A DNA stretch of 64,000 bases from IMG/VR virus record IMGVR_UViG_3300021400_001148, positions 224,001 to 288,000 of that record; one strand, written 5' to 3'. The notes under the pieces are model-generated. The model was not told the DNA's origin. It searched no databases and worked only from the letters and a program-made list of their open reading frames with translations. This document shows positions 1 through 64,000 of this stretch, in pieces. The translations under genes were made by a program, and so were the position numbers. This DNA is from a virus. Its lineage: Duplodnaviria; Caudoviricetes. Every line of letters begins with the position of its first letter. Positions within the stretch are counted from its first letter, which is position 1.

Positions 1-88
1 GCTCTACAGGGTATGATGTTGATTCTTTCACCAACATCCCAATAAGCTGTTTTTCCTGTTCTTCAGTTAAAATTATTTTTCTGTTCAT
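1..88 (-). CDS. 5' part of a hypothetical protein with the capsid-targeting-like N-terminal peptide (runs off window)
   Basis: Manual translation MNRKIILTEEQEKQLIGMLVKESTSYPVE; late motif (ataaata on +) at about 112-118. Confidence 0.7.
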   Translation of the reverse strand, partial: MNRKIILTEEQEKQLIGMLVKESTSYPVE

Positions 89-143
89 ATTTAAAGCCGT
101 ATCTGACAACCATAAATAGTCTCCAACTTTTAAACCTGCCTGA

Positions 144-151
144 TATTTATA
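144..151 (+). promoter_or_regulatory. putative phage late promoter TATTTAT(A), representative copy
   Basis: Recurs in sense orientation shortly before late genes at about 2926, 3694, 10904, 14143, 17752, 19094, 35476, 37861, 39079, 45467, 48439, 63493 (+) and 112, 10842, 17235, 17698, 24560, 44478, 44933 (-). Confidence 0.75.
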
Positions 152-537
152 TGTTAAAAGACAGTTATATGAAGGATTTTTTGGATTTTATATGTTCTCT
201 TCACGGATACCTGATTAGAACGAAAGAAATACATTGGTCCACTGACAGCAACGCCGAACACCTTCTCTGTGATGAAATACTTGGAGATATTGAGAAACTC
301 GAAGATGAATTCACTGAAAGTGCTATGGGTTACAGGCAGGAAAAGGTAAAGGTTGGCGATTTGAAACCGCTTCTTCCGAGAGCAGAAGCCTTGAAACCCA
401 TGCTTGAGGAACTGATTGACGATACACTCGCAACAAGAAAGAGCCTCAATGCCGAAAAAGAAAGTGGTCTCGTGAGTATTTTGGATGATATCATTGCAAT
501 GGCCCAGAAGTACATTTACCGTTCAACGCAGAAGTAA
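151..537 (+). CDS. Ferritin/Dps-like four-helix protein
   Basis: HW..S.AEH...DE...EDEF.E..MG pattern typical of phage Dps-like proteins; TATTTATA at the start (true start may be the second Met). Confidence 0.6.
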   Translation: MLKDSYMKDFLDFICSLHGYLIRTKEIHWSTDSNAEHLLCDEILGDIEKLEDEFTESAMGYRQEKVKVGDLKPLLPRAEALKPMLEELIDDTLATRKSLNAEKESGLVSILDDIIAMAQKYIYRSTQK

Positions 538-875
538 TGGAAAAGAGTTTGGACAGAATAATTACGGAAAGTCTCTCACAGGTTTTAACCGAAAGGATTA
601 AAACCAGAGACGCGTATGCCGAGGAGGATAAAAAGGAGTGCCGCAGACTCTTCAAGTCCTTGATTGGACTTCTTGGGCGGTGTGACGACCCCTCCGCTGC
701 AAAAATAGCCGGCAGTCTTGCCAAACTTATGGGGGCGACCGAAAAAGTAAATTTCGCTTCCTATAAACGCAGATACAATTATACCCCCGTTAAAAGGAGA
801 CAAGAAAATGACAAGATTTTCAACGACGGTATGAATGCGGTGCTTGATATGTTCGAAGAGGACGGATTCATTTAA
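537..875 (+). CDS. hypothetical protein, putative internal head protein
   Basis: Coupled to upstream stop (TAATG); N-terminus RIITESLSQVLTE. Confidence 0.65.
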   Translation: MEKSLDRIITESLSQVLTERIKTRDAYAEEDKKECRRLFKSLIGLLGRCDDPSAAKIAGSLAKLMGATEKVNFASYKRRYNYTPVKRRQENDKIFNDGMNAVLDMFEEDGFI

Positions 876-896
876 TAAAAAGAAACATTGTAGAAT

Positions 897-1319
897 ATGG
901 TACTTACAGAACAGGATTTACACAATATGGTAAAGGAGGCTGTGATGGCACTCCGGGAATCCTTATATGGTTTTGATGAAAGCGGAATCCCCGGAGGTTT
1001 CGATGAAGCAGATGATAAAGAGAAGCCGGAAAAACGGGATAAAGACGATGACGGTCGTCCCAATGACAGCGACAGTGAGGCGGCACAGCGTAAAAGAAGC
1101 ATTGTGCTTGACACGCTGAGAAACTATGGAGAGAATGACGAGGTGAGCAATGTAAAACGCCGCAACATCATCTACAAACTCTACAATGTCAGTGATGAAG
1201 ATGATTATGACACATACCGCAGTCTTTTTTCGAAATGCCTCAATCCAGAAGACTCGTCACACCAGTTCAGTGATGCACAAATCAATGTCATCTACAATAT
1301 GATTTCAAATATAGTCTAA
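897..1319 (+). CDS. hypothetical protein, putative internal head protein
   Basis: N-terminus MVLTEQDLHNMVKEAV..LRE; acidic. Confidence 0.7.
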   Translation: MVLTEQDLHNMVKEAVMALRESLYGFDESGIPGGFDEADDKEKPEKRDKDDDGRPNDSDSEAAQRKRSIVLDTLRNYGENDEVSNVKRRNIIYKLYNVSDEDDYDTYRSLFSKCLNPEDSSHQFSDAQINVIYNMISNIV

Positions 1320-1322
1320 GAG

Positions 1323-1799
1323 ATGAAGAAGCGTATTATCAGAGTGACTAAAAAGCAACTCAATGAGATGATGCTTATGGAGGACGGAGAGATAACCATC
1401 ACCGACAAGGTATCACCCCAGGGGTTTGCTGCTGCACAGAATAAATCAAGAACTACCGGAGCGCAGATAAATGTCGCACTTGGTTCTACGACAAACAGTA
1501 ATGGTGGTGACGGCGTGGAGGCAAAACTTGACCCCAACGACACTACTACCAACACCAACAACAATATAAATGCTGCAAAACAGACCGGCCTCGAGACCAG
1601 TTTCGTTGCCCCCATCGAAAATTTCAACGACTACAACCAGATGAAAACCTTCTCCGATAAGGTGAGCAATACATCCGGTATTGACGAGTCGAAAAAAATC
1701 AGCAAGGGCCGTTTGCTGGAGATGAAAAAAGAATACCTTTTGAAGAATTCCAAAACTTATGAAAAGAAGGATTTTTATAACAGAGGAAATCGCAGATAA
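1323..1799 (+). CDS. hypothetical protein, putative internal head protein
   Basis: N-terminus KRIIRVTKKQLNE; operon context. Confidence 0.65.
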   Translation: MKKRIIRVTKKQLNEMMLMEDGEITITDKVSPQGFAAAQNKSRTTGAQINVALGSTTNSNGGDGVEAKLDPNDTTTNTNNNINAAKQTGLETSFVAPIENFNDYNQMKTFSDKVSNTSGIDESKKISKGRLLEMKKEYLLKNSKTYEKKDFYNRGNRR

Positions 1800-2925
1800 A
1801 ATTTTAAAACTCAACGATATTCCGGAGCATCTCCTGAGTGATGTGGATTCTCACAAGACATCACTCGGGGACAATCCTTGTTTTCCCCTTGCCGGAGAAA
1901 TTTCCTATGAACATTCCGCGGCAATAAAGAGGTGGGGTGAACTCCGGAAACAGTTTGATGAAAGCCTTGATGTTGCCGGGCAGGAGAAACTCTTATCCGA
2001 GGTATCAACCAGAATAGAGGAAATTGAATCTGGGAATGAGCACATTCTCGAGAAACTATGCTTTAATATAGTCAATAAACTTTTTGCCATTCCTGCCGGG
2101 CTTGTAACTTTCAAGTGCCATATCCAACCAAATCTTGAAGGTCTTGACCGCGTCGTGCATGTGAAGTCGGAGGACACCCCGGGGATGAAATTTAAAAACA
2201 CCGCCCAAATCAAGGAACTCCGTGACGAGGTTTTCAAACGCAGGACTATCAATGCACTCATAATGGGCGCCGCCCTTACATATTCAAACCTGCCCAAGGA
2301 GTTCGTGGGAGATGTGTATGAAATAGACCCCGAACTTCCTAAACTCTATAAACAGTATAACCTTCTCAATAATCTTCTCTTATTCGAGAAACCTACGGAG
2401 ATAACCGAAGACAATAAACAGCAGGGCGGTCTGGTACGGGTAAACCTCGGAAACGACATAAAAAGGACGGCCATTGAGGCATATGGTAAAAACTTTCCGA
2501 TTCTCCTTTGTGAATCCATCCGTGGCTTTATGGAACTTTTCGCATCCCACGGACTCCCGGAAGAAAAATCTGAGGCTGAATTCGTTATGAAAAAAGCTGA
2601 CTTCCTCGCTGCGGAACCTTGGGATATGCGTCTCGGGCCTGTGATGTGGAAGTCTCTCGTATCGGCGATAGGCGGTGTTGAAAGCACATTCCTTCCGTCG
2701 ATATTCATGAAACTCACCTCCCTGCCGGCAACGGACTTTTTCCATATTATGAGTGAAATTCTGGCTGAAACGGAGGAGGGCGATGAAATTATGTCTTCCA
2801 TAGCAGAAGAAGCAAAGCACGATATCGACTACGATGATTTCTGTGACACGCTTGCCCAGAAAAATATGGATAAGAATATGATTGCTGATGAGTACCTCTC
2901 AGAGAGTGATTTGGATATGTTCTAA
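1759..2925 (+). CDS. hypothetical phage protein, head-gene cluster
   Basis: 388-aa ORF directly upstream of the prohead protease; N-terminus KRRIFITEE. Confidence 0.75.
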   Translation: MKRRIFITEEIADKILKLNDIPEHLLSDVDSHKTSLGDNPCFPLAGEISYEHSAAIKRWGELRKQFDESLDVAGQEKLLSEVSTRIEEIESGNEHILEKLCFNIVNKLFAIPAGLVTFKCHIQPNLEGLDRVVHVKSEDTPGMKFKNTAQIKELRDEVFKRRTINALIMGAALTYSNLPKEFVGDVYEIDPELPKLYKQYNLLNNLLLFEKPTEITEDNKQQGGLVRVNLGNDIKRTAIEAYGKNFPILLCESIRGFMELFASHGLPEEKSEAEFVMKKADFLAAEPWDMRLGPVMWKSLVSAIGGVESTFLPSIFMKLTSLPATDFFHIMSEILAETEEGDEIMSSIAEEAKHDIDYDDFCDTLAQKNMDKNMIADEYLSESDLDMF

Positions 2926-2952
2926 TATTTATAGTCTGTAGAGTTAAATGTT

Positions 2953-3645
2953 ATGAGACTTGTTGAGATAAAGAAAAACAATATAGGGACGGGACTTTTG
3001 GTTGAAAGTGACGGATTCATTTCGTTGCAGGATGAACATAACAAGCCCCTGCGTGAGGCTATAGGGGCCCCGGGGGAACTTAATCTTCCCAATCCGTTTG
3101 TGGTAAATGCGGTGTTTCAGAAATTCGGCATTGAAAACGCCAACGGAAGAATCTACCCAGAGGATGTACTCAAAAGAGAAGTTGAGAAGTATCTTCAAAA
3201 AGTCGCTGACAGAAGGGGCTACGGAGAAGCCAACCACCCGGATTCGAGTTCAATTGATACCGACCGCATCGCTATAAACATCATTGAACTCCACTGGGAA
3301 GGAAACACTCTTGTCGGTAAAATAGAGCTCCCGCTTTCCCCGGGGTTCAGAAAATATGGCATTATCACTTGCAAAGCTGACCTCGTGGCAAACTGGCTTC
3401 TTAACGGCCTCAAACTCGGCGTTTCTTCCAGAGGCGTGGGTTCCGTTGAACAGAAATACGGAAAATATATTGTCGGTGACGATTTTGAACTTATCTGCTG
3501 GGATGTGGTAACCGACCCGTCGACCCCGGGAGCATGGATTTCCGAAAATCCAGAAGAACTTCAGCAATATGTGGAATCAAAGGAAGATAAAGAAAATATT
3601 TTAACGGAAAAATTAAATAAATTCAAAGATTGGCTTTCAATATAA
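2953..3645 (+). CDS. prohead core protease (T4 gp21-like)
   Basis: FQ..G.ENANGRIYP, GEANHP, LGVSSRGVGS and WDVVTDPSTPGA motifs. Confidence 0.95.
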   Translation: MRLVEIKKNNIGTGLLVESDGFISLQDEHNKPLREAIGAPGELNLPNPFVVNAVFQKFGIENANGRIYPEDVLKREVEKYLQKVADRRGYGEANHPDSSSIDTDRIAINIIELHWEGNTLVGKIELPLSPGFRKYGIITCKADLVANWLLNGLKLGVSSRGVGSVEQKYGKYIVGDDFELICWDVVTDPSTPGAWISENPEELQQYVESKEDKENILTEKLNKFKDWLSI

Positions 3646-3736
3646 CAATTTTCACTTTTTCGTGTGAAAAAATGTTTTTTGCAAGTTAAACTATATTTAT
3701 TGATAAATAAATGGCAAAAAATAGCATTATTCAATT

Positions 3737-5077
3737 ATGAATAAAGAAAATAAAAATAGCATTTTGGACCCTGATATGCTCACAGAAGCAATCAAAGAAC
3801 AGACAAGAGATACTGTGTCTTCACTTCTTGGAAAAGAACTTAGGAATTATCTTAAGGAGTCCATTGAAGATGATGACGAGGATGAAAAGGCTCCTGCAAC
3901 TGATTCTAAAGAGGACAAAGCACCTGAGGCTGGAACTGAGGAAACAACTCCGGATGTTGCAGTTGATGATGCACAGGAAGGCGACGGTGAAGAGACCCCG
4001 GCTACTGATGAGCCCGAGGTTGATGAGCCCGAAAGCAGTGATGAATGGTCCGACTTTAAAGATTATGAGGTTGGGGATGGCGAATATGACTTGACTGGCG
4101 AAGAGGACATTGCAAAAGTTGCAAAGGTTTGGAAGGCCCTTTCAGACAGTGATGATGTTGTTGTCACACAGCAGGACGGCAAAATCGAACTGAAAGACAA
4201 GGAGACCGGTGCCGAGTATCTTATTGATACGAACGCTTCTGAGGGTGCAGAAGATGCTGCTCCGGAAGAGGAAAATGCAGAGGAGCCTCTTTTTGAGATT
4301 ACACTCAATGAAGATGGACTTGGTTACACCGACAATTACCAGAGCAAGAATCCGGTGGAAGGCGGTGAACCTTACGATGCACCAACCCCTAACGAGACAA
4401 GAAAATGGGATGCCGGTGCCCCCGAAGGAAAGAACAAGCCTTGGGCTGGTCCTTCCAAAACAGAGGGTGACCCTTATGTAAATGAGGAGGAGAACATCTT
4501 CGAGATTTCTCTTGGCACTGACGAGTGTGGAGATTTTAATGCTCCTATTGAGGAAGGTGCTGATACCAACTCCCAGAAAACTGTCAGAATGGCTAACAAA
4601 TCCAAGTATGGCCAGCACAGACCTGAAGGCCCCGCCGAAGTCAAGAAAGTTGATTCCGCCGACGGAAGCGTAAATGAGGCTATCTTGAAGAAACTTAAGA
4701 CGATTGAAGAAGAGAACAAGGTTCTTAAATCTTCTCTTGTTAAATTCAGAAAGGCCCTCAATGAGTCTGTTGTTGCCAATGCAAATCTTGGTAAGTTTGT
4801 AACTCTTGTTGTTGAAAACGCAACATCTACTGAGGAAAAACTTAATATCCTCAGCAGGTTCGACAAAGAGGCTAAGACTCTCGAGCAGAGCCAGTCACTC
4901 TTTGAGAGTATCAACAAAGAGCTCAAATCCGTCAAGAAAGGAAATGTTAATGCTGACAAACAAATGAGCATAAACGAATCTGCTGCAAATAACATCAACG
5001 AAAACAAAATTTACAAGAATGAAGATAATACCGTAAACGAGTCTCTCGACCTTATGCGTAGAATGAACATTCTGTAA
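3737..5077 (+). CDS. prohead scaffold/core protein (gp22-like)
   Basis: Very acidic protein with C-terminal coiled coil and many (I/L/V)NE sites; lies between protease and major capsid gene. Confidence 0.75.
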   Translation: MNKENKNSILDPDMLTEAIKEQTRDTVSSLLGKELRNYLKESIEDDDEDEKAPATDSKEDKAPEAGTEETTPDVAVDDAQEGDGEETPATDEPEVDEPESSDEWSDFKDYEVGDGEYDLTGEEDIAKVAKVWKALSDSDDVVVTQQDGKIELKDKETGAEYLIDTNASEGAEDAAPEEENAEEPLFEITLNEDGLGYTDNYQSKNPVEGGEPYDAPTPNETRKWDAGAPEGKNKPWAGPSKTEGDPYVNEEENIFEISLGTDECGDFNAPIEEGADTNSQKTVRMANKSKYGQHRPEGPAEVKKVDSADGSVNEAILKKLKTIEEENKVLKSSLVKFRKALNESVVANANLGKFVTLVVENATSTEEKLNILSRFDKEAKTLEQSQSLFESINKELKSVKKGNVNADKQMSINESAANNINENKIYKNEDNTVNESLDLMRRMNIL

Positions 5078-5115
5078 CAAAACAAAGAATAATTAAAGAA
5101 ATCATAACTAATATT

Positions 5116-7065
5116 ATGGCTAAAAATTCAATCCTTGAATCTGGCAAGTTTGGCAATGTTGCCTACAATACCCAGAAACTCATTAGGGAGCAGGTACAGG
5201 AGAAGTGGGACAAACTTGGTTTCACCAAGGGTCTTGATGGCTATCTCAAAGAAAATATGGCTATGCTCTTCGAGAATGAGGCTAAACACCTTATGACCGA
5301 GGCTACTGCTTCTGATAACAGCGGTTCTTTCGAGACTGTTGTGTTCCCTATCATCCGTCGTGTCTTCGCAAAACTTCTTGCAAACGACATCGTGTCCGTT
5401 CAGGCTATGAACCTCCCTATCGGCAAGCTCTTCTTCCTCAAACCTGTTACATCCGAAAGGACTTGGTCTATGGAAGATGGTACCGCTGTCGGTGATGAGA
5501 TTCAGGGTGGCGAAGTTGGTAGGCACTATGGCCTTATGGGCTACGAGCGTACCGAGCGTAACGGTTCTGTTGCACAGAGCAACCGCTACTACCTTCCTGA
5601 CGAGGTCGTAAACGAAATTGCTTTCGCAGTTTATGACGCTAAGGGTGCTGTTGTTGAGGAAGGTCTTACCTTCGACGAGGCTAAGGCTCTCAAAGATGCT
5701 AACCCTCTTTACCAAATCAAACAGGTTTCCCCTCAGGTTACCCAGTACATGCAGAAGACTCTCTATGACCTCTTCTACAATGACTTCCTTTATGACAACT
5801 CCAAGGGTAAAATCCACATCAAAGTTGGTACCGCTACCCCTGTTAAGTTTGACTACAAAGGTAATCTCGTAGACCTTGCAAGTGGTGAGACTTTCATTAC
5901 CAATTCTATTGACGACACTGTTCGTAGCGTCATCCTTAAAGTTGGTGGTTTCTCTTCTGTGAACCCTGGTAAACTTACCGGTCCTGATGGAAACGAAATG
6001 GATACTGAGGAATTCCTCGCATCCCTTAAGGTTATCGCTGCTGAGGACATCGCTCCTAGTTCTGCTGATACCGCTTCCTTCAAAGCAGGTGAAGGCATCC
6101 TCTTCCGCGTTGTAACACAGCGTTACGGTAAGGGTATGGTTGAGTATGCTGATGCATGCGATGCCGAAGGCCACATCTACATTGAGGTTGACCTTGCAAA
6201 ACCTGTTCGCAAACAGGGACAGACTGTTGACGGTTGGATTGGTGTTGACCCTGACGCAGTTAGTGTTGACTCCTTCAAGATTGCTTGGGCACAGTACGAC
6301 AGCCTTGAACTCGAAACCGAAATGGGTGAGGTTTCCTTCCAGCTCGACAGTGTAACTGTTAGCGTTGTTGAGAGAAAACTCCGTGCAACTTGGTCTCCTG
6401 AACTCGCACAGGATGTGTCTGCATTCCACAACATCGATGCTGAGGCTGAGCTTACCGCTATCCTCTCCGAGCAGATTGGTGCTGAAATCGACCGTGAAAT
6501 CCTCCGTGACCTTCGTAAACTTGCTCCTTGGCAGATTTCTTGGGACTACAACGGATGGCGTCGTCAGGCTGGTTTCTCAACCAACTACACTCAGAAAGAC
6601 TGGAACCAGACTCTTATCACCAGAGTTAACCAGATTTCTGCACAAATCCAGAAAGCTACTCTCCGTGGTGGTGTAAACTTCATCGTTGTTTCTGCTGAAC
6701 TTTCCGCAGTTCTTAACGACCTTGAATACTTCCATGTATCTGACGCTTCTGCTGAGCAGGATTCTTACAACATGGGTATTGAGCGTGTTGGTTCACTCTC
6801 CGGCCGTTATCAGGTCTATGTAGACCCTTATGCACCTCACTGGTCAATGATTCTTGGCCACAAGGGTAAGAGCCTTCTTGACACTGGTTACATCTATGCA
6901 CCTTATGTGCCGATGCAGTTGACTCCTACAATGTACAATCCATTCAACTTTGCTCCTGTCAAGGGCATTATGACAAGATATGCGAAGAAGATGGTTAACA
7001 ACAGGTTCTACGGTGCTGTTAAGGCTTCTGGTCTCCAGACCTTTGATATCCGCGAACTCCGTTAA
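5116..7065 (+). CDS. major capsid protein (T4 gp23-like) with large insertion
   Basis: DIVSVQAMNLPIGKLF, RKLRATWSPELAQD, AEIDREIL, YAPYVP and GIMTRYAK motifs; strong codon bias. Confidence 0.97.
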   Translation: MAKNSILESGKFGNVAYNTQKLIREQVQEKWDKLGFTKGLDGYLKENMAMLFENEAKHLMTEATASDNSGSFETVVFPIIRRVFAKLLANDIVSVQAMNLPIGKLFFLKPVTSERTWSMEDGTAVGDEIQGGEVGRHYGLMGYERTERNGSVAQSNRYYLPDEVVNEIAFAVYDAKGAVVEEGLTFDEAKALKDANPLYQIKQVSPQVTQYMQKTLYDLFYNDFLYDNSKGKIHIKVGTATPVKFDYKGNLVDLASGETFITNSIDDTVRSVILKVGGFSSVNPGKLTGPDGNEMDTEEFLASLKVIAAEDIAPSSADTASFKAGEGILFRVVTQRYGKGMVEYADACDAEGHIYIEVDLAKPVRKQGQTVDGWIGVDPDAVSVDSFKIAWAQYDSLELETEMGEVSFQLDSVTVSVVERKLRATWSPELAQDVSAFHNIDAEAELTAILSEQIGAEIDREILRDLRKLAPWQISWDYNGWRRQAGFSTNYTQKDWNQTLITRVNQISAQIQKATLRGGVNFIVVSAELSAVLNDLEYFHVSDASAEQDSYNMGIERVGSLSGRYQVYVDPYAPHWSMILGHKGKSLLDTGYIYAPYVPMQLTPTMYNPFNFAPVKGIMTRYAKKMVNNRFYGAVKASGLQTFDIRELR

Positions 7066-7089
7066 TCTATTGAAAAATAGATATTTATC

Positions 7090-7123
7090 AAAACCCAGAG
7101 TGCACAAACCTCTGGGTTTTTTT
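7090..7123 (+). terminator. intrinsic terminator after major capsid gene
   Basis: aaaacccagag-N9-ctctgggtttt followed by T run. Confidence 0.85.
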
Positions 7124-7185
7124 GTGCTTTTTAATAAACCATTTATTTTTGCACCATTAAAAGGGTATATAACGATATTTATTTG

Positions 7186-7193
7186 TATATTTG
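7186..7193 (+). promoter_or_regulatory. Bacteroidetes-type -7 promoter element
   Basis: TATATTTG (TAnnTTTG) 13 nt before ATG 7207; same element at 17042(+), 62861(+), 32858-32865(-), 45432-45439(-). Confidence 0.6.
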
Positions 7194-7206
7194 CAAAAAG
7201 AGAATT

Positions 7207-8901
7207 ATGCTGAAAACAGAAGAATTGATTGCGGACTATCTTTCAGGAAATGGTGTTGAATTTTTATGCCGGAAATATCATTTGGGAAAATTGAAGGTTA
7301 AAGATATTTTAAAAAAGAGCGATGTTCCCATGAAAACTAGAGGAGGACAAAGTAAAAAAGAGACATTTATTGTCCCTCATTGGTCTATTTTGAAATATAA
7401 AGAGGTGCCAGGAAAACATTATGTGGCATCTTCAAAAGATGGAAATTTAACTACTCATGACTATTTGAACAAATCCGGCATTCTTACATCATACATAAAA
7501 AAGACATACGGAAAAGAGTCAACGCTTTATGAGCGGCGAAAGTATTACATGAAAACCGGGAACTACTGGTGGGAACAATGGTTTAATATAATTCTTGCTG
7601 ATAATACTGTAACAAAAAAATGTCCATACTGTGATTGGGAGACAGTTGATTTGGAAAATAAAAGTGGGGCCTTTGCTATTCACCTTTTAAAGACACATGG
7701 GTTAAGTGTGAATGAATATCTCGAAAAAAATCCAGAGGATAAACAATACTTTTCTAATGAAGTAAAAAAAAATGAAAAAGAAAAACTCCTCGAAGATAAT
7801 CGAAATTTTGTCTTTTGCCCTATTTGCGGGGAAAAAATGGAAAAAATAACCCCCCAGCACATTTTTTACAAGCATCATTTGAATTTTATTGATTTTCGTA
7901 ATAAGTATCCAAATGCCAAAGTACTTTCCGATAATATGTATGATGAGACAATAAGGTCTGCCAAGGTCGGAAATCTCACTGTTTCGAAAAAAAGATTCAT
8001 ATCAAAATATGAACGAGAAATACAAGACTTTTTAAAGACAAATGGCGTAAAATTCATGGCTAACAGGCAAATTTTAGATGGGAGAGAGATTGATTTACTT
8101 ATTGAGGAAAAAAAAGTTGGAATTGAATTTGATGGGTTAAGGTTTCATACCGAATGGTTTGGGAAAAAAAATCACGGTTACCATTTAGAGAAAACAAAAA
8201 AATGTAATGAACACGGCTATGGGCTTATTCATATTTTTGAAGATGAATATGTAAATCATCGAGAAATTGTCTATAGTAAAATCTCGCACGCTTTAGGCCT
8301 TGACTTTAATAAACTAAAAATCGGGGCAAGGAAGTGCACAGTGAGGGAGATACAAAAGTCTCTTGCAGAAAAATTTCTAGAAAAGTTTCACATACAGGGA
8401 TTTTCAAGCTCATCACTTTATCTTGGTGCATTTTACAAAGACGAACTTGTTGGGGTCATGACTTTTAAACATGGGAATTTAAAAAATTATTGTTGGGAGT
8501 TGACAAGGTTTGCAACTAACAACAAATATATCTACCAAGGTCTTGGTAGTAAAATGTTTTCTTTCTTTGTTAAAAAAGAGTCGCCTGATATGGTAGTTTC
8601 ATTCGCTGACCGTAGGTGGACTATTAACCCTAATGAAAATCTATATACTAAAATGGGATTCACACTCGATTCAATAAACCCGCCGGATTACAAATACTAT
8701 AATGATAGGGTGGATAGATTTAAAAGGGTTCACAAAATGTTTTTCAGTAAAACTAAACTATGTAAAAAATATGGGTTTCCACCCTCTATGACAGAAACAG
8801 AAATGGCAAAAGCCCTTGGATATGACAGAATATGGGATTGTGGGTTGTTCAAATATGTTTGGAAATCCCCTGATATCACACAAGAAAACCACCCGGCGTA
8901 G
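7207..8901 (+). CDS. Hef-like free-standing homing endonuclease (Zn fingers, PD-(D/E)xK/DUF559-like nuclease, GNAT-like C-terminus)
   Basis: CPYC...H...H and CPIC...H fingers; EIDL...GIEFDG..FH; RFA...GLGSK, SFADRRW, RIWDCG; AT-rich relative to neighbours. Confidence 0.75.
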   Translation: MLKTEELIADYLSGNGVEFLCRKYHLGKLKVKDILKKSDVPMKTRGGQSKKETFIVPHWSILKYKEVPGKHYVASSKDGNLTTHDYLNKSGILTSYIKKTYGKESTLYERRKYYMKTGNYWWEQWFNIILADNTVTKKCPYCDWETVDLENKSGAFAIHLLKTHGLSVNEYLEKNPEDKQYFSNEVKKNEKEKLLEDNRNFVFCPICGEKMEKITPQHIFYKHHLNFIDFRNKYPNAKVLSDNMYDETIRSAKVGNLTVSKKRFISKYEREIQDFLKTNGVKFMANRQILDGREIDLLIEEKKVGIEFDGLRFHTEWFGKKNHGYHLEKTKKCNEHGYGLIHIFEDEYVNHREIVYSKISHALGLDFNKLKIGARKCTVREIQKSLAEKFLEKFHIQGFSSSSLYLGAFYKDELVGVMTFKHGNLKNYCWELTRFATNNKYIYQGLGSKMFSFFVKKESPDMVVSFADRRWTINPNENLYTKMGFTLDSINPPDYKYYNDRVDRFKRVHKMFFSKTKLCKKYGFPPSMTETEMAKALGYDRIWDCGLFKYVWKSPDITQENHPA

Positions 8902-8912
8902 GGTGGTTTTTT
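8885..8912. terminator. bidirectional terminator between convergent endonuclease and terminase genes
   Basis: aaaaccaccc-N6-gggtggtttt. Confidence 0.8.
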
Positions 8913-10800
8913 ATTTTTTGAATAGCCATGAATATGGGTTTACATTTCTCATTTTTTGTTCCCCGCCGCCATTTGTGACAAACGGCATTGCATATTTTTT
9001 AGTGATAGGTTTTTCTTCCTGTTCAGCCTGTTTTTGCTTTTCCCTTAATGTTAATGCATTTGCCGCGATAAATGCTTTCATGTTAGCAGTATCATTCTTT
9101 TTAGCCCTTTCAATACTATTAAAGGAAAATTCCATAATGAAAAGTCCCATAGCAAGGCAAGTAAGGGTATCGTCGTGGAAACCATCCATATGGTCCATTC
9201 TAGCTGCAGTTCCCTTATAAATCCAAGTATCGAGTTCATTGGTAACCCTGAGTGAACGAATTTTGAATCCGTTTGTCTTTACAAGGTTCGCAAAACTTGC
9301 CAACATCTGAAAACGGACAGATGAAGTATGGAAACCGGGAAGTCTCCCTTCTTTGTCAGTACCTAAAGTGCTGGCTTCCTGTTGAGCAAGGTATTTCGAG
9401 AGACGAGGGTCGTCATAGTAGAGGTTTTTATAGCCCAAATTCATCATTGTAAGGATGCAGGCATCACCCGTACCGCCAATACAATCAACCACAGTAAATG
9501 CATTACCGTAGAGCGTTGCGTACCTGTATGCCATTTCACCAATTTCGTCGCCGGTTCTCTTGCCATGGTATTCCATAACCTGTTCCACAATAGGCATACC
9601 ATTCTCATCAACACCGTCAATGTCTATCATTTCCATTGCAGTCCTATCATCAGCATCGCCTCTTGAACAGTCAATTGAAAGAATATATCTATGTCCTTCG
9701 ATTGGTGGCTTCCAGAACCATGTATCTTCGACAAGCGGGTCTTTGAAATCAGGGTCGGGTTCACGGACATTCTCACGCTCTTGCATCTCAATGAATTCCG
9801 GAGCCACAACATTGTTTGCGGAACCAAGGAAAGACACGTCCAACTCCTGTGCAATTTTCATCGAGTCGTTGTTGAATTGTTGGCACATTTTTATGTACCA
9901 AGGAGATGTTGGTGCCCAGCCGTCTTTTAACATTCTATTCCAATGCTCCGGGTCCCATTTCACATTACCGTCGGCATCAATAATAGACTCTGGTATAACA
10001 TCAAACTCACCCTTCTCATTTTTCCGCGTCCATTTAAGGTGCTTGTTGTAACGAGGGTCCTGATACCACTTCATTTCAACAAGTTCGAAGTTGTTCCAAT
10101 CCGTAGTACCTTTATGCTTAGCCCTTTTGCAAGTTTCATAGTAAAGTGAATCTTTACCATTGGGAGTAGAAATCATTACAATATGACCGCCGGTTGAAAC
10201 AGTAGGAACTGCAGATGTGTATACATCACGACCTTTTTCAATAAAAGCTGCCTCATCAAAAATAAGCCAAGTAACACCACCAACTCCTCGGGAAGCATTA
10301 GGACCAGATGAACGAGCCACAACCTTACTGCCGTTGAAAAGTATGAGCTCTTTGTCGTTACATTTTTTGAAAAGAACCTTCTGTGATGGTGGTTGCGTTA
10401 TGTCGTCACATTTTTCAAGAAGCTCATTATCGCCAAAACACCACGCAGGAAATTGAAGGAGGAAGTCTCTGATTTTGAAAAGCATCTGCTGGGCAAGGTC
10501 AAGGTTATTCCCAATACAGAGAACCGTTATCGGCTTATCTTTTTCTGCAAGAGCCATCTCACACGAAATAAATCCGCCACAGGTGGTTGTTATACCCATT
10601 TGACGGGCTTTTGTAGTTACAACATTGTTTGCATTGCCAAGTGTTCTGCAAAGGTCCTGTTGTCTTGGGAAGAGGTTGAAAGGTACATCTTTACCTTGTG
10701 TGGCATCATATGTTTTCAAATAGTGGGTTATCATGTAAATTCTACTTGTATCCACTACGCACCTCGCATATTCCTCTTGTATGTAAGCAAAATCTATCAT
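8911..10800 (-). CDS. terminase large subunit (gp17-like)
   Basis: KARQMGITT Walker A, LIFDEAAF Walker B, ISTPNG, SIDCSRG and HDD nuclease motifs. Confidence 0.95.
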   Translation of the reverse strand: MIDFAYIQEEYARCVVDTSRIYMITHYLKTYDATQGKDVPFNLFPRQQDLCRTLGNANNVVTTKARQMGITTTCGGFISCEMALAEKDKPITVLCIGNNLDLAQQMLFKIRDFLLQFPAWCFGDNELLEKCDDITQPPSQKVLFKKCNDKELILFNGSKVVARSSGPNASRGVGGVTWLIFDEAAFIEKGRDVYTSAVPTVSTGGHIVMISTPNGKDSLYYETCKRAKHKGTTDWNNFELVEMKWYQDPRYNKHLKWTRKNEKGEFDVIPESIIDADGNVKWDPEHWNRMLKDGWAPTSPWYIKMCQQFNNDSMKIAQELDVSFLGSANNVVAPEFIEMQERENVREPDPDFKDPLVEDTWFWKPPIEGHRYILSIDCSRGDADDRTAMEMIDIDGVDENGMPIVEQVMEYHGKRTGDEIGEMAYRYATLYGNAFTVVDCIGGTGDACILTMMNLGYKNLYYDDPRLSKYLAQQEASTLGTDKEGRLPGFHTSSVRFQMLASFANLVKTNGFKIRSLRVTNELDTWIYKGTAARMDHMDGFHDDTLTCLAMGLFIMEFSFNSIERAKKNDTANMKAFIAANALTLREKQKQAEQEEKPITKKYAMPFVTNGGGEQKMRNVNPYSWLFKK

Positions 10801-10927
10801 ACCTAAAACATTAAAATTAAATAAATAGTAGCTTTTTATTAAATAAATATTTATCCCACAATAGAAAGGCTTCTCTAATGATATAAAAAGCCTTTAAATA
10901 TGATATTTATATGAAAAAAGAGTGCTT

Positions 10928-12058
10928 ATGGCAACTAGATTAACTCCAGAAATACAGAAGATATTCAGACAATTCAAAAGTAGTGTCGGTGCACCCATTC
11001 GTTCAATTCAAATGACCGATGAACAACTCTGTGACTTGTTTGATATGGCCAAGGAAGACTATGCTTCATATGTCCAATCGTGGCTTATAAAAAACCAGTG
11101 GGCCGCACTCTACGGTAAGGGAGCCAGTAATACTGATATGGCCTATGCGCTTTCGGTGAGAAGCCTCGACATGGCTAAACAATACTCCTATTGGTTTTCA
11201 AAGGAAGTGGGACTTCAGCAATCAGGCCCGTGGGAACTCAAAAAAGATTATATACAAATTGAAAAGGGTAAACAGGATTATTTGATTCCGGCTGGAAGAC
11301 AGGTAAATAGAGTTATGTATGTCAACCCTCCAACATCACAGGCAGCGCTTTTTGCTAACTATGCCGGTCTCGATATTGGGTTTGGCGGGGGATATGCACA
11401 ACTTGGTGGCGGAGCATATGGCCCCATTGGTGGCTTTTTTACTGCACCTGCTGCCGATGTTGCTTATCTTGCTACAGACCTGCAGTATAAAAACAGGCTC
11501 CTTAAAGGTGATTTGGTATATAGTATGACTGCCGGCCCTGAGGGAACACATATTTTACACCTAATGTCAACTCCCGGGTCCAAACTCTCATTTAATTATA
11601 TGGGTGGATATGGTGGTTTGATTGGTCTTGTTGGCTGTCAGGTATGGTATACATATTATGAAACATCATCTGCTGAGGAGGCGGAGGAATGTATGAGAGA
11701 AAATTCTGATGTTATTATAACGCCAGACCAAGTTCCATTGGCTGAAATGGATTTTGAACTTCTTAATGCACCCACCAAAACTATAATCCGTCAGTTGTTT
11801 GTTGCCAAAGCAAAAGAAACTCTTGGTATAACCAGGGGTACTTACAGTGGTAAAGTTATGATACCCCAAGCAGAACTCACTATGGATTACCAAATGCTTT
11901 TGACACAAGGCAAGGAAGAATATAAGGAGACAATGGAGACGCTCAAAAAACGCCTCGAGGAAATGAACCCTGAAAACTATCTCAAGAAGCAGGCTGAAAT
12001 CACTAATGCTAATAGAGACATTCTTTCCGGCGTACCCCTCGGAATTATGGTTATCTAA
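10928..12058 (+). CDS. neck/head-tail adaptor protein (gp13-like)
   Basis: GAPI..I.MTDEQL N-terminus; AKAKE.LG..RG.YSG and terminal PLG motif; next to portal. Confidence 0.7.
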   Translation: MATRLTPEIQKIFRQFKSSVGAPIRSIQMTDEQLCDLFDMAKEDYASYVQSWLIKNQWAALYGKGASNTDMAYALSVRSLDMAKQYSYWFSKEVGLQQSGPWELKKDYIQIEKGKQDYLIPAGRQVNRVMYVNPPTSQAALFANYAGLDIGFGGGYAQLGGGAYGPIGGFFTAPAADVAYLATDLQYKNRLLKGDLVYSMTAGPEGTHILHLMSTPGSKLSFNYMGGYGGLIGLVGCQVWYTYYETSSAEEAEECMRENSDVIITPDQVPLAEMDFELLNAPTKTIIRQLFVAKAKETLGITRGTYSGKVMIPQAELTMDYQMLLTQGKEEYKETMETLKKRLEEMNPENYLKKQAEITNANRDILSGVPLGIMVI

Positions 12059-12100
12059 TTACTTTTCACCGTTTAACGTTATATTAAAAGAAAAAAAATA

Positions 12101-14140
12101 ATGCCTACTATATTTCAAAACTTAAGCAGAGTACTCAATGGAGATAGAAATGTCCCCAAATCACAACCAGTTTCAAGAACCACCAATGTTTATAATCTCG
12201 GTTCCATGTCTCAAGGGAGTGATGTGATATTCAGTACCACAAACAAAGAAGAGTTTGAGGCAAAGAGGCTTGAAGCCCGCCAGCAGAAACTTATGTCAAT
12301 GCAGTTTTACAAGGCCGGGCTTGACAATGCTGCAAGGTCTGTAGAGGAATTCACCAATGTACAAATGATGTACCGTGATGCACAAATTATGGACACCATT
12401 ACACCAGAAATTGGTGCGGCGTTGGATATCTATTCTGAAGAGGCCTGTATGATTGGCAGCACTGGTAAAATGCTTATTATATCATCCAAGTCCGAGCGTA
12501 TTAAGGCTATTTTGGAAGACCTTTTTTACAACCGTCTCAACCTCCATATAATGTTACCAATGATTTGCCGTGGAATGTGCAAATGTGGTAACGATTTTAT
12601 GCTCCTCAATATTGATAAGGAAATGGGTGTTATTGGATGGATGGAATTACCTATTTTCGAAATAATCAGAACCGAAAATGGCATGACCAACCCTTATCAG
12701 GCTATTGGAAGTATTAACCAAAATGGTGAAATAAAAACAATGAGCCCACAGTTTCTCTGGCAGGCAAAAAATGGTAATCTTTCTTTCCACAATCTGCAGG
12801 TGGCTCACTTCAGAATTATAACCGATTCTACTTTCCTTCCTTATGGCGTGAGCCTTCTCCATAAAGCTAGAAGGTCTTGGAGAATGCTTTCCATGATGGA
12901 AGACATGATGCTGATTTACCGTCTCGAAAGGAGTATCGAACGCCGCGTGTTCAAGATTTTCACCGGCGACATTGATGAGGCTGATATTCCAACTTATGTA
13001 CAGCAGGTTGCAAATCAGTTCAAAAGGACTGAAATTATTGACCCTGAGACTGGGCAGATAGACCTCAGGAAAAATTTCCTTAGTGTTGATACTGATTATT
13101 TCATCCCGTTCCGTCAGGAAGACCGCGCAAGCAAAATAGAAACGCTTAATGCCGCAACAAACCAGACTTCAATGGACGACATTGAATATATGCGCGGCAA
13201 GATGCTTGCAGCACTCCGTGTGCCAAAGGCATTCCTCAATTTCCAAGACACACAGGGCAAGGGTCAGAATCTTTCCTTTATGGATGTCAGGTTTTCAAGG
13301 ATGATAAACAGGGTGCAGCAGGCGCTTCTTATGGAACTTACCAAGGTTGCAATCACCCATCTCTATCTTCTTGGCTTCAAGGATGATATTACTAATTTCA
13401 CCCTTACAATGCATAACCCCTCTTCTCAGGTTCAAATGCAGGAACTTGATATGCTTGGGAAGAAAGTACAGACGATGCAACAGGTTTTGGCTGACCCCGG
13501 GAACGGTATTCAGATTTATTCATACCACCGCGCCCTTAAGGAAATTATGCAACTCTCCGACACTGAAATTGCGGAAAATCTCAATGAGATTCGTCTTGAA
13601 AGGGCTCTTGCGGCAGAACTGGAGAACACGACACAAATTATTAAGAAAACCGGCATTTTTGACCCGACAGACAGAATATATGGTGACCCTAATGCAAAAT
13701 ATGACTTCTCCCAGAATCAGGAAGGCGGAGAAGGTGGAATGGGTGGCGGCCCGATAGGTGGTGATGTGGACTTCGGTGGCGAAGATGTTGACGAACTCGG
13801 TGCTCCGGGCGAGGAAAGTAACGATGTGAACGGCTCCGAGGAAAGTGTTGACATGAGTAACGCCTCTAATGTAGATTCCGGAACACCTCTCCAAGAAAAC
13901 AGACAAAGGATATCAAGGTCACATTTTGATGAATATATAAAGAACCTCGTTCCTTCTGCCAGTGCAGGGACAAGTCTCGGAAGAGTTAAACTCGTTGAGA
14001 AATCTTTTCTCATAAATGAAGAACTCAATTCAATGTCAAAGCAACTCGACAAACTTCTCGAAGGTGTTTCTCTTGAAGATATTCACGATGATGAGGAGGG
14101 TGAAAAGACAGAAGTTGAGAAGGCACTTTTAGATGAATAA
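12101..14140 (+). CDS. portal protein (gp20-like)
   Basis: PEIGAALDIYSEE, EDMMLIYRLERSIERRVF, DYFIP.R and ALRVPKAFL motifs. Confidence 0.95.
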   Translation: MPTIFQNLSRVLNGDRNVPKSQPVSRTTNVYNLGSMSQGSDVIFSTTNKEEFEAKRLEARQQKLMSMQFYKAGLDNAARSVEEFTNVQMMYRDAQIMDTITPEIGAALDIYSEEACMIGSTGKMLIISSKSERIKAILEDLFYNRLNLHIMLPMICRGMCKCGNDFMLLNIDKEMGVIGWMELPIFEIIRTENGMTNPYQAIGSINQNGEIKTMSPQFLWQAKNGNLSFHNLQVAHFRIITDSTFLPYGVSLLHKARRSWRMLSMMEDMMLIYRLERSIERRVFKIFTGDIDEADIPTYVQQVANQFKRTEIIDPETGQIDLRKNFLSVDTDYFIPFRQEDRASKIETLNAATNQTSMDDIEYMRGKMLAALRVPKAFLNFQDTQGKGQNLSFMDVRFSRMINRVQQALLMELTKVAITHLYLLGFKDDITNFTLTMHNPSSQVQMQELDMLGKKVQTMQQVLADPGNGIQIYSYHRALKEIMQLSDTEIAENLNEIRLERALAAELENTTQIIKKTGIFDPTDRIYGDPNAKYDFSQNQEGGEGGMGGGPIGGDVDFGGEDVDELGAPGEESNDVNGSEESVDMSNASNVDSGTPLQENRQRISRSHFDEYIKNLVPSASAGTSLGRVKLVEKSFLINEELNSMSKQLDKLLEGVSLEDIHDDEEGEKTEVEKALLDE

Positions 14141-14157
14141 AGTATTTATAGTAAAAT

Positions 14158-14970
14158 ATGTTTAAAATGAATCTTAGTGATAGAATTAGTAAAATCAACA
14201 AAGAATATAGTATAAAGGAAAAAGAGACTGTGGCAAAACTCAATGAGGAACGCAACTTCCTCATTGCCGAAGCAACAGTCAACGAAATTGTTGAGCGTGC
14301 AAACACGCTTCCGATAGGTGACCTTTTTACTATTTTCGAAAATATCTCAGAAGATGTGCTTCTCACTAACAAAGGAAAAAGTCTTATCAACAAGTATATT
14401 TCGACAATCAAAGAAAATGCAGCATTGAAAAACGAGTATTTTCTCATCAACAATGTAGCAAAAAGCGGTGCCAAGGACGCGAAGGGCCTTGTAACTGAGT
14501 CTTTGGAACTAGTGGCCCCATTCGCCACCAGAAAGCATCTTTTGGAAGGAAAATCTCTTATAGCATCCTGTGTTACTGAGGCTCTTCAACTGGTAAACCC
14601 CCTTACGGCCTACAAGAAAATTGCAATCGACGAGAATACTCATAAACTACACGAAAATATCGAGTATCTTTCAACTGTAAGTAAAAGTGTAAAAACAGTT
14701 GCCGAGTACCGTCGTAGGCTTGATGAAATGATTGAATGTATGAAAATTTCAGAAGCGGGTGAAGTTGTGGCTGAAAATAAAAAGGCTGTTTTCGACCGGA
14801 AAAAGAACGATTGCCTTACCGCTATTGATGAGGCGTGGGAAAATGCAAACGGCACACTCCGTATGACACTTACCGAAATCAAGGACCGTTTAGAAAAAAA
14901 GGAGTTTTCAGAAGTAACTGCCGACGAGGATATTAAATACATCAATGAACTTACTAAAACTCTCGCATAA
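14158..14970 (+). CDS. hypothetical helical protein (prohead-core-like)
   Basis: TATTTATA at 14143; several xxE motifs; follows portal. Confidence 0.65.
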   Translation: MFKMNLSDRISKINKEYSIKEKETVAKLNEERNFLIAEATVNEIVERANTLPIGDLFTIFENISEDVLLTNKGKSLINKYISTIKENAALKNEYFLINNVAKSGAKDAKGLVTESLELVAPFATRKHLLEGKSLIASCVTEALQLVNPLTAYKKIAIDENTHKLHENIEYLSTVSKSVKTVAEYRRRLDEMIECMKISEAGEVVAENKKAVFDRKKNDCLTAIDEAWENANGTLRMTLTEIKDRLEKKEFSEVTADEDIKYINELTKTLA

Positions 14971-15597
14971 ATGAAAGTTATTCTCACTGAAAGCCAGTTT
15001 AAAACAATGCTGAACGAAGATATTATAATGGAGTCTTTGTTCCGCCGGGGCATGTCTTTCAATGAGATAGTAAATGCAGTAAAAATTGTTGCAAGAAAAG
15101 GCTTGCTTACCGCCAGTCTTATTGCTAATATAGTTTTTACTTTCAAACTCAGCCAATCACAAGCAGAGGTCATTGAAAACATTGCTAAAATAGAGCAGAC
15201 CCAGCCTCAGACAAACAAATGGGTACTCCTTGCAGACGATGTTCTCGCAACCGTTTACAATGCAGTGCCGGCACAATGCAACAAAGATGTGCAACACACG
15301 GCATCTATGTTCAAGTTAAATCTGAACGATGTTCTATCTCATAGGATTATTGCAATGGAGCGTACTATGATGAAAGAATATGGACTGAAATACGGTGATG
15401 TTGTCCGCATAGAAGGTACTGGCAAGTGGGATGGCGAATGGCAGATACAAGATACAATGAATAAACGGTTTGCTGGGCAACACAAGATTGATATCTTGGT
15501 TCCGAACAATATTCGAACAGGAAAGTGGGATAATGTCAAAATCTATGTTCCTGCGAATGAAGAAACAAAACTCGCAGCAAAAGAGCAAATGAGCTAA
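14971..15597 (+). CDS. 3D-domain (RlpA/MltA-like) peptidoglycan-active protein with capsid-targeting-like N-terminus
   Basis: ATVYN....C...TAS, IIA, YGD.V.I, QDTMN.RF, IDIL motifs; N-terminus MKVILTESQF..MLNE. Confidence 0.7.
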   Translation: MKVILTESQFKTMLNEDIIMESLFRRGMSFNEIVNAVKIVARKGLLTASLIANIVFTFKLSQSQAEVIENIAKIEQTQPQTNKWVLLADDVLATVYNAVPAQCNKDVQHTASMFKLNLNDVLSHRIIAMERTMMKEYGLKYGDVVRIEGTGKWDGEWQIQDTMNKRFAGQHKIDILVPNNIRTGKWDNVKIYVPANEETKLAAKEQMS

Positions 15598-15623
15598 AAA
15601 AAGGTGGTATTTTACCACCTTTT
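15596..15623. terminator. bidirectional terminator adjoining the IS1595 insertion site
   Basis: aaaaaaaggtggta-ttt-taccacctttt. Confidence 0.8.
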
Positions 15624-15752
15624 ATTTTGGGAACGATATACTACTTTACACCAATAATCGTGTAAATATTTGAAGTCCAGCGCAAATAACGCTGGACTAT
15701 TTGTAAGATTCCGCTAGTTTTCAGGTATAGATGTGTAGAAAGTACCTGAACT

Positions 15753-16694
15753 ATGAGACTTGAACTTGAACATTTTGACTCCCTTATCTTCCTAGTCAGC
15801 CATTTCAATAGCTACAAACGTTGCCGTGACTTCATTACCAAGCAGCGTTGGGGTAAGGTGGTTGTCTGCCCGCACTGCGGCTCCGTGCATGTTTACACAT
15901 GTAGCAACGGTGATAATCAGTTCAAGTGTGCCGATTGTCACAAGCGATTCTCCTGTCTTGTAGGCACCATCTTCGAAAATACCAAACTGCCCTTGCAGAA
16001 ATGGTTTATGGCTATGTATCTTATCAGTAGCCATAAGAAGGGGATTTCCTCCCATCAGCTTGGACGTGACATCCACGTCACGCAGAAGACTGCATGGTAT
16101 ATTCTCCATAAAGTTCGTACTCTGTTTGCACAGTACGATACTACCGTCCTTTACGGTGAGGTGGAAATGGACGAAATGTACCTTGGTGGACGTGAAACCA
16201 ATAAGCACGAATCCAAGAAAACAGAAGGAACGCAGGGACGTTCCACCAAGACTAAGACTCCCATCTTCGGTATGGTGGCAAGAGAAGGCGAAGCCCGTGC
16301 TCTTGTCGTAAAGGACACCAAGGCTGCTACGCTTTTGCCCATCATCAAACAGTTCGTTGCTGACAATGCTCATATCTTTACGGACGAGCTCAGTTCGTAT
16401 GCAGGTTTGTCTGGTGAAGGATACAAGCACGGCATCATCCACCACGGCGAAAAGGAATATTCTAAGGACGGTATCACCACCAACTCCATCGAAGGTTTTT
16501 GGGCTCATTTCAAGCGCACGGTGTTTGGTATCTATCACTTCGTGAGCAAGGAATACCTTCAGCAGTATATCAACGAATCCGTGTACCGTTACAATACAAG
16601 AAAAGCGAACGAATCCGTCCGCTTTGCCGATATGTTATCCAAGTGTATTGGAGTATGCTCCTATGAAGACGTTAAGTCGCTGAAGGTGGCTTAA
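15753..16694 (+). CDS. IS1595-family DDE transposase
   Basis: CPHC..C..C Zn ribbon, GTIFE.TKL, EMDE.Y.GG, TDE and NSIEGFW motifs. Confidence 0.95.
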   Translation: MRLELEHFDSLIFLVSHFNSYKRCRDFITKQRWGKVVVCPHCGSVHVYTCSNGDNQFKCADCHKRFSCLVGTIFENTKLPLQKWFMAMYLISSHKKGISSHQLGRDIHVTQKTAWYILHKVRTLFAQYDTTVLYGEVEMDEMYLGGRETNKHESKKTEGTQGRSTKTKTPIFGMVAREGEARALVVKDTKAATLLPIIKQFVADNAHIFTDELSSYAGLSGEGYKHGIIHHGEKEYSKDGITTNSIEGFWAHFKRTVFGIYHFVSKEYLQQYINESVYRYNTRKANESVRFADMLSKCIGVCSYEDVKSLKVA

Positions 16695-17005
16695 TCACTA
16701 AGCGTGCTTGCTTCTTGTCTAACTCTATCTGCCCATTGCTTTGCTTTGATAAACCAATTGTCCTCACTATTCGTTCCGTTCATGGCGAGCGAGGATAATT
16801 TCCTTGCAGCCTTTTCTATTATTCGGAGTAACAACAAAGAATCATCACACTCATCAATGAGGGACATTATTTGTCTCTCATATGCAAAGAATTCCGCATT
16901 CCCATTTTCTGTATTAGGATACCCCTCATTCAGCGTCTTTTTTATTGCCCCCGCAATAACCTTGCGGAGTTGTTGTTCATTGAGCTTTATTGTATTCTTC
17001 TTCAT
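16691..17005 (-). CDS. IS passenger protein with capsid-targeting-like peptide (alternative start 17089)
   Basis: MKKNTIKLNEQQLRKVIAGAIKKTLNE; late motif at 17235-17242 inside the element. Confidence 0.65.
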   Translation of the reverse strand: MKKNTIKLNEQQLRKVIAGAIKKTLNEGYPNTENGNAEFFAYERQIMSLIDECDDSLLLLRIIEKAARKLSSLAMNGTNSEDNWFIKAKQWADRVRQEASTLSD

Positions 17006-17055
17006 ATTCTTGTTTGATTTTGATTCGTTAGTTTTATTCTGTATATTTGCATCCG

Positions 17056-17235
17056 AAGGTGTATTAGCGTCAAGTGAAGCAGTATCCATAGGAAGGCGTG
17101 TATTTCCAAAGGATGAACTACCGTCTGTACTGTCAGGGACTTTGATAGCGCTAATTACCTTATGGGTGAATCCGTTTAATCACCAAACAAAAGAACTCCG
17201 TTCTCCCCGTAGTCCTTCGCTGCGGGGTTCTTTTT
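17056..17235 (+). ncRNA. candidate structured small RNA inside IS1595
   Basis: TTTG(17019)-N19-TATATTTG(17042) promoter; 17056-17069 pairs with 17149-17161; nested inner stems; terminator ccccgtag/ctgcgggg plus T run. Confidence 0.55.
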
Positions 17236-17296
17236 ATAAATATGCCTTATTCTCGAAAAGAGTCAAGAGATAGTGTAAACTAGTATATCGTTCCCT

Positions 17297-17680
17297 TTAT
17301 TTTATATATATAGCCAAATCACTGGCAATTGGCACCTTAAGTAGACCCTCCGGATAATCAACCCCATCCTCGGTCAACCCCCCGAGGAAATTTATGTTGA
17401 ACATACCAATGAACTTTCCCCTTTCGTTAGTGTCCCGTTTTTTCCAAGTATACTGTATAATATATTTCTCTTCACAGCCACCGTCCTCTACTTCAAGTAT
17501 TTCACACTTGGCGTTCGAAATTTTAAGGATGTCCGTGTCGGCGTTCCTCATTGAAAAAGTAACATCCGCGTTCTGTATTGCGTTGTAAAACTTATTGAAG
17601 GAATACCTCCCGTCGTTGATGAGTTCCATTCTTAGAACTGGAAGTACTGAGCCTTCGTTTATGAAAAATTCCTGTTCCAT
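17297..17680 (-). CDS. BppU N-terminal-like beta-sandwich structural protein
   Basis: F.I.EGS.LP.L, Y.W...DT...G.F.G.F.I pattern; late motif at about 17698. Confidence 0.55.
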   Translation of the reverse strand: MEQEFFINEGSVLPVLRMELINDGRYSFNKFYNAIQNADVTFSMRNADTDILKISNAKCEILEVEDGGCEEKYIIQYTWKKRDTNERGKFIGMFNINFLGGLTEDGVDYPEGLLKVPIASDLAIYIK

Positions 17681-17824
17681 TACGGTTTCTTTTTATTTAT
17701 AAATATTCTTGCTGAGGAAAAGAAAAGTTGGTATGTTTACCACCATTTTGATATTTATAGTAGAAGCAAGTTAATGTTGGCCAACTGCGACTAGCGGAAC
17801 AATAACTGCTTAAAAGAAGAATGA

Positions 17825-18565
17825 ATGTCAAAAAAAAGAAAGGTGCAATCGGGCTACACTGAGAGCGAAGAGATTGCACGCAAGCCGCTTGACTTTAAGG
17901 TTAAAATTAAATGTAAAAGCGAAAAACAAAAGGAGTTCTTGGAAACCCTTGGAGATGAGAGAAAAGAGATTGTTTTTGGTTACGGCAGTGCTGGTGTTGG
18001 GAAAACCTTCATTGCTTTGGCTGAAGCCCTTACAGAGTTGAAAAACGGCAAGAGGGAAAAGATAATCTTTATAACACCAACGGCGGAGGCCGGGTCTAAG
18101 GCTACTATGCTTGGCCTACTCCCCGGGGCTGTATCTGACAAGATTTATCCATACATAGAGAACCTTAAGGAAACTGTTAAGAAGATTCTTAAATTTTCAG
18201 GAAACTATGATTATGAAGAACTCACAACCAATCTTTTTAAAGAAAATTTAATAGAGGTGCGGCTCATGAACTATGCACGCGGCACCACATACGATAATGC
18301 AATTGTGGTTATTGACGAGGGAGAAAATTTTAATCGTGGGGAGTTTCTCCTCCTTCTTACAAGGATGGGTGAAAACACTCGATACTTTGTTTTGGGAAGT
18401 GAGCAGCAATGTGACCGTCTTGACATTAGGCGTGAAGGTGGTTCAGGAATGATGTATGCCCAGAAACGCCTCGAATGCTTGGATGAAGTCGGTGGTGTTG
18501 AATTCACGGATGGAGATGTGGTGAGAAATCCCTTGATTGGGAAGATATTAAAACTTTGGGACTAG
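17825..18565 (+). CDS. phoH: PhoH-family ATPase
   Basis: GSAGVGKT, LG.LPG...DK..PY, RG.T, IDEGEN, LTRMGE, Q.D and DVVRNPLI motifs. Confidence 0.93.
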   Translation: MSKKRKVQSGYTESEEIARKPLDFKVKIKCKSEKQKEFLETLGDERKEIVFGYGSAGVGKTFIALAEALTELKNGKREKIIFITPTAEAGSKATMLGLLPGAVSDKIYPYIENLKETVKKILKFSGNYDYEELTTNLFKENLIEVRLMNYARGTTYDNAIVVIDEGENFNRGEFLLLLTRMGENTRYFVLGSEQQCDRLDIRREGGSGMMYAQKRLECLDEVGGVEFTDGDVVRNPLIGKILKLWD

Positions 18566-18587
18566 TTTGAAGAAAGATTATAGAAGC

Positions 18588-18611
18588 AGGGCTCTCATAT
18601 GAGGGCCCTTT
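18588..18611 (+). terminator. intrinsic terminator after phoH
   Basis: agggctctc-atat-gagggccct-tt. Confidence 0.7.
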
Positions 18612-18655
18612 GTTATTTGACTAAATTCGGAAAATCCATATATTAAAGAAAAAAA

Positions 18656-19093
18656 ATGCAAAAGCGTCTTAACTTTGAACGACCACTAGAATGTGACTTT
18701 TTTTCTCCCAGACTCGGAACCGTCAACAAACAAAATCCTTCCGCTATATACCTTTCCGGAAAGTGCTATATTACACCATCTTTTAATGAGACGGATGAAA
18801 TTATTTACTCTTCAGCAATACAACCGCTAGAAAGAGACCTGCGAACAAAGATAGGTGAGTGCCTTGGAAAAATTGATGATTTCAAAAAACCATTTATTTT
18901 CAACTTCGAACTGTCAGAATCCGGTTTAAAATTTGGAAAGGAGAGTTATGTGTCTTTTCAAATATTCATCAAACAAAAGCCCGGTGATATAAGAGACCTC
19001 ATGAAAATCAAAAAAGAGAATGAGAAAGATTTTGTCGGCCTTTTTCAAAAAATGCACGATATATTTGAGGAAAATGGTTTCTCTGTTGTTTGA
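18656..19093 (+). CDS. hypothetical protein
   Basis: 145-aa ORF filling the gap in phage-like codon usage. Confidence 0.65.
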   Translation: MQKRLNFERPLECDFFSPRLGTVNKQNPSAIYLSGKCYITPSFNETDEIIYSSAIQPLERDLRTKIGECLGKIDDFKKPFIFNFELSESGLKFGKESYVSFQIFIKQKPGDIRDLMKIKKENEKDFVGLFQKMHDIFEENGFSVV

Positions 19094-19117
19094 TATTTAT
19101 AGAGAAAGAGAAAATTT

Positions 19118-20563
19118 ATGAAAATACACACATTTCTCGATAAGTGTTGTACGATAGTTAAAGGGTCAAAAATTAATTTCGGCCTTAATCCTGTTGCAGA
19201 GATTAACATGGGGAGCCTGATAAGCCGGGCGTGCCTCCACTTCGATATCGACCATCTCAAAAATTTATATGAGGATAAGACCATTGCCAATCTAGAGAAA
19301 ACCAAGCATGTTTTAAAACTAACAAACTGTTCTTCTGTCAATATCAACGATGCCAGAAAGGTCCGCGCCGGTATAGTTAATGTTGACGAAAAGGAACGCG
19401 CTTCGTCTTTTGATGTTATTCTTTTCAAAATACCTAAAGATTTTGATGAGGGAAACGGTTTTAGTTTCAGGGATACATATTGGCTCTCCAGTAATGAGAA
19501 AAAATCCACTTCCGGGTGCAGTTGGTTTCAATGCAGAAACAATATACCATGGTTAGGGGAGGATGATATTTCTGGTGATACCCACTATTCAAACGGAATA
19601 TATGATGATGATTATCTTTATTCCGAGTATAAAAAATACATTGCCGGGGAGAAGTCTGAAATAATCGTTGCCAGCCAGCATTTTGACTACGGTGCTGAAA
19701 ATTTCAATCTTGACATTACTGACTATGTTAATGAAGTTATTACTGGAGAAACCATAGACCACGGACTCTGTCTCGCTTTTTCTCCGGATTATGAAACACA
19801 TCCGTACAAGGAACAAAAATATGTTGGTTTTTTCACTAACCACACCAATCTCTTCTTTGAACCTTATGTTGAGACAGATTATCAAGAATACATCAATGAT
19901 GACCGTGGAAAGTTTTACATCGGTAAGGAAAACCACCTGTATCTTTACTGTTCGATAGACGGTGAACTCAAAAACCTTGATTCACTCCCGGTCTGCACAA
20001 TAGACGGCATTGAGTATCCGGTACAGCAGGCGACAAAGGGCGTGTACTATGCAACCGTTAAAATAACCGACGCGGAACCAGAAACCATATTCTATGATAT
20101 TTGGAGTGATTTGTCTTTGAATGGCGAACCTATCGATGATGTAGAGATGGAATTTGTGGCATTACCCAAGTCTTCATATCTTAAAGTTGGGAAATTCATT
20201 GGGGAAAAATATGATGTTACCCCAACACTTTCAGGTATTAATGATAATGAGCCCGTTCGCATTGGCGATATACGAAGAGTTGATGTGGCTTTCAGAACGC
20301 CTTATACCATAAATTCATCGCAGATTTTCGACAAAGCAGAGTATCGAATTTATACAAAGGATGCCACGCGGGAAATCGATGTGTACGAGTATTCACCAGT
20401 CGAAACTGCATTTCTCAACAACTTTTTTGTTGTTGATTCAACAGAAATGGTGCCCGGGGATTACTTCGTGGATATTAAAATAAAAACCGGATTTGACACG
20501 AAGGTCTATAAGAATGTTCTTCGTTTTTCAATTGTGAGTAATGTCACTGAATTCTACAAATAA
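19118..20563 (+). CDS. putative virion structural protein
   Basis: 481 aa, beta-rich, F.LDITDYVN motif; TATTTATA at 19094. Confidence 0.6.
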   Translation: MKIHTFLDKCCTIVKGSKINFGLNPVAEINMGSLISRACLHFDIDHLKNLYEDKTIANLEKTKHVLKLTNCSSVNINDARKVRAGIVNVDEKERASSFDVILFKIPKDFDEGNGFSFRDTYWLSSNEKKSTSGCSWFQCRNNIPWLGEDDISGDTHYSNGIYDDDYLYSEYKKYIAGEKSEIIVASQHFDYGAENFNLDITDYVNEVITGETIDHGLCLAFSPDYETHPYKEQKYVGFFTNHTNLFFEPYVETDYQEYINDDRGKFYIGKENHLYLYCSIDGELKNLDSLPVCTIDGIEYPVQQATKGVYYATVKITDAEPETIFYDIWSDLSLNGEPIDDVEMEFVALPKSSYLKVGKFIGEKYDVTPTLSGINDNEPVRIGDIRRVDVAFRTPYTINSSQIFDKAEYRIYTKDATREIDVYEYSPVETAFLNNFFVVDSTEMVPGDYFVDIKIKTGFDTKVYKNVLRFSIVSNVTEFYK

Positions 20564-20586
20564 GTGGTATCTGTACCATTTTTAAG

Positions 20587-20615
20587 AAATGTACCACCTT
20601 TTGGGTGGTACATTT
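20587..20615. terminator. bidirectional terminator
   Basis: aaatgtaccacc-ttttg-ggtggtacattt between convergent genes. Confidence 0.8.
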
Positions 20616-21571
20616 TAGTTTATTCTTACTGTCTGGCTTAATATTGTGTTTAGGGGGTAGTCAGTAAGTCTTCTCACATCCTCACCAACAACAGGAGGTA
20701 ACTGTGCCCACCGGTGCTGGTGCGTGAGAAATGCTGTCTTGAATATATTCAAAAACTCCAAAAGAGTGTCACCATAAGGAACTTGATGAGCCTTTTTAAT
20801 AAAGCGGTCCATTTCTTCGTCAGAAATCAGTTTCTCGGGGTCATTGACTTTATATATGTCCCTCGAATCGGTACCAATAAGATTTATCTTATCCGCAACT
20901 ATATTTGCGACACTTTCATAACCGCGTTCCTCCTGTTCCTTCCTCGTTTCCATTTGTGTTTGAAAATCTTCTGAAACATCGGGGCCAATGTTTCTAAAAT
21001 GTTTAAGTTTGATGAAAGCGGGATGTTTTCCGTTAAACTCAAACTCTGAACTATCATTGGTTAGAACCGTTGTATTTTTGACACCGCAGCGTACATGAAT
21101 TTCATCTTCTTTCAAAATAATATCGCTATCTTTTCTACCGAGAACAGCAACATCTGTTTTGTCCGGTAATGTACCGGGTGTCTCTCTTTTATATTCGGGA
21201 TTTTCGTCTGCACCAATCAATGTACCGCTTAAAAGCCTCGTTGATGTAAAATAATCATTATTGTACATAAACTGTGGCTGCGCGATAATTGGTCCCAAAT
21301 AATAGCGTTGACTATGCGATTCATCCAGTGCTTGGTTTATGATAAAAACCCCTTCGCCCACCTTTGGTATGACATGAAAAAATTTGGGAAGAAATGGAAA
21401 AGCGTAATGTGTGACATTATTTCCACCAATGGCAACGGCTGTTTTGTCATTTTCCATTGCAGCGATTTTCTCCCCACTATCTTCGTATGCAATAGCAACT
21501 TTAATCCTGCCGGCACCAGTTTCATCTTTAGTGCTGACAACTCGTCCAAATCTTATTTCTGGTTTTTTCAT
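20615..21571 (-). CDS. baseplate central spike-like protein (gp5/gpV OB-fold)
   Basis: G.V.S.KD..G.GRIKV, PKVGEGV and C-terminal H.H; start reassigned to MKKPE because the upstream codons belong to an inserted element. Confidence 0.7.
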   Translation of the reverse strand: MKKPEIRFGRVVSTKDETGAGRIKVAIAYEDSGEKIAAMENDKTAVAIGGNNVTHYAFPFLPKFFHVIPKVGEGVFIINQALDESHSQRYYLGPIIAQPQFMYNNDYFTSTRLLSGTLIGADENPEYKRETPGTLPDKTDVAVLGRKDSDIILKEDEIHVRCGVKNTTVLTNDSSEFEFNGKHPAFIKLKHFRNIGPDVSEDFQTQMETRKEQEERGYESVANIVADKINLIGTDSRDIYKVNDPEKLISDEEMDRFIKKAHQVPYGDTLLEFLNIFKTAFLTHQHRWAQLPPVVGEDVRRLTDYPLNTILSQTVRIN

Positions 21572-21887
21572 GATATCTACCGCAAGGAAACCCACGGCTT
21601 TAGCCGTTGGGAGGAATTGCGGTTAACTCCTTTTTTTAGTTTATTATTATATTTATATTAACAAAGCTCTTTGATATTCGGTTCGGCGGGGCTGTCTGCC
21701 CGCCGGTAAAATCAAAACAGCATCCGCTCAAGGCACCACGCGCATCGCGTGGACAACAGTTTTTCAATGCGGAAGATTTACCACCCGCTCTCGGCTCCGC
21801 CTTGAGCGGCAGGGCGTTGTCAATCGCCCAATCGATGGGAGCCTCGGGCTTCCGTCAAGCCCACGAATTCATTCGTGGGTAATTGAC
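21572..21887 (+). mobile_element. non-autonomous IS200/IS605 mini-element (PATE-like) with TnpB omegaRNA-like scaffold, 316 bp
   Basis: LE hairpin gaaa-cccacggct-tt-agccgttggg; RE hairpin caag-cccacgaat-tc-attcgtggg-taattgac; inserted after TCAT; no ORF. Confidence 0.8.
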
Positions 21888-21891
21888 AATA

Positions 21892-22221
21892 TTAAACTAC
21901 GATTCCAAAAAGTGTTACTATTCCAGCGGGCGTTGGTACTGCAATCTGTACCTGCCCGTTTTTCAAAAGTTCTTCATTTTTAGCATTGATTGAAGCCCAT
22001 GCAAAACTAAGAGTTAGATTGGGCGACCCGTCGAGGTTAGGCCCAATCGGAATGCCGGCAGCAGACAATTTTTCCGTTACTTTTTGCATTTCCCTAATAG
22101 CAGAAAGACCGGGCCTTGCTATGGCACCACACTGTAGTAAAATAGGCGGTATCATAGGGAATGCTATTTGTGACTGGGTAAAAAGCCCATTAATTCTTTG
22201 TAAAAGTGTATCTATTTTCAT
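21892..22221 (-). CDS. hypothetical protein (baseplate region)
   Basis: 109-aa ORF in tightly packed operon. Confidence 0.7.
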   Translation of the reverse strand: MKIDTLLQRINGLFTQSQIAFPMIPPILLQCGAIARPGLSAIREMQKVTEKLSAAGIPIGPNLDGSPNLTLSFAWASINAKNEELLKNGQVQIAVPTPAGIVTLFGIVV

Positions 22222-22224
22222 AAA

Positions 22225-23988
22225 CTAACAATCTGTTTCTCCCGGGGTATTTTTAGTTTCCAATATATCTGCATGTGTAACATTGTCAATATTACCAATC
22301 AAAGTAGTTGACGATGGTAAATTAAGGGATAAGGTACAATTTCCAACCAAAGCAAGAATAATATCTTTATATTTCTGTATTCTTTCGAGTAGTATCTGTG
22401 TTACATAATTAAGAATGAGGCTTTTGATTTTCTCATATGCAACCCCGAAAAGTTTTTCAATTAAGAAATCCATAACCTTCATTATAATAGTTCCAAGTAA
22501 CTTGTTGAAGGTGGAGAGAAAATCCAGTTTTGTTTCAGGAAACTTACCATTCGCAAAAGAGTAGTCAATCAAATAAATCAAAACAATTTTCGGTGTTATA
22601 ACAGATTCAACAATTTTTTTCACAAAAGCAGTGATTAAACTCATTGCTTTGTTTTTATAGTCGTCTGCACTCCAGTTACTGTAATTAGTTTCCAGAACTG
22701 CCTTTATGTTTTCATTGTCAGTAAAATTGTTTATAATCTCACCACCAGTCAACTGTTCTATTGACTCTTTGATAATGGTTTTCTGTTCTTGGAAAGTAGA
22801 TTCAGATGTAAGTCCACTGATGTTTGCCATTATACTGTCAATTTCATCATCAGACAGGACGCGCCCACTAATCGTATCGCCAGTTGATGTAATAATGCCT
22901 TTTCGCCTCAGTTCTGCGTCCCTGATGAGATTGTTGTATTCTTCATTGGAAAAAGAAAAATAACAATCCTCTATCTCAGTCTCATTTCCCTCAATAATTT
23001 TAGTGATAACCTCATTGACTGTAGTTTCCAGAATTGAATCGGATAATGAGATACTTCCGTTTACATTTGCGACAAGACTTATCGACCCATTTGCAATTAT
23101 ATCGAGAATTCCGGAAATAATTGGTTTTGGGTAAAGAAGGCGGATATTATCGAGGAAATCTTTGTTGAAATCGTATATAGTACTAAACTTTACAACATCA
23201 TTTTTTCTTTTCCGGTACCTCTCCGGGTCCAACAATATTGTAAAATTATTAGTGGCATCATCAAATTTAATTCTGAACAGTTTTGAAAATGTTTTTCCTA
23301 AAGCAGAAACATCATCACCTTCTATTACTATATCATTATAACTTTGGGAGGTACTTTCTATTACTTTATCTTTGAAATCACCGTTCCTGGTATCCCAAAT
23401 GGTTTTGCGGTTGCTTTTTTGCATTTTATCAGCATCAACCATGTTGATAATATACCATAGGAAAGTGTTGAGGTCACCACTTTTCCATACTTCACTCGGA
23501 CTGCAATCATTAGTAACATCACCATAAAAATGACTGCCGGCGGGGTCAGTTGGATTTGACTTTGAGAAAAGGTTAAAAATGTCAAGGATATCAATGTTTA
23601 TTTTGAAACCTTCACCAGTTACTTCTTTTCCAGAAATAATCCTCGTATCCAGAAAATTATCACCTATTATTGGGTTATTTGAGCAACTTACAAGCCCATC
23701 GAGTACACCTAAAATTGCAAGACGGATGGTCTTGTCCATAAAAAGAAGTGAGTCTTCGCCCACCGATTGTATCATATTCGTAAGTATGTTGAGGAGTTCA
23801 TCATAACTAACTCCAGCAATGTTCAACAAATTGATGGTAAGACCGAGTGCAGAAGAAATATTAAGTAGTTCAGCCGACCCCGTTCTGTTTATTTTAAAGA
23901 GGGTCGGCAGGTTATCAGCCAGCAATTGCGCAACCGCAATCGTTGACATTGTGTTTGTTAAACTACTATTTAGTCTTGGGTCAAGCAT
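22225..23988 (-). CDS. hypothetical helical protein (baseplate region)
   Basis: 587-aa ORF coupled to neighbours. Confidence 0.75.
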   Translation of the reverse strand: MLDPRLNSSLTNTMSTIAVAQLLADNLPTLFKINRTGSAELLNISSALGLTINLLNIAGVSYDELLNILTNMIQSVGEDSLLFMDKTIRLAILGVLDGLVSCSNNPIIGDNFLDTRIISGKEVTGEGFKINIDILDIFNLFSKSNPTDPAGSHFYGDVTNDCSPSEVWKSGDLNTFLWYIINMVDADKMQKSNRKTIWDTRNGDFKDKVIESTSQSYNDIVIEGDDVSALGKTFSKLFRIKFDDATNNFTILLDPERYRKRKNDVVKFSTIYDFNKDFLDNIRLLYPKPIISGILDIIANGSISLVANVNGSISLSDSILETTVNEVITKIIEGNETEIEDCYFSFSNEEYNNLIRDAELRRKGIITSTGDTISGRVLSDDEIDSIMANISGLTSESTFQEQKTIIKESIEQLTGGEIINNFTDNENIKAVLETNYSNWSADDYKNKAMSLITAFVKKIVESVITPKIVLIYLIDYSFANGKFPETKLDFLSTFNKLLGTIIMKVMDFLIEKLFGVAYEKIKSLILNYVTQILLERIQKYKDIILALVGNCTLSLNLPSSTTLIGNIDNVTHADILETKNTPGETDC

Positions 23989-24380
23989 TATTTTATAGTG
24001 TAAACTTCAGGTTTATCAGCCTCAGTAAGGCTTTTCTTAATTTTGTTAAAATCAAGTGTTGTTGGTTGTTTAGTAAATGCTTTGTCAGCAAGAGTTTCTT
24101 CTACACTACCATTATGAGAGATAATTTCAGAGAGAAGTTTTGCTATATCAACCTTTGTTTTGATTGACCTGTCCTTATCACCAAGAAAATCGTGCATGAT
24201 TTTACCGTATTTGGCTTTTTCATCCATTGAAAAATCTTGGCCCATTGTAGTGCTCTGGGAGATTTTGTTTATTTCTTCTTGAACCTGGTTCAGTTGTTCG
24301 CAGGCTTGAATATAAGTCTCTTGAAGTAATTCAGCGACAGTATCTTTTGAATTCAGTTTTATCTTAACTTTATTTGCCAT
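23988..24380 (-). CDS. hypothetical protein
   Basis: Start MANKVK; the ORF-track extension to 24401 lies in the inserted element. Confidence 0.7.
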   Translation of the reverse strand: MANKVKIKLNSKDTVAELLQETYIQACEQLNQVQEEINKISQSTTMGQDFSMDEKAKYGKIMHDFLGDKDRSIKTKVDIAKLLSEIISHNGSVEETLADKAFTKQPTTLDFNKIKKSLTEADKPEVYTIK

Positions 24381-24394
24381 AAATAACCTTTTTC

Positions 24395-24559
24395 TTGACA
24401 TACTCCCACGGATGAATCCGTGAGATTCTTGATTTTAAACGCACCCGCCGCTGACCACACGGTCATTGGTCTTACAAGCACTCACCAATTCGTCGATGTC
24501 CCGACGAAGTACGGGATTCATCCCACCACTAAAGTAGTGGGTTTTCTCCCGGAATTATT
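24395..24559 (-). mobile_element. non-autonomous IS200/IS605 mini-element with omegaRNA-like 3' part, 165 bp
   Basis: Minus strand: LE aaaa-cccactac-ttta-gtggtggg; RE gaat-ctcacggat-tc-atccgtggga-gtatgtcaa; inserted after TTAT. Confidence 0.8.
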
Positions 24560-24572
24560 ATAAATATTCGTC

Positions 24573-25298
24573 CTACAAATCTTCAATCATTTTCTTCTTC
24601 AACTCATAGTAGGCGAACTTATATTTCTTCATGTTGTCCCTCACTTCCTTTGTAGAAAGAAGCGTGTTTTCACGCAGGTAATAGAGGACTTTGGATTTGT
24701 TAAGTTTGTTAGAGCCGTCATCTGTAAGTATACCCTCCCAATTGTTAAAGAGTTCACAAAGCACACTCCCTACTTTTCTTTCATTGTCAGACAAATGTAT
24801 TGAAGAATCATTCATCATTTCATCAATTTTTTTCGCAATCCCGCTTGTAAGGTCAGAGGCTAAAGTATTCGAATCTGTATTGGTCGAGTAGTCTATGCTG
24901 TTCTGGAACTTCTCGTATGTATCATCATACGGCTCGTTGCGTTCAATTTTTTTCTTGAACTGGTTGATTTTGTAAATCAATTGGTTTTTGCAGATTGTTC
25001 CATAATATGAATACGCCTTATGATGTTTTTCCGGGTCATATTTATCCATTTTTGTGGATAAGAAAGACATTATGTCATTGAAGGTTTCATCAAATTCTTC
25101 TTCCGGAACGAAAAGTTTGTATCTGCGGATAATTGATTCTATCATCTTAGTGAAAGCAGGTTTCAGTATTCCGTTGAATATTTCATTTCGTCTTTCAACA
25201 CTATCTGTTTTAAGGTATTCTTTTACAGCATTTTCTTGCACCTCTGAAAAATACATCTTCTCTGTTTCACTCTTGGGTTTTCTGCCTTTTTTGGCCAT
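24573..25298 (-). CDS. phage sigma factor, late (gp55-like)
   Basis: YF...E.AV..Y, K.D...K...AYSYYGTICKN region-2-like motif. Confidence 0.6.
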   Translation of the reverse strand: MAKKGRKPKSETEKMYFSEVQENAVKEYLKTDSVERRNEIFNGILKPAFTKMIESIIRRYKLFVPEEEFDETFNDIMSFLSTKMDKYDPEKHHKAYSYYGTICKNQLIYKINQFKKKIERNEPYDDTYEKFQNSIDYSTNTDSNTLASDLTSGIAKKIDEMMNDSSIHLSDNERKVGSVLCELFNNWEGILTDDGSNKLNKSKVLYYLRENTLLSTKEVRDNMKKYKFAYYELKKKMIEDL

Positions 25299-25329
25299 TG
25301 TTGATAAAGTTTTATCTTTAATTTTATTA

Positions 25330-25422
25330 ACAACCGCCATCCACGAATTTAATCGTGCTTCTAAGCACACCCCGAAGGGCCTTTCCACTTTGACGTTGAA
25401 GGCCAGCCCTCTGGACTGGCCA
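25330..25422 (-). promoter_or_regulatory. structured 5' leader of the sigma gene
   Basis: GC-rich multi-hairpin island including ggccagtcc/gggctggcc and a cUUCGg loop, after TATTTAT at 25424-25430. Confidence 0.45.
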
Positions 25423-25431
25423 AATAAATAA

Positions 25432-26211
25432 TTAGTTCTTAGGAGAAAATGTTTTTTTTCTATCTTCTTTGAAGAAATATTCTTTCTGTGCCAAATCCAA
25501 ATACCATTTAACCTCTTCTTCGGATAGCCCGGAATATTTCTCTACAAGACTTCCCTTGCGATTCATTCCGTGTTGGTACCCTATTTTAGGTATGACGTAT
25601 GCTTTTTTGGAATTGTTCAAGGTTCTTAAAAGAAATTCAGTCCAAAAAGCAATCTTAATACTGGGTTTTAGGCCACCAACGGTCACAAAGTCCGTGGTTT
25701 TGAAAACAGAACCGGTCAGGTTAAAGTCTGAATAATCCTTAAGAGCATCGATTGATAGATAACCAATATTATCCGAATATGCCGCCGAAAGGCCAATTTC
25801 ATTCGCTAAACCAACTGGAACCTTTTCACCAGAAGAAAGGTCGTATACTTCAGTCACAGGAAGAAATACCGAGACATCTTGAAGTGTTTCGAGATGCTCC
25901 TGAACATTCTTGAACCAGATTTTTGTGTAACTGTCATCAACTTCAAGGATGGAGAAGTAATCAGTCTGGCAGGATTTGGCTGCAGCATTGATTTGTGAAC
26001 AGAAATCAGAGACTTCGTTTTCAAGGAAATTTATTCTTCCCTCATATGTTATCTGTATTTTTTCATATTCTTTCAGAACTGCTTTTGGACCAACCACGGT
26101 AACAGAGTAATTTTCATTGTTACTGGGTACACTAGATAAAGCGTTTTGATAGAACTTACTAAGTTCGTCACTGTATTCGTGAACTGGCACTATAATGGTG
26201 ATGTTTTTCAT
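25432..26211 (-). CDS. glycosyltransferase, GT-A/GT2-like
   Basis: ITIIVPV N-terminus, N.A...TDYF.ILEVDD, F..VGG. Confidence 0.75.
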   Translation of the reverse strand: MKNITIIVPVHEYSDELSKFYQNALSSVPSNNENYSVTVVGPKAVLKEYEKIQITYEGRINFLENEVSDFCSQINAAAKSCQTDYFSILEVDDSYTKIWFKNVQEHLETLQDVSVFLPVTEVYDLSSGEKVPVGLANEIGLSAAYSDNIGYLSIDALKDYSDFNLTGSVFKTTDFVTVGGLKPSIKIAFWTEFLLRTLNNSKKAYVIPKIGYQHGMNRKGSLVEKYSGLSEEEVKWYLDLAQKEYFFKEDRKKTFSPKN

Positions 26212-27359
26212 TATTTGTTAGTTTCTTCCTTTTTATTCAATGTTGCAAGCGTTCCTTCAAACTCTGCAAGCCTTTTTTCTGTAAGATAGGTTATGACAGA
26301 TTCAATATCACTATCATTCACTTCCTTCGTGTGAAGATTTTCAACTGTTTTTATCTCATCATAAATCGTATCGGGCACTTCATCCCTTAACCACATAGTA
26401 ATCAATCTTGCAAGAAGGTCTGGAACTGCACTATAGTCATCAAACCAAATTACTGAATCAGTAAGGCCATCTTTGCTTTTCATCCACTCAGGGAGTTTCT
26501 TAGGAATCTTCCCAATAACAATTGAACCAGTTTTCAGGGCCTCGAGCGCTGCGTAGCCGAAACTGGATTCTTCATCAATCCAAACGGTGATTGCACCATC
26601 ACGGATTGCATCTGCAAAGGTACTCTGAGGTAGATTGGCAAGTTGTGTGAATGTGACCCATTTATATTCAGGATATTTCCACATAAACGGTTTGATGATT
26701 CTGGAAGCATCATTACCGTCCTTGCAGACAAAATTCACGATAAGTTTCCTTGGTTTCTCTGATTTACGGAAAACAGTAGAGGAAATCCCCGGACGGACCA
26801 AATGTGTTTTAATTCTGGGAAGATTCTGTTCGAACCAATCAGCGTTATATTCAGTATTAACAATTGCGTCAGTTATACCATATTTGTAAGGACTGACACC
26901 AAGAGGGATAAACCTTGTGAAATATTCATCGTTCTGGAAAATAATGACTCTCTTGCAAGGCAAAGCCTTGGTTTGGGACATAATTTCGGTATAGATATCA
27001 GGAATAAAAAGGAAATCCGAGGGGGATACTTTCAAATGCCTATTGTCTACGATATTATGTTTGAGTTCAGAGTACTTTCCTTCGGCCCACTCGCCTATTC
27101 CCACGAATTCCTTTTCACTGTGAAGCATGGTAACATCATACCCCTTGGAGTGGAGATAATAGGCAATACGGTAGATGTAAAGGAGTGACCCAGAAGGTAC
27201 GCCTTTTGTGTCAATTACATAAAAGTAAAATCTTGATTTCTTATCCTTTAGTTTTGCAATTTCTTCCTCAACCCTTTTGATTATAACATCTTTACTAACC
27301 GTTGTTTCTTGGTTTGAGAGTGTTTGCGGCATTTCTGTATTTTTTGTATTTTCAGCCAT
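26211..27359 (-). CDS. glycosyltransferase, GT-B/GT4-like
   Basis: SG....IY, D..FIP, SFGYAALEALKTG.IVIG motif. Confidence 0.7.
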   Translation of the reverse strand: MAENTKNTEMPQTLSNQETTVSKDVIIKRVEEEIAKLKDKKSRFYFYVIDTKGVPSGSLLYIYRIAYYLHSKGYDVTMLHSEKEFVGIGEWAEGKYSELKHNIVDNRHLKVSPSDFLFIPDIYTEIMSQTKALPCKRVIIFQNDEYFTRFIPLGVSPYKYGITDAIVNTEYNADWFEQNLPRIKTHLVRPGISSTVFRKSEKPRKLIVNFVCKDGNDASRIIKPFMWKYPEYKWVTFTQLANLPQSTFADAIRDGAITVWIDEESSFGYAALEALKTGSIVIGKIPKKLPEWMKSKDGLTDSVIWFDDYSAVPDLLARLITMWLRDEVPDTIYDEIKTVENLHTKEVNDSDIESVITYLTEKRLAEFEGTLATLNKKEETNK

Positions 27360-27370
27360 AATTTTCTTTT

Positions 27371-27772
27371 TTAGTCAGTGATTTCGTAAATTACTTTATA
27401 AGTTAAGAGCGTGTTAAAGGCAATGTTGAAACTTATGTCAAAACGAATGTCGTTTTCAAAAGAGCCATAGTAGTACTGTTGTTTATTCAATACAACCGTA
27501 AGGCAGGTCTTGAACAAATCGTACCGCATTGTGTCATTCTGGGTATTTCCAACACCCTTTATTTCCCTGATTACTTTTGAATTCGATTCAAGTACGCCAG
27601 TCTCAGTTTTTTCAAAGCCTTCTGTGATTTCAACGGAGTTACCATCCTCATTGTCCGACTTGAAGCAGAGCCTCTCAATTGCAGACACATCTATTCCGTA
27701 TTTTTTTCCGTCGGAATAGAGAACATTGTCCTCCACTTCCTTCTTTTTAAATAAGTTTTTCAATAATCCCAT
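27371..27772 (-). CDS. hypothetical protein
   Basis: 133-aa ORF overlapping upstream gene in operon. Confidence 0.7.
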   Translation of the reverse strand: MGLLKNLFKKKEVEDNVLYSDGKKYGIDVSAIERLCFKSDNEDGNSVEITEGFEKTETGVLESNSKVIREIKGVGNTQNDTMRYDLFKTCLTVVLNKQQYYYGSFENDIRFDISFNIAFNTLLTYKVIYEITD

Positions 27773-28337
27773 TGTCGTTTATGAAGTCTAGCATGTTATT
27801 ATATGAATAATCCCCAGCAACCGCTTTGTTGTAGTCTGCTTCGATTTTCACTGTTTTCTTACCATCAGGTTTTTCCAAAAGAAGTTTTGGGTTGGCAGTG
27901 ACAAGTACATCACATTTCTTCCAAATATTACTAGAGTCGGCCGGGAGATAAACCTCTCTCACCCGAGCCCCAAGTCTTGAAATAAACCAATAAGTTGCGG
28001 GAATGGTGAGCCCATATTCAAAAGTTGAGACTATAATAACCTCGATTGGGTCATCTGTGTCAATATTTGTCAGGTCTTTTGTCGTCCAGTTTATAAATGC
28101 GGCACCAAGGCCTCTGTCACATGAAGGGCATTTACCGAAAAGTTCCCAAGGATAATCTTCATACACAAACTCCTCGTATTCTTTCCTGTTTTCAAAAGGA
28201 AAAACCTCATCCAGTTTGTTTGTTTTAATCTCTAATGACTCCAAATCAATGTCGGGGTTAATATCGCGTTTGTAAAATTGCCCGAAATTGTATGTATAGT
28301 CTCTCAAGACATCATTCAAATCAACGGCTATTGTCAT
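27747..28337 (-). CDS. HAD-fold 5'(3')-deoxyribonucleotidase-like protein
   Basis: IAVDLNDVLRD HAD motif I variant; YN near C-terminus. Confidence 0.6.
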   Translation of the reverse strand: MTIAVDLNDVLRDYTYNFGQFYKRDINPDIDLESLEIKTNKLDEVFPFENRKEYEEFVYEDYPWELFGKCPSCDRGLGAAFINWTTKDLTNIDTDDPIEVIIVSTFEYGLTIPATYWFISRLGARVREVYLPADSSNIWKKCDVLVTANPKLLLEKPDGKKTVKIEADYNKAVAGDYSYNNMLDFINDNGIIEKLI

Positions 28338-28349
28338 TTTATTCTTTTT

Positions 28350-29357
28350 TTATTCTTGTTTATTTTTCTTTACCTTTCCTGCACGAATGCCCTCAAGAAG
28401 TTTTTTACTTTCCTCTATGTCGATTTTATTGGCATTTTCAGCAGCCTCGATATTTTCAATTGCTTCTTTCAATGGAGTTGCCCTACGATTTTTCCTTTCC
28501 TCTTTGGCTTCAAATTTGCGTTTGGACTCTTCATCATACATATCTTCGGCAATGTCTACACCGAGTTTTTCAGGCGTGCCCGTAAAGGTCAGAACATATG
28601 AACCACCTTTCTCATGATATTTAATGCCAACATATTCGAGATTGATGAAGGAGAATTCGAGCAGGTCTTCAACAGGAAAGGCTTTTTCAGAAATGAAGGA
28701 AACATTATCAAAATCAGTTATATCTGACATTCTAGATTTACGCTCATATAATGTTTTCATCTCTTTATCAAAGAAAATAGCCTTCGGCTCATTCTCCTGA
28801 GGACCAGCCGGTACATAAAAATCAAGATAGTAAGTCTCACCGTCTTTGCGGATGATTAACTGGCTTGCGTAATCTTCTATGTTAAACCTAGACAGCCATT
28901 TTCTCTTAATTTTGAGTCTGTGTTCAACCTTTCCCTCTTTTCCGGTACTGAGAAGATTTCCTAGTTCCTCTGACACGGACTTTTTAATGAGGTCATTTTT
29001 CTGAATTATGACAACACTGTACTCTTCCTCATTGCAAATGTTTTTGTTGGCCTTTGTGAAAATCTCATTTTTGCTTTTTTTCACTGCCTGGCCGCCGCCG
29101 ACATACTTGTATTCATCAGCTTTTTTTGCAGCCTGATATGTTTCATAACGAAGGTCTTTTACTTCTTGGGTAACTTCACCACGAAGCAGAGCCGCGTAGA
29201 GGTTATTACTCTCTATTTTTTTCTCCTGTTCCGAATCGCTCCCAGTGACATTTTTATTGCTGTTTGAAATAACTTCATCAGCGGATTTCATCCCGCGAAA
29301 AAGCGAGTTAAAGAAAATTACTATATTGAGTTTCAGTTTTTTGAAAAAATTAGACAT
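28350..29357 (-). CDS. hypothetical protein
   Basis: Long ORF; likely start MSNFF overlapping upstream stop. Confidence 0.7.
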   Translation of the reverse strand: MSNFFKKLKLNIVIFFNSLFRGMKSADEVISNSNKNVTGSDSEQEKKIESNNLYAALLRGEVTQEVKDLRYETYQAAKKADEYKYVGGGQAVKKSKNEIFTKANKNICNEEEYSVVIIQKNDLIKKSVSEELGNLLSTGKEGKVEHRLKIKRKWLSRFNIEDYASQLIIRKDGETYYLDFYVPAGPQENEPKAIFFDKEMKTLYERKSRMSDITDFDNVSFISEKAFPVEDLLEFSFINLEYVGIKYHEKGGSYVLTFTGTPEKLGVDIAEDMYDEESKRKFEAKEERKNRRATPLKEAIENIEAAENANKIDIEESKKLLEGIRAGKVKKNKQE

Positions 29358-29583
29358 TTTCAAGGCGGTTTTCGATTTCATTAAATATTCTGTTCTTTTT
29401 TGCCTCTGCCGCATTCAGTTTTTCCAATGTGGACTTGAGTACTTCTTTACTCTCTTCACTGTCACCATACCGATTTCCACGGCTCATCTCATAAAGATTC
29501 TTGTATTTGTCACAGATAATGTTGGCACTCTCATTGTATGCCACGAGTTCCACTATGGAAGCATTTTTCAAAATTTCACTCAT
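29350..29583 (-). CDS. small hypothetical protein
   Basis: 77-aa helical ORF coupled to downstream gene. Confidence 0.6.
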   Translation of the reverse strand: MSEILKNASIVELVAYNESANIICDKYKNLYEMSRGNRYGDSEESKEVLKSTLEKLNAAEAKKNRIFNEIENRLENV

Positions 29584-29640
29584 TTCTTCTAAGTTTACAT
29601 TAACATACCCCGAAAAGGCTTTAAGGTCAAGTAATACAAT

Positions 29641-29671
29641 AAAAAAAAACCGTGAATTTCTTCACGGTTTT
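29641..29671 (-). terminator. intrinsic terminator after IMPDH/GMPR gene
   Basis: aaccgtgaa-tttc-ttcacggtt with A run on + (U run on -). Confidence 0.75.
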
Positions 29672-29691
29672 CTTCAAAAAAGTATGCTTAG

Positions 29692-30822
29692 TTATTGATT
29701 GTAGGCAACGCTGTTTTCTACGACCCATTTAGAGTTCTTGTATTCGTTGAGATTCCGACTGTTGGTGTAACTCATAGCAGAGCGGAGGTAGTCAATTTCG
29801 TTTTCAACCCACCCACTGAGATTGAATTCCACTCGTTGGTAATAAGTTTTTCCCTCGGATGTCTTAATTTTCGCGTTAGGATTTATTTTTGCCTGCGCTC
29901 TTTTCGAACTCATTCCATAGAACTCTTTCCAGATAGAAAGTTTGTTTTCCTTAAAAAGTGCGTATGCTTTTCCAAAGTCCTTTCTTTGTATTTCCCTTCC
30001 GTAAGTAAAGAGGGTTTTAAATGGTCTGAAGATTTTCTTACCATTCACATTGAAATAGGAGTTACCATATGTGGTTTTCCCTGCGGACTCAATGGCTTTA
30101 TTGAAAAGCCCACCTATCATGACATAATCAGCATAAATGAGGGCTTTCTGTATGTCTCGATATCCGCGAATGCCGCCGTCAGCAATGATTTTACATTTTC
30201 CCCCAAGTTTTACTTTGTATTCATAAATCTCTTTAATCAAAGAAAAACTTGGAAAATAAATACCAGTATTGCTGGCTGTAAGGCAACCACTTCCAGAACC
30301 GATGGTGCAGCGCACATAATCCACACCGGCGTTTTCATATGCTCTATATGTTTCGGGATTGGCAATGTTGCCAGTCATAATGGTAAAGAAAACCCCGGGG
30401 AGCCTTTTCAGTTGTACGCAGATGTCAAGAAGACTGGTCATATGACCGTTTGCGATATCAATACACACCTTATAAGACTCATTGGTGCGTATCCAGCCTT
30501 GTGGCCCGTGTGCATCAAGGAAATCCCTGACTGCATCCTCTGCTTCTTGTAGCGAAATGGCAAAGAAGCAATTATATTTCCGAGAGAGTTCAATCCTTTT
30601 TTTTATTGGTACAACAGTTCTCGGAATAATGGTGTTAATCTTGTTATTAACGAAATCTTCTATGTTCTCTTCATCAACAACACTATCCATAGGAGAAGCA
30701 AAGATAGGAAGCATTCCATTTTCGTCAAAGGGGTTACATTCCTTTCTTGACCTGATGTCGGTAACAACTTCCGGCATAATGGATACATCATTGTATCCTA
30801 ACTTGATATCGTGTTCTTTCAT
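29692..30822 (-). CDS. IMP dehydrogenase/GMP reductase family oxidoreductase
   Basis: SPMD.V, IDIANGH, GNIA, IGSGSGCLT, IIADGGI, FYGMSS and LRSAMSY motifs. Confidence 0.9.
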   Translation of the reverse strand: MKEHDIKLGYNDVSIMPEVVTDIRSRKECNPFDENGMLPIFASPMDSVVDEENIEDFVNNKINTIIPRTVVPIKKRIELSRKYNCFFAISLQEAEDAVRDFLDAHGPQGWIRTNESYKVCIDIANGHMTSLLDICVQLKRLPGVFFTIMTGNIANPETYRAYENAGVDYVRCTIGSGSGCLTASNTGIYFPSFSLIKEIYEYKVKLGGKCKIIADGGIRGYRDIQKALIYADYVMIGGLFNKAIESAGKTTYGNSYFNVNGKKIFRPFKTLFTYGREIQRKDFGKAYALFKENKLSIWKEFYGMSSKRAQAKINPNAKIKTSEGKTYYQRVEFNLSGWVENEIDYLRSAMSYTNSRNLNEYKNSKWVVENSVAYNQ

Positions 30823-30824
30823 AA

Positions 30825-31259
30825 CTAATTCCTGCCAGTTGAGCCAAAACCTCCGGAGGCACGCTCAGTTTCATCAAGGGTTTCAGTATTTTCCCAAACA
30901 ATTGTTTCAAATTTATTAAGCACGGCCTGTGCTATCCTGTCCCCCGGGTTTATTGTGAACTTTTCCTGTGAAAGGTTTATGAGGATAACACCAATTTCAC
31001 CACGATATCCCGCGTCAACAGTACCTGGCGTATTAAGAACTGTGATACCGTTTTTTACAGCAAGGCCGCTTCTTGGCCTGACCTGCAGTTCATATCCCTC
31101 CGGGACCCCTAAATAAAGGCCTGTGGGTATGCAAACTCGTTCAAGCGTGTTTATCGTTATTGGGGTTTCTATATTTGCCCTGAGGTCCATTCCCGCGTCC
31201 CCGGGGTTTTTATACTCTGGGTTAGGGTATTTTGATTTGTTAATGATTTTAACTTCCAT
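30825..31259 (-). CDS. dut: dUTPase
   Basis: AGMDL, RPRSGLA, GTVDAGYRGE, DRIAQ and RASGGFGSTG motifs. Confidence 0.97.
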   Translation of the reverse strand: MEVKIINKSKYPNPEYKNPGDAGMDLRANIETPITINTLERVCIPTGLYLGVPEGYELQVRPRSGLAVKNGITVLNTPGTVDAGYRGEIGVILINLSQEKFTINPGDRIAQAVLNKFETIVWENTETLDETERASGGFGSTGRN

Positions 31260-32208
31260 AATCTTCTGTTTCAGCGTTTTTTAAGAAATGTTGCGCCTCA
31301 TGTACATATTTGCAAGAACTTATGTCCGCCGGCGTGCTTATTGGAAGAAGTTCTCGATGTTCGCTTAGCGGTATTGGAGAAATTCGTTTTTCAGAGTTCC
31401 TTACATATGAAAGATGTGGCTGGTTTTTCACAAAACCTATTTTTCTGTTTGACAGGGAACTTATTTTTATAATCTCTTTCTCCTCGTAGTTATTTCTACT
31501 ATGGAGATAAACATAGTCCCCGAGCATAAAATTCTTCGAACCCCAGACATATGGCGTTTTCTTGATTAGAATTGTCTTTTTGAAATCTTCTTGCGGGATT
31601 ACATTGAGCAGTAGATTTCTGTATTTCACAAAGTCACTCCAGCCATATTCTCTGTTCTTTTTCGGAACCGTAAGAGTCTCGGGATTTTCGAAATAGTCTA
31701 TGACGCAACACCCAAAATCAGTATCAACCGTATGAAAAGAAATATGAAGTTTCTTTAAATCAACAATACCCTTCCAAACATCACCATTCCAAAGAACTTG
31801 CTGACGGGGTACTATTTGTGCCCCTTCATTGGGCGGAAGTGCATCGTGCACCACAATTTTTCCACCCTTGTTCAAGTGCTTAAGGGAGTTGATAATGTCT
31901 TTTCTTACTTGTTCCCTCATATGCAATCCATCAATGAAGATAATGTCATATTTCCTATTGACAGTTTCAAAAAATTCATCTGAAGTCATTTTGTAAGTCA
32001 GATGCTGCTTAATTTTCTCTCTTGTTGTAGCATCGAGCGGCACATCAAAACCATTTTTATGGTCATCTTCAAAGAACGGGTCGACACTCTCCTTGTTCTT
32101 GCAAACAATTCGAGTGTAATTGTTATCCGGATTATCAAGGCCTATCTCCAGATACGATTTGTATCCGAAAAAAGAGATAAGATTGTTTATAATGTCAGTT
32201 CTTGTCAT
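31249..32208 (-). CDS. class I SAM-dependent methyltransferase with extra C-terminal domain
   Basis: YLEIG, VDP, SDEFF, DIIFIDGLH, GG.IVVHD and WNGDVWK motifs. Confidence 0.85.
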   Translation of the reverse strand: MTRTDIINNLISFFGYKSYLEIGLDNPDNNYTRIVCKNKESVDPFFEDDHKNGFDVPLDATTREKIKQHLTYKMTSDEFFETVNRKYDIIFIDGLHMREQVRKDIINSLKHLNKGGKIVVHDALPPNEGAQIVPRQQVLWNGDVWKGIVDLKKLHISFHTVDTDFGCCVIDYFENPETLTVPKKNREYGWSDFVKYRNLLLNVIPQEDFKKTILIKKTPYVWGSKNFMLGDYVYLHSRNNYEEKEIIKISSLSNRKIGFVKNQPHLSYVRNSEKRISPIPLSEHRELLPISTPADISSCKYVHEAQHFLKNAETEDYGS

Positions 32209-32831
32209 GCCTTCTTCCTGTTTACATTTATCTTCATATAAGTGAGGTCATCAGCCATCTTTACAAACATAGCAAGTGGTTGGATATGAAGCATAGAAAA
32301 TTTGTCCTCGTTGTTCTTGTCGTTGATTTTCATTGCCTCGAACTCACTTTCAGAGAGTGTAATGCCGGCAAGTTGGCAGAGGTATTGTGACCTTTCACCA
32401 CAATTTATGGTGGTTTCGTTGTCCACCCATTTATAGATAATACCTCTTCTGTTTACCTGCCATTCATCGTCATTCGGTTGGTAAATCATCACTTTCCCAA
32501 TCTGATGAAGGAGCATTACTTTGCGGAATGAACGCCAATCAACCCCAAATTCATTGACCAATTTCTTTACTGGCCCGGTAATTGTTTGAACTTCTTTTTC
32601 AGACGAAGTTGACTCGAAAAGTTTCTTCGCGTAATCAAATGAGCGGTTGATGAGGAGAAGAAGGGCGCCTTTAAAAGCAAGCCCCGATGAAACTTCCAGA
32701 CCGGCCGGTGCAGATTTTATCTTTTCAGCACCGCCAAGTACTTCAACCAGTTTTTCGGTGTTTACTCCAACACCTTCGAGTTCGCTAATGAACCTTACAT
32801 AAAGTTCATTTATCTTCACATCACTAAGCAT
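32205..32831 (-). CDS. HD-domain-like protein, degenerate
   Basis: APA......AF.G.L, LLHQIGK, GERS, E.EA, AD pattern; HD motif reads HQ. Confidence 0.6.
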   Translation of the reverse strand: MLSDVKINELYVRFISELEGVGVNTEKLVEVLGGAEKIKSAPAGLEVSSGLAFKGALLLLINRSFDYAKKLFESTSSEKEVQTITGPVKKLVNEFGVDWRSFRKVMLLHQIGKVMIYQPNDDEWQVNRRGIIYKWVDNETTINCGERSQYLCQLAGITLSESEFEAMKINDKNNEDKFSMLHIQPLAMFVKMADDLTYMKINVNRKKA

Positions 32832-32893
32832 AAATTTTGTTTTTAAATTTTCTGGTACAAATATACAAAAACTATTTATTTAAAAAATGCAGC

Positions 32894-33304
32894 ATGGAAA
32901 AAATTCTTTGGTGGGTGGTTTTCATCCTTTTGTGTATATGGCAATTACCACAATTGTTGATTGCGGGATTAATGGCTCCTTTTCTCGGAAAAAAGAAACT
33001 GGTCGCCGCCAGACATTTTAATTTTTGCTGGAAAGGAGAAAACATGAGTGGGGGAATCAGTCTCGGGCCCGTGGCATATGTCTCTGAAAGGAGTAGCGAA
33101 ACAACTATCTGTCATGAAATTGACGGACATACTGTGCAAAGTAAGATACTTGGGCCGCTTTATCTCTTGGTGATAGGTTTGCCGTCCCTTTTGAATGCCA
33201 TTTTTGACTTTACCGACTGTTATTACGACTTTTTTACAGAATCGTGGGCCAATAAATGTGCCGGCTTAAAAGTTAACAAGTGGTGTTCACTTGTTAAAGA
33301 CTAA
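32894..33304 (+). CDS. membrane-anchored putative zinc metallopeptidase-like protein
   Basis: N-terminal TM helix; GGISLG, HE..GH..QS..LG..YL, E.WA. Confidence 0.55.
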   Translation: MEKILWWVVFILLCIWQLPQLLIAGLMAPFLGKKKLVAARHFNFCWKGENMSGGISLGPVAYVSERSSETTICHEIDGHTVQSKILGPLYLLVIGLPSLLNAIFDFTDCYYDFFTESWANKCAGLKVNKWCSLVKD

Positions 33305-33364
33305 AAAAATCCTCCCGTTTTCAGTGACAGGAGGAAAAACAAGAAAAATTATGGAAGCAGGCCT

Positions 33365-34606
33365 CTACTTGCCCACCACACTTTCGTAGAAAGCGGCACG
33401 CTCTTCTGAAAGTGTTTTCATATTATATTTCGGTTTAATTGTATCCGCAAGATTTTTCTTTAGGATATCAACATATTCGGGGTGTTCTACAATCTTTTTG
33501 ATTGCTTTTACCCAGTCTTTATGGTCTTTGCGGTGTTCGATAAGAATTGCATTACCATTTTCGTTAATCTGGCTGCCGGGTCCGAAGAAATTCACTGTAT
33601 CAAGAGTATATGGACCAGAATCGGAACATATCACTGCCGTATCTTTGAATGCGGCCTCAATTAGTTTCAATTGGCTCTTGAATGAATTGAATGTGGACTC
33701 TTTGAGTGGAACGAGAAGTACATCAATAGTATCATAATGTGTAAGATAATTGTTAATGTCCCTTGTCCACTGCCTTACATATTTTTCTTCTTCAATCTTT
33801 GGATACTCCAAATCAGGAATTGACCTATTAAGGAATGCCTTGTATTCCGGGGAAACAATGTCTGGGTCGTATTTGTTAGTGATAAGTTGCTCAAAACGAT
33901 ACCAACAGGTTTCTTCAGGTTTAATGGGCCTTTGCTGAGCAGAGCCGTCGGGCTGGTAAATGGTCATCGTTCCACGAATATCATATCCACAAAGATGAAA
34001 TTCGGCTTTGTCCCAGATATCTTTATGGCCAAAAGTGTCCCTGAGAATTTCCAAATCAGGCTCGTGAGACGAACCCATAATGAAACCAAAACGAATTTTA
34101 CCATTTTTTGACGGAACCTTAGGCGTAAGCACTTGCGGCTCATCCTCAAATAAGCCGTTTGGAAGAACTTTCACATTCTTGTTATACTTAAGACACTCTT
34201 TTTCGAAAATAGGGGTTGTGGTTGTCACCCAGTCAACCATTTGAAGTGTCTTTCTTACCTTCTCAGGAACTTTTCCCCTCTCATTTGCATGATATGTAGG
34301 GTGCGTCCTGTCAATAAACCAGTAAGCGTCGTCCACATCCATCAAAATTTTCACACCGGATTCACGGAGTGCAGTGATTGCATTCCAGAATGTTTCTTGG
34401 TCTTTTTCGAGACCTTTGTGAAAATGTATGATATCATATTTTTTGAGAGCCTCAATATTTTCCCAGTCAGGGCTCATATCAATATCTACATCAAACTTCT
34501 CTGGAAAATATCTTTGAAGCCCCTGTGCCGGCTGTATCGACCTAAATCTTCCGCATCCGTAGTTGTCCGAAGGGACAATTAAGACTTTAATCTTGTTTTC
34601 TGACAT
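33365..34606 (-). CDS. glycosyltransferase, GT-B/GT4-like
   Basis: G.G.FR...P, DVDD.W, V.PNG, GS.SH..DL, PL....FN..KS.LK.IEA motifs. Confidence 0.8.
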   Translation of the reverse strand: MSENKIKVLIVPSDNYGCGRFRSIQPAQGLQRYFPEKFDVDIDMSPDWENIEALKKYDIIHFHKGLEKDQETFWNAITALRESGVKILMDVDDAYWFIDRTHPTYHANERGKVPEKVRKTLQMVDWVTTTTPIFEKECLKYNKNVKVLPNGLFEDEPQVLTPKVPSKNGKIRFGFIMGSSHEPDLEILRDTFGHKDIWDKAEFHLCGYDIRGTMTIYQPDGSAQQRPIKPEETCWYRFEQLITNKYDPDIVSPEYKAFLNRSIPDLEYPKIEEEKYVRQWTRDINNYLTHYDTIDVLLVPLKESTFNSFKSQLKLIEAAFKDTAVICSDSGPYTLDTVNFFGPGSQINENGNAILIEHRKDHKDWVKAIKKIVEHPEYVDILKKNLADTIKPKYNMKTLSEERAAFYESVVGK

Positions 34607-34640
34607 ATTTTTTTGTTTTTAATGTATTTTATTTCTTGTT

Positions 34641-35042
34641 TTAGTCAACATTTTTCTTTAGTTCTTTCAGTTTTTCTTGAACTTCATCATAATCCATACC
34701 AAATTTCAAAACCCCTCGGCCCAACGCCGGGTAATCGTCAAGACCCTCAATATCAATCCAAGAAAGTGCCATTATACCATTTATACAATACAGAAGAGGA
34801 TATGCAGAATTTTTAATGGCCAACCCAAGTTTATAGTCAGAGTTCACACGCTGAACAGTTGTGTAAGTATCTTTCGGGGGATAAATGTCCTCCTCATCGC
34901 ATATTGCGGGGTTTTTATTGTCCCAACCGCCGTTCCAGACAATTTCCGGAGTATCCGAAAAATAAAGGTCATAGGTAAATGTGTTATATTTTTTATCCTC
35001 TATTACTGGTGCAACAAAAACAAGACTTAAATTACTCATCAT
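34641..35042 (-). CDS. hypothetical protein (paralog of downstream-numbered neighbour)
   Basis: Y...FSD.P.I.W...PA and CI.GI..L...FG shared with 35032-35451. Confidence 0.7.
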   Translation of the reverse strand: MMSNLSLVFVAPVIEDKKYNTFTYDLYFSDTPEIVWNGGWDNKNPAICDEEDIYPPKDTYTTVQRVNSDYKLGLAIKNSAYPLLYCINGIMALSWIDIEGLDDYPALGRGVLKFGMDYDEVQEKLKELKKNVD

Positions 35043-35451
35043 TTCCCTCCTTTTCTTCTATTTCTTCCTCGGGCTGGTAATCAAATTCCTGAAATTGTAT
35101 TTTGTTACGGGTTAATATATCCCTAACCATATCGATATTTTCCCCGAAGTTAATCACAACCTTAGACTCTTCATCTTTACTAAAAACAAGGCTTATAATC
35201 CCGTCAATACAGTCTTGCAGGGAAAACCATGTACTTTTTACGGCTGTATCCAGTTCTTCGTTGGATACAACCCTCCATTCCTTTGTAAGTCCATCTGAAA
35301 AGGGCTTGATGTTTGGAACACCACCAGCAGGTGTCACATTAAAATTGTCGCCCCATATAATATCTGGGTCGTCGGAAAATAGAAAGCGGTATACAAATTG
35401 GTCTCTTCCTATTTTTCCTATTGGTTCAGCAAATACAATAACATCTTCCAT
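35032..35451 (-). CDS. hypothetical protein (paralog of 34641-35042)
   Basis: Same motif set as neighbour. Confidence 0.7.
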   Translation of the reverse strand: MEDVIVFAEPIGKIGRDQFVYRFLFSDDPDIIWGDNFNVTPAGGVPNIKPFSDGLTKEWRVVSNEELDTAVKSTWFSLQDCIDGIISLVFSKDEESKVVINFGENIDMVRDILTRNKIQFQEFDYQPEEEIEEKEGNDE

Positions 35452-35495
35452 TCCCTCGTTTCTTTGAAATTAGAATATTTATAAGAAAATGTCAA

Positions 35496-36053
35496 GTGAT
35501 GAAAAATAATATAAGACTAACTGAAAGTCAATTGAGGGCGTTAGTATCTGAGGCCTCTAAAAAAGTTCTAAATGAAATAAGCCTTGATACAATTGGAAAT
35601 GCTGAAAACCAAAGTAATAACTGGCGTAGAGGGGACTATGACCCATGGGATAGTGATGCGTGGAAGGATATTATAAATTATAATGATATTTTTGATGCTA
35701 TAAGGGATATTAACATTGCACTAGAAAAGTTAGGCGGGGATTATCCTACTGAACAAAAGTTTTTGGGGTATCTTGAAGAGATTTGGAATTTCTTTGAAAG
35801 AAAAGAGTCTCAACACGAAAATTTTAAAAAAACTGAAAGAAGAAAAAACCATGAGACACGCAATGAAATTCTCCAAAGAGCAAAGCAATTCGGGGCTACA
35901 GATTTAAGAGATTGGGATGCTGCATTTAACAGTGTTCCAGAAGATAGATTTAATGAATTTGCAATATCTCTCTCAAAAGAGACCAGAGAGTGGCTCAATA
36001 ACGAAGGATTTCTTGATTACAATAGCAAAACAGGTGAATTTTACAAGGAGTAA
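35496..36053 (+). CDS. putative internal head protein
   Basis: IRLTESQLRALVSEASKKVLNE; TATTTATA at 35476. Confidence 0.7.
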   Translation: MMKNNIRLTESQLRALVSEASKKVLNEISLDTIGNAENQSNNWRRGDYDPWDSDAWKDIINYNDIFDAIRDINIALEKLGGDYPTEQKFLGYLEEIWNFFERKESQHENFKKTERRKNHETRNEILQRAKQFGATDLRDWDAAFNSVPEDRFNEFAISLSKETREWLNNEGFLDYNSKTGEFYKE

Positions 36054-36057
36054 TGTT

Positions 36058-36525
36058 ATGGAAAGATATAAAATTTCAGAAAACACATTAAAAAGAATGG
36101 TTTTTGAGGGGACTAAAAAAGCACTCAAAGAAGAAATAGACGATTATCTTGAAAATCTTGTTGACAACGTATCCATCACCCTTACTGATAAGTATGGGTT
36201 TGGGACCGAGGCTGCATATGCTGCGGCTGAAAAAAGTGTTGCTCAACTAGATGACACCGATTCATTGAGTGGTGACGAACAGGAAGATTTTGATGCTGCA
36301 CTCCAAAGGTCTATGTCCAACTATGTAAATGAAAGCCTTACTAAAAAGAGCATCAAGGAAGGGCAAGAAGAATATGAAGCACTTCGTGGGTCTGTGGCTA
36401 TATGTCTGTCAATGATTGACAACACTTTCAAACGGGATGATATTGATAATGTAAGCCCAGATGTCCTCAAGGACCTTATCATTCGTATTTACGATGAACT
36501 CAGCCCAAATAGAGTAAACCTTTAA
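36058..36525 (+). CDS. putative internal head protein
   Basis: MERYKISENTLKRMVFEGTKKALKE; start reassigned to ATG 36058. Confidence 0.65.
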   Translation: MERYKISENTLKRMVFEGTKKALKEEIDDYLENLVDNVSITLTDKYGFGTEAAYAAAEKSVAQLDDTDSLSGDEQEDFDAALQRSMSNYVNESLTKKSIKEGQEEYEALRGSVAICLSMIDNTFKRDDIDNVSPDVLKDLIIRIYDELSPNRVNL

Positions 36526-36526
36526 A

Positions 36527-37066
36527 ATGACATTTGACACAACAAACATAAAAAGGAAGAATCCTATAAACAGGAACAACATGTTTTTCTCAAAAGAATC
36601 TTTTGATTTTGAGGAAAACCTTGCTCTTGAATATATGGAACAGGATATGAATCAGACAGTCATCCTTTTCCAAGTGGATTTATCCAAAACGAAAGTCAAT
36701 GACCTTTACAAAGAGGCCTCTAAAAGCGACATTGTTTTTAAGACCCCGGTTGAACTCACCTGTATATATGAAATAGAAGAGTCTGAAACATCATCTTATG
36801 ATGACAAACAGTCAAAAAGTGTATATGTAAAGCCGGGAACTTTAAAATTGAGTGTCTTAGAAAAGACCCTCAAGGAAATGAACGCCGATATAAAGAGAGG
36901 AGATTTCATAGGTGTAGTGATAGACCCTGAAAGAACTATTTACTTCGAAGTCAATAATGATGGTAAAGCGTTGCAAACAGCAAACAGTCAGACTATGTAC
37001 GGAGTAAGGCCTTATTGGAGAAGCATTCGTGCAAACTATGTCGACCCAGTTACATTTAATGGATAA
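36527..37066 (+). CDS. head-closure/neck protein (gp14-like)
   Basis: N.LY.EA...F..PVE, I.RGDFI, YFEV pattern; upstream of tail terminator and sheath. Confidence 0.6.
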   Translation: MTFDTTNIKRKNPINRNNMFFSKESFDFEENLALEYMEQDMNQTVILFQVDLSKTKVNDLYKEASKSDIVFKTPVELTCIYEIEESETSSYDDKQSKSVYVKPGTLKLSVLEKTLKEMNADIKRGDFIGVVIDPERTIYFEVNNDGKALQTANSQTMYGVRPYWRSIRANYVDPVTFNG

Positions 37067-37083
37067 AAATAAAAATTGAGATT

Positions 37084-37812
37084 ATGTTTAAAGTTGTTTT
37101 TGGCTCTTATAGTAAAAAAGACGGGACCCCTGAGGATGGTGTCTACGAGATACTTCAATATCTCGAAGGCCTGAAAGAAAAAGATATCTTAGTAAGGCTC
37201 GACCCAGATATGAAATATGAGGGGGTGGACCTCTTCTGTGATTCTTTGAGCATAAAAAACCTTCAGGTAAAGAAAATTAATGACAGAGGAGAATATGAGG
37301 CCTCTTTCGAAACTAAGAATAAATCAAATATCATTCGTCTTCTCGCCAATATGGGTAACATCGGAAACGGCGGACATTCATATGATATAAAAATCGGAAA
37401 GAAGACTTTTTATTTTGACGGCGATGGGGCAGACAGAATAGTGAGTATAAACGGAGTAGAACTTCGTGGCGATATGAAAAAACCTTATTATTGGGGAAAG
37501 TTTTATGAAAAAGAAGAAAAAATAGATGAGAGTATGAGAAAAATAATCAAACTTAATGAATCACAACTCAAAAATCTTGTCATGGAATCAGCCAAGAGAG
37601 TTATGAAGGAAATGTATGGAGACATTGCGGACACATCGTTTGGTGTTGACGATGTTGATGATAGTTCATCGATAAGCAATGACGCCGTAAATGACAATGA
37701 TTTCGAACAAAACGAAAATGCCACATTCTTGAAACAACTTTTGAAAATGAGGAAAGAAGGGGTTATCTCAGACGAAGAATTGAACCGTATGAGACAGTCT
37801 CTCGGAATTTAA
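37084..37812 (+). CDS. hypothetical protein with internal capsid-targeting-like peptide
   Basis: IDESMRKIIKLNESQLKNLVMESAKRVMKE at about residue 150. Confidence 0.7.
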   Translation: MFKVVFGSYSKKDGTPEDGVYEILQYLEGLKEKDILVRLDPDMKYEGVDLFCDSLSIKNLQVKKINDRGEYEASFETKNKSNIIRLLANMGNIGNGGHSYDIKIGKKTFYFDGDGADRIVSINGVELRGDMKKPYYWGKFYEKEEKIDESMRKIIKLNESQLKNLVMESAKRVMKEMYGDIADTSFGVDDVDDSSSISNDAVNDNDFEQNENATFLKQLLKMRKEGVISDEELNRMRQSLGI

Positions 37813-37815
37813 AAG

Positions 37816-37840
37816 AACACACCTTCGGGTGTGTTTTTTT
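37816..37840 (+). terminator. intrinsic terminator
   Basis: aacacacc-ttcg-ggtgtgtt plus T run. Confidence 0.85.
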
Positions 37841-37871
37841 GTTAAACGCCGTCGGAAAACTATTTATGAAT

Positions 37872-39059
37872 ATGTTGAGAAAAAAGTATAAAGACTATCT
37901 GAATATTCATCCTACCCCAGACCCGATAGAGAGGAGGATGAATATAACAAAGGAGGTACTCCATAAAGGTACTCCCCTTCCAAAACCGGTGGTATATGAA
38001 GATATTGATGAGGCGTTCAAAAAATGGGTTGAAGAAGACCTTATGATATCGTTCGAAGGAAAGCGTCTTCCGACCATGACACTTTTTTCCAACCAAAGAT
38101 TCAGCGAATATCTCCAGAGTTGGCAGTTCCTTGACGAGAACAACAATGTGCTTTTGAACTTCAAGACTGTCAATAGGGAAAACAATCCCCAACAAGGTTC
38201 GCAGTATGCAAAGAATTACAACATCCCCGGGGACCGGTTCTACCTTATGTCAAGGGAAGTGGCAACAGATGAGGCAGGAAGAAAATATTTCATTGACTAC
38301 AAAATGAAACAGCCTTTCAATGTCGACCTTGTCTACAGAATAAACATAGTAGCAAGCAGGCTTGAACTCCTTAACGAATTCAACCTTATGGTACTTGATA
38401 AATTCAAATCAAAGCAGGTTTACATCGCTCCCAATGGATATTATATGTCTATGGTCCTTGACAGTATTTCCGATGAATCCAAATACAGTGTTGACGACCG
38501 CCAGTTTTTCAACCAATCGTTTTCAATCACACTCCGGGGGTACATTATCAAAGAGGATGATATGCGTGTTGAGGAAAATCCTTTACTGAGTCTACATTTC
38601 ACCGGTGATGAAGACAAAAAAACCCGCCCGCTTGTCTCACTGGTTCCTGATATTGATGAATGCCCCGATTCCGGAGAGACAGACGATAGATACTACGAAA
38701 CCCTGAGGCTTGATTTTGACATATGCCAGGATGACTTCATAACATTCAATACGAAAAAAAACAACATAGTCATATATTTCTATGAAGTTGAAAACATACA
38801 ATGGTTTGAAATGTCGGTGGATGGTGGTGAATGGATTAAATATCTTCCGGAGTGCCCCGAGGACTTCAGTGTTTCAGCACCCGAATACACTGTAATAAAA
38901 CTGAAAATAAAACGGGACCGTATTCTTTCTCCGTCCGCTGTTATTTTCTCCGCATTTGACCGGAACAAAACCATGAAGATAGACGATGACGGAATCCGTG
39001 AGTTCCGGCCGGAAACCGAAGAAGATAATAATCCTGTTGAAATTGTTCAGGAAGATTAG
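37872..39059 (+). CDS. tail terminator/sheath stabilizer (gp15-like) with C-terminal extension
   Basis: DIDEAF, QP..VDL.Y.I, F.ITLRGYI pattern; directly before sheath. Confidence 0.6.
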   Translation: MLRKKYKDYLNIHPTPDPIERRMNITKEVLHKGTPLPKPVVYEDIDEAFKKWVEEDLMISFEGKRLPTMTLFSNQRFSEYLQSWQFLDENNNVLLNFKTVNRENNPQQGSQYAKNYNIPGDRFYLMSREVATDEAGRKYFIDYKMKQPFNVDLVYRINIVASRLELLNEFNLMVLDKFKSKQVYIAPNGYYMSMVLDSISDESKYSVDDRQFFNQSFSITLRGYIIKEDDMRVEENPLLSLHFTGDEDKKTRPLVSLVPDIDECPDSGETDDRYYETLRLDFDICQDDFITFNTKKNNIVIYFYEVENIQWFEMSVDGGEWIKYLPECPEDFSVSAPEYTVIKLKIKRDRILSPSAVIFSAFDRNKTMKIDDDGIREFRPETEEDNNPVEIVQED

Positions 39060-39120
39060 ATTTTCAAAAGAAAATTACTATTTATAGGAAAGTAAATAAA
39101 AAGAAAAATTATATTTGATT

Positions 39121-42100
39121 ATGAGTAATAGCATAAGAGGCAACAATGTAGCCCCGGGCCTTTACTTCAAGGAAGAAGAAGTCGCTTACGCAGCGAAGAG
39201 CCTTGGTATTACATCACTCGGTGTTGCAGGCGAAACAGTCAAAGGTCCTGCCTTCGAAAATATTCCCGTGAGCACTTGGGATGAGTATCAGAGGTATTTC
39301 GGCGGCACTTCTACTGAAAAATTCAAAGATAGTCAGTATCCTAAATACGAACTCCCTTTCATCGCAAAGAGTTTCCTTACCGAATCCAAACAACTTAATG
39401 TGGTAAGAGTGCTCGGCCTTTCCGGCTATAATGCTGGCCCGGCTTGGTATATTAAAGCTGATAATGCAAGTGCCGATAGTGAAAGAATTGTAGCAGTTCT
39501 CCGTTCAAGAGGTCACTATGAAAAATACGGTAGTTCTAAAACAGACGAGCAAGGCTGTCCAAAATATGACGGCTTTGATAAACTTGTTTATGATGTAAAG
39601 AGTGTTAAAATCGCTCCTTATCAGACTGCTGACGGTACAGTTAATTGTAGTGGTATTTCTTTCGGTGAGACAAAAAAAGAAGTACCTACTGGTCTGACTT
39701 CACAGAATCTCGGAAGATTTATTCTTGAAGTTAAAGATAACAACAATAATACAGTGAAATATGCTGTTTCTCTCAATCCTTCCGACCGTGACTATATCCT
39801 TACAGTTCTCGGAACAACACCTTTTGATTCTTCTGCACTTATCTATGTAGAGGAACTCTACGATGTTGCACTGTTGCAAGGTGTTGAAGAAGGGAACATT
39901 AAAGAGATAACTCTTGGTTCAGCATATACAGAGTGGAGCACTGGGTCCACTGCTACTGAACTTGAGGTTGCTAAAATTAAACGATACAATGCAGTTGCAG
40001 ACCCTGTTGCTGATTTCCTGACAATACCAGCAGAAGAGCTCAGAAGAGGTAATCTTGGACAAACATTCATTGCTACAGATGATACAATAGTAACAGGTGC
40101 GAGTGTTGGTGATATTTACAAAGTTGTTTATGAAAACAACAATTATAAGTATGACAAGGTTAAAATCGATTGGAATGCCACCGGAGCAACAACTCCTATT
40201 GAGGAAAACATCAATGTTGTTTTCATTAATTCAGTCGGTAGATATTACACATTGAAGACATTGAAGGATGGTGATAAACTTGAACTGGTTTCAGATGACC
40301 TCAATAATTACAAAGAGCGTTTCCGTTCAGCAGTCACACCTTGGTTTGTGTCACAGATACTTGGCTCCACTGGCGAATTTAATGTGAAGAAACTCTTCCG
40401 TTTCATCTCTATCTCTGACGGTGACGCAGCAAACCAAGAGTTTAAGGTTTCTATTGAAAAGATTTATCCAGAAGAAGGCCTCTTCGATGTAGTTATTCGT
40501 GACTACGCCGATTCAGACCTTGAGCCTGTGGTTCTTGAAAGGTTTGCCAAGTGTTCGCTTATCCCTTCCCAGAGTTCTTACATCGCCAAGAAGATTGGTA
40601 CATCAGACGGAGAGTTTGAGGCTAAGAGTACTTATGTGACTGTAGAACTTGCAGATGATGACGCCATCAACGGCCTTGTGCCTTGCGGTTTTGTCGGCTT
40701 CCCTGCGAGAAAAGAAAATGCTTATCTTCCACTGAAGTACAACACTAATATTGACAATGAAATCAGACCTAGAAAGCAGTATTTCGGTATGTCTGACTTG
40801 GTAGGCGTTGATGTTGATGTGCTCAAATATAAAGGAGTTTCCGCTTATTTTGAAACTGAAACTTCCGAACATGGCTATACTAATGGTTTCCACCTTGACA
40901 CAAGGGCTTCTTTCGCGATATCAACCGCTACTACTTTTAATGTTAAAGTAAATGGTGAAACTGGCTATACTTGGTCTGTGGTTGAGACTAATAGCAACAC
41001 CAATGAAGGTGCAAACGGTATTCCCGTGATAACAACCGAGGCTGAAATGTCAGATACTATTTATGGTGATGTTAATTTCAGGAAATTTACTGTATACCCC
41101 TATGGTGGCTTCGATGGCTGGGATATATATCGTGGAAAGAGGACCAACACCGATGATTTCAAAGCCAGCAAATATAGAGGAAAGGTAGATGGTGCAGGTG
41201 AGAATTTCTCCAGAATATTTGACAGAAGCGGTCTTGACCTTGATGGTTTCAAGAATGCTATCAACTCAGACTTCTATGCTTATCTTGCCGGCTATCGCCA
41301 GTTCGCAAATCCTGAGGCTATAGATATCAACCTCTTTGCAACTCCTGGCATTGATATCATCAACAACACACTTCTTGTTGATGAAGTCACCAACATTCTT
41401 GAAGACTTTGAAGACGGGCGTAATGGTGATGCACTCTATGTTCCCACAACCCCTGATAAACCTTCCGGAGCAAGCGATGCTAAGGATGATATGTACACAC
41501 CAGAGGAAATTGTTGAACTCGTAAAAGATACAACAATCAGCGATTCTTATGTTGCAACATATTACCCTTGGGTGAAGTACTTTGACCAACCTAGTGAAAC
41601 TTACATCATGCTTCCTCCTACAAAGGATGTTATGAGGAACTTTGCATTTGTGGATAACAACTCTGCTCCTTGGTTTGCCGCTGCCGGCACAAAAGAAGAC
41701 AATGGTGCTGTTAGTTGCACAAAGGCTCATAGATTCACTAAGAAAGGTGATGAAAACGTGCTTTATGCAAACGCAATCAACCCTATTGTTACATTTGCAA
41801 AAGACGGTGTTAAAGTTTGGGGTAACAAGACTCTCTACTTCCCTACACAGGAAACTCCTCTTACCAGAATCAATGTCCGCAGACTTATGCTTAGGGTTAA
41901 GAAACTTATTTCCGGTGCCGGTAGAGTCCTTGTCTTTGACAACAATGATGGTACACTTGAGAGACAGTTCCGTTCAATTGTAGAGCCGATTCTCTCCAAT
42001 GTGCGTGCTAACAGAGGTATCACTGATTATCGTCTTGATGTTCTCAACTCCGCTGAGTGTGATGATGAACACGAGATTCAGGCCGCAATCCACATTAAAC

Positions 42101-42171
42101 CTACCCCTACAATGGAGTGGCTTTCAATCGGATTCCGTATCTACAACCAGTGCACTCAGTTCACAGACTAA
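39121..42171 (+). CDS. contractile tail sheath protein (gp18-like)
   Basis: PGLYF.E, GET.KGPAF, VVRVLG, YYPWV, PWFA.AG, INPI, WGNKTL, RINVRRL and I.PT...E motifs. Confidence 0.95.
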   Translation: MSNSIRGNNVAPGLYFKEEEVAYAAKSLGITSLGVAGETVKGPAFENIPVSTWDEYQRYFGGTSTEKFKDSQYPKYELPFIAKSFLTESKQLNVVRVLGLSGYNAGPAWYIKADNASADSERIVAVLRSRGHYEKYGSSKTDEQGCPKYDGFDKLVYDVKSVKIAPYQTADGTVNCSGISFGETKKEVPTGLTSQNLGRFILEVKDNNNNTVKYAVSLNPSDRDYILTVLGTTPFDSSALIYVEELYDVALLQGVEEGNIKEITLGSAYTEWSTGSTATELEVAKIKRYNAVADPVADFLTIPAEELRRGNLGQTFIATDDTIVTGASVGDIYKVVYENNNYKYDKVKIDWNATGATTPIEENINVVFINSVGRYYTLKTLKDGDKLELVSDDLNNYKERFRSAVTPWFVSQILGSTGEFNVKKLFRFISISDGDAANQEFKVSIEKIYPEEGLFDVVIRDYADSDLEPVVLERFAKCSLIPSQSSYIAKKIGTSDGEFEAKSTYVTVELADDDAINGLVPCGFVGFPARKENAYLPLKYNTNIDNEIRPRKQYFGMSDLVGVDVDVLKYKGVSAYFETETSEHGYTNGFHLDTRASFAISTATTFNVKVNGETGYTWSVVETNSNTNEGANGIPVITTEAEMSDTIYGDVNFRKFTVYPYGGFDGWDIYRGKRTNTDDFKASKYRGKVDGAGENFSRIFDRSGLDLDGFKNAINSDFYAYLAGYRQFANPEAIDINLFATPGIDIINNTLLVDEVTNILEDFEDGRNGDALYVPTTPDKPSGASDAKDDMYTPEEIVELVKDTTISDSYVATYYPWVKYFDQPSETYIMLPPTKDVMRNFAFVDNNSAPWFAAAGTKEDNGAVSCTKAHRFTKKGDENVLYANAINPIVTFAKDGVKVWGNKTLYFPTQETPLTRINVRRLMLRVKKLISGAGRVLVFDNNDGTLERQFRSIVEPILSNVRANRGITDYRLDVLNSAECDDEHEIQAAIHIKPTPTMEWLSIGFRIYNQCTQFTD

Positions 42172-42192
42172 AAAGAAGTTTATAAAACAAAG

Positions 42193-42218
42193 AAGCCTCC
42201 GCGTTGCGGGGGCTTTTT
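42193..42218. terminator. terminator between sheath and convergent LRR gene
   Basis: aagcctccgc-gtt-gcgggggctt-ttt. Confidence 0.8.
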
Positions 42219-42248
42219 GTATATAAGATAATAAGTAAATTAGTTTCT

Positions 42249-44459
42249 TTACACTTCTTGAACCGTCCAACCGGAAGGAATACCCGAAACACCTGACGGC
42301 CAAGAAACGCCTGATTTCTTTACAAATGTTCCTGATGTGGCAACATTCTGAACCCAATTTGTTAATGCCCCTGTTACTGATATGTTCGTTGCAAGGCACT
42401 TGATGTGATTTAGTGAGGTGCAGCGACTGAATATGCCGTAATAGCATTGAGATGCAAGCGTGCTTGCGAGAAGTTCCGGTGCGGAAGTCAGCGAGGTGCA
42501 ACCTGCGAACATATTGTAATAGCATTGAGATGCAAGCGTCGTTGCAGGGAGTGCCGGTGCGGAGGTCAGTGAGGTACAGCCTACGAACATAGCGGAATAA
42601 CAACTATCCACAAGCGTCGTTGCAGGGAGTGCCGGTGCGGAGGTCAGCGAGGTGCAACCTGCGAACATACTGAAATAGCAATTATTCGCAAGTGTGGTCG
42701 CTGGAAGTGCCGCTGGCACTGATATCAGTGAAGTGCAATCATAGAACATTCTCTCACAGCATCGAGTCGCAAGCGTGGTTGCTGGAAGTTCCGGTGCTGA
42801 TGTCAGGGATGTGCAACCACTGAATATGGTGTCATAGCATCGAGTCGCAAGCGTGGTTGCTGGAAGTTCCGGTGCTGATGCCAGGGATGTACAACCAGCG
42901 AACATAGCGGAATAACAACTATCCACAAGCGTTGTTGCAGGAAGTTCTGGTGCAGAGGTCAACGAGGTGCAATCATCGAACATACCACTATAGCAAGAAC
43001 CCGCAAGTGTGGTCGCTGGAAGTTCCGGCGCGGAGGCCAGGGAGGTGCAGTCACTGAACATACTGGCATAGCAATTATTCACAAGCGTCGTTGCTGGAAG
43101 TACCGCCGGTGCGGAGGCCAGGGAGGTGCAACCACGGAACATATACTGATAGCAACTATTCGCAAGCGTTGTTGCGGGAAGTTCCGGTGCTGAGGTCAGC
43201 GAGGTGCAACCATAGAACATATTTTGATAGCAATAATCCGCAAGCGTGGTTGCTGGAAGTTCAGGTGCTGATGTCAGTGATGTACAACCTTCGAATATAT
43301 TGCTATAGCAATAATTCGCAAGCGTAGTTGCAGGAAGTTCCGGTGCGGAAGTAAGGGAAGTACAACCTTGGAACATATTGGAATAGCAACGAGTCGCAAG
43401 CGTGGTTGCTGGAAGTTCAGGTGCGGAAGTAAGGGAGGTGCAGCCATTGAACATACGGGAATAACAAGAGCCCGCAAGCGTGGTTGCGGGAAGTTCCGGC
43501 ACGGAGGTCAGTGAGGTACAACCTGCGAACATAGCGGAATAACAACCACCCGCAAGCGTGGTTGCAGGGAGTGTTGGTGCGGAGGTAAGGGAGGTACAGT
43601 CACTGAACATATTGGAATAACAAGAGTTTGCAAGTGTGGTTGCTGGAAGTTCAGGTGCGGAAGTCAGGGAGGTGCAACCATAGAACATACTGTAATAGCA
43701 AGAAGTTGCAAGCGTCGTTGCAGGGAGTGCCGGTGCGGAGGTCAGTGAGGTACAGCCTACGAACATACTACTATAGCAAGAAGTCGCAAGTGTGGTTGCT
43801 GGAAGTGCCGGTGCGGAGGTCAGCGAGGTACAACCTGCGAACATACTACTATAGCAAGAAGTCGCAAGTGTGGTTGCTGGAAGTGCCGGCGCGGAAGTAA
43901 GGGAAGTACAACCTTGGAACATATGGGAATAACAAGAGCCCGCAAGCGCGGTTGCAGGTAATATCAATTTAGAAGCATCAACTACTTTGCATTCCCTAAA
44001 TAGATAATGACATTGTTGTTGATATCCCGGTGTAAATTCCGAATTGGTCTTGAAGTCATCCCCGTTGAAAATGGACATTATGTTGCCGTATATATTGCAC
44101 TCAAAATCAGTGGAAATGGATGTGTTCAACTCACGGTCATCATCATTGTAGAAAGAGGTGTTGTTTCCATATAATTCCAAAATATCACCTGTATTGACGC
44201 TGATGGTGTCAGCAGAAGTAATGGTCGTCCTTTCACCGCCGTTCTTTGAATACTGGAGGTCAACTTTAAGAAAATAATCTACTGAAGTGAGTGCAAAATT
44301 GCCACTTTCCAACGCCTTGATTGTCAGTGGTATCTTACTATAGTCATTGTACTTTACAGTACCCTCCCCCACAAGGCTTACATTGGGCATTTCGTATGCA
44401 TCGCTGTTTGCAAAAGAAACATATTCGCTTTGAGTACCGAATTTGGTTAAGTATTTCAT
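42249..44459 (-). CDS. BspA/TpLRR-like leucine-rich repeat protein
   Basis: 20 copies of xLPATTLAxxCYxxMFxGCTSLTSAP; late motif at about 44478. Confidence 0.9.
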   Translation of the reverse strand: MKYLTKFGTQSEYVSFANSDAYEMPNVSLVGEGTVKYNDYSKIPLTIKALESGNFALTSVDYFLKVDLQYSKNGGERTTITSADTISVNTGDILELYGNNTSFYNDDDRELNTSISTDFECNIYGNIMSIFNGDDFKTNSEFTPGYQQQCHYLFRECKVVDASKLILPATALAGSCYSHMFQGCTSLTSAPALPATTLATSCYSSMFAGCTSLTSAPALPATTLATSCYSSMFVGCTSLTSAPALPATTLATSCYYSMFYGCTSLTSAPELPATTLANSCYSNMFSDCTSLTSAPTLPATTLAGGCYSAMFAGCTSLTSVPELPATTLAGSCYSRMFNGCTSLTSAPELPATTLATRCYSNMFQGCTSLTSAPELPATTLANYCYSNIFEGCTSLTSAPELPATTLADYCYQNMFYGCTSLTSAPELPATTLANSCYQYMFRGCTSLASAPAVLPATTLVNNCYASMFSDCTSLASAPELPATTLAGSCYSGMFDDCTSLTSAPELPATTLVDSCYSAMFAGCTSLASAPELPATTLATRCYDTIFSGCTSLTSAPELPATTLATRCCERMFYDCTSLISVPAALPATTLANNCYFSMFAGCTSLTSAPALPATTLVDSCYSAMFVGCTSLTSAPALPATTLASQCYYNMFAGCTSLTSAPELLASTLASQCYYGIFSRCTSLNHIKCLATNISVTGALTNWVQNVATSGTFVKKSGVSWPSGVSGIPSGWTVQEV
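42410..43960 (-). repeat. 78-bp coding tandem repeat, about 20 units
   Basis: gaacatactactatagcaag recurs at 43761 and 43839 (78-bp period); boundaries approximate. Confidence 0.9.
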
Positions 44460-44573
44460 ATATAATCACAGTTTATATATAAATAGTCAAACCCGCACCT
44501 TTGTCCGTGTGATGGATAAGAAAAAAGCCACAGGAAAATTCCCGCGGCTGTTCATGTAATTAAATATTCTCCT

Positions 44574-44912
44574 TTAAACTGTCTTTTGCTCTCCTTCCGT
44601 TTTACTTGGTTTCTTATCAAGCATCAAAAATATCTTTTTCAGTGATTGATATTGTTCTGAATCTGGTTCTTTTGAAAGCTCAGTGAGGCCCTTAAGTGCC
44701 AGTTCTCTTATTTGGTCAAGGACTGCATACTTTTCTGAAAGCCTTTCTTCATCCTGTGGCATTTCTTCTGCCTCAGGATTCTCTTGGAAAGTATCATCCA
44801 TATCAGGAGTATATCTATCATCAAGATAGAGGCCTTCATTAATTTTTTGACTATTTTCGATTATAGCGTTAATCCTGTTAAGTTCTTCGTTTAAATTGAA
44901 TTTTTTTGCCAT
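44574..44912 (-). CDS. putative internal head protein
   Basis: NLNEELNRI..IIE....INE N-terminus; late motif at about 44933. Confidence 0.6.
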   Translation of the reverse strand: MAKKFNLNEELNRINAIIENSQKINEGLYLDDRYTPDMDDTFQENPEAEEMPQDEERLSEKYAVLDQIRELALKGLTELSKEPDSEQYQSLKKIFLMLDKKPSKTEGEQKTV

Positions 44913-44954
44913 GGTGAACAAATTGTTTTACAATAAATAGTTTGTTCTTACCAT

Positions 44955-45416
44955 TTATTGTTGGAATACACGGATTTCATTATATTCGTCGGGTGTTGGT
45001 GGCTCATAACTTTTTTCAAGTCGTTCAAACACCTCCGGTGGAATTTGGCCGCTGCGTCGTTTAATGTTATCTTGGAGTGACGGTGCCTTTATAACAATAT
45101 ATACCCAATTCAAATCAAAATCTTTCAGTAGCCTATGATATTGCATACGATATTTCTTTCTTAAATTGGTATTGTTTATCACGACATCCTTACCAGAACG
45201 AACTTGCATTAAGAGTGCTGTGTTGAAGGTATTCGTAACAATGTTTTCCTGTTCAGGTGTACCTACGATTTTCTCCCCCGATGAACAATAACCGAGTTCT
45301 GCTCTGATATCATCTCTGCACACAACGCATTCAATATTGGGTAGGTTATTCTTAATCCAAGTGTCTTTTCCGGCTCCTGGAAGGCCAATCATAACATATA
45401 TGTTCTGTTTACCCAT
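44955..45416 (-). CDS. P-loop kinase (AAA_33/polynucleotide-kinase-like)
   Basis: GLPGAGKDT, D.IR, VVI..TN....R and E.P...E motifs. Confidence 0.85.
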   Translation of the reverse strand: MGKQNIYVMIGLPGAGKDTWIKNNLPNIECVVCRDDIRAELGYCSSGEKIVGTPEQENIVTNTFNTALLMQVRSGKDVVINNTNLRKKYRMQYHRLLKDFDLNWVYIVIKAPSLQDNIKRRSGQIPPEVFERLEKSYEPPTPDEYNEIRVFQQ

Positions 45417-45480
45417 TTCTTTACTTTTTTACAAATATACATATTTTTCAAAAAAGCGTATAATTTTATTTATAAAAGAG

Positions 45481-45978
45481 ATGCAGCCAGTTAAAGATGA
45501 AGTTAAAAGTGCAGTTAAAACAACCAAAAAGAAAGCAACTACAAAGAAAAAAATACCAAACCATAGGCGAGGAATATCCAAATTAGAAGACAGGTTCGCA
45601 AAAGATTTTCTTGATGCTGCTGGTTATCGATACGAAAGGCAATATGAAGCGAAAGATATTAAGCGTTTCTACGATTTTTTGGTAATTTCTGATAATGGAA
45701 TGGGAGTGCTGGTTGAGATTGACGGGGACTGGTTTCATAGTTATGGGCTAAAAAGAGAAGAAAAGACCCCGATGCAAAAGAAAAATGAACGGGTCGACAG
45801 GATTAAAGATGAATGGGCACATTTACACTCAATTCCGTTGATTAGGATTTGGGAACATGATATAAACAATAACCCTGAGAAAGTTCGTAAAATATTGGAA
45901 GAGCAAATCGGGGATGCTTATAAGAAAAAAGAGGCCCTTGACAGGAAAAGGCAACGCCCAAAGCCTCACAAGCTTTAA
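45481..45978 (+). CDS. DUF559/Vsr-like endonuclease
   Basis: FYDF....VEIDGDWFH...D..KD..A.....LIRIWE; TATTTATA at 45467. Confidence 0.8.
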   Translation: MQPVKDEVKSAVKTTKKKATTKKKIPNHRRGISKLEDRFAKDFLDAAGYRYERQYEAKDIKRFYDFLVISDNGMGVLVEIDGDWFHSYGLKREEKTPMQKKNERVDRIKDEWAHLHSIPLIRIWEHDINNNPEKVRKILEEQIGDAYKKKEALDRKRQRPKPHKL

Positions 45979-46053
45979 AGTTATAAGCTAATATTTTAAA
46001 TAAAAAAATATATTAAATATATATAATATAGCTTACTACAGCTAACAATTGTA

Positions 46054-46662
46054 ATGAGAGCAAAACTTTTTTTACCATATTTTCCACCGGCTGAAGTTGC
46101 TGGAGTAGAGAATGAGATGACTGATGAGGAATACTCTGATGCTCTTACTTCCTATTACACTTCTGCTTATCATAAATTTATGGAAAATGCAATCAGAGGG
46201 TATGTAGATGATAGGTATAATATTCATGATGTGATTCCTGAAAAGTATCAAATCAAAGCAATTAAAGAAAAAAAAGTACCTTCAAGATACTATAGTTTTG
46301 ATGTTCTGCTCAATGATATGTATGACAGGCCATTGGCACCTTCTTTTTTCGCAAATCCAAGAAATCTATCATCGATGAATGCATTCACAATACACATTTT
46401 GGTTGATGACGAAAAAAATGAAGATGGTCTTAGTGAACTAGCACTATGGGTAAGAGAAAGTGGGGAGATAATGAAGGACCCAAGGATTGATGAGGAAAAG
46501 AAGATTGAGATTCTTCCGCCAAAAGATTTGAAAATAGACATATCTGAAGAAATGAACGGAATAATTTACCAAAGAATATACTTATTTGATTCCTGCCGTA
46601 TACCAGAACAGGATGATAAAAACAACTTTGCTATAATAGTTAACAAAATTGAAAGAACATGA
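46054..46662 (+). CDS. hypothetical protein
   Basis: 202-aa ORF overlapping next gene (ATGA). Confidence 0.7.
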   Translation: MRAKLFLPYFPPAEVAGVENEMTDEEYSDALTSYYTSAYHKFMENAIRGYVDDRYNIHDVIPEKYQIKAIKEKKVPSRYYSFDVLLNDMYDRPLAPSFFANPRNLSSMNAFTIHILVDDEKNEDGLSELALWVRESGEIMKDPRIDEEKKIEILPPKDLKIDISEEMNGIIYQRIYLFDSCRIPEQDDKNNFAIIVNKIERT

Positions 46663-48140
46663 TAACACCAGAAGAAATGGAAAGGGAGAGAATTAAATCC
46701 CTCAAACTACTCGAGAACAACTTTGAGATGTATGAGAATAGTAAGAAGGATATTCTCAGAAAGCTCAAACAGAAAATGCTTCCGAACGGCCAACCCTTCT
46801 ATACTGAGGACCAAATAGACAAACAAATGAAACTCATTCAGTCTATGGAAGACGACATTGTTGAAAAATATACCCAACAAGGTGGAGACCCTGAAAATCT
46901 TGAAAAAATTAGGGGTAAACGGAGAATCTCACCTGATAAAAAAGAAGAATTCACCAAGGTTTATAACAAGCAAGGTGTGATTGATATTGTTAATGAATAT
47001 CTTTCACAGAAGTCTGCTGATTCCTCGTCCAAGGCGAATGTAAAGAGAAACAATGAGCCGGTTGAAGTTGAGCCCGCTAGAAAGACTATTCCAAGCACCC
47101 CCGTAAAAGTAGTGCAAAAAGACTCACCTATTCAAATAGATGAGGCGGTTAAATCTGTTTCAAGTATGATGGCTAGAAATGCAGAATCAAAACATATTGA
47201 GCCGGCAGCGGAAGTGAGTAATAGTTTATGGAAAACAGAGAGTAATGGAAACGGTGTGTTTGATGTAATACCGCTACCTTCCAAGGGTGAGTGCTACCCT
47301 AACAAGGTTTCAAAGATTCCAGTATCTTTTTTAACCGCTTATGATGAAAACATGCTGGTTTCTCCTAATCTTTACAGGGACGGTTTGGTTCTTGATTATA
47401 TTATACGCAACAAAGTAAGAGAAGATGCGGGAATCAATCCGGATAACCTTGTTACTGGTGATAGGGATGCAATCATTCTCTGGCTTAGGGCAACTGGGTA
47501 TGGCAACGATTTTCCGATTACTGTAACCGACAGGGAAACCGGAAAGAACTTTGAGACCACTGTGGACTTGTCAAAAATCAATTTCAAGGAATTTAACCTG
47601 GTCGGTGATGAACACGGTTGGTTTGAGTTTGCTGCACCTGTTTCCGGTGACCTTATCAAATTCAGGTTCCTTACCGCAAGGGATAACCGCAGACTTGAAG
47701 AAATTGAGAATGATGAGGCCAAAAAGACCGCATTGACACGACTCCGTGAGGTTGTATCTGATATTGACCTATTCTTAAAGGATAATAAAAATTTGACTAA
47801 GGAAGAGAAAACGAAAATATTCGAGGCACAAAATACCTTGAGTGATTGGTCTGATAAGATGGAAACAGAGGAGACTGAAGAACTTCCATTCACTAATACA
47901 ATTACTAACCGAATGGAAATTATGATTATGGAAGTCAATGGCGAACGTGACAGGGAGTTTATTCATAACTATGTGAATAATATGAATGTCCGCGATTCTT
48001 CCGCTTTCAGAAGATTTGTGGCCGAGAACGAGCCCGGTTTGGATTTCAATCTTACAGTCGAAAGGCCCGAGAGTCTCGGAGGTGGCTCAATGCCTGTGTT
48101 TCTCGAACTTGACCAAACTCTTTTTCTTAATATCGCCTAG
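46659..48140 (+). CDS. baseplate hub assembly/tail chaperone protein (gp26-like) with N-terminal extension
   Basis: LPSKG..Y, LTA.DE..L, GDRDAI..WLR..GYG and PG.D motifs; upstream of tape measure. Confidence 0.7.
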   Translation: MITPEEMERERIKSLKLLENNFEMYENSKKDILRKLKQKMLPNGQPFYTEDQIDKQMKLIQSMEDDIVEKYTQQGGDPENLEKIRGKRRISPDKKEEFTKVYNKQGVIDIVNEYLSQKSADSSSKANVKRNNEPVEVEPARKTIPSTPVKVVQKDSPIQIDEAVKSVSSMMARNAESKHIEPAAEVSNSLWKTESNGNGVFDVIPLPSKGECYPNKVSKIPVSFLTAYDENMLVSPNLYRDGLVLDYIIRNKVREDAGINPDNLVTGDRDAIILWLRATGYGNDFPITVTDRETGKNFETTVDLSKINFKEFNLVGDEHGWFEFAAPVSGDLIKFRFLTARDNRRLEEIENDEAKKTALTRLREVVSDIDLFLKDNKNLTKEEKTKIFEAQNTLSDWSDKMETEETEELPFTNTITNRMEIMIMEVNGERDREFIHNYVNNMNVRDSSAFRRFVAENEPGLDFNLTVERPESLGGGSMPVFLELDQTLFLNIA

Positions 48141-48381
48141 CGAGTCCGAAGTGGCTCTGAAAGATGAAATATGGGGCTGTTTCAAATACATTGGTATTCC
48201 AATGAATGAGATTATGAATATGCCTGTCTATGATAGAAAATATTATATTCTCAAACATAATATGGAACAGGATGAACTCCAAAAAGAACTTGAGGGTGGC
48301 TCTGGTGAAAGTTACACCGTTCAAGGGCAAGCAATCAATGAATATGCAAAAATTGCCCAGAACGACCCGATTAAAAAATAG
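48124..48381 (+). CDS. probable frameshift extension of the hub/chaperone gene (gp51-like part)
   Basis: +1 frame DEIW.....I...EIMNMPVYDRKYY overlapping the upstream stop; no ATG before the conserved-looking part. Confidence 0.55.
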   Translation, partial: FLISPSESEVALKDEIWGCFKYIGIPMNEIMNMPVYDRKYYILKHNMEQDELQKELEGGSGESYTVQGQAINEYAKIAQNDPIKK

Positions 48382-48382
48382 G

Positions 48383-48416
48383 AAATGGCGTGTATCTTAT
48401 TGTTGCACGCCATTTT
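48383..48416 (+). terminator. hairpin/terminator before tape measure promoter
   Basis: aaatggcgtg-N13-cacgccatttt. Confidence 0.6.
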
Positions 48417-48465
48417 CACTATAAAAACAGTAAAAAGATATTTATAAGAAATCTCATATTGCTTT

Positions 48466-51400
48466 ATGTCTGGAAAAACCAAAGATGATGTCGTAAAAGA
48501 GTACTCGGGGAACCTTAAAAAAGCCCGAGGGCTTTTTAGTAAACTCACACTGGATGCATCCCAAAAGGAAGATATGAGACTTCTTGAGGAATGGTTAGAG
48601 GAAACAAATGAGAAAATTCTTAAAAACGCCGACGCATTTAATAAGTTAAGTGACAATGAAAAATCGCTTTTTAATCTTCTCAATATTCTCGAAAAGACCA
48701 GAGACTCTTCTAAACGGTTATCGGACTTAATTGACGAAATTGCCGGCAAAAACAAAACCCTTGCTGAAGAAGTTAGAAATCTATCAGTCAAGTTAGATGA
48801 AAATGCTGAAAATGTTTCTGACGTCGACGCTGTTTTAAGGGTGATAAGTAAAACCCACGACGATACACGAGAAACTTGGATTAAATTTGGTCGGGAGGTC
48901 GCAAAATCAAGGGGACAACTGGAATATTTTGAAAAGGAACTTTTAAAACTTGAAACAGCGGCCAAAGACAGTAAGGTAGATGTTCTTACTAGTAAAATAG
49001 ATTCTATTGGTAATATAGTCAAACAAGTTGGCCAGTCCGTTAAAAACTTCGGAATGGTCATCTTGGAACCTTGGAGTAAAGCACATCAGGCCGCAGCCGA
49101 TTATTCCCGTGCTGTTGGTATGAGTGGACAGGCAATGGATAAGTTCCGCAAGGACACCATTGATTTTGTCAACAACTCCAAAATTTCAGCCAACTACAAT
49201 ACCTCTATTGAGGAACTTATTAAACTTCAAAGTCAGTACTCGTCTCTCACTCAAAGGAATATTCGCTTGAGTGAATCCCAGAAAGAGACTATGGTTGCTA
49301 CAGCCAGAGTGATGGGTAATGACAAGGCTCTTGATTTTACCGCCAAACTTGAAAACTTCGGTATTGGGATGGAGAAATCTGGCAAGATAGCTAGTGAGAT
49401 GTTCAATACCGCGGCGAAACACGGAGTTAATTTTGAAAATTACACCAAAGTAGTAAGCGATAATCTGACATTAGTTCAAAATTATGGTTTCAGAAATGGT
49501 GTACAGGGTTTGGCTTCAATGGCCCGCAAAGCTACTGAACTCAAACTTAATATGCAACAGGCTGCGTCTTTTGCTGAAAAAGTGAATACAGTTGAAGGCG
49601 CTATTACAACATCAGCCAATCTGCAGGTACTTGGTGGACCATTTGCTAATTATTCTGACCCTATGGGGATGCTCTATGAGGGTTTGAATGACCTTGAGGG
49701 CCTCCAAGACAGAATGATTAAAATGATGTCCGGCCTTGGGAAGTTCAACGCTGCGACAGGTGAAGTAGAACTCAGTAATTTCAACAAAGTCAGAGTACGG
49801 GAGGCATCCAGAGCAATGGGTGTTTCCGCACAGGAAATGACTAAGATGATAAATCAAGCCGGCGTCCGTAACGAAATTGAAAGGCAAGTTTCGTCTGATG
49901 TTAGAAGGGATAAAGAACTCCTTAATCTCATCAAGAACGTGGCTTCATTCAACAGTGAAGGCCGTGCAGTTATTGATTTGGGTGATGGTAGGGGTGAAGT
50001 TAATGTCTCTGATGTTAAGAAAACCGATATTGAAAAACTCAGACAACTTAATCAGACTGAGGGCGAGGATATTAAGGATATTGCAAAAACACTGCGTGGC
50101 TGGGATGATATCATGCAGGGTACCAAGAAACAACTTGATGCAACCAAGGCACAGGTTACTGAACGGCTTGGTATTGGAAAAACAGTCCTTAACATAGCCG
50201 AAAAAATTGGTCAAAGCAACTTCCTTCTTCATTCCATTCTCCTTGCCCAGTTGGCAATGTCTGCATTTACCGGTTTTAAAGATGTAAACGCAGCTCGTAG
50301 AGGCGTAAGAGACGCTTGGAGGAAAGAACCTATTGGAGGCACTGGTGGTTTTGGTGGTAGTTTAGGCAGGGGTTATCGTGGGGGGAGTAAACCGGCATCA
50401 TATATTCAAAATGGACTTAGATATACACAAAAATCCAATGGGTCTGTTTTAGTTCAAGATATTAAAAACAACAACAAAATTGTAACTAATTTAGCCAAAG
50501 ATAATCTTCGTACCTCACAGAAACTATTATTGTCAGCATCAAAAATTTCCGGAAAAGCCGTCCTTAGTGGTGGTGTTGCTGCTGGTGCTGTCAGTGGTTT
50601 AATTCATGCAGTATCAGGAGATTTTAAAGGCGGGCCTACTGTTGAAAATAGAACTCGTAAAAACGAAGCAATTGGCGGTACAATCGGTTCAACAATCGGT
50701 GGGGCGGTTGGTGCAGCGTTAACTCCATTTTTAGGCCCACTTCCGGGTGTGCTTCTTTCAATTGGTGGTGAATTTCTCGGAAACCGTATTGGTAAAAAGG
50801 TTTCAGAAAGTCAGACAAGACAGAGAAATGAAACCAAGACTAAAATTATTGAGAACTTTAACAGAGGCGGTCAGACTGGGCGTAGTACTGCTAAAGCATT
50901 TGCAAGTCTCCAAGGTGATTATAGCCGAAAACAGTTGAGGATACTCGAAAAGGCAATGGCCGACGGAAAGATTGATGCAAGCGATAAGATTAGCGATAAA
51001 CTCCTCAAAAAACTCAATGAGGCGGGCGATATAACTGCATTCAAGGGTCTCGAAGAAACATTTGCTAAGAGTAAGTTTGGTGAAAAGATGAATGTTGCTA
51101 ACCAGACCAACACAGTCCAGAATGCAACATTTAACATAAAGAATCCTTCAGATAGCGAGGTTATTAAGCGTGCAACTGGTGGTCTTATTACGGGTCCTTC
51201 ACATTCAGAAGGCGGAGTTCCAATCCTCGGAACGCCGATTGAAGTTGAAGGTGGCGAGTATGTTGTTAATAAAGAGGCTACAAGGGAAAATTTCCATATT
51301 TTGGAAAGAATCAATAATAACCGTAACTTTAGCAAGGGCATCTCTGAAAAGGAAAGTACTAAGGTAAATTCTTATATTTCAGAAAAAATTAATAACAACC

Positions 51401-52023
51401 ATAACAACAATAAAGCGACAACAGAAAGGGTTAATCTTGAGAAAGATTTTACACAGAAGGATATAATTAAGATTTTTGATACCCGTAATTATAATAAACC
51501 TATTTCGGAAAAATATGGCCCGGAAAAAATTTTTGTAGAAAGAGATAACGTAAATTCTTTTAAGAGTGATAAAGTAAAACCTTCCAATAGTCGGAAGAGT
51601 AACGAGACTGTTTCTAAAAAAGTTAACACTGAAAGACTTTTTGCTCAAAAAGATATTATAAAACCGCTCGAAATTACAAAGAATGTTGGGCCTACAAGTA
51701 TATTGATTTCCCCGACAGTCGAGATTAAACCAAGTGAGAATAACAGTAAGTCTGGAATACAGCCTCTGAAAGTTACGCCCACAAGTGTTGAAACAACTAA
51801 CAGTACTACAACAGAGGTCGGTGTCAAACCCATAAAACTGGATGTAAGTGGTACAATCAAACTTGCTGGTGGTGGTAAAGAAGTAGACATAACGAAGATT
51901 ATTGAAACGCCTGAGTTCCTCACACAACTCGCACAACTCATAGAGAACAGACTGCAGGATAACATTCAGGGTGGTAATTATAAAGAAAGCAGGAAAAATA
52001 AACTTCACACTTATCTTGGATAA
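48466..52023 (+). CDS. tape measure protein
   Basis: 1185 aa, helical, Gly/Ala-rich hydrophobic segment, GG.ITGPSH..GG...EGGEYVVN motif; TATTTATA at 48439. Confidence 0.8.
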   Translation: MSGKTKDDVVKEYSGNLKKARGLFSKLTLDASQKEDMRLLEEWLEETNEKILKNADAFNKLSDNEKSLFNLLNILEKTRDSSKRLSDLIDEIAGKNKTLAEEVRNLSVKLDENAENVSDVDAVLRVISKTHDDTRETWIKFGREVAKSRGQLEYFEKELLKLETAAKDSKVDVLTSKIDSIGNIVKQVGQSVKNFGMVILEPWSKAHQAAADYSRAVGMSGQAMDKFRKDTIDFVNNSKISANYNTSIEELIKLQSQYSSLTQRNIRLSESQKETMVATARVMGNDKALDFTAKLENFGIGMEKSGKIASEMFNTAAKHGVNFENYTKVVSDNLTLVQNYGFRNGVQGLASMARKATELKLNMQQAASFAEKVNTVEGAITTSANLQVLGGPFANYSDPMGMLYEGLNDLEGLQDRMIKMMSGLGKFNAATGEVELSNFNKVRVREASRAMGVSAQEMTKMINQAGVRNEIERQVSSDVRRDKELLNLIKNVASFNSEGRAVIDLGDGRGEVNVSDVKKTDIEKLRQLNQTEGEDIKDIAKTLRGWDDIMQGTKKQLDATKAQVTERLGIGKTVLNIAEKIGQSNFLLHSILLAQLAMSAFTGFKDVNAARRGVRDAWRKEPIGGTGGFGGSLGRGYRGGSKPASYIQNGLRYTQKSNGSVLVQDIKNNNKIVTNLAKDNLRTSQKLLLSASKISGKAVLSGGVAAGAVSGLIHAVSGDFKGGPTVENRTRKNEAIGGTIGSTIGGAVGAALTPFLGPLPGVLLSIGGEFLGNRIGKKVSESQTRQRNETKTKIIENFNRGGQTGRSTAKAFASLQGDYSRKQLRILEKAMADGKIDASDKISDKLLKKLNEAGDITAFKGLEETFAKSKFGEKMNVANQTNTVQNATFNIKNPSDSEVIKRATGGLITGPSHSEGGVPILGTPIEVEGGEYVVNKEATRENFHILERINNNRNFSKGISEKESTKVNSYISEKINNNHNNNKATTERVNLEKDFTQKDIIKIFDTRNYNKPISEKYGPEKIFVERDNVNSFKSDKVKPSNSRKSNETVSKKVNTERLFAQKDIIKPLEITKNVGPTSILISPTVEIKPSENNSKSGIQPLKVTPTSVETTNSTTTEVGVKPIKLDVSGTIKLAGGGKEVDITKIIETPEFLTQLAQLIENRLQDNIQGGNYKESRKNKLHTYLG

Positions 52024-52025
52024 AG

Positions 52026-55000
52026 ATGAACGATAATGGTGTTATATATTTGGGCGTAAGTGACATCTCCGGGAAAACCCCGGGGCTGTACAACGGCTCA
52101 TTTTTCATAAGGAATAATGCCCTGAGTAAGAACCGGGGTAAGTACAGTATGTTTTCCGAGAGCCTCAGTTCCAATGGCGGCGAGGCAGTCGGCGAGGCAT
52201 ACGAGGTTGGTGACGCCCTAAGGTCCAAAGACCTCGGGGATGGTGGCCTGTTTTCTTATACACATGAGGCGGAGTTGGATACAAACCTTTCGAGAAATAC
52301 CAACCTTTTATCTTCTTTCCTTGACTATGAAGAAAGCCGCGACATTGAACGGGCTTTGAATGAACCTAACAACTCACTCCCTTGGAATAATAAGTTAATG
52401 CCGTATTCCGATGCTTCTTCTTATGAGAAGTCATCCAAGTTTGCTGACTATAGGGAGTATGCGAAATCTATTTTCCAATTTGGTCTTTCTTTTGAGAGCA
52501 ATCTGAAAGGTAGTGTGAATTCTCTGATGTACGGCGGTTTTACACCAAGCAAGACGCTTTTGAATGATGTAACGGAGTTTATTGACGGACATCAGGGTAC
52601 TATCTTGAATCCCGTGCCGACAGACTGGGCTCTTGGAGATACCAATCTTGGTTATACCGGAAAAAGGATGGTTCAACTCCAGAGGTTCTTCCAGAAAAGT
52701 AGCCTTTCGGACCCAATCACCAGAGGATTGGAAAAAAAAGACTATGAGGAGACAGAAAAAACGATTTTCCGTAAGGGAAATATAGGGAAAGATTTCACAC
52801 AGAAAGAAGCATACACGGATAATACACAGTCTGCTGAAAATTACATAACTGAGGTCGAAAAAGAAGAGGATAGGAAAACTTCCGAAACAACCAAGAACAT
52901 CAGGCAGTATAATTTCAGTGGAAACAATTTCAAACCTACGAACAAATATGTGTCGTTTGTGGGTGAGGAGGATTTTGGAAAAACCGTAGGTAACACCGAT
53001 GTCGTCCCGGGTAAGAACAGGAAAGTGGCTTCCCCTGATGAGTTCAACATTGGGAACGGTGGTATAACAACCGGACTTAAGGCCGCCGGGAACTATCACG
53101 GTGAGGTTGGTTACAATTTTTATGATGAGGGGGATTTAGAGGATGGCGGACGAAGAAATAAATCAGCTTTTACTGGGCAAACATATGACAGCCGCATAGC
53201 CTCCGGGGTGCAGGAAAACACATCTTCTGGTAATAAAAAGAACTTGCTTAATATAACAAGAAAGCTCTTCAATGAACATAAGATAGATACCTTGATGGGC
53301 CGTTTTCACACTTCCGTCAGTGATAACCCTGACAGTGCTGAAATACAGGAAACACAGTCGGCTGTAAGTAGTTACGGTCTTTCCCACGGAAGAAATTTGT
53401 TGGCTGGTCGTGAAACCATAAACGACTATGACAATCCGTACTGCCGTGTGTGGACATATCATCACCAGTATTCAAAAATCAGCGACCTTATCAGGCCTTT
53501 CGATGCCGATAAACCAATAGAGGAAGTTCAGGCGAACTATCTCGGACGCCCTATTCTCGGGCTTAAGAATAATTCTGTTGGTTCTTGGTCAACCAAAACC
53601 GTCCTGAATAAGAACGGACTTGTAAACATTGCGCCGATGAGGGGTGAAAATATGAAAACGGCCTCAGTCGACATCAAGCAGTGTATGTTCTCCATAGAAA
53701 ACCTCGCTTGGAAAGATATGGGGAAAAAAGAGAGAAACTTCCCGGAGTCAGAAAGAGGACCACTGGGTGGAAGAATTATGTGGTTTCCACCATATGACTT
53801 AAATATAACCGAAAACTCGAATCCAGAGTGGAATAAGAATACCTTCATTGGCCGTGGTGAAAGTATTTATACTTATTCAAACACTGAAAGAACCGGAACT
53901 CTTTCTTTTACAATAGTGGCAGACCACCCTTCAGTTGTTGATTATTGGATGAAAAACCACGCAGGCGGAGACGGATTTATAGATAAGGATGAGGCTGAAC
54001 AACAACTCCTAAGATTCTACGCTGGGTGTGATAATTTGGACCTTACAGAGGTTCTTGAAGAGATTGAGACCCCAGAGGAAGAAACACATATAGATGAGGA
54101 ACCAAAAAAGAAAGATACGGTTGACGGAAGGCTGACTGTTAAAACAGGATACACACCGGACAATGGATATTCTTTTTACCTCTATTTCCCTAATAATCTT
54201 AGTGGTAAAGACTATTTGGATGAACCTGATTTGGTTATAGACTACCTGATGCTCGGAAAGCAGAAAGAGGAAAATATCGAGACAGGTGTTACTGTGGACA
54301 ATGTGAAATGGGCTGTATATGACCGAAACATTGAACGCACACCAAGATACACTTCATTTAGTGGTGAGCCGTGGGGCTATGAAACTGGTAAAGGCGCAGG
54401 GGAATCGGTTTCAGATGCAAATCTTGGAATAACTGATTCATCGAACAACAATCATTTCGTCTTCGAGAAGATTTATCCAAGCCTTACTGAAAACAGTAAA
54501 CAGCCCAAGGGAATTGCTCCGAATGAATCCAAGTTTGTCTGGGGCTATGCACATGACAATGACACTTCAGCCCAAAGGTTACAGGCTGGTACGGATAAAT
54601 TAGTGAAAAACCAATATCTGGATATAACAGACTTGGGTTTCAACGCATCAAGAACAAGCAAGAGCGATGCGGATATCAACTGCTCTTTCCTAGATGCTTA
54701 TATTGCACTTCAACTTCAGAACAGCCCTGAATATAGTTTCATACAGACCTTCAATGAAAGGATTGCGGCCGCAAATCCCAAATATGATGTTTCAGAAGTT
54801 GCTGAGTTCCAGAGAAAGATGAGGGAAATGCTTTATGACCCACAAAAACTGGAAAACCAAGGAAACACCAATATGAAAAATGCTGTAAGGAAAGTTTATT
54901 ACAGTATCAAGGGAGGTGCGTCTGACCACGGGTATAGTTCAAACAACAACAATCTTGCAGCCAACCGCAGGCGGCTTCTCGAAGAGTGGATAAAGAAATT

Positions 55001-56582
55001 TGGTGGAAAAGATTGGGAGTATGTTGAAAATGAGGCTAGCAAAATTCCGGAAATAGGTGGTACCAATGGCAAAGATGTATCAGACGCGTTACCGAAAGAG
55101 GCCCGCCGTGCCAAAATACAGATATGGTGGGAATGGGAGCATATCGATGATGTAAATCCCGAACCCTTAAACAAGAAGAAGAATAGCAACTCTTCACAGG
55201 TACAGAACAAGTATCGTCTTGTAAAATACAAAGAAGGTAACGATTTCTCAAAATATGGAAAGGAGTATACTTTCTTCAAAGAGTTGAAGAGTAGTGATAA
55301 TTTCCTTTATAGGAATATTATAGACAAGGTTAAATATTTTGACCCTGCCTATCACGCCATAACCCCCGAGGGTTTCAACGGTCGTCTTGCTTTCTTGCAT
55401 CAGTGCACAAGACAGGGCCCGACCGTAGAATCCAATTCCAATGGAAACAATGCTGGGTATGCCGGCAACCTTTCTTTCGGAAGACCCCCGGTATGTATAC
55501 TGAGGTTAGGTGATTTTTACAACACAAGGATTGTAATCAATTCCTTGCAAATAAACTTTGACACAAATCAGTGGGATTTGAATCAAGAGGGGATTGGTGT
55601 ACAGCCAATGCTGGCAAAGGTTACAATGTCTTTCGTGTTCCAAGGTGGTAGTTCCCTCGGCGGCCCGGTAACAAGGCTTCAAAATGCAATTTCATTCAAC
55701 TACTACGCAAACCAAGAGGTTTATGATGACAGGGCTGACAGTATGGTTTATAAAGACGGGAAAGTAGATGATGAAGGGACTTATATCTGGGACCCTTGGA
55801 CAGAAGTGGAAGAGAAGAGGACAACCGGTGATACAAGGGAAATTGATACCAAAAAAACAACTTACCTTAAAGAGAAAGAGTTAGAGACAAAACAGGCTAA
55901 GGTGAGAAGTGAAAGAGTGAACAATACAGTCAATAGTGTTGCTAAGGAGACACTGGGTAAAATCGCTGTGGAAACTCTCGCCAGTGAATGCCTTAGTTAC
56001 GAACAACTGATTGCCAGCCTTCCAGGAAGAAGCATAGAAAAAAATCTTAAAGTCGGGGATATTTTCACCTTCTACAAAAAGAAGTACGGTAAGAGTTTAT
56101 TGGTTGATTATACAGAGAGGAACTGCCAATCACTTGAAAAATGGGTTGAAAATGCTTATAATGAAAATGACCCTTGTTTGATAAGTGATTTTGCAAATGA
56201 TACTTTCAGAAACTATATTTTGAATACATATTCCAAAAAGAATTGTGAGAATTTTGAAGAAATATGCGAGAGATTCTCAATAGAAACCGGTCGAAGCGTT
56301 TTTTATAATACAAACGACCAAGAAACTGTTTCAATAGTGAATACTCTTGCAAGCCAGTATAGTACTGGGTTCACAGAAGGAATGGAATGGGTATATGCAA
56401 ATGCCATTTATCAGATTTTGTTTGTGGATAATAACAGAACTGAAATTGGCAACTTAGGGTATCGCGCTACTGAAGATGGTGGCTGGGAAGTTAATCCCTC
56501 CTCACCTACGGAGGCGGTTCTTACTTCGAATGATGTGGCAATAAGAAATGTGTTGAAAAACACTTTTAATAGGATTTTTTAA
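52026..56582 (+). CDS. large baseplate/tail-tube-initiator protein with OmpA-like insert
   Basis: W....IGR.E.IYTY..TER...LSF and PPVC.LR.GD...I.SL...WD motifs; G.AS...N..LA..R insert. Confidence 0.6.
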   Translation: MNDNGVIYLGVSDISGKTPGLYNGSFFIRNNALSKNRGKYSMFSESLSSNGGEAVGEAYEVGDALRSKDLGDGGLFSYTHEAELDTNLSRNTNLLSSFLDYEESRDIERALNEPNNSLPWNNKLMPYSDASSYEKSSKFADYREYAKSIFQFGLSFESNLKGSVNSLMYGGFTPSKTLLNDVTEFIDGHQGTILNPVPTDWALGDTNLGYTGKRMVQLQRFFQKSSLSDPITRGLEKKDYEETEKTIFRKGNIGKDFTQKEAYTDNTQSAENYITEVEKEEDRKTSETTKNIRQYNFSGNNFKPTNKYVSFVGEEDFGKTVGNTDVVPGKNRKVASPDEFNIGNGGITTGLKAAGNYHGEVGYNFYDEGDLEDGGRRNKSAFTGQTYDSRIASGVQENTSSGNKKNLLNITRKLFNEHKIDTLMGRFHTSVSDNPDSAEIQETQSAVSSYGLSHGRNLLAGRETINDYDNPYCRVWTYHHQYSKISDLIRPFDADKPIEEVQANYLGRPILGLKNNSVGSWSTKTVLNKNGLVNIAPMRGENMKTASVDIKQCMFSIENLAWKDMGKKERNFPESERGPLGGRIMWFPPYDLNITENSNPEWNKNTFIGRGESIYTYSNTERTGTLSFTIVADHPSVVDYWMKNHAGGDGFIDKDEAEQQLLRFYAGCDNLDLTEVLEEIETPEEETHIDEEPKKKDTVDGRLTVKTGYTPDNGYSFYLYFPNNLSGKDYLDEPDLVIDYLMLGKQKEENIETGVTVDNVKWAVYDRNIERTPRYTSFSGEPWGYETGKGAGESVSDANLGITDSSNNNHFVFEKIYPSLTENSKQPKGIAPNESKFVWGYAHDNDTSAQRLQAGTDKLVKNQYLDITDLGFNASRTSKSDADINCSFLDAYIALQLQNSPEYSFIQTFNERIAAANPKYDVSEVAEFQRKMREMLYDPQKLENQGNTNMKNAVRKVYYSIKGGASDHGYSSNNNNLAANRRRLLEEWIKKFGGKDWEYVENEASKIPEIGGTNGKDVSDALPKEARRAKIQIWWEWEHIDDVNPEPLNKKKNSNSSQVQNKYRLVKYKEGNDFSKYGKEYTFFKELKSSDNFLYRNIIDKVKYFDPAYHAITPEGFNGRLAFLHQCTRQGPTVESNSNGNNAGYAGNLSFGRPPVCILRLGDFYNTRIVINSLQINFDTNQWDLNQEGIGVQPMLAKVTMSFVFQGGSSLGGPVTRLQNAISFNYYANQEVYDDRADSMVYKDGKVDDEGTYIWDPWTEVEEKRTTGDTREIDTKKTTYLKEKELETKQAKVRSERVNNTVNSVAKETLGKIAVETLASECLSYEQLIASLPGRSIEKNLKVGDIFTFYKKKYGKSLLVDYTERNCQSLEKWVENAYNENDPCLISDFANDTFRNYILNTYSKKNCENFEEICERFSIETGRSVFYNTNDQETVSIVNTLASQYSTGFTEGMEWVYANAIYQILFVDNNRTEIGNLGYRATEDGGWEVNPSSPTEAVLTSNDVAIRNVLKNTFNRIF

Positions 56583-56585
56583 CAA

Positions 56586-56909
56586 ATGGCAACATACGAC
56601 AGATACAGTAGTTTTAGGAATAACGGTGGAGTCTCGATGGTTCCTTATATAGAGATACCGGTCAGGGATACTGACAGGTACGAAACCTATAAGGTAAATG
56701 AGACGAGGCTCGACCTTCTTTCGAATGATTATTATGGGACTCCGGATTACTGGTGGGTGATAATGCAAGCCAATTCAGAGTATGGGGCTAATGAGTTTGC
56801 TATTCCAGATAATGCATCTATTCGAATACCATACCCTATTGGGACTGTGTTAGACGGTTATAAAACCAGTATTGAAAACTACATGAAATATTACGGTTAC
56901 AACGATTAA
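56586..56909 (+). CDS. baseplate wedge gp53/tail-X LysM-like protein
   Basis: RLD.LS..YYG.P..WW.I..AN....IRIP motif. Confidence 0.85.
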   Translation: MATYDRYSSFRNNGGVSMVPYIEIPVRDTDRYETYKVNETRLDLLSNDYYGTPDYWWVIMQANSEYGANEFAIPDNASIRIPYPIGTVLDGYKTSIENYMKYYGYND

Positions 56910-56910
56910 A

Positions 56911-59900
56911 ATGGATATTAAAAATACTGACATACAAGAAGTAGGAAGGATTTTATACTATGAACCGAATAAGAAAAACGGCGAAGTATTTAACCCTGAA
57001 GATTATAGTATCTTTGTTGACTTAGTCGTTGAAACAACCAACAGGCTCACTAGAAAAAAAAGTAAAGCCGAAGCCAACTTTGATGGAAAGACACTAATTT
57101 TCAAGGGAAACCATATCACTTCCACAAGTAGAAACTATCTTTCCACAAACGTTCTAAACAATACTTTCCAAGATATTAGAGAGGGAAATAATAAAGAATG
57201 TCTTGGTATAGAGTATATTGACATCGCTTTTAATTCTTGGAACTGTCCGGAGGTTAATATAAAGTTTACGGATGTGAGGGGGGCTTCTCTGCTTTCCCCT
57301 GCGGACTACTATGATAACAGGTCTGTTTATGGCACCTATGGCGATGGTGGGCGAAATGAAGAGGACTTTGAATCTTCATTAATTTCATCCTTTTTCAAAT
57401 TCCCATACCCCAAATATTCACTTAGAATCAAAGGATTCTACGGAAAAGCGGTTACATACCAACTTTGCGTGACAGATTTTAAAACTTCGTTTAACTCCAG
57501 CACAGGTAATTTCGATATAAATGTGAAGTTTATTGGTTATATGTTCGGTTTCTTTACTGACATTCCATTTAACTTCCTCTATGCCGCGCCTTTTATGAGC
57601 ACGGGTAAAAAATACTGGGAACTAAGTGATTTTACCTTTGAAACCGGAAGTAAAATACCAACGCTTTCCGAACTTCGTAAAACATTGCAGGATGCCGGAA
57701 AAACAGTCGATGAAGACCCCAATTGTCGTGCAGCCGTTAAGCAGATTTCCAATGAGAGGGTTACCATAGATAGGACTAATGACCTTCACGAGAGGTTTGA
57801 CGATTTTGTGAAAGAATTCCCTTCGATTACCATTACGACCCAAAGCGGTGTTTCCAGTAACAATAATCGGGGTGAAAGCAGGGAAGAACTTGCGTGGGAT
57901 ATTATGTTCCTACCCTCAAAATCAAGTTTTTTCTTTGATGACAAGAAAAACGGTATTAATATTGAGAGTAAATATTCGGCGGTTGCAAAAGAAGTTGTAA
58001 AGTCATTTGAAATTCTTGGTAATGACGGTAGAAATACAAAACAAATTAATGAATTTATCAATGCAGTGAAAAAAGGCGGCGGCTCTGGCAAATATAAACC
58101 AGAGAATTTAACTGTTAAAATTTTCACTGTTAGTTATGAAAATGACAAATTTACCTTAGAGAAACTTGCAGATGATGAAAACAGCAGTAAAACGCTCCCT
58201 TGCTGCAATAAAAGCGAACGGGAAGAAATTTGGAAGAAAATAGATGAAAGTAAGGCCGAGATTGAGAAACTTTTAGCGAGAAACTACAGTAATCTTGGAA
58301 AGGATTATACCTCTTTCTATGCGATATATTTTCCTAAGTCAAAAATAGATAAGGAAATTGACAGCATTACTAATCTGGCAACAACCGAAATAGAAAACAA
58401 GAAGGGAATTATTACCTCAAAGAAAAACAGTGTAATTAGAAACCTCATTGGGTTTGAACCGACAATAAAAAACATTGTTGATATTGTTCTGGCTCATATG
58501 GATACTGCTATGCATGTCATTTATGACAGGGTGATAAACAGGGTTGCCGAGAAGGATAATAGAAAGGATATGTCTCGCTATGGGTTGACATCCGATAATA
58601 CTGACATTAACACAAAAGACCCGAGAAATACCGCAATTCCTCCGTTTTTTACTTATTACAATACACAGAAGAAAGATTCCAAAGGCATTAATTCTTTTGA
58701 TACCATAAGCAAAAACGAAGAAATGTGGATTGGGGATAATCCCCTTCTGAAAAACTTTGACGAGGTTGCTTTCATAAAGGAGTATGCAAGTGCTTTATCT
58801 GAAATAGATAGTGAAAAACGAGAGGCTGAAAAAACCATTAACGATATTCGTAATGGAAAGGATGAAAATCTCATTTACCTTCTCCCAATCGATAATATGG
58901 ATGAGATTGTGAACCCATATGACGGTCTGATAGATGATGCTGCCGGCGACGAAAGTATGCTTGAAAAAGTGAAAAAAACACTTTTATACCGCACACTCTT
59001 GTATAAACTTTTTTATAAAGAAACAGTTACATCAGGAAATACTACCGATAACACATGGAGCCATATTCTTTCAGTGTTAGGGGAGATAGAAGCGACCGCA
59101 TTTTCAAAAACAGCCGCTTTCATAGGTCTGAATGATGCGGTATATAAAAGCATAAACGATGATAAGACTGTTTTTCCCGTAGCCCCGGGGAGCACGGTCA
59201 CTATTAGCGGTGGCGGGTATAAAAGAGCCGTCTACAACAAGGAGAAGATTCCGATAAAATTTTCGTCACCAGACAGTTTCAATTCACAGGCGTCCGGTGA
59301 ATTGGGCAGCCCATATGAAAAGGCGTTGATTTCAGTCGAATATCCGAACCAGACCTCTGAGTTAAACGAGATGTTTTCTATAGCAACCGAACCGAAACCG
59401 GATTTTGATGGTTTGGTGGAAAATGTAAAGGGGCTGTTTAGTAAAAAATCTATTGGGGACTCACCAAAGACCACTGGTTATTTTACCAGGGGTAATTGGG
59501 GTGAACAATTTTATGTCATGAAGTATCTTTTCGACCCCAATGGAAACGATATGCCTAAGAACTCCGCTTTAAGTGGGGTAACGCGAATAGATTCTTCTTG
59601 GATTAATGGTCAAATTATTAAATATTTGGATAATGCATTGGCCAACAAAGGCTTTAAGGATAAAACCGGAAGGTATCTTCCTGCCTTTGCTGTAAACAAT
59701 TCGGAAACGCTTTTTAACCACGAAGTCTTTACAAGTCTGTCTGGAGAAACGGCAGATTTGGCGAGAGCATATCTTTTCCTTAACACATTGCCATTAAAAT
59801 TTGATGGTCTGACAAAAATCCTGAGAAGTATGTCAACCCGTGCCGGCATTATCTCTTTGCCTAAGGGTTTGGTACTATTGCTCGGGGCCCTTTACTGGAG

Positions 59901-62844
59901 GAAATCATTGTTGGAAGATTGTATAAATTGGGGAGAATACGCCGCCCCGGGGCTTGCTGAGATGCCGAGACAGTCAAACAATGGTATAATGAACCTTTCC
60001 AAAGACGGAAAATACATAAAGATACCTGAGGTTTTTTCAACCTTGAAATCTGATAAGTTTGTCGAAGCGTTTAAATCTTGGGCTACGGCTGATGAATATA
60101 GTGGTGGTTGGAAAACAATTGAAAGACAGTATATAAACACAAATCCGGAGGAAAATCACAATTATGCGGTATTGACCAATAACGGAAAAATCTTAGTCAA
60201 CAACTACCGCACTGATGGTATGAGATATGTGCAGGGGTTGCTGGATGACGAATATTATCTAGAGTTCAGATACCCGATTAACAGGGCTGTTGTTGGTGAA
60301 CAGAGTATGAAGGAGCAGAGCTTGGCTGTAACTGAAAGTGATTTCAGGATTGTTTGGAACCGGTTCAGACGAAGATTAAGAGAAATACATGAAAGTAGGG
60401 AGGAAAGCATAAAAAACCTTGAGAAAGATATTGAAGGAAATATACAGGAATTTTCATCCGATGTTTACCTTTCGCTATATAATCTTTTTAAGGCATTGTG
60501 CAACAGGTGGCTTCTTTCGATGGATGAAAAACGCTTTAAGTTCACCAATAATCCGGAGAGGGATAAAGATTCAGTGAGAAGTATATGCCAATATTTTGTA
60601 TATACAAACTCATACCTTGAGTCTGTCGGGCAGAAACAGATTGTAGATATCAATAAATTTGGCGACCTCATAGAGACATACAGGAATGCCACCGTGCCTT
60701 CAAAATCTTTCTATGAATTCATATATGACATCGGTGCTGAAAATGGAGCACAACTTTTAGCCTTCCCCTTCTTCTTTAAGTTGGGGGATGAAACCGCCGA
60801 TGCTTTCCGAGAACTTTTCAAACCTCTTCCTTATGAAAGTGGTGTGAAGAATGAAACTTGGGACACTGATAACACTTATATCTTTATGTATCCGGAAAAA
60901 TCCAGTTCCAATGCTCCATATGAAAACGACAGCCGTTCGGAAGATGGAAGGTACAATTATGTGGACGATATCTGTCAGGTTGTTAACCCTGACGGAAATG
61001 AATCTCCACTCCTTCCGGAAACATTCAAAGTACTGAATGCCGGCGAGAAGTGCAAGTGTTTCGGTGTGACATTTGCCAAGGATAACCAAAGTTTTTTCAA
61101 GAACATAAATGTCAGTATGGATAACCCCAGAATGACTGATACCGCAATAGCAACAACGTTCAGTCTGGCTGACAGGTTTTCAAGCAAAGCGAATTCACAA
61201 TTGATTTCGTATGGGCAGAATCTTTTCTCGCTTTATTCCCAATATTCTTACCAGTGTACGGTTGAGATGCTGGGCTGTGCGAGGATTATGCCGCTTATGT
61301 ACTTCCAATTGAACAATATCCCTCTTTTCCGTGGAATGTATATTATATACAATGTAAAACACCACATTACCCCGGGGGATATGACAACTACTTTCGTCGG
61401 GCAGAGGATTAGCAGGAGGAGAACAAAATATACCGACGAGTACGGTAATATCGTGCTTTCAAAGACGGCTCAAGAGGTGGATGACAGTAGTATTTCAACA
61501 ACCATTTTTGATGGTGAAATGTCTGCTGACGGGTTGTCGACCGCAACGGGCAGAAAACTGCAGCCGGCAGAGGTGACCATATATAAAACCGTAAGGGAAT
61601 ATGCTGGGCTGACGGATGGTGTTGAGGAAAATGAAATGGTGGCAAGGCTTATGGCGCTCAGGACTGCCCTGACAAACAACACGAGGCCGACGGAAACTGT
61701 TGATGGATATTCTGTGGCATACCAGAGGTTTGACCCGTATGCCGCATATAATAGTAAAGATGGGAACCTGAATATCAGTGGAATTACCGCGAACAATGCG
61801 GTCTATGACTCATCATACAACCTTCCGACACTGAGCGAAACCACCAAGAGTTGTTTGAAAAACATAGAGACGGTTAAAATATCTGGAAGCACTTCTCCAG
61901 AAGAATGTGTTTTTTATGGAATTTGGAGTATCCCGGGGAGTGATTATAGAGCATGTGGCTGTAAGAACCTTACTTCTTTCATTGATGAGGAATATCGTGG
62001 CGGCGATGAACAATCACGACACTTCGGAACGCTTCTGAAAAATAGGGGCTTGGCAAAGTATATTAAAGAAGAAAGGTGGGAGGAATTCTTTAAGGAGTAT
62101 TTTCATCACAATAGTAGTGACACTAGGAAAAAGAAGTATCTTTATGGAAACTCTAGTAGTAACACAGCGAACAAAGTTTTTAAAGAACTGGCTGAAATTG
62201 TGAAAAATACAAAGGGTAAGTTGAAAAAGAACGCGGCCATTTCGAACAATGGGTTTGTCTCAAGACCTCAAAATGACAATAATAATAGTATTCCGCCTTT
62301 TGATACTACCGCAGCAAGGGATTGGCTTGCAAATCATGCTTTTCCGAGTTGGGCTACCGGTCAAGAACCCGGGGCGGCACACATCGCTTGCGGAAGAGTG
62401 ACTTCTGGGACTGGAAAATGTGCAAGATTCGTGACATCAGCAATGGCTGCTGGGGGTATCACCAGAACAAAAAACTATGATGTTAATGCCGCGGACCTTC
62501 TCCCTAACTTTACCGGAAATACTGCAACGGTATTAATTGACGGTGCCTATTATAAGCCGAAGGACCTTTGGGAAGAAATTTTTACAACAACCAATGTTTG
62601 GGCACGCCCAATTGGGTGTGAATGTGGTGACATATGTATTTTTGAGGCTAATGGTGCGCACCCTAATGGGCATATATGTATGTTTATGGGTGAAAGAAAT
62701 GGAGATGAACTATGGGCTTCAGATTATATTCAAGTCAATGCTTGGCATGGTATGAGTTTGAAAAATCTACCCGGACGATATCATATTTTCAGATATAAAA
62801 ACAGAAAGAGTGGCAGTAGGGCAGATTTACCGCCGACTTGTTAA
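56911..62844 (+). CDS. giant baseplate hub-like protein with muramidase-like and C-terminal CHAP domains
   Basis: V.I.F.DVRG and G.Y.I..V.H.I...M.T.F.G hub motifs; GKCARFV..A...GD....H..GHI.M...W.SD CHAP motif. Confidence 0.7.
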   Translation: MDIKNTDIQEVGRILYYEPNKKNGEVFNPEDYSIFVDLVVETTNRLTRKKSKAEANFDGKTLIFKGNHITSTSRNYLSTNVLNNTFQDIREGNNKECLGIEYIDIAFNSWNCPEVNIKFTDVRGASLLSPADYYDNRSVYGTYGDGGRNEEDFESSLISSFFKFPYPKYSLRIKGFYGKAVTYQLCVTDFKTSFNSSTGNFDINVKFIGYMFGFFTDIPFNFLYAAPFMSTGKKYWELSDFTFETGSKIPTLSELRKTLQDAGKTVDEDPNCRAAVKQISNERVTIDRTNDLHERFDDFVKEFPSITITTQSGVSSNNNRGESREELAWDIMFLPSKSSFFFDDKKNGINIESKYSAVAKEVVKSFEILGNDGRNTKQINEFINAVKKGGGSGKYKPENLTVKIFTVSYENDKFTLEKLADDENSSKTLPCCNKSEREEIWKKIDESKAEIEKLLARNYSNLGKDYTSFYAIYFPKSKIDKEIDSITNLATTEIENKKGIITSKKNSVIRNLIGFEPTIKNIVDIVLAHMDTAMHVIYDRVINRVAEKDNRKDMSRYGLTSDNTDINTKDPRNTAIPPFFTYYNTQKKDSKGINSFDTISKNEEMWIGDNPLLKNFDEVAFIKEYASALSEIDSEKREAEKTINDIRNGKDENLIYLLPIDNMDEIVNPYDGLIDDAAGDESMLEKVKKTLLYRTLLYKLFYKETVTSGNTTDNTWSHILSVLGEIEATAFSKTAAFIGLNDAVYKSINDDKTVFPVAPGSTVTISGGGYKRAVYNKEKIPIKFSSPDSFNSQASGELGSPYEKALISVEYPNQTSELNEMFSIATEPKPDFDGLVENVKGLFSKKSIGDSPKTTGYFTRGNWGEQFYVMKYLFDPNGNDMPKNSALSGVTRIDSSWINGQIIKYLDNALANKGFKDKTGRYLPAFAVNNSETLFNHEVFTSLSGETADLARAYLFLNTLPLKFDGLTKILRSMSTRAGIISLPKGLVLLLGALYWRKSLLEDCINWGEYAAPGLAEMPRQSNNGIMNLSKDGKYIKIPEVFSTLKSDKFVEAFKSWATADEYSGGWKTIERQYINTNPEENHNYAVLTNNGKILVNNYRTDGMRYVQGLLDDEYYLEFRYPINRAVVGEQSMKEQSLAVTESDFRIVWNRFRRRLREIHESREESIKNLEKDIEGNIQEFSSDVYLSLYNLFKALCNRWLLSMDEKRFKFTNNPERDKDSVRSICQYFVYTNSYLESVGQKQIVDINKFGDLIETYRNATVPSKSFYEFIYDIGAENGAQLLAFPFFFKLGDETADAFRELFKPLPYESGVKNETWDTDNTYIFMYPEKSSSNAPYENDSRSEDGRYNYVDDICQVVNPDGNESPLLPETFKVLNAGEKCKCFGVTFAKDNQSFFKNINVSMDNPRMTDTAIATTFSLADRFSSKANSQLISYGQNLFSLYSQYSYQCTVEMLGCARIMPLMYFQLNNIPLFRGMYIIYNVKHHITPGDMTTTFVGQRISRRRTKYTDEYGNIVLSKTAQEVDDSSISTTIFDGEMSADGLSTATGRKLQPAEVTIYKTVREYAGLTDGVEENEMVARLMALRTALTNNTRPTETVDGYSVAYQRFDPYAAYNSKDGNLNISGITANNAVYDSSYNLPTLSETTKSCLKNIETVKISGSTSPEECVFYGIWSIPGSDYRACGCKNLTSFIDEEYRGGDEQSRHFGTLLKNRGLAKYIKEERWEEFFKEYFHHNSSDTRKKKYLYGNSSSNTANKVFKELAEIVKNTKGKLKKNAAISNNGFVSRPQNDNNNSIPPFDTTAARDWLANHAFPSWATGQEPGAAHIACGRVTSGTGKCARFVTSAMAAGGITRTKNYDVNAADLLPNFTGNTATVLIDGAYYKPKDLWEEIFTTTNVWARPIGCECGDICIFEANGAHPNGHICMFMGERNGDELWASDYIQVNAWHGMSLKNLPGRYHIFRYKNRKSGSRADLPPTC

Positions 62845-62891
62845 ATTGAAAACTTTCTTGTATATTTGTACAAATTTTTAGTACAAAATTT

Positions 62892-63482
62892 ATGAGATTT
62901 ATTGGGAGAATCATTTCCTTTACGAAAATAGAAGATGTGTCTGAGTTCATTGAAGTAACTTCAGATGCATCTTCAATTGTTGATAATGCCACCACTATAC
63001 CCACGCTGATTATTGGCTACAAAAAGGCACAAGAATTATGTGGTGAAGTTAATATACTTAAGAAACAAATTTCCACAAATCTTTGGTGGACATTTTCCAA
63101 GAGGGAGCGGAGAATTGATTTTGAGTCCGACCTGAAAGATTTTTTAAAGCGTGTTGCAGAGTTCATTAAGACATACAGTGACTACCGTTTTTTCAGTCTT
63201 TTAACCTCGCCTGACGATGAAAAACGCGAATTGATAAAAGTATTGAAAAACAATAAAACAGTGGCATATCAAACAGAAAAAATGCTTTATATCTTTCTGC
63301 CCCACGCTAAAAAAACTATTGGTATATCAATTGGCGAACTTTCATATATTGGGAAAACGGCTGAGGATGCCAAGGGGTGGTTTAATCTTTCAGACTTCGT
63401 TCCTGAGACTTTTTTGACTGATGATATTTTTAAGGAAATCCCCTACAGAGTTCCCTTCCTTTACTATTTAGCCTCTTTTTGA
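62892..63482 (+). CDS. hypothetical protein
   Basis: 196-aa ORF preceded by TATATTTG at 62861. Confidence 0.7.
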   Translation: MRFIGRIISFTKIEDVSEFIEVTSDASSIVDNATTIPTLIIGYKKAQELCGEVNILKKQISTNLWWTFSKRERRIDFESDLKDFLKRVAEFIKTYSDYRFFSLLTSPDDEKRELIKVLKNNKTVAYQTEKMLYIFLPHAKKTIGISIGELSYIGKTAEDAKGWFNLSDFVPETFLTDDIFKEIPYRVPFLYYLASF

Positions 63483-63517
63483 GTTTCTTAGATATTTATT
63501 GTAAAGAAATTATCAAA

Positions 63518-63817
63518 ATGAGAATATTGGGTATTAAAAATAAAAGGGTTATGCATGTTGCCCCAAAGTTTCAAGCCAGAATTCTTCATCGTTCACTAGA
63601 GCCTACTGCGTCTCACGAAACTTCTAACAGCACGACAGTGTCAAAAGAAGATATTGCTAAGGTTCTGGAAGAAGTAAAGAAAGAAGTAGAAACTCTTGCA
63701 GCATCGCCCGTCTCCCCTACACCAAAAAAAACTCCACGAAAGAAAAAGGCTGTTGCTGAAGATATAGAGGCTGCGGGAATAGAGGAAAAACAAGAAAATA
63801 ACGAAGTTAATGAATAA
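63518..63817 (+). CDS. hypothetical protein
   Basis: ATG 63518 downstream of TATTTAT at 63493. Confidence 0.6.
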   Translation: MRILGIKNKRVMHVAPKFQARILHRSLEPTASHETSNSTTVSKEDIAKVLEEVKKEVETLAASPVSPTPKKTPRKKKAVAEDIEAAGIEEKQENNEVNE

Positions 63818-63822
63818 AGAAC

Positions 63823-63993
63823 ATGGGAAACAATTTAACCAAAGAGGAAATAGCCACAATGAACAACCTACTTGACAAACTTGGGGTTGGTGAGGCTAAA
63901 CATGTCATCAAGAAAAATACTGGTCTCCTCGAACGCAGTTCAAAAGACAAAGTTATTATAACAGAAGATAATAGACAAATCCTTACTGACTAA
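63823..63993 (+). CDS. small hypothetical protein (56 aa, below ORF-track cutoff)
   Basis: MGNNLTKEE...GLLER..KVIITEDNRQILTD; follows the previous stop by 5 nt. Confidence 0.55.
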   Translation: MGNNLTKEEIATMNNLLDKLGVGEAKHVIKKNTGLLERSSKDKVIITEDNRQILTD

Positions 63994-64000
63994 CATGGAA

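Follow-up and report, generated by a model that had tools for sequence, protein, structure and literature searches.

The insertion sequence located at positions 15629 to 17295 of the window (the whole 64,000-nucleotide stretch analyzed here, positions 224001 to 288000 of a complete 354,809-bp T4-like jumbo phage genome with direct terminal repeats) belongs to the IS1595 family, within which it is classed as a transporter IS (tIS). Its transposase falls in a clade whose members, as shown by branching order and gene neighborhoods, have moved back and forth repeatedly between host chromosomes and T4-like jumbo phages of Bacteroidales. Across this clade, the elements display mobility, mostly AT-rich intergenic landing, a cargo slot that is usually convergent on the transposase, and phage-type genes in that slot. 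The preferred reading, with a probability of roughly 0.55, is that the cargo would be transcribed late in infection, loaded into the phage head via a helix motif, cleaved at a hydrophobic-x-E site, and ejected, the payload being either on the side of the phage or neutral to useful.

IS elements are generally thought to be rare in lytic phages. The phage that harbors this one encodes a T4-like portal, prohead protease (Pfam ID PF03420), major head protein, and terminase, and the shared elements and the promoter type point to Bacteroidales as its hosts. The window stretch is held by gut metagenome runs, mostly from ruminants where the source is named.

The element is 1667 bp long and is bounded by 23-nt terminal inverted repeats (TIRs) at 15629 to 15651 (plus strand) and 17273 to 17295 (minus strand) that differ by a single mismatch. 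Outside of them, at 15621 to 15628 and 17296 to 17303, lie the two copies of the 8-bp target site duplication (TSD) TTTATTTT, which is present in a single copy at the empty site. The initial annotation, which described an intact IS with TIRs identical at 22 of 23 positions, an 8-bp TSD, and a convergent cargo gene inside the TIRs, is correct on all these points; the cargo is a 132-aa open reading frame (ORF) whose stop codon overlaps that of the transposase. The 313-aa transposase (15753 to 16694, plus strand) scores above the cutoffs for PF12762 (159 bits), PF12760, and NF033547 (207 bits versus the cutoff of 75), and its zinc ribbon (C39/C42/C59/C62) and acidic residues D140, D211, and E247 are invariant across the transposases. 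The element thus combines the hallmarks of the IS1595 family, namely, an ISXO2-type DDE transposase with an N-terminal zinc ribbon, TIRs of ∼23 to 27 bp, and an 8-bp TSD (exact in 39 relatives), with that of a tIS, the same passenger cassette being found at two chromosomal sites (L385 and L387).

The insertion occurred in the T-rich tail of a resident hairpin terminator (15596 to 15626, delimited by its inverted repeat and the empty-site joint) that lies between two convergent phage genes. The stop codon of the resident minus-strand gene at 17297 to 17680 falls within the right TSD copy, and this gene is now 1.7 kb away from its terminator, in line with the proposed insertion between a stop codon and a terminator. 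The empty-site allele that the initial annotation suggested looking for is present in contigs from runs X2 and X5, which come from two studies: in them, 15620 is connected directly to 17296 across 8 shared bases and the whole element, passenger included, is missing, so that the insertion is recent and precise. In sample S2, the ends of the element are also seen in other surroundings.

Scans of viral, genome, and metagenome collections with the transposase and the TIR revealed a clade of 49 transposases (support 100/99); the TIR type is present in 91 viral stretches, and a scan with an exact 15-mer from the TIR returned mostly chance matches without a transposase. Judging from the neighboring genes, mostly on metagenomic contigs, 19 of the 49 come from jumbo-phage DNA, and 23 are surrounded by chromosomal genes of Bacteroidales, such as aspRS, ksgA, GH43, dxs, MBOAT, and TonB receptor genes. 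The phage and chromosomal contexts are interleaved, and a minimum of 12 switches is needed to account for the supported branches. One of the bacterial-context members comes from an isolate genome, and in the cultured Hoylesella loescheii An865 a clade transposase is found beside a late-box gene with a degenerate motif. With so many chromosomal members, including the nearest relative of the window copy (L393, located between ssb and a sigma-70 gene), the earlier idea of an IS specialized for phage genomes proved too narrow; the chromosomal members keep the phage-type cargo. The 39 exact-TSD insertions include 34 that are intergenic and 20 that lie beside a hairpin, compared to 56% and 22%, respectively, for control AT 8-mers.

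Viral contigs also contain 19 TIR-bounded cassettes without a transposase. Some cassettes with IS1595 TIRs and exact TSDs consist mainly of a TnpB-type gene (L066:5003-6440, L110:449-1798, L093:10572-12129, L067:9438-11553, and L217), which was confirmed by the OrfB_IS605 Pfam match and Cas12f1-like similarity in L066, L110, and L217. An omegaRNA-like tract that follows this gene ends ∼25 to 40 nt inside the TIR, and the putative guide slots of L067 and L093 are similar in sequence to the TIR. It is possible that TnpB has been adopted by IS1595.

The window's phage carries a second IS1595 element at 214799 to 216969 of the genome, ∼7 kb before the window, with a transposase that is 36% identical, a different TIR, and two motif genes; its 89% relative is found in a Bacteroidales genome (L453). 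Another related IS1595 (45%), represented by L166 to L194 and L317 to L320, occupies many sites in chromosomes and in human-gut phage contigs of 80 to 150 kb; its cargo is variable and lipoprotein-like and lacks the motif. The clade described here and two or more further IS1595 lineages carry genes both ways between Bacteroidales chromosomes and lytic jumbo phages. A literature search that covered few subscription papers yielded no description of the motif or of a jumbo-phage IS1595, and the Jug phage paper does not mention transposases; the phage-host shuttle is broad and, apparently, undescribed.

Inside the right end of the element, at a distance of 52 nt, a late-promoter-like box TATTTATA (17242 to 17235, minus strand) faces the cargo, just as the initial annotation had noted. 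The same box occurs in the sense orientation within 60 nt of 46 of the 406 genes and in the antisense orientation of 17, compared to a mean of 7.4 and a maximum of 15 in shuffled controls. Within this 60-nt search window, the resident boxes are 12 to 49 nt away from the starts, with a peak at 21 to 30 nt. Boxes precede the protease and terminase genes, and it is the genes behind the box that suggest its late role. A 255-aa protein encoded at 24573 to 25340 of the window (minus strand) has a weak sigma-70 match (E value of 4e-4) and is a candidate late sigma factor. In one subclade (L006, L008, L009, L012, L298, L301, L303, L304, L307, L083, L089, L128, and L131), an outward-facing late box is found 46 to 47 nt from an element end; such boxes could restore late transcription of the neighbors.

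The cargo contains a predicted helix motif that ends in L-N-E (16925 to 17005, minus strand) and, by analogy with T4, is a candidate head-targeting tag; it is N-terminal if translation starts at ATG 17005. A motif profile built solely from resident genes recognized 18 resident ORFs across the genome, including 5 within the window, with no hits in reversed controls, and gave the cargo 19.6 bits, the lowest of the six window matches. The statement that about 10 resident proteins carry the same peptide is right about the sharing, but the likeness is a family resemblance rather than identity. The L and E at the motif end are near-invariant, and where the motif is internal, another E site often lies shortly before it. 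No match to the motif was found among PDB sequences or GenBank phages.

Genes with this motif were identified in 17 of the 31 complete autonomous elements of the clade and in none of the 57 more distant passenger-carrying IS1595 elements; ∼45% of the clade elements are without it. In phages, there are 15 motif genes per 38.6 kb of cargo as opposed to 10 per 276 kb of flank, an ∼11-fold difference, while each of the 15 chromosomal elements contains an ORF that lies no more than 60 nt from a late box, compared to none in 77 kb of flank; these counts are treated as strong patterns and not as P values, because the elements share ancestry and their independence is overstated. The box is at the canonical distance in 15 of the 17 motif cargos of autonomous elements, and 25 motif-containing cargo proteins, once the motif is masked, fall into 21 clusters. 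A search in the opposite direction is concordant: each of three complete bacterial genomes has the motif a single time, within the element, and a survey of 702 Bacteroidales genomes (see below) places it mostly beside IS1595 transposase genes. Relatives with varying cargo that retain the box and the peptide, which the initial annotation proposed to look for, are therefore seen across the clade, and they refute a one-off capture.

Cargos without the motif include several phage BspA-LRR genes. No known function was found for any of the payloads, and a comparison of 10 cargo proteins with PADLOC models produced one weak match (E value of 0.0075). An N-terminal cargo domain of 150 aa, which contains IR.SNH and DPL motifs but has no Pfam assignment, recurs in the relatives L294, L296, L226, L392, L393, L200, and L428; it weakly resembles YbjN/secretion chaperone-like folds (Z score of 6.5, rmsd of 4.2, 102 aligned residues). 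Two-gene cargos in L008, L219, L444, L445, L447, and L457 consist of a short acidic ORF followed by an ORF of 140 to 275 aa, in some cases motif-ended. By eye, they resemble a RelE/ParE-type pair; Pfam searches gave no confirmation.

A comparison with L393 illustrates how payloads differ between close relatives. This element and the window copy are 96.4% identical over 15629 to 17026 (∼1.4 kb), with only 3 differences between 15849 and 17005. The identity stops 21 nt above the MKKN start, at a junction near 17027, past which L393 has a 324-aa ORF and a divergent 152-aa ORF. As many as 36 of the 44 differences fall within the first 220 nt (15629 to 15848), so that the left end is recombinant too. 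The common plan of close relatives includes a late box, a variable N-terminal domain, a linker with an E site, the motif, a variable C-terminal domain, and a divergent second ORF. The pairs L218/L307 and L011/L305 have a common 5' region plus ∼25 codons and are different beyond, and the L152/L301 and L008/L219 pairs have common cargo across transposase subclades. The simplest reading of these alignments is that recombination at the motif-coding DNA exchanges payload domains.

An intrinsic terminator, a hairpin with a U-tract on the cargo strand, is embedded in the 3' coding region of the transposase gene (16625 to 16602, minus strand). Terminators of different sequence are found at the same position in 14 of 29 clade transposases, compared to 1 of 48 in the outgroup, and in these 14 clade genes the hairpin beats all 20 synonymous shuffles. 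Such embedded terminators indicate that the cargo slot is old and transcribed.

Payload exchange could also come from neutral capture followed by a recombination ratchet. Late genes that are short, dispensable, and self-contained would be acquired by the IS in the vicinity of its AT-rich targets, and, once a first motif gene had been captured, homology at the 80-nt motif DNA would swap in further motif genes, with no gain to the element and with host copies being recent. This is possible but rather unlikely. It agrees with the breakpoints at the motif, with cassettes that contain ordinary phage genes with resident homologs, with AT-rich intergenic targets, where late boxes cluster, and with the presence of about one copy per bacterial genome, but not with the motif enrichment over the flanks of the same insertions, the evolution of a terminator within the transposase gene, the purifying selection on the cargo domain (see below), or the same kind of cargo in at least three distant IS1595 lineages.

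The chromosomal copies bear on a different alternative. The motif was detected in 22 of 702 Bacteroidales genomes (two of which were seeds), so that a phage-type motif gene is present in ∼3% of the sampled genomes, in most cases next to such an element: at 17 of the 28 places where the motif occurs, an IS1595 transposase lies within 1.5 kb, with three or more lineages represented, and a TIR is found at 2 more. The late box is kept in 15 of 15 chromosomal copies versus 10 of 14 phage copies, which a purely phage-side benefit does not predict and which counts against the preferred reading. One cassette is nearly unchanged at two chromosomal sites, and another is found at one site in many of 24 contigs. 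These features would suit a host-side Trojan defense, in which the chromosomal cargo would stay silent until the arrival of a jumbo phage late sigma factor, whereupon the tagged protein would enter or jam the proheads and spoil the progeny; the divergent host-promoter ORF could then be a regulator or an immunity partner. The toxin-antitoxin-pair-like look of some cargos and one weak PBECR3 match (E value of 0.003) fit as well. Nevertheless, such a defense is quite improbable, given that phage genomes themselves often contain intact elements and cassettes without a transposase (the window's phage has two), that no PADLOC match rose above noise, and that T4-like phages often degrade host DNA ahead of late transcription.

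In the window copy, exactly 30 open codons precede ATG 17089, as the initial annotation had estimated. The cargo probably starts at ATG 17005, which has an A-rich context upstream and at which homologs of 102 to 107 aa start; two of these have a late box 22 to 27 nt upstream. From this start, the 104-aa cargo core (16691 to 17005, minus strand) comprises the 27-aa motif and a 77-aa helical domain, and its homologs are free-standing genes with 56 to 58% identity, one of which adjoins the end of an apparent other transposase. The in-frame 5' extension of 28 aa from ATG 17089 (17006 to 17089, minus strand) contains the linker T-N-E-S-K. The suggestion of a captured gene fragment can apply to this extension only, since the core is a whole module that also exists as free genes. 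Derivation of the 5' open frame from the N-terminal cargo domain of the relatives was considered and rejected, with no similarity detectable between them.

The 77-aa domain forms only three clear clusters among 1.8 billion representatives and, judging from a dN/dS of ∼0.1 against L409 and L414, with dS near saturation, is under purifying selection. The cargo model has four helices (pLDDT of 63) and no Foldseek match at an E value of ≤0.001; searches of Pfam, PHROGs, NCBIfam, PADLOC, and the ESM Atlas suggested no function.

The box is separated by 145 nt from ATG 17089 and by 237 nt from ATG 17005, compared to 12 to 49 nt in resident genes, and a host-type antisense unit stands in between. This unit starts with a match, TTTG-N19-TATATTTG (17019 to 17049, plus strand, antisense to the cargo), to the Bacteroidetes promoter consensus, as a putative promoter, and continues as a predicted ∼180-nt unit (17050 to 17235, plus strand) that ends in a strong terminator (17205 to 17235); its 3' 65 to 90 nt are common to the element L010. 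The motif itself has GA in place of the near-invariant ES, so this copy may be weakened. The distant box, the intervening antisense unit, and the lack of ES in the window copy count against the preferred reading, as does the internal position of the motif in 10 of the 25 cargo proteins (it is N-terminal in 15), unlike the N-terminal T4 capsid-targeting sequence (CTS). The ∼45% of clade elements that have no motif, and the failure to match any payload to a known function, weigh against it as well. A search of the minus strand from 17242 to the cargo revealed no terminator, so that late transcripts from the box, or from the terminator-deprived resident gene, can reach the cargo. A 246-nt contig from RNA run X9 covers 16627 to 16872 but was set aside, because contigs reveal neither the strand nor the expression level and the run may include DNA. 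The unit at 17050 to 17235 matched no Rfam family at threshold, and the folding z-scores of the leader were not significant. The leader hairpin was discarded as a distinctive feature, as its generic terminator shape occurs in unrelated phages.

Small units of the same layout, with a host-type promoter, a leader, a terminator, and then an opposite-facing late box, are found in the window (17050 to 17235, plus strand), L010 (5016 to 5250, minus strand), and L301 (4560 to 4780, plus strand). Those in L010 and L301 encode a related 23- to 25-aa peptide with W..KVLDL..RM behind a strong Shine-Dalgarno-like sequence; the window copy is without it. This layout resembles type I toxin-antitoxin systems with a phage-driven antisense RNA.

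The proximity of the late box to the terminator of the small opposite-strand unit in these three elements would agree with an inward box that serves mainly to produce an antisense RNA, limiting transposition or silencing the host-promoter unit, and the often internal position of the motif with a generic oligomerization or partner-binding helix. Both proposals together are very unlikely. The cargo-strand terminator holds the antisense overlap with the transposase gene to ∼90 nt, and the motif ends in hydrophobic-x-E, in internal copies often with the second E site upstream, as in T4-type protease sites; a comparable site, L-M-T-E-A, occurs in the major head protein.

According to the preferred reading, the phage late RNA polymerase would transcribe the slot, which in the window copy would be reached from 17242 and also by transcripts running on from the late gene at 17297 to 17680. 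The motif would dock the cargo protein into the assembling prohead, where a gp21-like protease would cut after hydrophobic-x-E on one or both sides of the motif, and the payload would be ejected into the next cell. The element could persist in lytic genomes if its payload, such as an accessory or counterdefense protein, were neutral or useful to the phage, with host chromosomes as a silent reservoir and mixing ground. The window copy would then be a recent recombinant that is missing the N-terminal domain and the second ORF of L393. An extension of this reading, which is doubtful, is that gut IS1595 elements have made a portable plug-in of the late promoter and the head-loading tag of the jumbo phage, whereby any domain that recombines next to the tag would be made only late and packed in virions, whether encoded by the phage or by the chromosome. 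If so, chromosomal copies would represent a new form of defense or manipulation, in which a protein of the cell is loaded into the heads of the invader for delivery to the next cell. The swaps mark candidate tag boundaries and provide more than 20 natural payloads, which makes the motif function and the idea of a phage-head protein carrier directly testable.

Several known systems share parts of this arrangement. PLE, PICI, and Tab/Tai-type assembly inhibitors are defense genes activated by phage late transcription, and the chromosomal copies similarly contain a host-resident gene behind a promoter that, putatively, only an infecting phage should read; unlike those systems, the same elements also reside in phages. 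Pack-MULEs are TIR-bounded transposons that capture and shuffle host-genome genes. The IS1595 elements resemble them in the TIR-bounded capture, fusion, and shuffling of genes from the resident genome but are prokaryotic, carry intact cargo frames of one gene class, and move between virus and cell. Internal proteins of T4 are loaded through propeptides of 10 to 20 residues that are removed by gp21 (PMC5694885). The likeness to them includes a short peptide on unrelated small proteins, a late-type signal, a hydrophobic-x-E end, and an encoded gp21-like protease; unlike the T4 CTS, the motif is ∼25 aa long, internal in 40% of the cargo proteins, and transposon-borne. The closest parallel in architecture is with the IS1595 tIS, such as MTnSag1/tISSag10 and tISCpe8, and the transposase-less cassettes described by Siguier, Gagnevin, and Chandler in 2009 (as cited in PMC5704250 and PMC8496243), which have the same zinc-ribbon DDE transposase, ∼25-bp TIRs, 8-bp TSD, passengers inside the TIRs, and nonautonomous derivatives. 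Whereas the passengers of those tIS are resistance or regulatory genes, the passengers of the clade described here are phage-type late genes; its members also live in lytic jumbo phages, have payloads swapped at a peptide-tag sequence, and keep the terminator of the cargo embedded in the transposase gene.

Follow-up and report, generated by a model that had tools for sequence, protein, structure and literature searches.

A predicted 180-nt RNA unit inside a phage-borne IS1595 element, joined by deletion from parts of two antisense-like modules

Between the transposase gene and the right end of an IS1595 element in a phage genome lies a stretch of about 180 nt that the preliminary description had read as one small RNA, made early by the host polymerase from its own promoter, folded into a rod, ended by an intrinsic terminator and antisense to the leader of a late cargo gene. 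The question is whether this stretch is one RNA at all, and whether such an RNA would serve the transposase, silence a gene or do neither. The window analyzed here (64,000 nucleotides of DNA) is part of a complete phage of 354.8 kb. The flagged unit lies inside a complete IS1595 element, with transposase, terminal inverted repeats (TIRs) and a perfect 8-bp target-site duplication (TSD) all present. The features are as follows (window positions).

15621-15628, no strand: left TSD, 8 bp, same sequence as 17296-17303
15629-15651, plus: left TIR of the IS1595 element; 22 of 23 positions match the right TIR, and relatives share these ends
15753-16694, plus: IS1595 DDE transposase, 313 aa (PF12762, E 9e-47; PF12760, zinc ribbon)
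16691-17005, minus: 104-aa cargo ORF with an N-terminal helical tag resembling the start of the C-terminal part of LPD3 fusions
17006-17161, minus: start-less remnant of the linker frame of an LPD3 gene, still open and in frame with the cargo
17019-17049, plus: Bacteroidetes primary-sigma promoter (-33 TTTG, -7 TAnnTTTG), antisense to the LPD3/cargo gene
17056-17161, plus: rod-shaped 5' domain of a predicted antisense RNA; outer-stem pair probabilities above 0.9, homologs 85-93% identical
17161-17162, no strand: junction of a 683-bp deletion, from the alignment with L337-L340, without microhomology
17162-17179, plus: five last sense codons and stop codon of a 25-aa peptide gene whose 5' part is deleted
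17165-17184, plus: hairpin over the peptide stop codon; L011 and L021 have similar hairpins
17205-17235, plus: intrinsic terminator of the peptide gene, pyrimidine-rich loop, pair probabilities 0.8-0.95
17235-17242, minus: putative phage late motif TATTTATA, at the same place in all five IS-borne cassettes
17273-17295, minus: right TIR, matching the left TIR
17296-17303, no strand: right TSD, copy of 15621-15628

IS1595 relatives with the same ends carry differing passengers. Contig L012 holds two IS1595 transposase copies (5-763 and 3001-3930) within 3 kb. Homologs of the 104-aa cargo occur in runs of tag-bearing ORFs in L199-L201 (4001-5992) and L193; those of L199-L201 adjoin a transposase remnant. 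Elsewhere in the window (7183-8901), a 572-aa protein encoded beside the terminase gene gives weak zinc-finger, restriction-endonuclease-like and Mom/GNAT-like matches.

All parts of the consensus promoter were found: TTTG at 17019-17022, TATATTTG at 17042-17049 and a 19-base spacer between them. TAnnTTTG is the Bacteroides primary-sigma consensus (PMC7366714). The 10-mer TGTATATTTG is the main host-type promoter of the phage, with 68 genome copies against 1.7 expected, mostly directly ahead of genes (genome G000). In 11 of the 68 copies an ATG begins five bases past the motif, which suggests many leaderless mRNAs in G000 and puts the transcription start at about 17054-17056, next to the first stem base at 17056, as had been proposed. 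For comparison, 3.7% of 5' UTRs in B. thetaiotaomicron are shorter than 10 nt (PMC7366714). The promoter stands at the matching position in L326, L327 and L337.

The fold of 17056-17235 has a z-score of -3.0. The long outer stem (17056-17069 with 17149-17161) is predicted as first drawn, with pair probabilities above 0.9; pairing halfway along the rod is uncertain (0.2-0.4). Two of the nested helices, tcaa/ttga and cagta/tactg, are invariant in homologs and belong to the consensus fold; the other two, atcc/ggat and ggaa/ttcc, lack support, being less stable than an alternative fold, and G17092 is A in both homologs. The 3' hairpin is present at 17165-17184, and so is the terminator at 17205-17235, which folds better on the plus than on the minus strand and is abutted by the opposing late motif. 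For the rod alone z is -2.5, which 8 of 120 random genome windows (about 7%) also reach, and its minus strand folds too (z -2.1). A comparison of three rods over 37 pairs gave 2 compensatory, 7 consistent and 2 broken pairs, so that 9 of 11 varying pairs are kept, two of them through a double change. The covariation is suggestive at most: with only three distinct rod sequences it was not significant (86 of 500 shuffles; p about 0.07-0.1). Base pairs are retained better on the plus than on the minus strand, G-U-type changes suit the plus strand, and the rod loop is invariant among the three rods.

No covariance model of Rfam matched at the gathering score; searches at gathering and E-value thresholds, with 6S, SRP, riboswitch and Bacteroidetes motifs included, gave nothing meaningful beyond chance terminator-like matches, and annotated phage and plasmid collections gave no match. 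Several further identities were tried and set aside. Key motifs of tmRNA, SRP, 6S, the THF, SAM and yybP riboswitches and attC are absent by eye and have no Rfam support. The rod is not recognizable as a degenerate paralog of the peptide cassette described below or of L022a (p 0.33-0.82; 0.03, uncorrected, for L191), it has no complementarity to the peptide leader as an antitoxin of that type would, small plus-strand ORFs within it are not conserved in L326, and an attenuator would lack a conserved downstream gene.

That the unit is one RNA did not survive comparison with related sequences. The 3' part is found alone beside other IS1595 elements. In sequencing runs X3 and X8 the match to the window breaks precisely at 17161|17162, each side continuing into foreign sequence, and what follows the rod there is LPD3 coding sequence. 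An intact relative is present on four contigs (L337-L340), where 683 extra bases lie exactly between 17161 and 17162; the window is 93% identical to this element over 16977-17161 and 98% over 17162-17302. The 683 bases encode the LPD3 N-terminal domain and codons 1-20 of the 25-aa ORF, and they also contain a late motif, a hairpin, a further host promoter, a leader and AGGAGG. The event was a deletion, since a start-less frame was kept on one side of the junction and a stop codon on the other. The remnant frame at 17006-17161 is 52% identical to P0196 (residues 143-194) and near-identical to the linker of P0197 and P0199, and 17162-17179 agrees at 98% with the 3' end of the undeleted peptide gene in L337. 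The junction shows no microhomology and is identical in the JGI, Logan and ENA assemblies of the phage, sources that probably share one study. Judged from these alignments, the passenger region of the window arose when an L337-like element lost 683 bp, and with them the LPD3 domain and the greater part of the peptide gene. The span 17056-17235 crosses the junction and is not one conserved RNA; there is very little doubt that it is a chimera of two unrelated parts. The flagged RNA is a one-off chimeric relic, a local accident, and not a new transposon RNA. The two parent modules, called A and B below, are the more informative objects.

Module A is, from its sequence, a late-promoter gene for an LPD3 domain, a disordered linker and a tagged C-terminal part, with a host-sigma promoter opposite the end of the linker that is directed through the rod toward the LPD3 coding region. 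The rod and its promoter recur at 85% identity in two Bacteroidales genomes, in 3-kb host loci without a transposase. In one of these, a 218-aa gene has the rod antisense to its 3' part; homologs of the encoded protein are fusions of about 300 aa in which a linker nearly equal to the minus-strand frame of the window is followed by the cargo tag. In L327 (1628-2308; genome G576) an Abi_2-like gene flanked by dprA and a regulator gene has taken the place of most of the LPD3 gene, and the promoter and rod of G576 are 100% identical to those of G647 despite this swap. The linker under the rod is modeled as disordered (pLDDT <50). When L337 is compared with L330, third codon positions agree at 38% in the LPD3 domain and at 88% in the rod, and synonymous changes number 41 of 71 in the domain versus 3 of 25 in the rod (p=6e-5); second codon positions are the least conserved in the rod, at only 70%. 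Such low synonymous change implies a constraint on the rod bases other than the protein, unless there was recent exchange. Conservation begins at the promoter and ends a few codons beyond the rod.

The promoter has also left a mark in the protein, because its reverse complement must encode Ala, then Lys or Asn, then Val, Ile or Leu. This A[KN][VIL] imprint stands at the promoter spot in 19 of 22 family proteins (18 by script, one by alignment), a count read from the proteins and not from the underlying codons, against a background of 0.004 per position, and it persists across proteins of 27-50% identity. The end of the linker is a module boundary, as in some strains (P0203, P0206, P0208) the fusion is broken into two ORFs at the imprint.

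The LPD3 domain is modeled with a pLDDT of 91 and matches the LPD3-cluster model of the Atlas (TM 0.79, 136 residues, rmsd 2.6); the best Pfam match to PF18798 (E 0.002) is below the cut-off. Its top PDB matches are CdiA-CT, a toxin-antitoxin toxin, BrnT and colicin D (Z 4.0-5.5), namely 6cp9 at Z 5.5 and rmsd 3.6 over 93 residues, BrnT at Z 5.4 and colicin D at Z 4.0, all RNase matches being below Z 8; Foldseek gave no E below 0.001. By these weak matches of a model, the domain may have a BECR/RelE-like RNase fold and is a candidate RNase, and the protein is probably toxic.

Module B would be a host-sigma gene with a structured leader, AGGAGG, 21-25 codons, a hairpin and a terminator. Strong Shine-Dalgarno (SD) sequences are rare in the Bacteroides phylum. 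Five intact members were found (L337, L011, the second cassette of L022, L191 and L190); they share the core W-x3-VLDLM-x-RMG, and the frame is conserved with synonymous codon changes. In the predicted folds the SD region is mostly paired in four of the five, as is the AUG in four of five. With a charge of +3 to +4, a mean hydrophobicity of about 0 and a hydrophobic moment of 0.64-0.72 (three members), the peptides are cationic and amphipathic and have no transmembrane run. No family in Rfam, Pfam or NCBIfam matched the peptide at threshold, a literature search for its motif found no paper, and a search of about 700 Bacteroidales genomes recovered it from the two seed genomes only, other matches being at control levels.

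In every IS-borne copy the late motif abuts the terminator on the opposite strand. About 260 bases beyond this motif, L337, L011 and L022 have a hairpin followed by a T-run, and in these three a second late motif serves the cargo; in L337 and L011 there is no ORF between the late motif and the far hairpin. A late antisense RNA overlapping the whole peptide gene is predicted from this arrangement in the intact copies. The window copy keeps only the last peptide codons and has no intact small ORF with a ribosome-binding site, and TATTTATA at 17235-17242 is the sole putative late motif remaining for its cargo. A TTGACT hexamer lies 17-18 bases upstream of this motif (17243-17272, minus); L011 has TTGACA, and L191 has no such hexamer. 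In L191 (4215-6178) the peptide cassette and the phage late motif are borne by an IS1595 element of another subgroup, in a Cryptobacteroides genome, with 35% transposase identity and different TIRs. The L190 gene (205-279, minus) sits directly behind a cluster of Vsr-like, HindVP endonuclease and C5-methylase genes; no late motif, host promoter or antisense promoter/terminator was seen in its vicinity. In L022 (4613-4858 and 5543-5738) and L021 (4349-4593) the promoter region is duplicated and is followed by two kinds of cassette: one encodes an intact 21-aa peptide, and the other shares the leader start and the 3' module but has no intact family ORF. Loose 3' patterns in viral contigs were discarded as ordinary bidirectional terminators. 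A 23/24 match to the L011 3' module at G000:176438-176461 is inside a coding frame and probably due to chance.

Some RNA data bear on the parent arrangement. A metatranscriptome contig of X3 has its start at about 17059 and continues for 87 bases beyond the rod, which suggests that the U-rich tail of the rod is not a strong terminator. A second X3 contig extends from the late motif (end 17241) back to 197 bases beyond the junction; at L337 spacing its far end would lie about 60 bases upstream of the peptide gene start, beside the antisense terminator. These contigs are a weak hint; they come from one study at a depth of about 3, are unstranded and represent the intact type, not the window chimera. 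Runs X1 and X2 cover the 3' end of the cargo and not 17056-17235, and missing cover of this kind proves nothing.

The reading that joins these observations, two modules fused by deletion and antisense silencing in the parent, is given a probability of about 0.6. In the parent element, the host polymerase would make the rod RNA early in infection or while the element sits in a host chromosome. The rod RNA would pair with the LPD3 mRNA and silence an RNase-fold protein, probably a toxic one, for as long as late transcripts do not outnumber it. Module B would mirror module A, with a late antisense RNA directed against a host-sigma peptide gene. The deletion would then have joined the promoter and rod of A to the final codons and terminator of B. 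The window chimera of 180 nt is probably still transcribed to its borrowed terminator, and it overlaps the whole 5' leader of the late mRNA of the 104-aa remnant; as the LPD3 target is lost, it would at most damp that mRNA. The proposal of an antisense RNA to the late cargo therefore keeps its plausibility for the promoter and rod, which are conserved at the nucleotide level, and loses its natural target in this copy. An antisense function of the rod RNA in the parent is somewhat favored over its absence. High rod identity through recent recombination could count against the account.

The best-surviving alternative, still rather unlikely, is that the chimera is an inert scar: the rod would be constrained as part of the sense mRNA, through its stability, through pausing or through interdomain processing, or would owe its identity to recent gene conversion, and antisense transcription would be incidental. 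The ordinary z-score of the rod among random windows, the folding of its minus strand and the non-significant covariation all suit it. It fits poorly with a promoter imprint kept across such divergent proteins, with conservation bounded by the promoter and a few codons past the rod, and with changes of G-U type that suit the plus strand. Less probable again is a trans-acting sRNA or a protein-binding antitoxin of type III/AbiF kind, binding the LPD3 or Abi_2 nuclease instead of base-pairing to the mRNA. That the rod is kept at 100% beside the Abi_2 gene, although its complementarity to the neighbor is lost there, speaks for it, as does the apparent conservation of structure and not of complementarity alone; against it, repeats are absent from the region, RNA and nuclease gene are on opposite strands, and G576 may be a recent gene replacement that left a remnant.

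A cofactor or guide of the transposase, suggested by the position within the TIRs and the recurrence of parts in or beside several IS1595 elements, can practically be dismissed because the distribution of rod and cassette does not track the transposase: a transposase-based collection of 21 distinct related elements includes no rod and a single 3' cassette, L202, whose transposase is 98% identical and which is complete with TIRs and TSD, has neither, orientation relative to the transposase varies, and each part is also found where there is no transposase (L190, L326). No paper on an IS1595 ncRNA was found in the literature search.

Neither module reaches the threshold of any family in Rfam, Pfam or NCBIfam, and neither appears in the literature found; by their sequences, the parents look like two undescribed cis-antisense or type I-like gene-silencing modules. 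The dual coding of promoter and rod in LPD3 fusions suggests how a late phage effector that is probably toxic can travel through host chromosomes on a mobile element, the A[KN][VIL] imprint offers a protein-level way to find such antisense promoters, and the strong-SD family of 21-25 aa peptides is placed both on IS1595 elements and beside a restriction-modification operon. A tentative generalization, doubtful as it stands, is that Bacteroidales jumbo phages and their cargo transposons have built-in early/late antisense switches, in which a host-sigma promoter and structured RNA in a linker silence LPD3 RNase-fold late effectors in uninfected or early cells, and a late antisense RNA shuts off an SD-led peptide. 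If true, the rod would amount to an RNA antitoxin against a virion-type nuclease, its timing set by whichever polymerase is active.

Among known systems, IS110 bridge RNAs and IS605 omega RNAs are structured, lie inside the element ends and track their enzyme; the rod shares the structure and the location but does not track the transposase. Type III and AbiF RNA antitoxins are encoded on the strand of the toxin gene and are often repeated, whereas the rod has an opposite-strand promoter and no repeat family in its region. Passenger-carrying IS1595 elements have a zinc-ribbon DDE transposase, TIRs of about 23 bp, an 8-bp TSD and variable passengers; the difference here is that passengers are wired to phage late and host promoters, with antisense pairs included. 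AapA/IsoA and Fst/RNAII are type I toxin-antitoxin loci, which module B resembles in its stand-alone small ORF, structured leader, mostly paired SD and AUG (predicted) and fully overlapping predicted antisense RNA; it differs in that the peptide has no transmembrane run and no family match and the antisense RNA would come from a putative phage late motif, and in the window copy the ORF is lost. Putative type I pairs of small ORF and antisense RNA are reported from B. thetaiotaomicron (PMC7366714). LPD3 is listed as of unknown function among the phage polyvalent-protein domains, and the passages on LPD3 and PBECR in that source mention no antisense control (PMC5512222). The domain described here is like LPD3/PBECR domains in its fold (TM 0.79), helix-plus-sheet core, invariant His and probable virion-associated context; here it is solo, IS-borne and fused to a tag. 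The rod also resembles Bacteroides cis-antisense RNAs of the DonS type, which have a primary-sigma TAnnTTTG promoter, are about 100-200 nt long and structured, and overlap a gene on the opposite strand; B. thetaiotaomicron has 78 cis-antisense RNAs (PMC7366714). DonS-type RNAs face susC genes, whereas the promoter of the rod lies in the coding linker of an IS-borne late LPD3 gene of a phage; the rod likewise has its own promoter opposite, and overlapping, a gene.

Follow-up and report, generated by a model that had tools for sequence, protein, structure and literature searches.

In IS608, cleavage sites are read by 4-nt DNA guides that lie 5′ of the foot of each terminal hairpin, with the left cut placed 19 nt away (PMC3201880). 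The guide of a TnpB omegaRNA is taken from the flank (PMC8612924, PMC10691335), and prokaryotic omegaRNAs are described as having a pseudoknot that ties the scaffold to its own 3′ end (PMC13565253). Elements that have lost their proteins are also on record: PATE-like elements often encode omegaRNAs that would depend on enzymes acting in trans (Meers et al. 2023, bioRxiv 10.1101/2023.03.14.532601), and stand-alone omegaRNAs act in trans with compatible effectors (Altae-Tran et al. 2021, as summarized in PMC10691335). Homing of such elements into co-infecting phages has been discussed as a concept (PMC13565253).

Here, we analyzed a 316-bp element at positions 21572–21887 (plus strand) of a 64,000-nt stretch of jumbo phage DNA, which we refer to as the window. 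With a probability of roughly 0.87, we consider it a non-autonomous IS200/IS605 transposon of the PATE type that arose by internal deletion from a TnpB-only insertion sequence. The closest described systems are the PATEs of Geobacillus stearothermophilus (bioRxiv 10.1101/2023.03.14.532601), which are likewise protein-free, bounded by IS200/IS605 hairpins, mobilized in trans and equipped with an omegaRNA region. These PATEs reside in a bacterial chromosome alongside genes for the matching TnpA and TnpB, whereas the window element is carried by a complete 355-kb phage with neither enzyme and, unlike them, is documented in natural filled and empty alleles. Stand-alone OMEGA omegaRNAs (PMC10691335) represent the same kind of mobilized omegaRNA locus without effector or transposase; their genomes also hold effector loci, in contrast to the replicon studied here.

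With IS608 and ISDra2 (PMC3201880, PMC8612924), the window element shares subterminal top-strand hairpins, putative 4-nt guides, the 19-nt left spacing, insertion 3′ of a short motif without duplication, precise excision and a predicted omegaRNA that maps to the 3′ end of tnpB and the right end. It differs from both in the lack of tnpA and tnpB, in unrelated hairpin sequences and in a right cut 8 nt rather than 10 nt from the hairpin. The target is TTCAT, as opposed to TTAC in IS608; ISDra2 targets TTGAT. The IS1341-type solo-tnpB elements that we refer to as L054, L148 and L014 have homologous ends, target motif, scaffold and pseudoknot in common with the window element, and differ from it in having an intact TnpB (371–441-aa frame), of which the window element keeps the last ~225 nt with a decayed frame. 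Protein-free elements of this sort have been described before, as the literature contains both stand-alone omegaRNAs and PATEs that encode an omegaRNA; specific to this case are a complete nuclease-less replicon and filled and empty alleles that occur in nature at base-pair precision.

Genomic setting

The window comprises bases 224001–288000 of a 354,809-bp virus record that has direct terminal repeats, is rated 100% complete and contains 41% G+C. The stretch is present in gut metagenome runs from cattle, goat and sheep. The element sits between two minus-strand ORFs, 20615–21571 (318 aa) and 21892–22221 (109 aa). Five minus-strand neighbors matched neither Pfam nor PHROG families, and the plus-strand 481-aa ORF at 19118–20563, for which only PHROGs were searched, had no match there. 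The designation of the 318-aa ORF as a spike gene, made in the original prediction, accordingly finds no support. Megablast of positions 20000–24000 against GenBank phages returned no match, and a search of viral contigs with the 318-aa neighbor found no relative. GC skew tracks gene strand in this genome and gives no replication origin against which a lagging-strand orientation rule could be checked.

Ends of the element

The target or transposon-adjacent motif TTCAT (21567–21571, plus strand) directly precedes the element and is retained in the empty allele. The left end (21572–21637, plus strand) is 86% identical to that of the L054 TnpB element and has the same architecture as that of L148. 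It includes an imperfect hairpin with a bulged T (21591–21611), the putative DNA guide GAAA (21587–90) directly 5′ of the hairpin foot, and an outer stem (21579–85 with 21617–23) followed by a T-run (21631–37), an arrangement that is terminator-like on the top strand. The right end (21856–21887, plus strand) consists of the putative guide CAAG (21856–59), a hairpin (21860–79) and the terminal TAATTGAC, and closes with the predicted cleavage tetranucleotide TGAC (21884–87); the 20-mer of its hairpin also ends IS605 elements with both tnpA and tnpB in other genomes. The termini, GATATC.. and ..TTGAC, form no terminal inverted repeats, both subterminal hairpins lie on the plus strand, and the distance from the left cut to the hairpin foot is exactly 19 nt. 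The terminal hairpins, target, guide letters, promoter-like box and stems listed in the original prediction were each confirmed in place. No ORF of a known family is present between the two ends.

It had also been proposed that the IS608 pairing rule predicts both TCAT and TGAC. This holds only in part. On the left, GAAA and TCAT reproduce the IS608 right-end pattern GAA:TCA with an additional A:T pair; on the right, CAAG and TGAC fit at positions 3–4, and the C:T and A:G combinations at positions 1–2 are not standard pairs. The fourth guide/cleavage position covaries, being CAAG/TGAC here, CAAT/TGAA in the related locus L019, and GAAT/TCAA both in IS608 and in a second family of the same phage (E, see below), the letters of which are those of the IS608 right end.

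Copies in the phage genome

Four copies of the element (the A family) are found in the genome, and what they have in common is confined to the sequence between TTCAT and the right flank. Each begins directly after TTCAT (4/4) and ends in ..TTGAC, or in TTTAC for copy D, with unrelated flanks and without duplication of the target. Relative to the window element (copy A), copy B (genome 11963–12276) shows 94% identity and copy C (genome 25588–25875) 87% identity, the latter with a 28-nt internal deletion that removes the 3′ arm of a long-range helix described below. Copy D (genome 29736–30026) has the same two ends around a different interior, with mismatches in the right hairpin. Substitutions among the copies amount to only ~3%, indicating that the copies are young, and are evenly spread; a stronger conservation of the 3′ 86 nt was considered and dropped upon proper counting. 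Some copies are decaying, given that C lacks part of the scaffold and D is mismatched in its right hairpin and end.

The same genome holds at least five more elements of the related E family, which have related hairpins, the target TTTAT, the end TCAA, and GAAT before the right hairpin. Its members include two copies of ~270–290 bp, two minis of ~165 bp, one left end on its own and one isolated right-end palindrome. One mini lies within the window (24395–24559, minus strand). The E copies of the phage still encode the last ~40 TnpB residues (tblastn, 8e-8).

Natural empty sites

We compared contigs of four public runs over positions 20000–25500. In a cattle-gut run (X4), a contig of 33,955 nt joins 21571/21572 to 21888/21889, skipping the 316 nt of the element with near-identical flanks on either side, and a contig of a run from a different cattle-gut study (X5) has the same empty joint, again with near-identical flanks. 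Both contigs additionally join 24394 to 24560 and so skip the E-family mini at 24395–24559. A goat-gut contig, in turn, spans the filled left junction. The original prediction had anticipated that excision would restore a compact junction, and precisely this arrangement occurs in the X4 and X5 contigs, which on the minus strand read stop codon TAA, TATT, ATG. Related phages with an empty site at this junction, on whose existence the prediction depended, are therefore found in nature.

Near-identical cattle phages that lack the element at the exact spot establish that it is real and was recently mobile. The insertion is thus recent and polymorphic, the exact empty site being carried by near-identical rumen phages. 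Its boundaries are base-exact by two independent tests, namely the comparison of the four copies and the natural empty alleles at 21571|21888. In the X4 empty allele, the base that follows TTCAT is G where the filled allele has A; this base corresponds to position 1 of the predicted guide. On its own, the empty/filled polymorphism does not separate insertion from excision.

The interior scaffold

By homology and covariation, the interior of the element (21663–21887, plus strand) is a TnpB omegaRNA-type scaffold that descends from the tnpB 3′ end plus the right end. With nhmmer, a profile of the interior matched the tnpB 3′ end and right end of three loci, L148, L209 and L224 (E ~1e-12 to 1e-13); the scaffold aligned to a stretch made up of the final ~115 nt of tnpB and the right end. 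The profile also matched two protein-free copies, L262 and L018, the latter from a related phage. A covariance model built from seven members recovered the four phage copies plus seven further loci (L170, L260, L165, L054, L019, L169 and L144). In the resulting 16-sequence alignment, which was fitted to the model and to which only ~6 independent lineages contribute, 94.1% of cells were paired compared to 78.5% in shuffles, with 0/500 shuffles reaching the observed values. Changes on both sides were seen for 30/44 pairs of this alignment, and slid-partner controls gave 25–40% pairing.

Stem S3 (GGGC/GCCC, 21812–21829; helix 4) is 98% paired, with 3/4 pairs changed on both sides, and stem-loop S4 (21834–21856; helices 6 and 7) is 95–98% paired, with 5/7 pairs changed on both sides. 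Hairpin H1 (21736–52) corresponds to a coding stretch, ..NIAQRAS.., in L148 tnpB, and shows compensatory changes at 6/6 pairs. It is enclosed by a long-range helix between 21724–34 and 21799–809 (span 21724–21809) that is specific to copies A and B and stands in for two helices that the relatives have on the 5′ side. In both of these copies, the scaffold is complete.

The loop of S3, GTCAAT (21819–24), is the 5′ strand of a predicted RNA pseudoknot whose 3′ strand is ATTGAC (21882–87), the last six bases of the element. This pairing is kept at 97.8% although it was left out of the covariance model, and the compensatory variants AAT:ATT, AGC:GCT, AAC:GTT and TTCAAG:CTTGAA were observed (3 compensatory pairs). 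By its descent from the 3′ portion of tnpB and the right end, together with a covariation-supported fold that includes the pseudoknot, the interior bears out the omegaRNA-like scaffold of the original prediction.

Protein-level searches retain little of this ancestry. Tblastn with L148 TnpB found nothing in copy A, and with L054 TnpB the last 23 codons aligned (E ~1), a match that is largely the hairpin itself. No Rfam family was detected at gathering score in the whole window or at E values up to 10 around the element, apart from three weak matches that we attribute to chance. In giant phages more generally, a densely structured stretch devoid of genes will usually be a cut-down TnpB transposon rather than a new RNA class.

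Full-length relatives and candidate enzymes

Searches with Pfam, NCBIfam and tblastn detected no TnpB and no Y1 transposase in the whole phage genome, the element included. The proposal of a protein-free IS200/IS605 mini-element that has both ends is supported. Full-length relatives were identified in other sources. L054, from an Alloprevotella MAG, follows TCAT, encodes a 441-aa TnpB, and is 100% identical to the window element over 33 nt of the right end, in addition to the 86% identity of the left end. L148, from a metagenome contig, follows TTCAT and repeats the left-end design with the guide GAAA and compensatory changes in both stems; its frame is open over 393 aa, or 387 aa from the first ATG. 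L014 is a full-length E-family element with target TTTAT, a 371-aa ORF and TCAA at its end, and comes from a jumbo phage related through shared proteins. For all three proteins, the matches to OrfB_IS605 and to the TNB domain, which is Cas12f1-like, score above the Pfam cut-offs. The existence of a cognate TnpB with a TCAT motif, without which the original prediction would fail, is thereby supported by L148 and L054.

The 20-nt right hairpin is widespread, occurring in >120 genome contigs, mostly of Bacteroidota and Ignavibacteria with some archaea, as well as in >119 metagenome contigs. The exact 28-nt right-end pattern had no match among viral contigs; shorter hairpin patterns gave matches. 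A Y1 TnpA gene adjoins the same right hairpin in ~20 fetched loci, and complete IS605 elements with tnpA, tnpB and this hairpin are present in a yak-rumen Bacteroidales MAG (L080) and a viral contig (L016). These autonomous elements share the right hairpin with the window element and differ from it in the left hairpin and in the guide/cleavage letters, and none of the TnpA genes found could be linked to precisely the ends of the window element. Y1 genes of the Alloprevotella MAG had no matching hairpins in their flanks, and of 151 genomes sampled from the family of this MAG, the scaffold model (R1) matched none of the remaining 150. The picture that emerges is one of IS200/IS605 elements circulating between rumen Bacteroidales and their jumbo phages.

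Promoter-like box and RNA evidence

An AT-rich, promoter-like box (21646–21662, plus strand) precedes the scaffold, with TATTTATA at 21650–57. In the phage genome, TATTTATA occurs 60 times, 46 of them intergenic; where it lies ≤120 nt upstream of a gene, it is in sense orientation in 32 cases versus 14 antisense. In its distribution, TATTTATA thus behaves like a putative promoter box. Copies B and C have TATATTTG at the same position, which is a Bacteroidota-type −7 box and matches TAnnTTTG, so that in each of the three full A copies the structured RNA is preceded, at a distance of ~10–15 nt, by a rightward promoter-like box. Of the promoter that had been ascribed to the element, a promoter-like box in the right orientation is hence retained, while the specific sequence TATTTATA is peculiar to copy A.

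The only RNA evidence is one unstranded metatranscriptome contig covering 21803–22188, whose end at 21803 coincides with a repeat boundary. This contig is better explained by the mRNA of the neighboring gene than by an omegaRNA. A plus-strand terminator near 21924–21965, suggested by eye from a hairpin and a T-run, was not called by a terminator scan and was given no weight.

Proposed mode of mobilization and possible homing

As a PATE-type transposon, the element keeps several parts of its TnpB-only ancestor. At the left end, these are the TnpA hairpin, the putative 4-nt DNA guide and the terminator-like outer stem; further to the right follow the promoter-like box, the ~225-nt tnpB 3′/right-end region, from which intact relatives express their omegaRNA, the right hairpin and the cleavage site. 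By analogy to the mechanism of the family, a Y1 (HUH) TnpA made elsewhere, by the host or a co-resident element, would bind both top-strand hairpins and excise the top strand as a circle, which would then be pasted 3′ of TTCAT in single-stranded DNA. In copies A and B, rightward transcription starting at the internal box could in addition yield an omegaRNA that consists of the scaffold and a guide out of the right flank, the use of which would require TnpB in trans. From the TnpB omegaRNA rule and the sequence of the empty allele, the predicted guide is the first 16 nt of that flank (21888–21903, plus strand), which in the empty allele come directly after TTCAT.

Taken one step further, this would make the element an active RNA-only homing cassette, as the original prediction had proposed. 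A TnpB from the host, or from a co-infecting phage with a full-length element, would load the omegaRNA (extending ~16 nt past 21887) and cut phage genomes without the element at TTCAT and the adjoining flank; recombinational repair on the filled genome as template would then introduce the element. We regard this reading as tentative and rather unlikely. In its favor, the complete scaffolds of A and B have a covarying pseudoknot that reaches the base before the guide, the promoter-like box recurs at the same place and orientation in all three full A copies, and wild target alleles with TTCAT and a guide match exist, as do cognate TnpB elements with the same motif. Intact sister-family TnpB elements are carried by related jumbo phages, and there is precedent in stand-alone omegaRNAs that work in trans with compatible effectors (PMC10691335) and in the omegaRNAs often encoded by PATEs (bioRxiv 10.1101/2023.03.14.532601). 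Against it stand the complete phage genome without TnpB, and the scaffold model that went unmatched in the 150 other sampled genomes of the family of its sole bacterial carrier. Moreover, the ~3% substitutions among copies are evenly spread, with no sign that the RNA has been under selection since the element inserted. Copies C and D carry damage, and alleles without the element are still found in nature, that of X4 having a G at guide position 1.

A still broader scenario, which we consider speculative and unlikely, is that of a nuclease-less jumbo phage with ~8 guide-RNA cassettes that borrows the TnpB of its host or of a co-infecting phage to cut sister phages without each insertion. If true, sister phages would be converted, by non-restorative homing between co-infecting phages, or excluded, and the filled and empty alleles that occur side by side in the rumen of cattle and goats would be a snapshot of this drive. 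The combination of a complete replicon without the nuclease and documented filled and empty alleles renders the trans-homing idea testable. The same phage with and without an element at two sites (21572–21887 and 24395–24559), at base-pair precision, provides a natural test bed, and for the window element the guide, the motif and the candidate nucleases (L148-type TnpB) are all defined.

Position at a start codon

Regarded as a PATE-type transposon, the element also has a simple explanation for its location flush against a start codon, a feature emphasized in the original prediction. The position itself is real, as the 318-aa minus-strand ORF at 20615–21571 begins with ATGAA, which in reverse complement reads TTCAT. 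It is not special, however: 79 phage genes start with ATGAA, and these make up 79 of the ~180 non-disruptive TTCAT sites in the genome. The flush placement thus follows from the TTCAT target in combination with selection against gene-disrupting insertions. Copy D abuts a 95-aa ORF and copy C a 47-aa ORF, and copy B abuts none. All four A-family copies (4/4) are antisense to their neighbors, a bias that we ascribe to the target motif and the terminator-like left end, which in sense orientation would be expected to stop the operon transcript.

This antisense bias could alternatively reflect a co-opted regulatory insert, whose structure or outward signals within the minus-strand operon transcript would tune the 318-aa gene. 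The insertion did replace the entire 5′ leader of this gene, with the upstream stop codon only 4 nt from the ATG in the empty allele, and the metatranscriptome contig (21803–22188) runs from the upstream gene into the element. We nonetheless consider such a role very improbable, since both states of the locus, empty and filled, are present in nature, the other copies are found in unrelated contexts with only 2–3 of 4 abutting an ORF start, and the antisense bias is accounted for as above. The insertion is also not conserved in related phages, and the L018 copy sits elsewhere.

Strand of the RNA

The region 21663–21905 folds at −101 kcal/mol, with z = −6.3 for the plus strand and −4.5 for the minus strand relative to dinucleotide shuffles. 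In the alignment, G-U pairs exceed A-C pairs by 24 to 8 for the plus strand, which favors the tnpB-sense (plus) strand as the folding strand. We find it hardly credible that the minus strand encodes an omegaRNA of the IscB/IsrB (HEARO-like) type with a 5′ guide out of the same right flank. The minus strand folds well too, end hairpins of this type also occur in IscB elements (L021), and IscB omegaRNAs abut the right end (bioRxiv 10.1101/2023.03.14.532601). Against this reading, Rfam gave no HEARO match even at E = 10, the phage has no iscB remnants, the ratio of G-U to A-C pairs favors the plus strand, and in L148, L209, L224 and L054 the homologous sequence is the 3′ end of tnpB in sense orientation.

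E-family elements in the phage genome and in a related phage

The E family, a sister of the A family of IS200/IS605 elements with related hairpins, is represented in a related jumbo phage (IMGVR_UViG_3300026549_001501) by an intact full-length element with a 371-aa TnpB (L014:3596-4890). Using tblastx, we found proteins common to that phage and the genome studied here, which lacks tnpA and tnpB. Because the phage carrying the intact TnpB element is related to ours, nuclease-bearing and nuclease-less phages coexist as members of one lineage in public data.

Within the window, the family is present as a protein-free, 165-bp mini-element (24395-24559, minus strand), preceded by TTTAT, ending in TCAA and flanked by ORFs 23988-24401 and 24573-25388. 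In phage contigs from two cattle-gut sequencing runs of different studies (X4 and X5), positions 24394 and 24560 are joined directly, such that this mini-element is precisely missing. Outside the window lie two copies of the ~270-290-bp class (genome 348108-348401, plus strand, and 106361-106627, minus strand), both still encoding the C-terminal ~40 residues of TnpB, as well as a further mini-element (217205-217371, plus strand), a solo left end (66118-66197, minus strand) and a solo right-end hairpin extended to a 40-nt palindrome (43115-43154).

Element ends and neighbouring genes

Left-end hairpins of the same type as in these IS200/IS605 elements were found on both sides of a bottom-strand, IscB-like ORF of 426 aa with an HNH motif (L021:3900-5500, IMGVR_UViG_3300034684_000299, and L020), which suggests that the hairpins recognised by TnpA in this family are common to IscB elements as well. 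At two tnpB loci, neighbouring genes on the minus strand (L209:645-1436 and L224:524-850) read across the right-end hairpin, opposite in strand to the TnpB element, and terminate in ..PTNEFVG(L); the insertions there have given the neighbouring gene a new C-terminal coding stretch together with its stop codon.

A candidate promoter box

The motif TATTTATA, present at 21650-21657 within copy A of the A family and also in the interior of copy D, is strongly intergenic (46 of its 60 occurrences genome-wide). Within 120 nt upstream of genes, it is oriented mostly toward the gene (32 sense versus 14 antisense), and it also lies upstream of tnpB in an Alloprevotella element (L054). We regard TATTTATA as a candidate promoter box of the phage that differs from the TAnnTTTG type.

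Sequence variants at copy A

In the X4 empty allele, the base directly after TTCAT (21888), position 1 of the predicted omegaRNA guide, is G versus A in the reference flank, which may be plain strain variation. Copy A itself carries a 2-nt insertion (CG, 21739-21740), giving its scaffold hairpin H1 (21736-52) seven pairs compared with six in copies B and C; these 2 nt are missing from the X4 and X5 contigs over that stretch, which may derive from other copies.

What the first reader, a model, noticed from the sequence alone, without database searches (positions are those of the whole stretch)
24395..24566. Second, unrelated 165-bp IS200/IS605 mini-element that targets the late promoter itself
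Seen (minus strand): right guide GAAT with terminal TCAA (as in IS608) and left guide AAAA, which predicts target TTAT. The actual left flank is tatTTAT, the core of the phage late promoter. The interior is little more than an omegaRNA-like 3' part (gagtgcttgtaagacc...tgaccgtgtggtca...caagaatctcacgg). Inference: a TTAT target makes every late promoter a landing pad. This is intergenic and gives transcription of scaffold plus guide without an internal promoter. The element also becomes the 5' UTR of an operon running toward the baseplate spike gene.
Basis: partly seen in the sequence, partly recalled or inferred. Interest (0 to 1): 0.72.

Follow-up and report, generated by a model that had tools for sequence, protein, structure and literature searches.

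The report
Gene-less TnpB guide-RNA mini-transposon, jumbo phage
A real 165-base protein-free jumping element of a known kind (IS200/IS605) sits right behind a phage late-gene promoter and keeps only its two ends and a guide-RNA scaffold; the family does not aim at promoters, although the two smallest copies in this phage both ended up behind one.

Summary
Observation confirmed. Window 24559-24395 (minus strand) is a 165-bp non-autonomous IS200/IS605 element: left end plus 117 nt of tnpB 3' end/right end. The predicted empty allele (tatttat|gaaaaagg, no duplication) occurs in 98-99% identical strains. The parent is a 1.3-kb tnpB-only element in other gut-metagenome contigs, with intact RuvC motifs and its own internal TATTTAT. 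This 355-kb genome has no TnpA or whole TnpB. Promoter targeting is not supported: the target is TTAT, only 1 of 15 TTAT flanks is TATTTAT, and 2 of 16 sites counting a degenerate sister copy, within the 11-26% intergenic background. Nor is it 'unrelated' to the first element, which shares its end hairpins. Two leads survive. The two smallest, promoter-less copies both sit at TATTTAT (post hoc, n=2), which fits survival of transcribed cassettes. The element lies mid-way in a 1.6-kb SNP patch, as homing would leave, but such patches cover 13% of control DNA. Verdict: a new member of the PATE-like omegaRNA mini-elements already described in Geobacillus. The scan had noted sister elements in this genome before.

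The parts
24395..24559 (-). 165-bp non-autonomous IS200/IS605 mini-element (PATE-like)
   Evidence: Exact 165-bp indel against empty alleles with no target duplication
24560..24566 (-). TATTTAT, putative phage late/sigma promoter core; its last four bases (24563-24560, TTAT) are the transposon target / TAM
   Evidence: 11.8x enriched upstream of ORFs; conserved at this site in relatives with 75-79% identical downstream protein; precedes virion genes
24512..24559 (-). Left end: guide AAAA (24545-24542), hairpin 24541-24522, outer stem 24551-24547 with 24517-24512
   Evidence: ssDNA fold z -2.45; relatives with guide AAAG have TTAC flanks at the same 14-nt spacing
24395..24511 (-). 117-nt tnpB 3' end and right end = candidate omegaRNA scaffold (5' hairpin 24508-24489, nested stems 24488-24429, right-end hairpin)
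   Evidence: About 86% identical (101 of 117) to the end of a full tnpB element in L054; 11 of 34 pairs with two-sided changes, 0 of 500 shuffles
24395..24428 (-). Right end: guide GAAT, hairpin 24425-24404, terminal TCAA
   Evidence: ssDNA fold z -3.01; same end in 34 metagenome stretches
24375..24394 (-). Predicted 20-nt guide (flanking phage DNA, covers the next gene's translation start)
   Evidence: 20 of 20 match behind TTAT in empty alleles L005, L021, L022, L079; no other good target in own genome (best 12 of 20)
24435..24521 (-). 28-codon ORF formed by an ATG in the left end in frame with the tnpB C-terminal remnant; probably incidental
   Evidence: Translation
24573..25340 (-). Upstream gene, phage sigma-factor-like protein (255 aa)
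   Evidence: ESM Atlas feature score 0.99 and TM 0.72 to viral sigma-factor clusters; weak Pfam Sigma70_r2 E 0.02
23988..24380 (-). Downstream 130-aa gene of unknown function, first of a run (587 aa, 109 aa, 318 aa gpV-like lead); an in-frame ATG in the right end could add 7 residues
   Evidence: 25 homologues; 137-aa form called only in filled alleles; gpV only as a 0.93 Atlas lead
23536..25302 (.). Patch of 27 SNPs (-742 to +859 around the element) between the filled and an otherwise near-identical empty strain

Best explanation
It is a deletion derivative of a phage-borne, tnpB-only IS200/IS605 element. Shown: ends, TTAT target, scarless insertion, loss of tnpB except its 3' end, no TnpA or TnpB in this genome. 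Inferred from known IS200/IS605 biology: a Y1 TnpA supplied in trans (host or co-resident element) inserted it, or a longer ancestor, 3' of a TTAT chosen by base pairing with the AAAA guide. The promoter is hit only because TATTTAT ends in TTAT and is intergenic, where insertions are tolerated. Because the insertion lies 3' of the motif, the promoter core is left whole, the downstream operon is probably still transcribed, and scaffold plus flank is probably read through as a 5' leader. The allele now segregates among strains by homologous recombination. Whether a TnpB in trans ever loads this RNA is open.
For: Exact empty alleles. Parent elements of 1.28-1.33 kb with whole tnpB and the same ends. 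TnpA-bearing IS605 relatives with similar ends, TnpB 59-60% identical. Guide-target covariation AAAA/TTAT versus AAAG/TTAC. No TnpA or TnpB in own genome. 14 of 15 TTAT flanks are not TATTTAT. Background 11-26% of intergenic sites; P(at least 2 of 16) 0.54-0.95. PATE elements carrying omegaRNAs are described in 10.1101/2023.03.14.532601.
Against: Both minimal promoter-less copies are at TATTTAT (P 0.012-0.069 against intergenic background; Fisher 2/2 versus 0/14 = 0.008, post hoc). Three tnpB-deleted derivatives in other contigs also keep TATTTAT upstream of the scaffold (L038, L064, L001). The element is central in its SNP patch (P about 0.07 if uniform). These hint at selection for an expressed guide rather than pure tolerance.
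Confidence: 0.62

Rival explanations
1. Protein-free homing cassette with a survival filter. Insertion is promoter-blind, but minimal copies persist mainly where a borrowed late promoter transcribes scaffold plus guide. A TnpB from a co-infecting phage (or the host) loads this RNA, cuts the empty TTAT+guide site of a rival strain, and repair copies the element with flanking DNA.
For: Parents drive tnpB from an internal TATTTAT. Two independent deletions (focal and genome 217199) stop just 5' of the first scaffold hairpin and both lie at TATTTAT. L038, L064 and L001 keep promoter plus scaffold without tnpB. Scaffold covaries. Guide matches empty alleles 20 of 20. 27 SNPs in 1.6 kb around the element against 5 in the other 10.9 kb of L079. 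The empty haplotype is identical in records from two sources while all filled copies are identical to one another, so gain is the more parsimonious direction. Filled and empty alleles occur under the same BioSample.
Against: No TnpB in this complete genome. n=2 and post hoc. Copies at 348116 and 106618 have no TATTTAT, and 348116 is also polymorphic. SNP patches cover 13% of 48 kb of control DNA between the same strains, and nearly all their differences lie in patches, so any old polymorphism would sit in one. Covariation may be inherited from the parents. In L038 and L064 a simple internal deletion keeps the promoter anyway.
Confidence: 0.25
2. One reading: the element targets late promoters, TTAT specificity being an adaptation that makes every late promoter a landing pad.
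For: This copy is exactly 3' of TATTTAT; the sister at 217199 maps to another TATTTAT by its empty allele; 2 of 5 left-end copies in this genome (P 0.008 only against all TTAT sites, genic ones included).
Against: 0 of 14 other TTAT flanks; 97% of TTAT sites are not TATTTAT; a TTTAT target is already known from a bacterial element, ISGst2; a direct scan for promoter plus left end in viral contigs found none.
Confidence: 0.06
3. Domesticated regulatory leader: the structured RNA or the 28-codon upstream ORF tunes expression of the downstream operon and is kept for the phage's benefit.
For: It lies between promoter and start codon; strongly structured; the sister at 217199 is present in all three close strains seen, with decayed target and terminal motifs, which looks immobilised.
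Against: The focal copy is polymorphic and absent from most relatives seen; its ends are intact; no evidence of benefit.
Confidence: 0.07

Closest known systems
PATE-like minimal IS200/IS605 elements encoding omegaRNAs in Geobacillus stearothermophilus (Meers et al., 10.1101/2023.03.14.532601)
   Same: No protein gene, two palindromic ends, retained omegaRNA region, dependence on TnpA and TnpB in trans; TTTAT-type target as for ISGst2
   Different: Here in a 355-kb phage with no partner gene in the same genome, placed behind a phage promoter, and polymorphic between co-occurring strains
IS608 / IS605-group transposons (own knowledge for the guide-pairing rule)
   Same: GAAT guide with TCAA terminus, subterminal hairpins, no target duplication, tetranucleotide target set by the left guide
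   Different: Guide AAAA and target TTAT instead of AAAG and TTAC; no tnpA or tnpB
PATEs of haloarchaea and PATE-derived RNAs (PMC3119063 listed, not read; PMC4615843)
   Same: Fused left and right ends with a short interior; a PATE was shown to be transcribed
   Different: Bacterial-virus setting; 117-nt scaffold traceable to an intact TnpB parent
Phage homing endonucleases with co-conversion (reviewed in PMC13565253)
   Same: Would cut the empty allele of a co-infecting phage and carry flanking markers
   Different: No nuclease encoded; specificity would be RNA-guided and the enzyme borrowed; not shown here

Membership tests
IS200/IS605 family | Subterminal hairpins at both ends | tested here: met
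   (z -2.45 and -3.01)
IS200/IS605 family | Insertion 3' of a tetra/pentanucleotide without target duplication | tested here: met
   Exact empty alleles; TTAT at 15 family sites
IS200/IS605 family | Guide tetranucleotides pairing with cleavage sites | tested here: met
   AAAA/TTAT and GAAT/TCAA; relatives covary to AAAG/TTAC. Pairing rule from own knowledge
IS200/IS605 family | Mobilised by a Y1 HUH transposase | not testable with these tools
   No TnpA in this genome or four related viral records; relatives L088-L090 carry one with similar ends
Autonomous IS605 or tnpB-only IS1341-type element | Encodes TnpA and/or whole TnpB | tested here: not met
   Only about 26 C-terminal tnpB codons
PATE (non-autonomous, gene-less derivative) | Both ends kept, no protein gene, several dispersed related copies | tested here: met
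   four two-ended copies (165, 173, 258, 285 bp) plus two single ends in the genome
TnpB omegaRNA | Structured scaffold overlapping the tnpB 3' end and ending at the right end, with a 3' hairpin within about 10 nt of the guide | tested here: met
   117 nt lies within the 79-466 nt range in PMC10278001. No Rfam match
TnpB omegaRNA | Transcribed, bound and processed by TnpB, directs TAM-dependent cleavage | not testable with these tools
   Needs RNA data and biochemistry; the true 5' boundary of the scaffold is unknown
   1 of 15, or 2 of 16 with the degenerate copy; background 11-26%

The most novel reading that the evidence does not exclude
A gene-less, RNA-only homing element of phages: it borrows the late promoter at its insertion site to express an omegaRNA, borrows TnpB from a co-infecting phage, and converts empty rival genomes with about 0.8-kb co-conversion on each side.
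Probability: 0.2. Interest if true: 0.68.

Novelty: new member of a known kind. Interest (0 to 1): 0.36.

Why it matters
As an element it is ordinary: gene-less IS200/IS605 derivatives with omegaRNAs are described. Its value is as a test case. Meers et al. proposed that PATE omegaRNAs need TnpB in trans, and a 2026 review (PMC13565253) lists transposon homing between co-infecting phages as a category; my limited paper searches found no phage example. Here filled and empty alleles, a perfect guide match, an intact cognate TnpB (L054) and a candidate co-conversion tract are all in hand, so the idea can be tested directly. It also points to a compact 117-nt natural scaffold and a phage TnpB clade wired to a phage promoter.

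Tried and rejected
Rfam: no match in the window. TnpA and TnpB searches of the own genome: none; TnpA in four related viral records: none. Viral-contig scans with the neighbouring proteins and with three left-end or junction patterns found nothing. Genome-contig scan gave three Firmicutes-type MAG records with the same right end, one with tnpA and a 42% identical tnpB; too distant to call the partner. Sequencing runs: no RNA holder listed. T4-type reading of the promoter (the reverse complement on the plus strand) rejected: the enriched orientation is TATTTAT on the gene strand. A sigma-70-type hit at 24586-24557 is at chance level. Single-sequence fold of the 481-aa gene at 19118 was useless (pLDDT 33). 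The SNP patch as proof of homing was rejected after a 50-kb control showed eight other patches. Alternative genetic codes were looked at only roughly; table 11 gives whole structural genes. ENA and JGI records of the closest strains could not be searched whole. The intergenic background comes from my own crude ORF calls and from this genome only.

Full report
Setting. The window lies in a complete 354,809-bp virus record with terminal repeats, found in gut and bovine-gut metagenomes. T4-like virion genes are present. A motif of the Bacteroidetes housekeeping type (TAnnTTTG; identification from own knowledge) and TATTTAT are both enriched upstream of ORFs. TATTTAT (11.8-fold, mostly 14-20 nt before the ATG) precedes head protease, terminase, head-tail adaptor and tail sheath genes, so it is most likely a phage late promoter core. 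That is inference; no start site was mapped.

The observation. On the minus strand, 24559-24395 carries a left end (guide AAAA 14 nt from the junction, then a hairpin) and a right end (GAAT, hairpin, terminal TCAA). It sits between a sigma-factor-like gene and a conserved 130-aa gene. Four other records carry the identical filled allele. TATTTAT is kept at this spot in more distant relatives, so the motif predates the insertion.

What it derives from. The 117-nt interior is the last codons of tnpB plus the right end. Elements of 1.28-1.33 kb in other metagenome and viral contigs have the same ends and a whole 369-370-aa TnpB with the three RuvC acidic motifs; the one in L054 is about 86% identical over the 117 nt. 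These parents have no tnpA and carry their own TATTTAT just upstream of tnpB. More distant relatives (TnpB 59-60% identical) have a divergent Y1 tnpA, guide AAAG and TTAC flanks, which confirms the guide-target rule in natural sequences. The window's genome has no TnpA and no whole TnpB. It has three more two-ended copies (173, 258, 285 bp) and two lone ends. The interior folds into four stems with two-sided changes at 11 of 34 pairs, above all 500 shuffles and all slid controls; relatedness can inflate this, and it may reflect the parents. Its size fits published omegaRNA scaffolds (106 nt for AmaTnpB, range 79-466; PMC10278001). The 20 bases after TCAA match the empty allele 20 of 20 behind TTAT.

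The targeting claim. TATTTAT makes up 2.9% of TTAT sites in the genome, 11% of intergenic TTAT and 26% of intergenic TTTAT. I gathered 15 independent TTAT-flanked left ends: four in this genome and eleven elsewhere. Only the focal one follows TATTTAT. The degenerate copy at genome 217199 lies 6 nt behind another TATTTAT, and an empty allele in a more distant relative places it at that motif. Two of 16 is what the intergenic background gives (P 0.54-0.95). The family therefore does not target promoters. The title's 'unrelated' also fails: the first element shares both hairpins with this family.

What survives. The two copies at TATTTAT are the two smallest, with different deletion junctions, and lack any internal promoter, while none of 14 others is at the motif (Fisher 0.008; 0.012-0.069 against background; post hoc, n=2). 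Three tnpB-deleted derivatives elsewhere also keep TATTTAT upstream of the scaffold, one with no left end at all. Two copies in this genome do not. Second, against an empty strain that differs at only 5 sites in 10.9 kb nearby, 27 SNPs cluster from -742 to +859 around the element. So the allele moved or was lost by recombination, not by a fresh jump. Gain is the more parsimonious direction because the empty haplotype is identical in records from two sources. A 50-kb control shows eight more patches covering 13%, so this is compatible with TnpB-driven homing but does not show it; centrality alone has P about 0.07.

Mechanism and verdict. Most likely (0.62) a gene-less IS200/IS605 derivative placed by trans TnpA at an intergenic TTAT that happens to end a promoter, tolerated because the motif stays whole, and probably read through as a leader. 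Rival (0.25): a survival filter for expressed guides, with homing by borrowed TnpB. Promoter targeting as such: 0.06. PATE-like elements encoding omegaRNAs that need trans TnpB are described in 10.1101/2023.03.14.532601, so this is a new member of a known kind, interest 0.36, with a testable novel case (probability 0.2, interest 0.68).

Noticed in passing
L054:2016-3300, L004:6573-7874, L023, L024, L025: Full tnpB-only elements in gut-metagenome and viral contigs carry the phage TATTTAT motif just upstream of tnpB, so the nuclease appears wired to phage late transcription.
   Followed up: partly
L001:7834-7965 (minus): Stand-alone omegaRNA-like scaffold fused about 15 nt behind TATTTAT with no left end: a possible domesticated guide-RNA gene.
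   Followed up: no
G000 217199-217371 (L069:1700-1872): Sister mini-element present in three strains with decayed target and terminal motifs, an apparent 5-6 nt duplication of the right flank on its left side, and compensatory changes in the right hairpin; it diverges faster between strains than its flanks.
   Followed up: partly
window 21572-21887: First mini-element (TCAT target, TGAC end) shares both end hairpins with this family, so one TnpA could move both; it is also polymorphic (316-base skip in two runs).
   Followed up: partly
G000 348116, 106618, 66184: Longer copies keep an outward-facing Bacteroidetes-type promoter motif inside the left end; at 106618 and 66184 it points at an adjacent gene start.
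   Followed up: no
L003:1500-1900: Family right end inside a tRNA gene cluster of a 373-kb phage; the would-be guide looks like a tRNA 3' half.
   Followed up: no
window 42249-44459: One of three paralogous genes with 78-bp repeats and a shared upstream sequence; about 25% divergent between otherwise near-identical strains.
   Followed up: no
window 15753-16694 and G000 215947-216888: Two IS1595-family transposase genes; the second is replaced by a different gene in strain L074.
   Followed up: no
window 7207-8898: 564-aa HNH/homing endonuclease between virion genes, next to the terminase.
   Followed up: no
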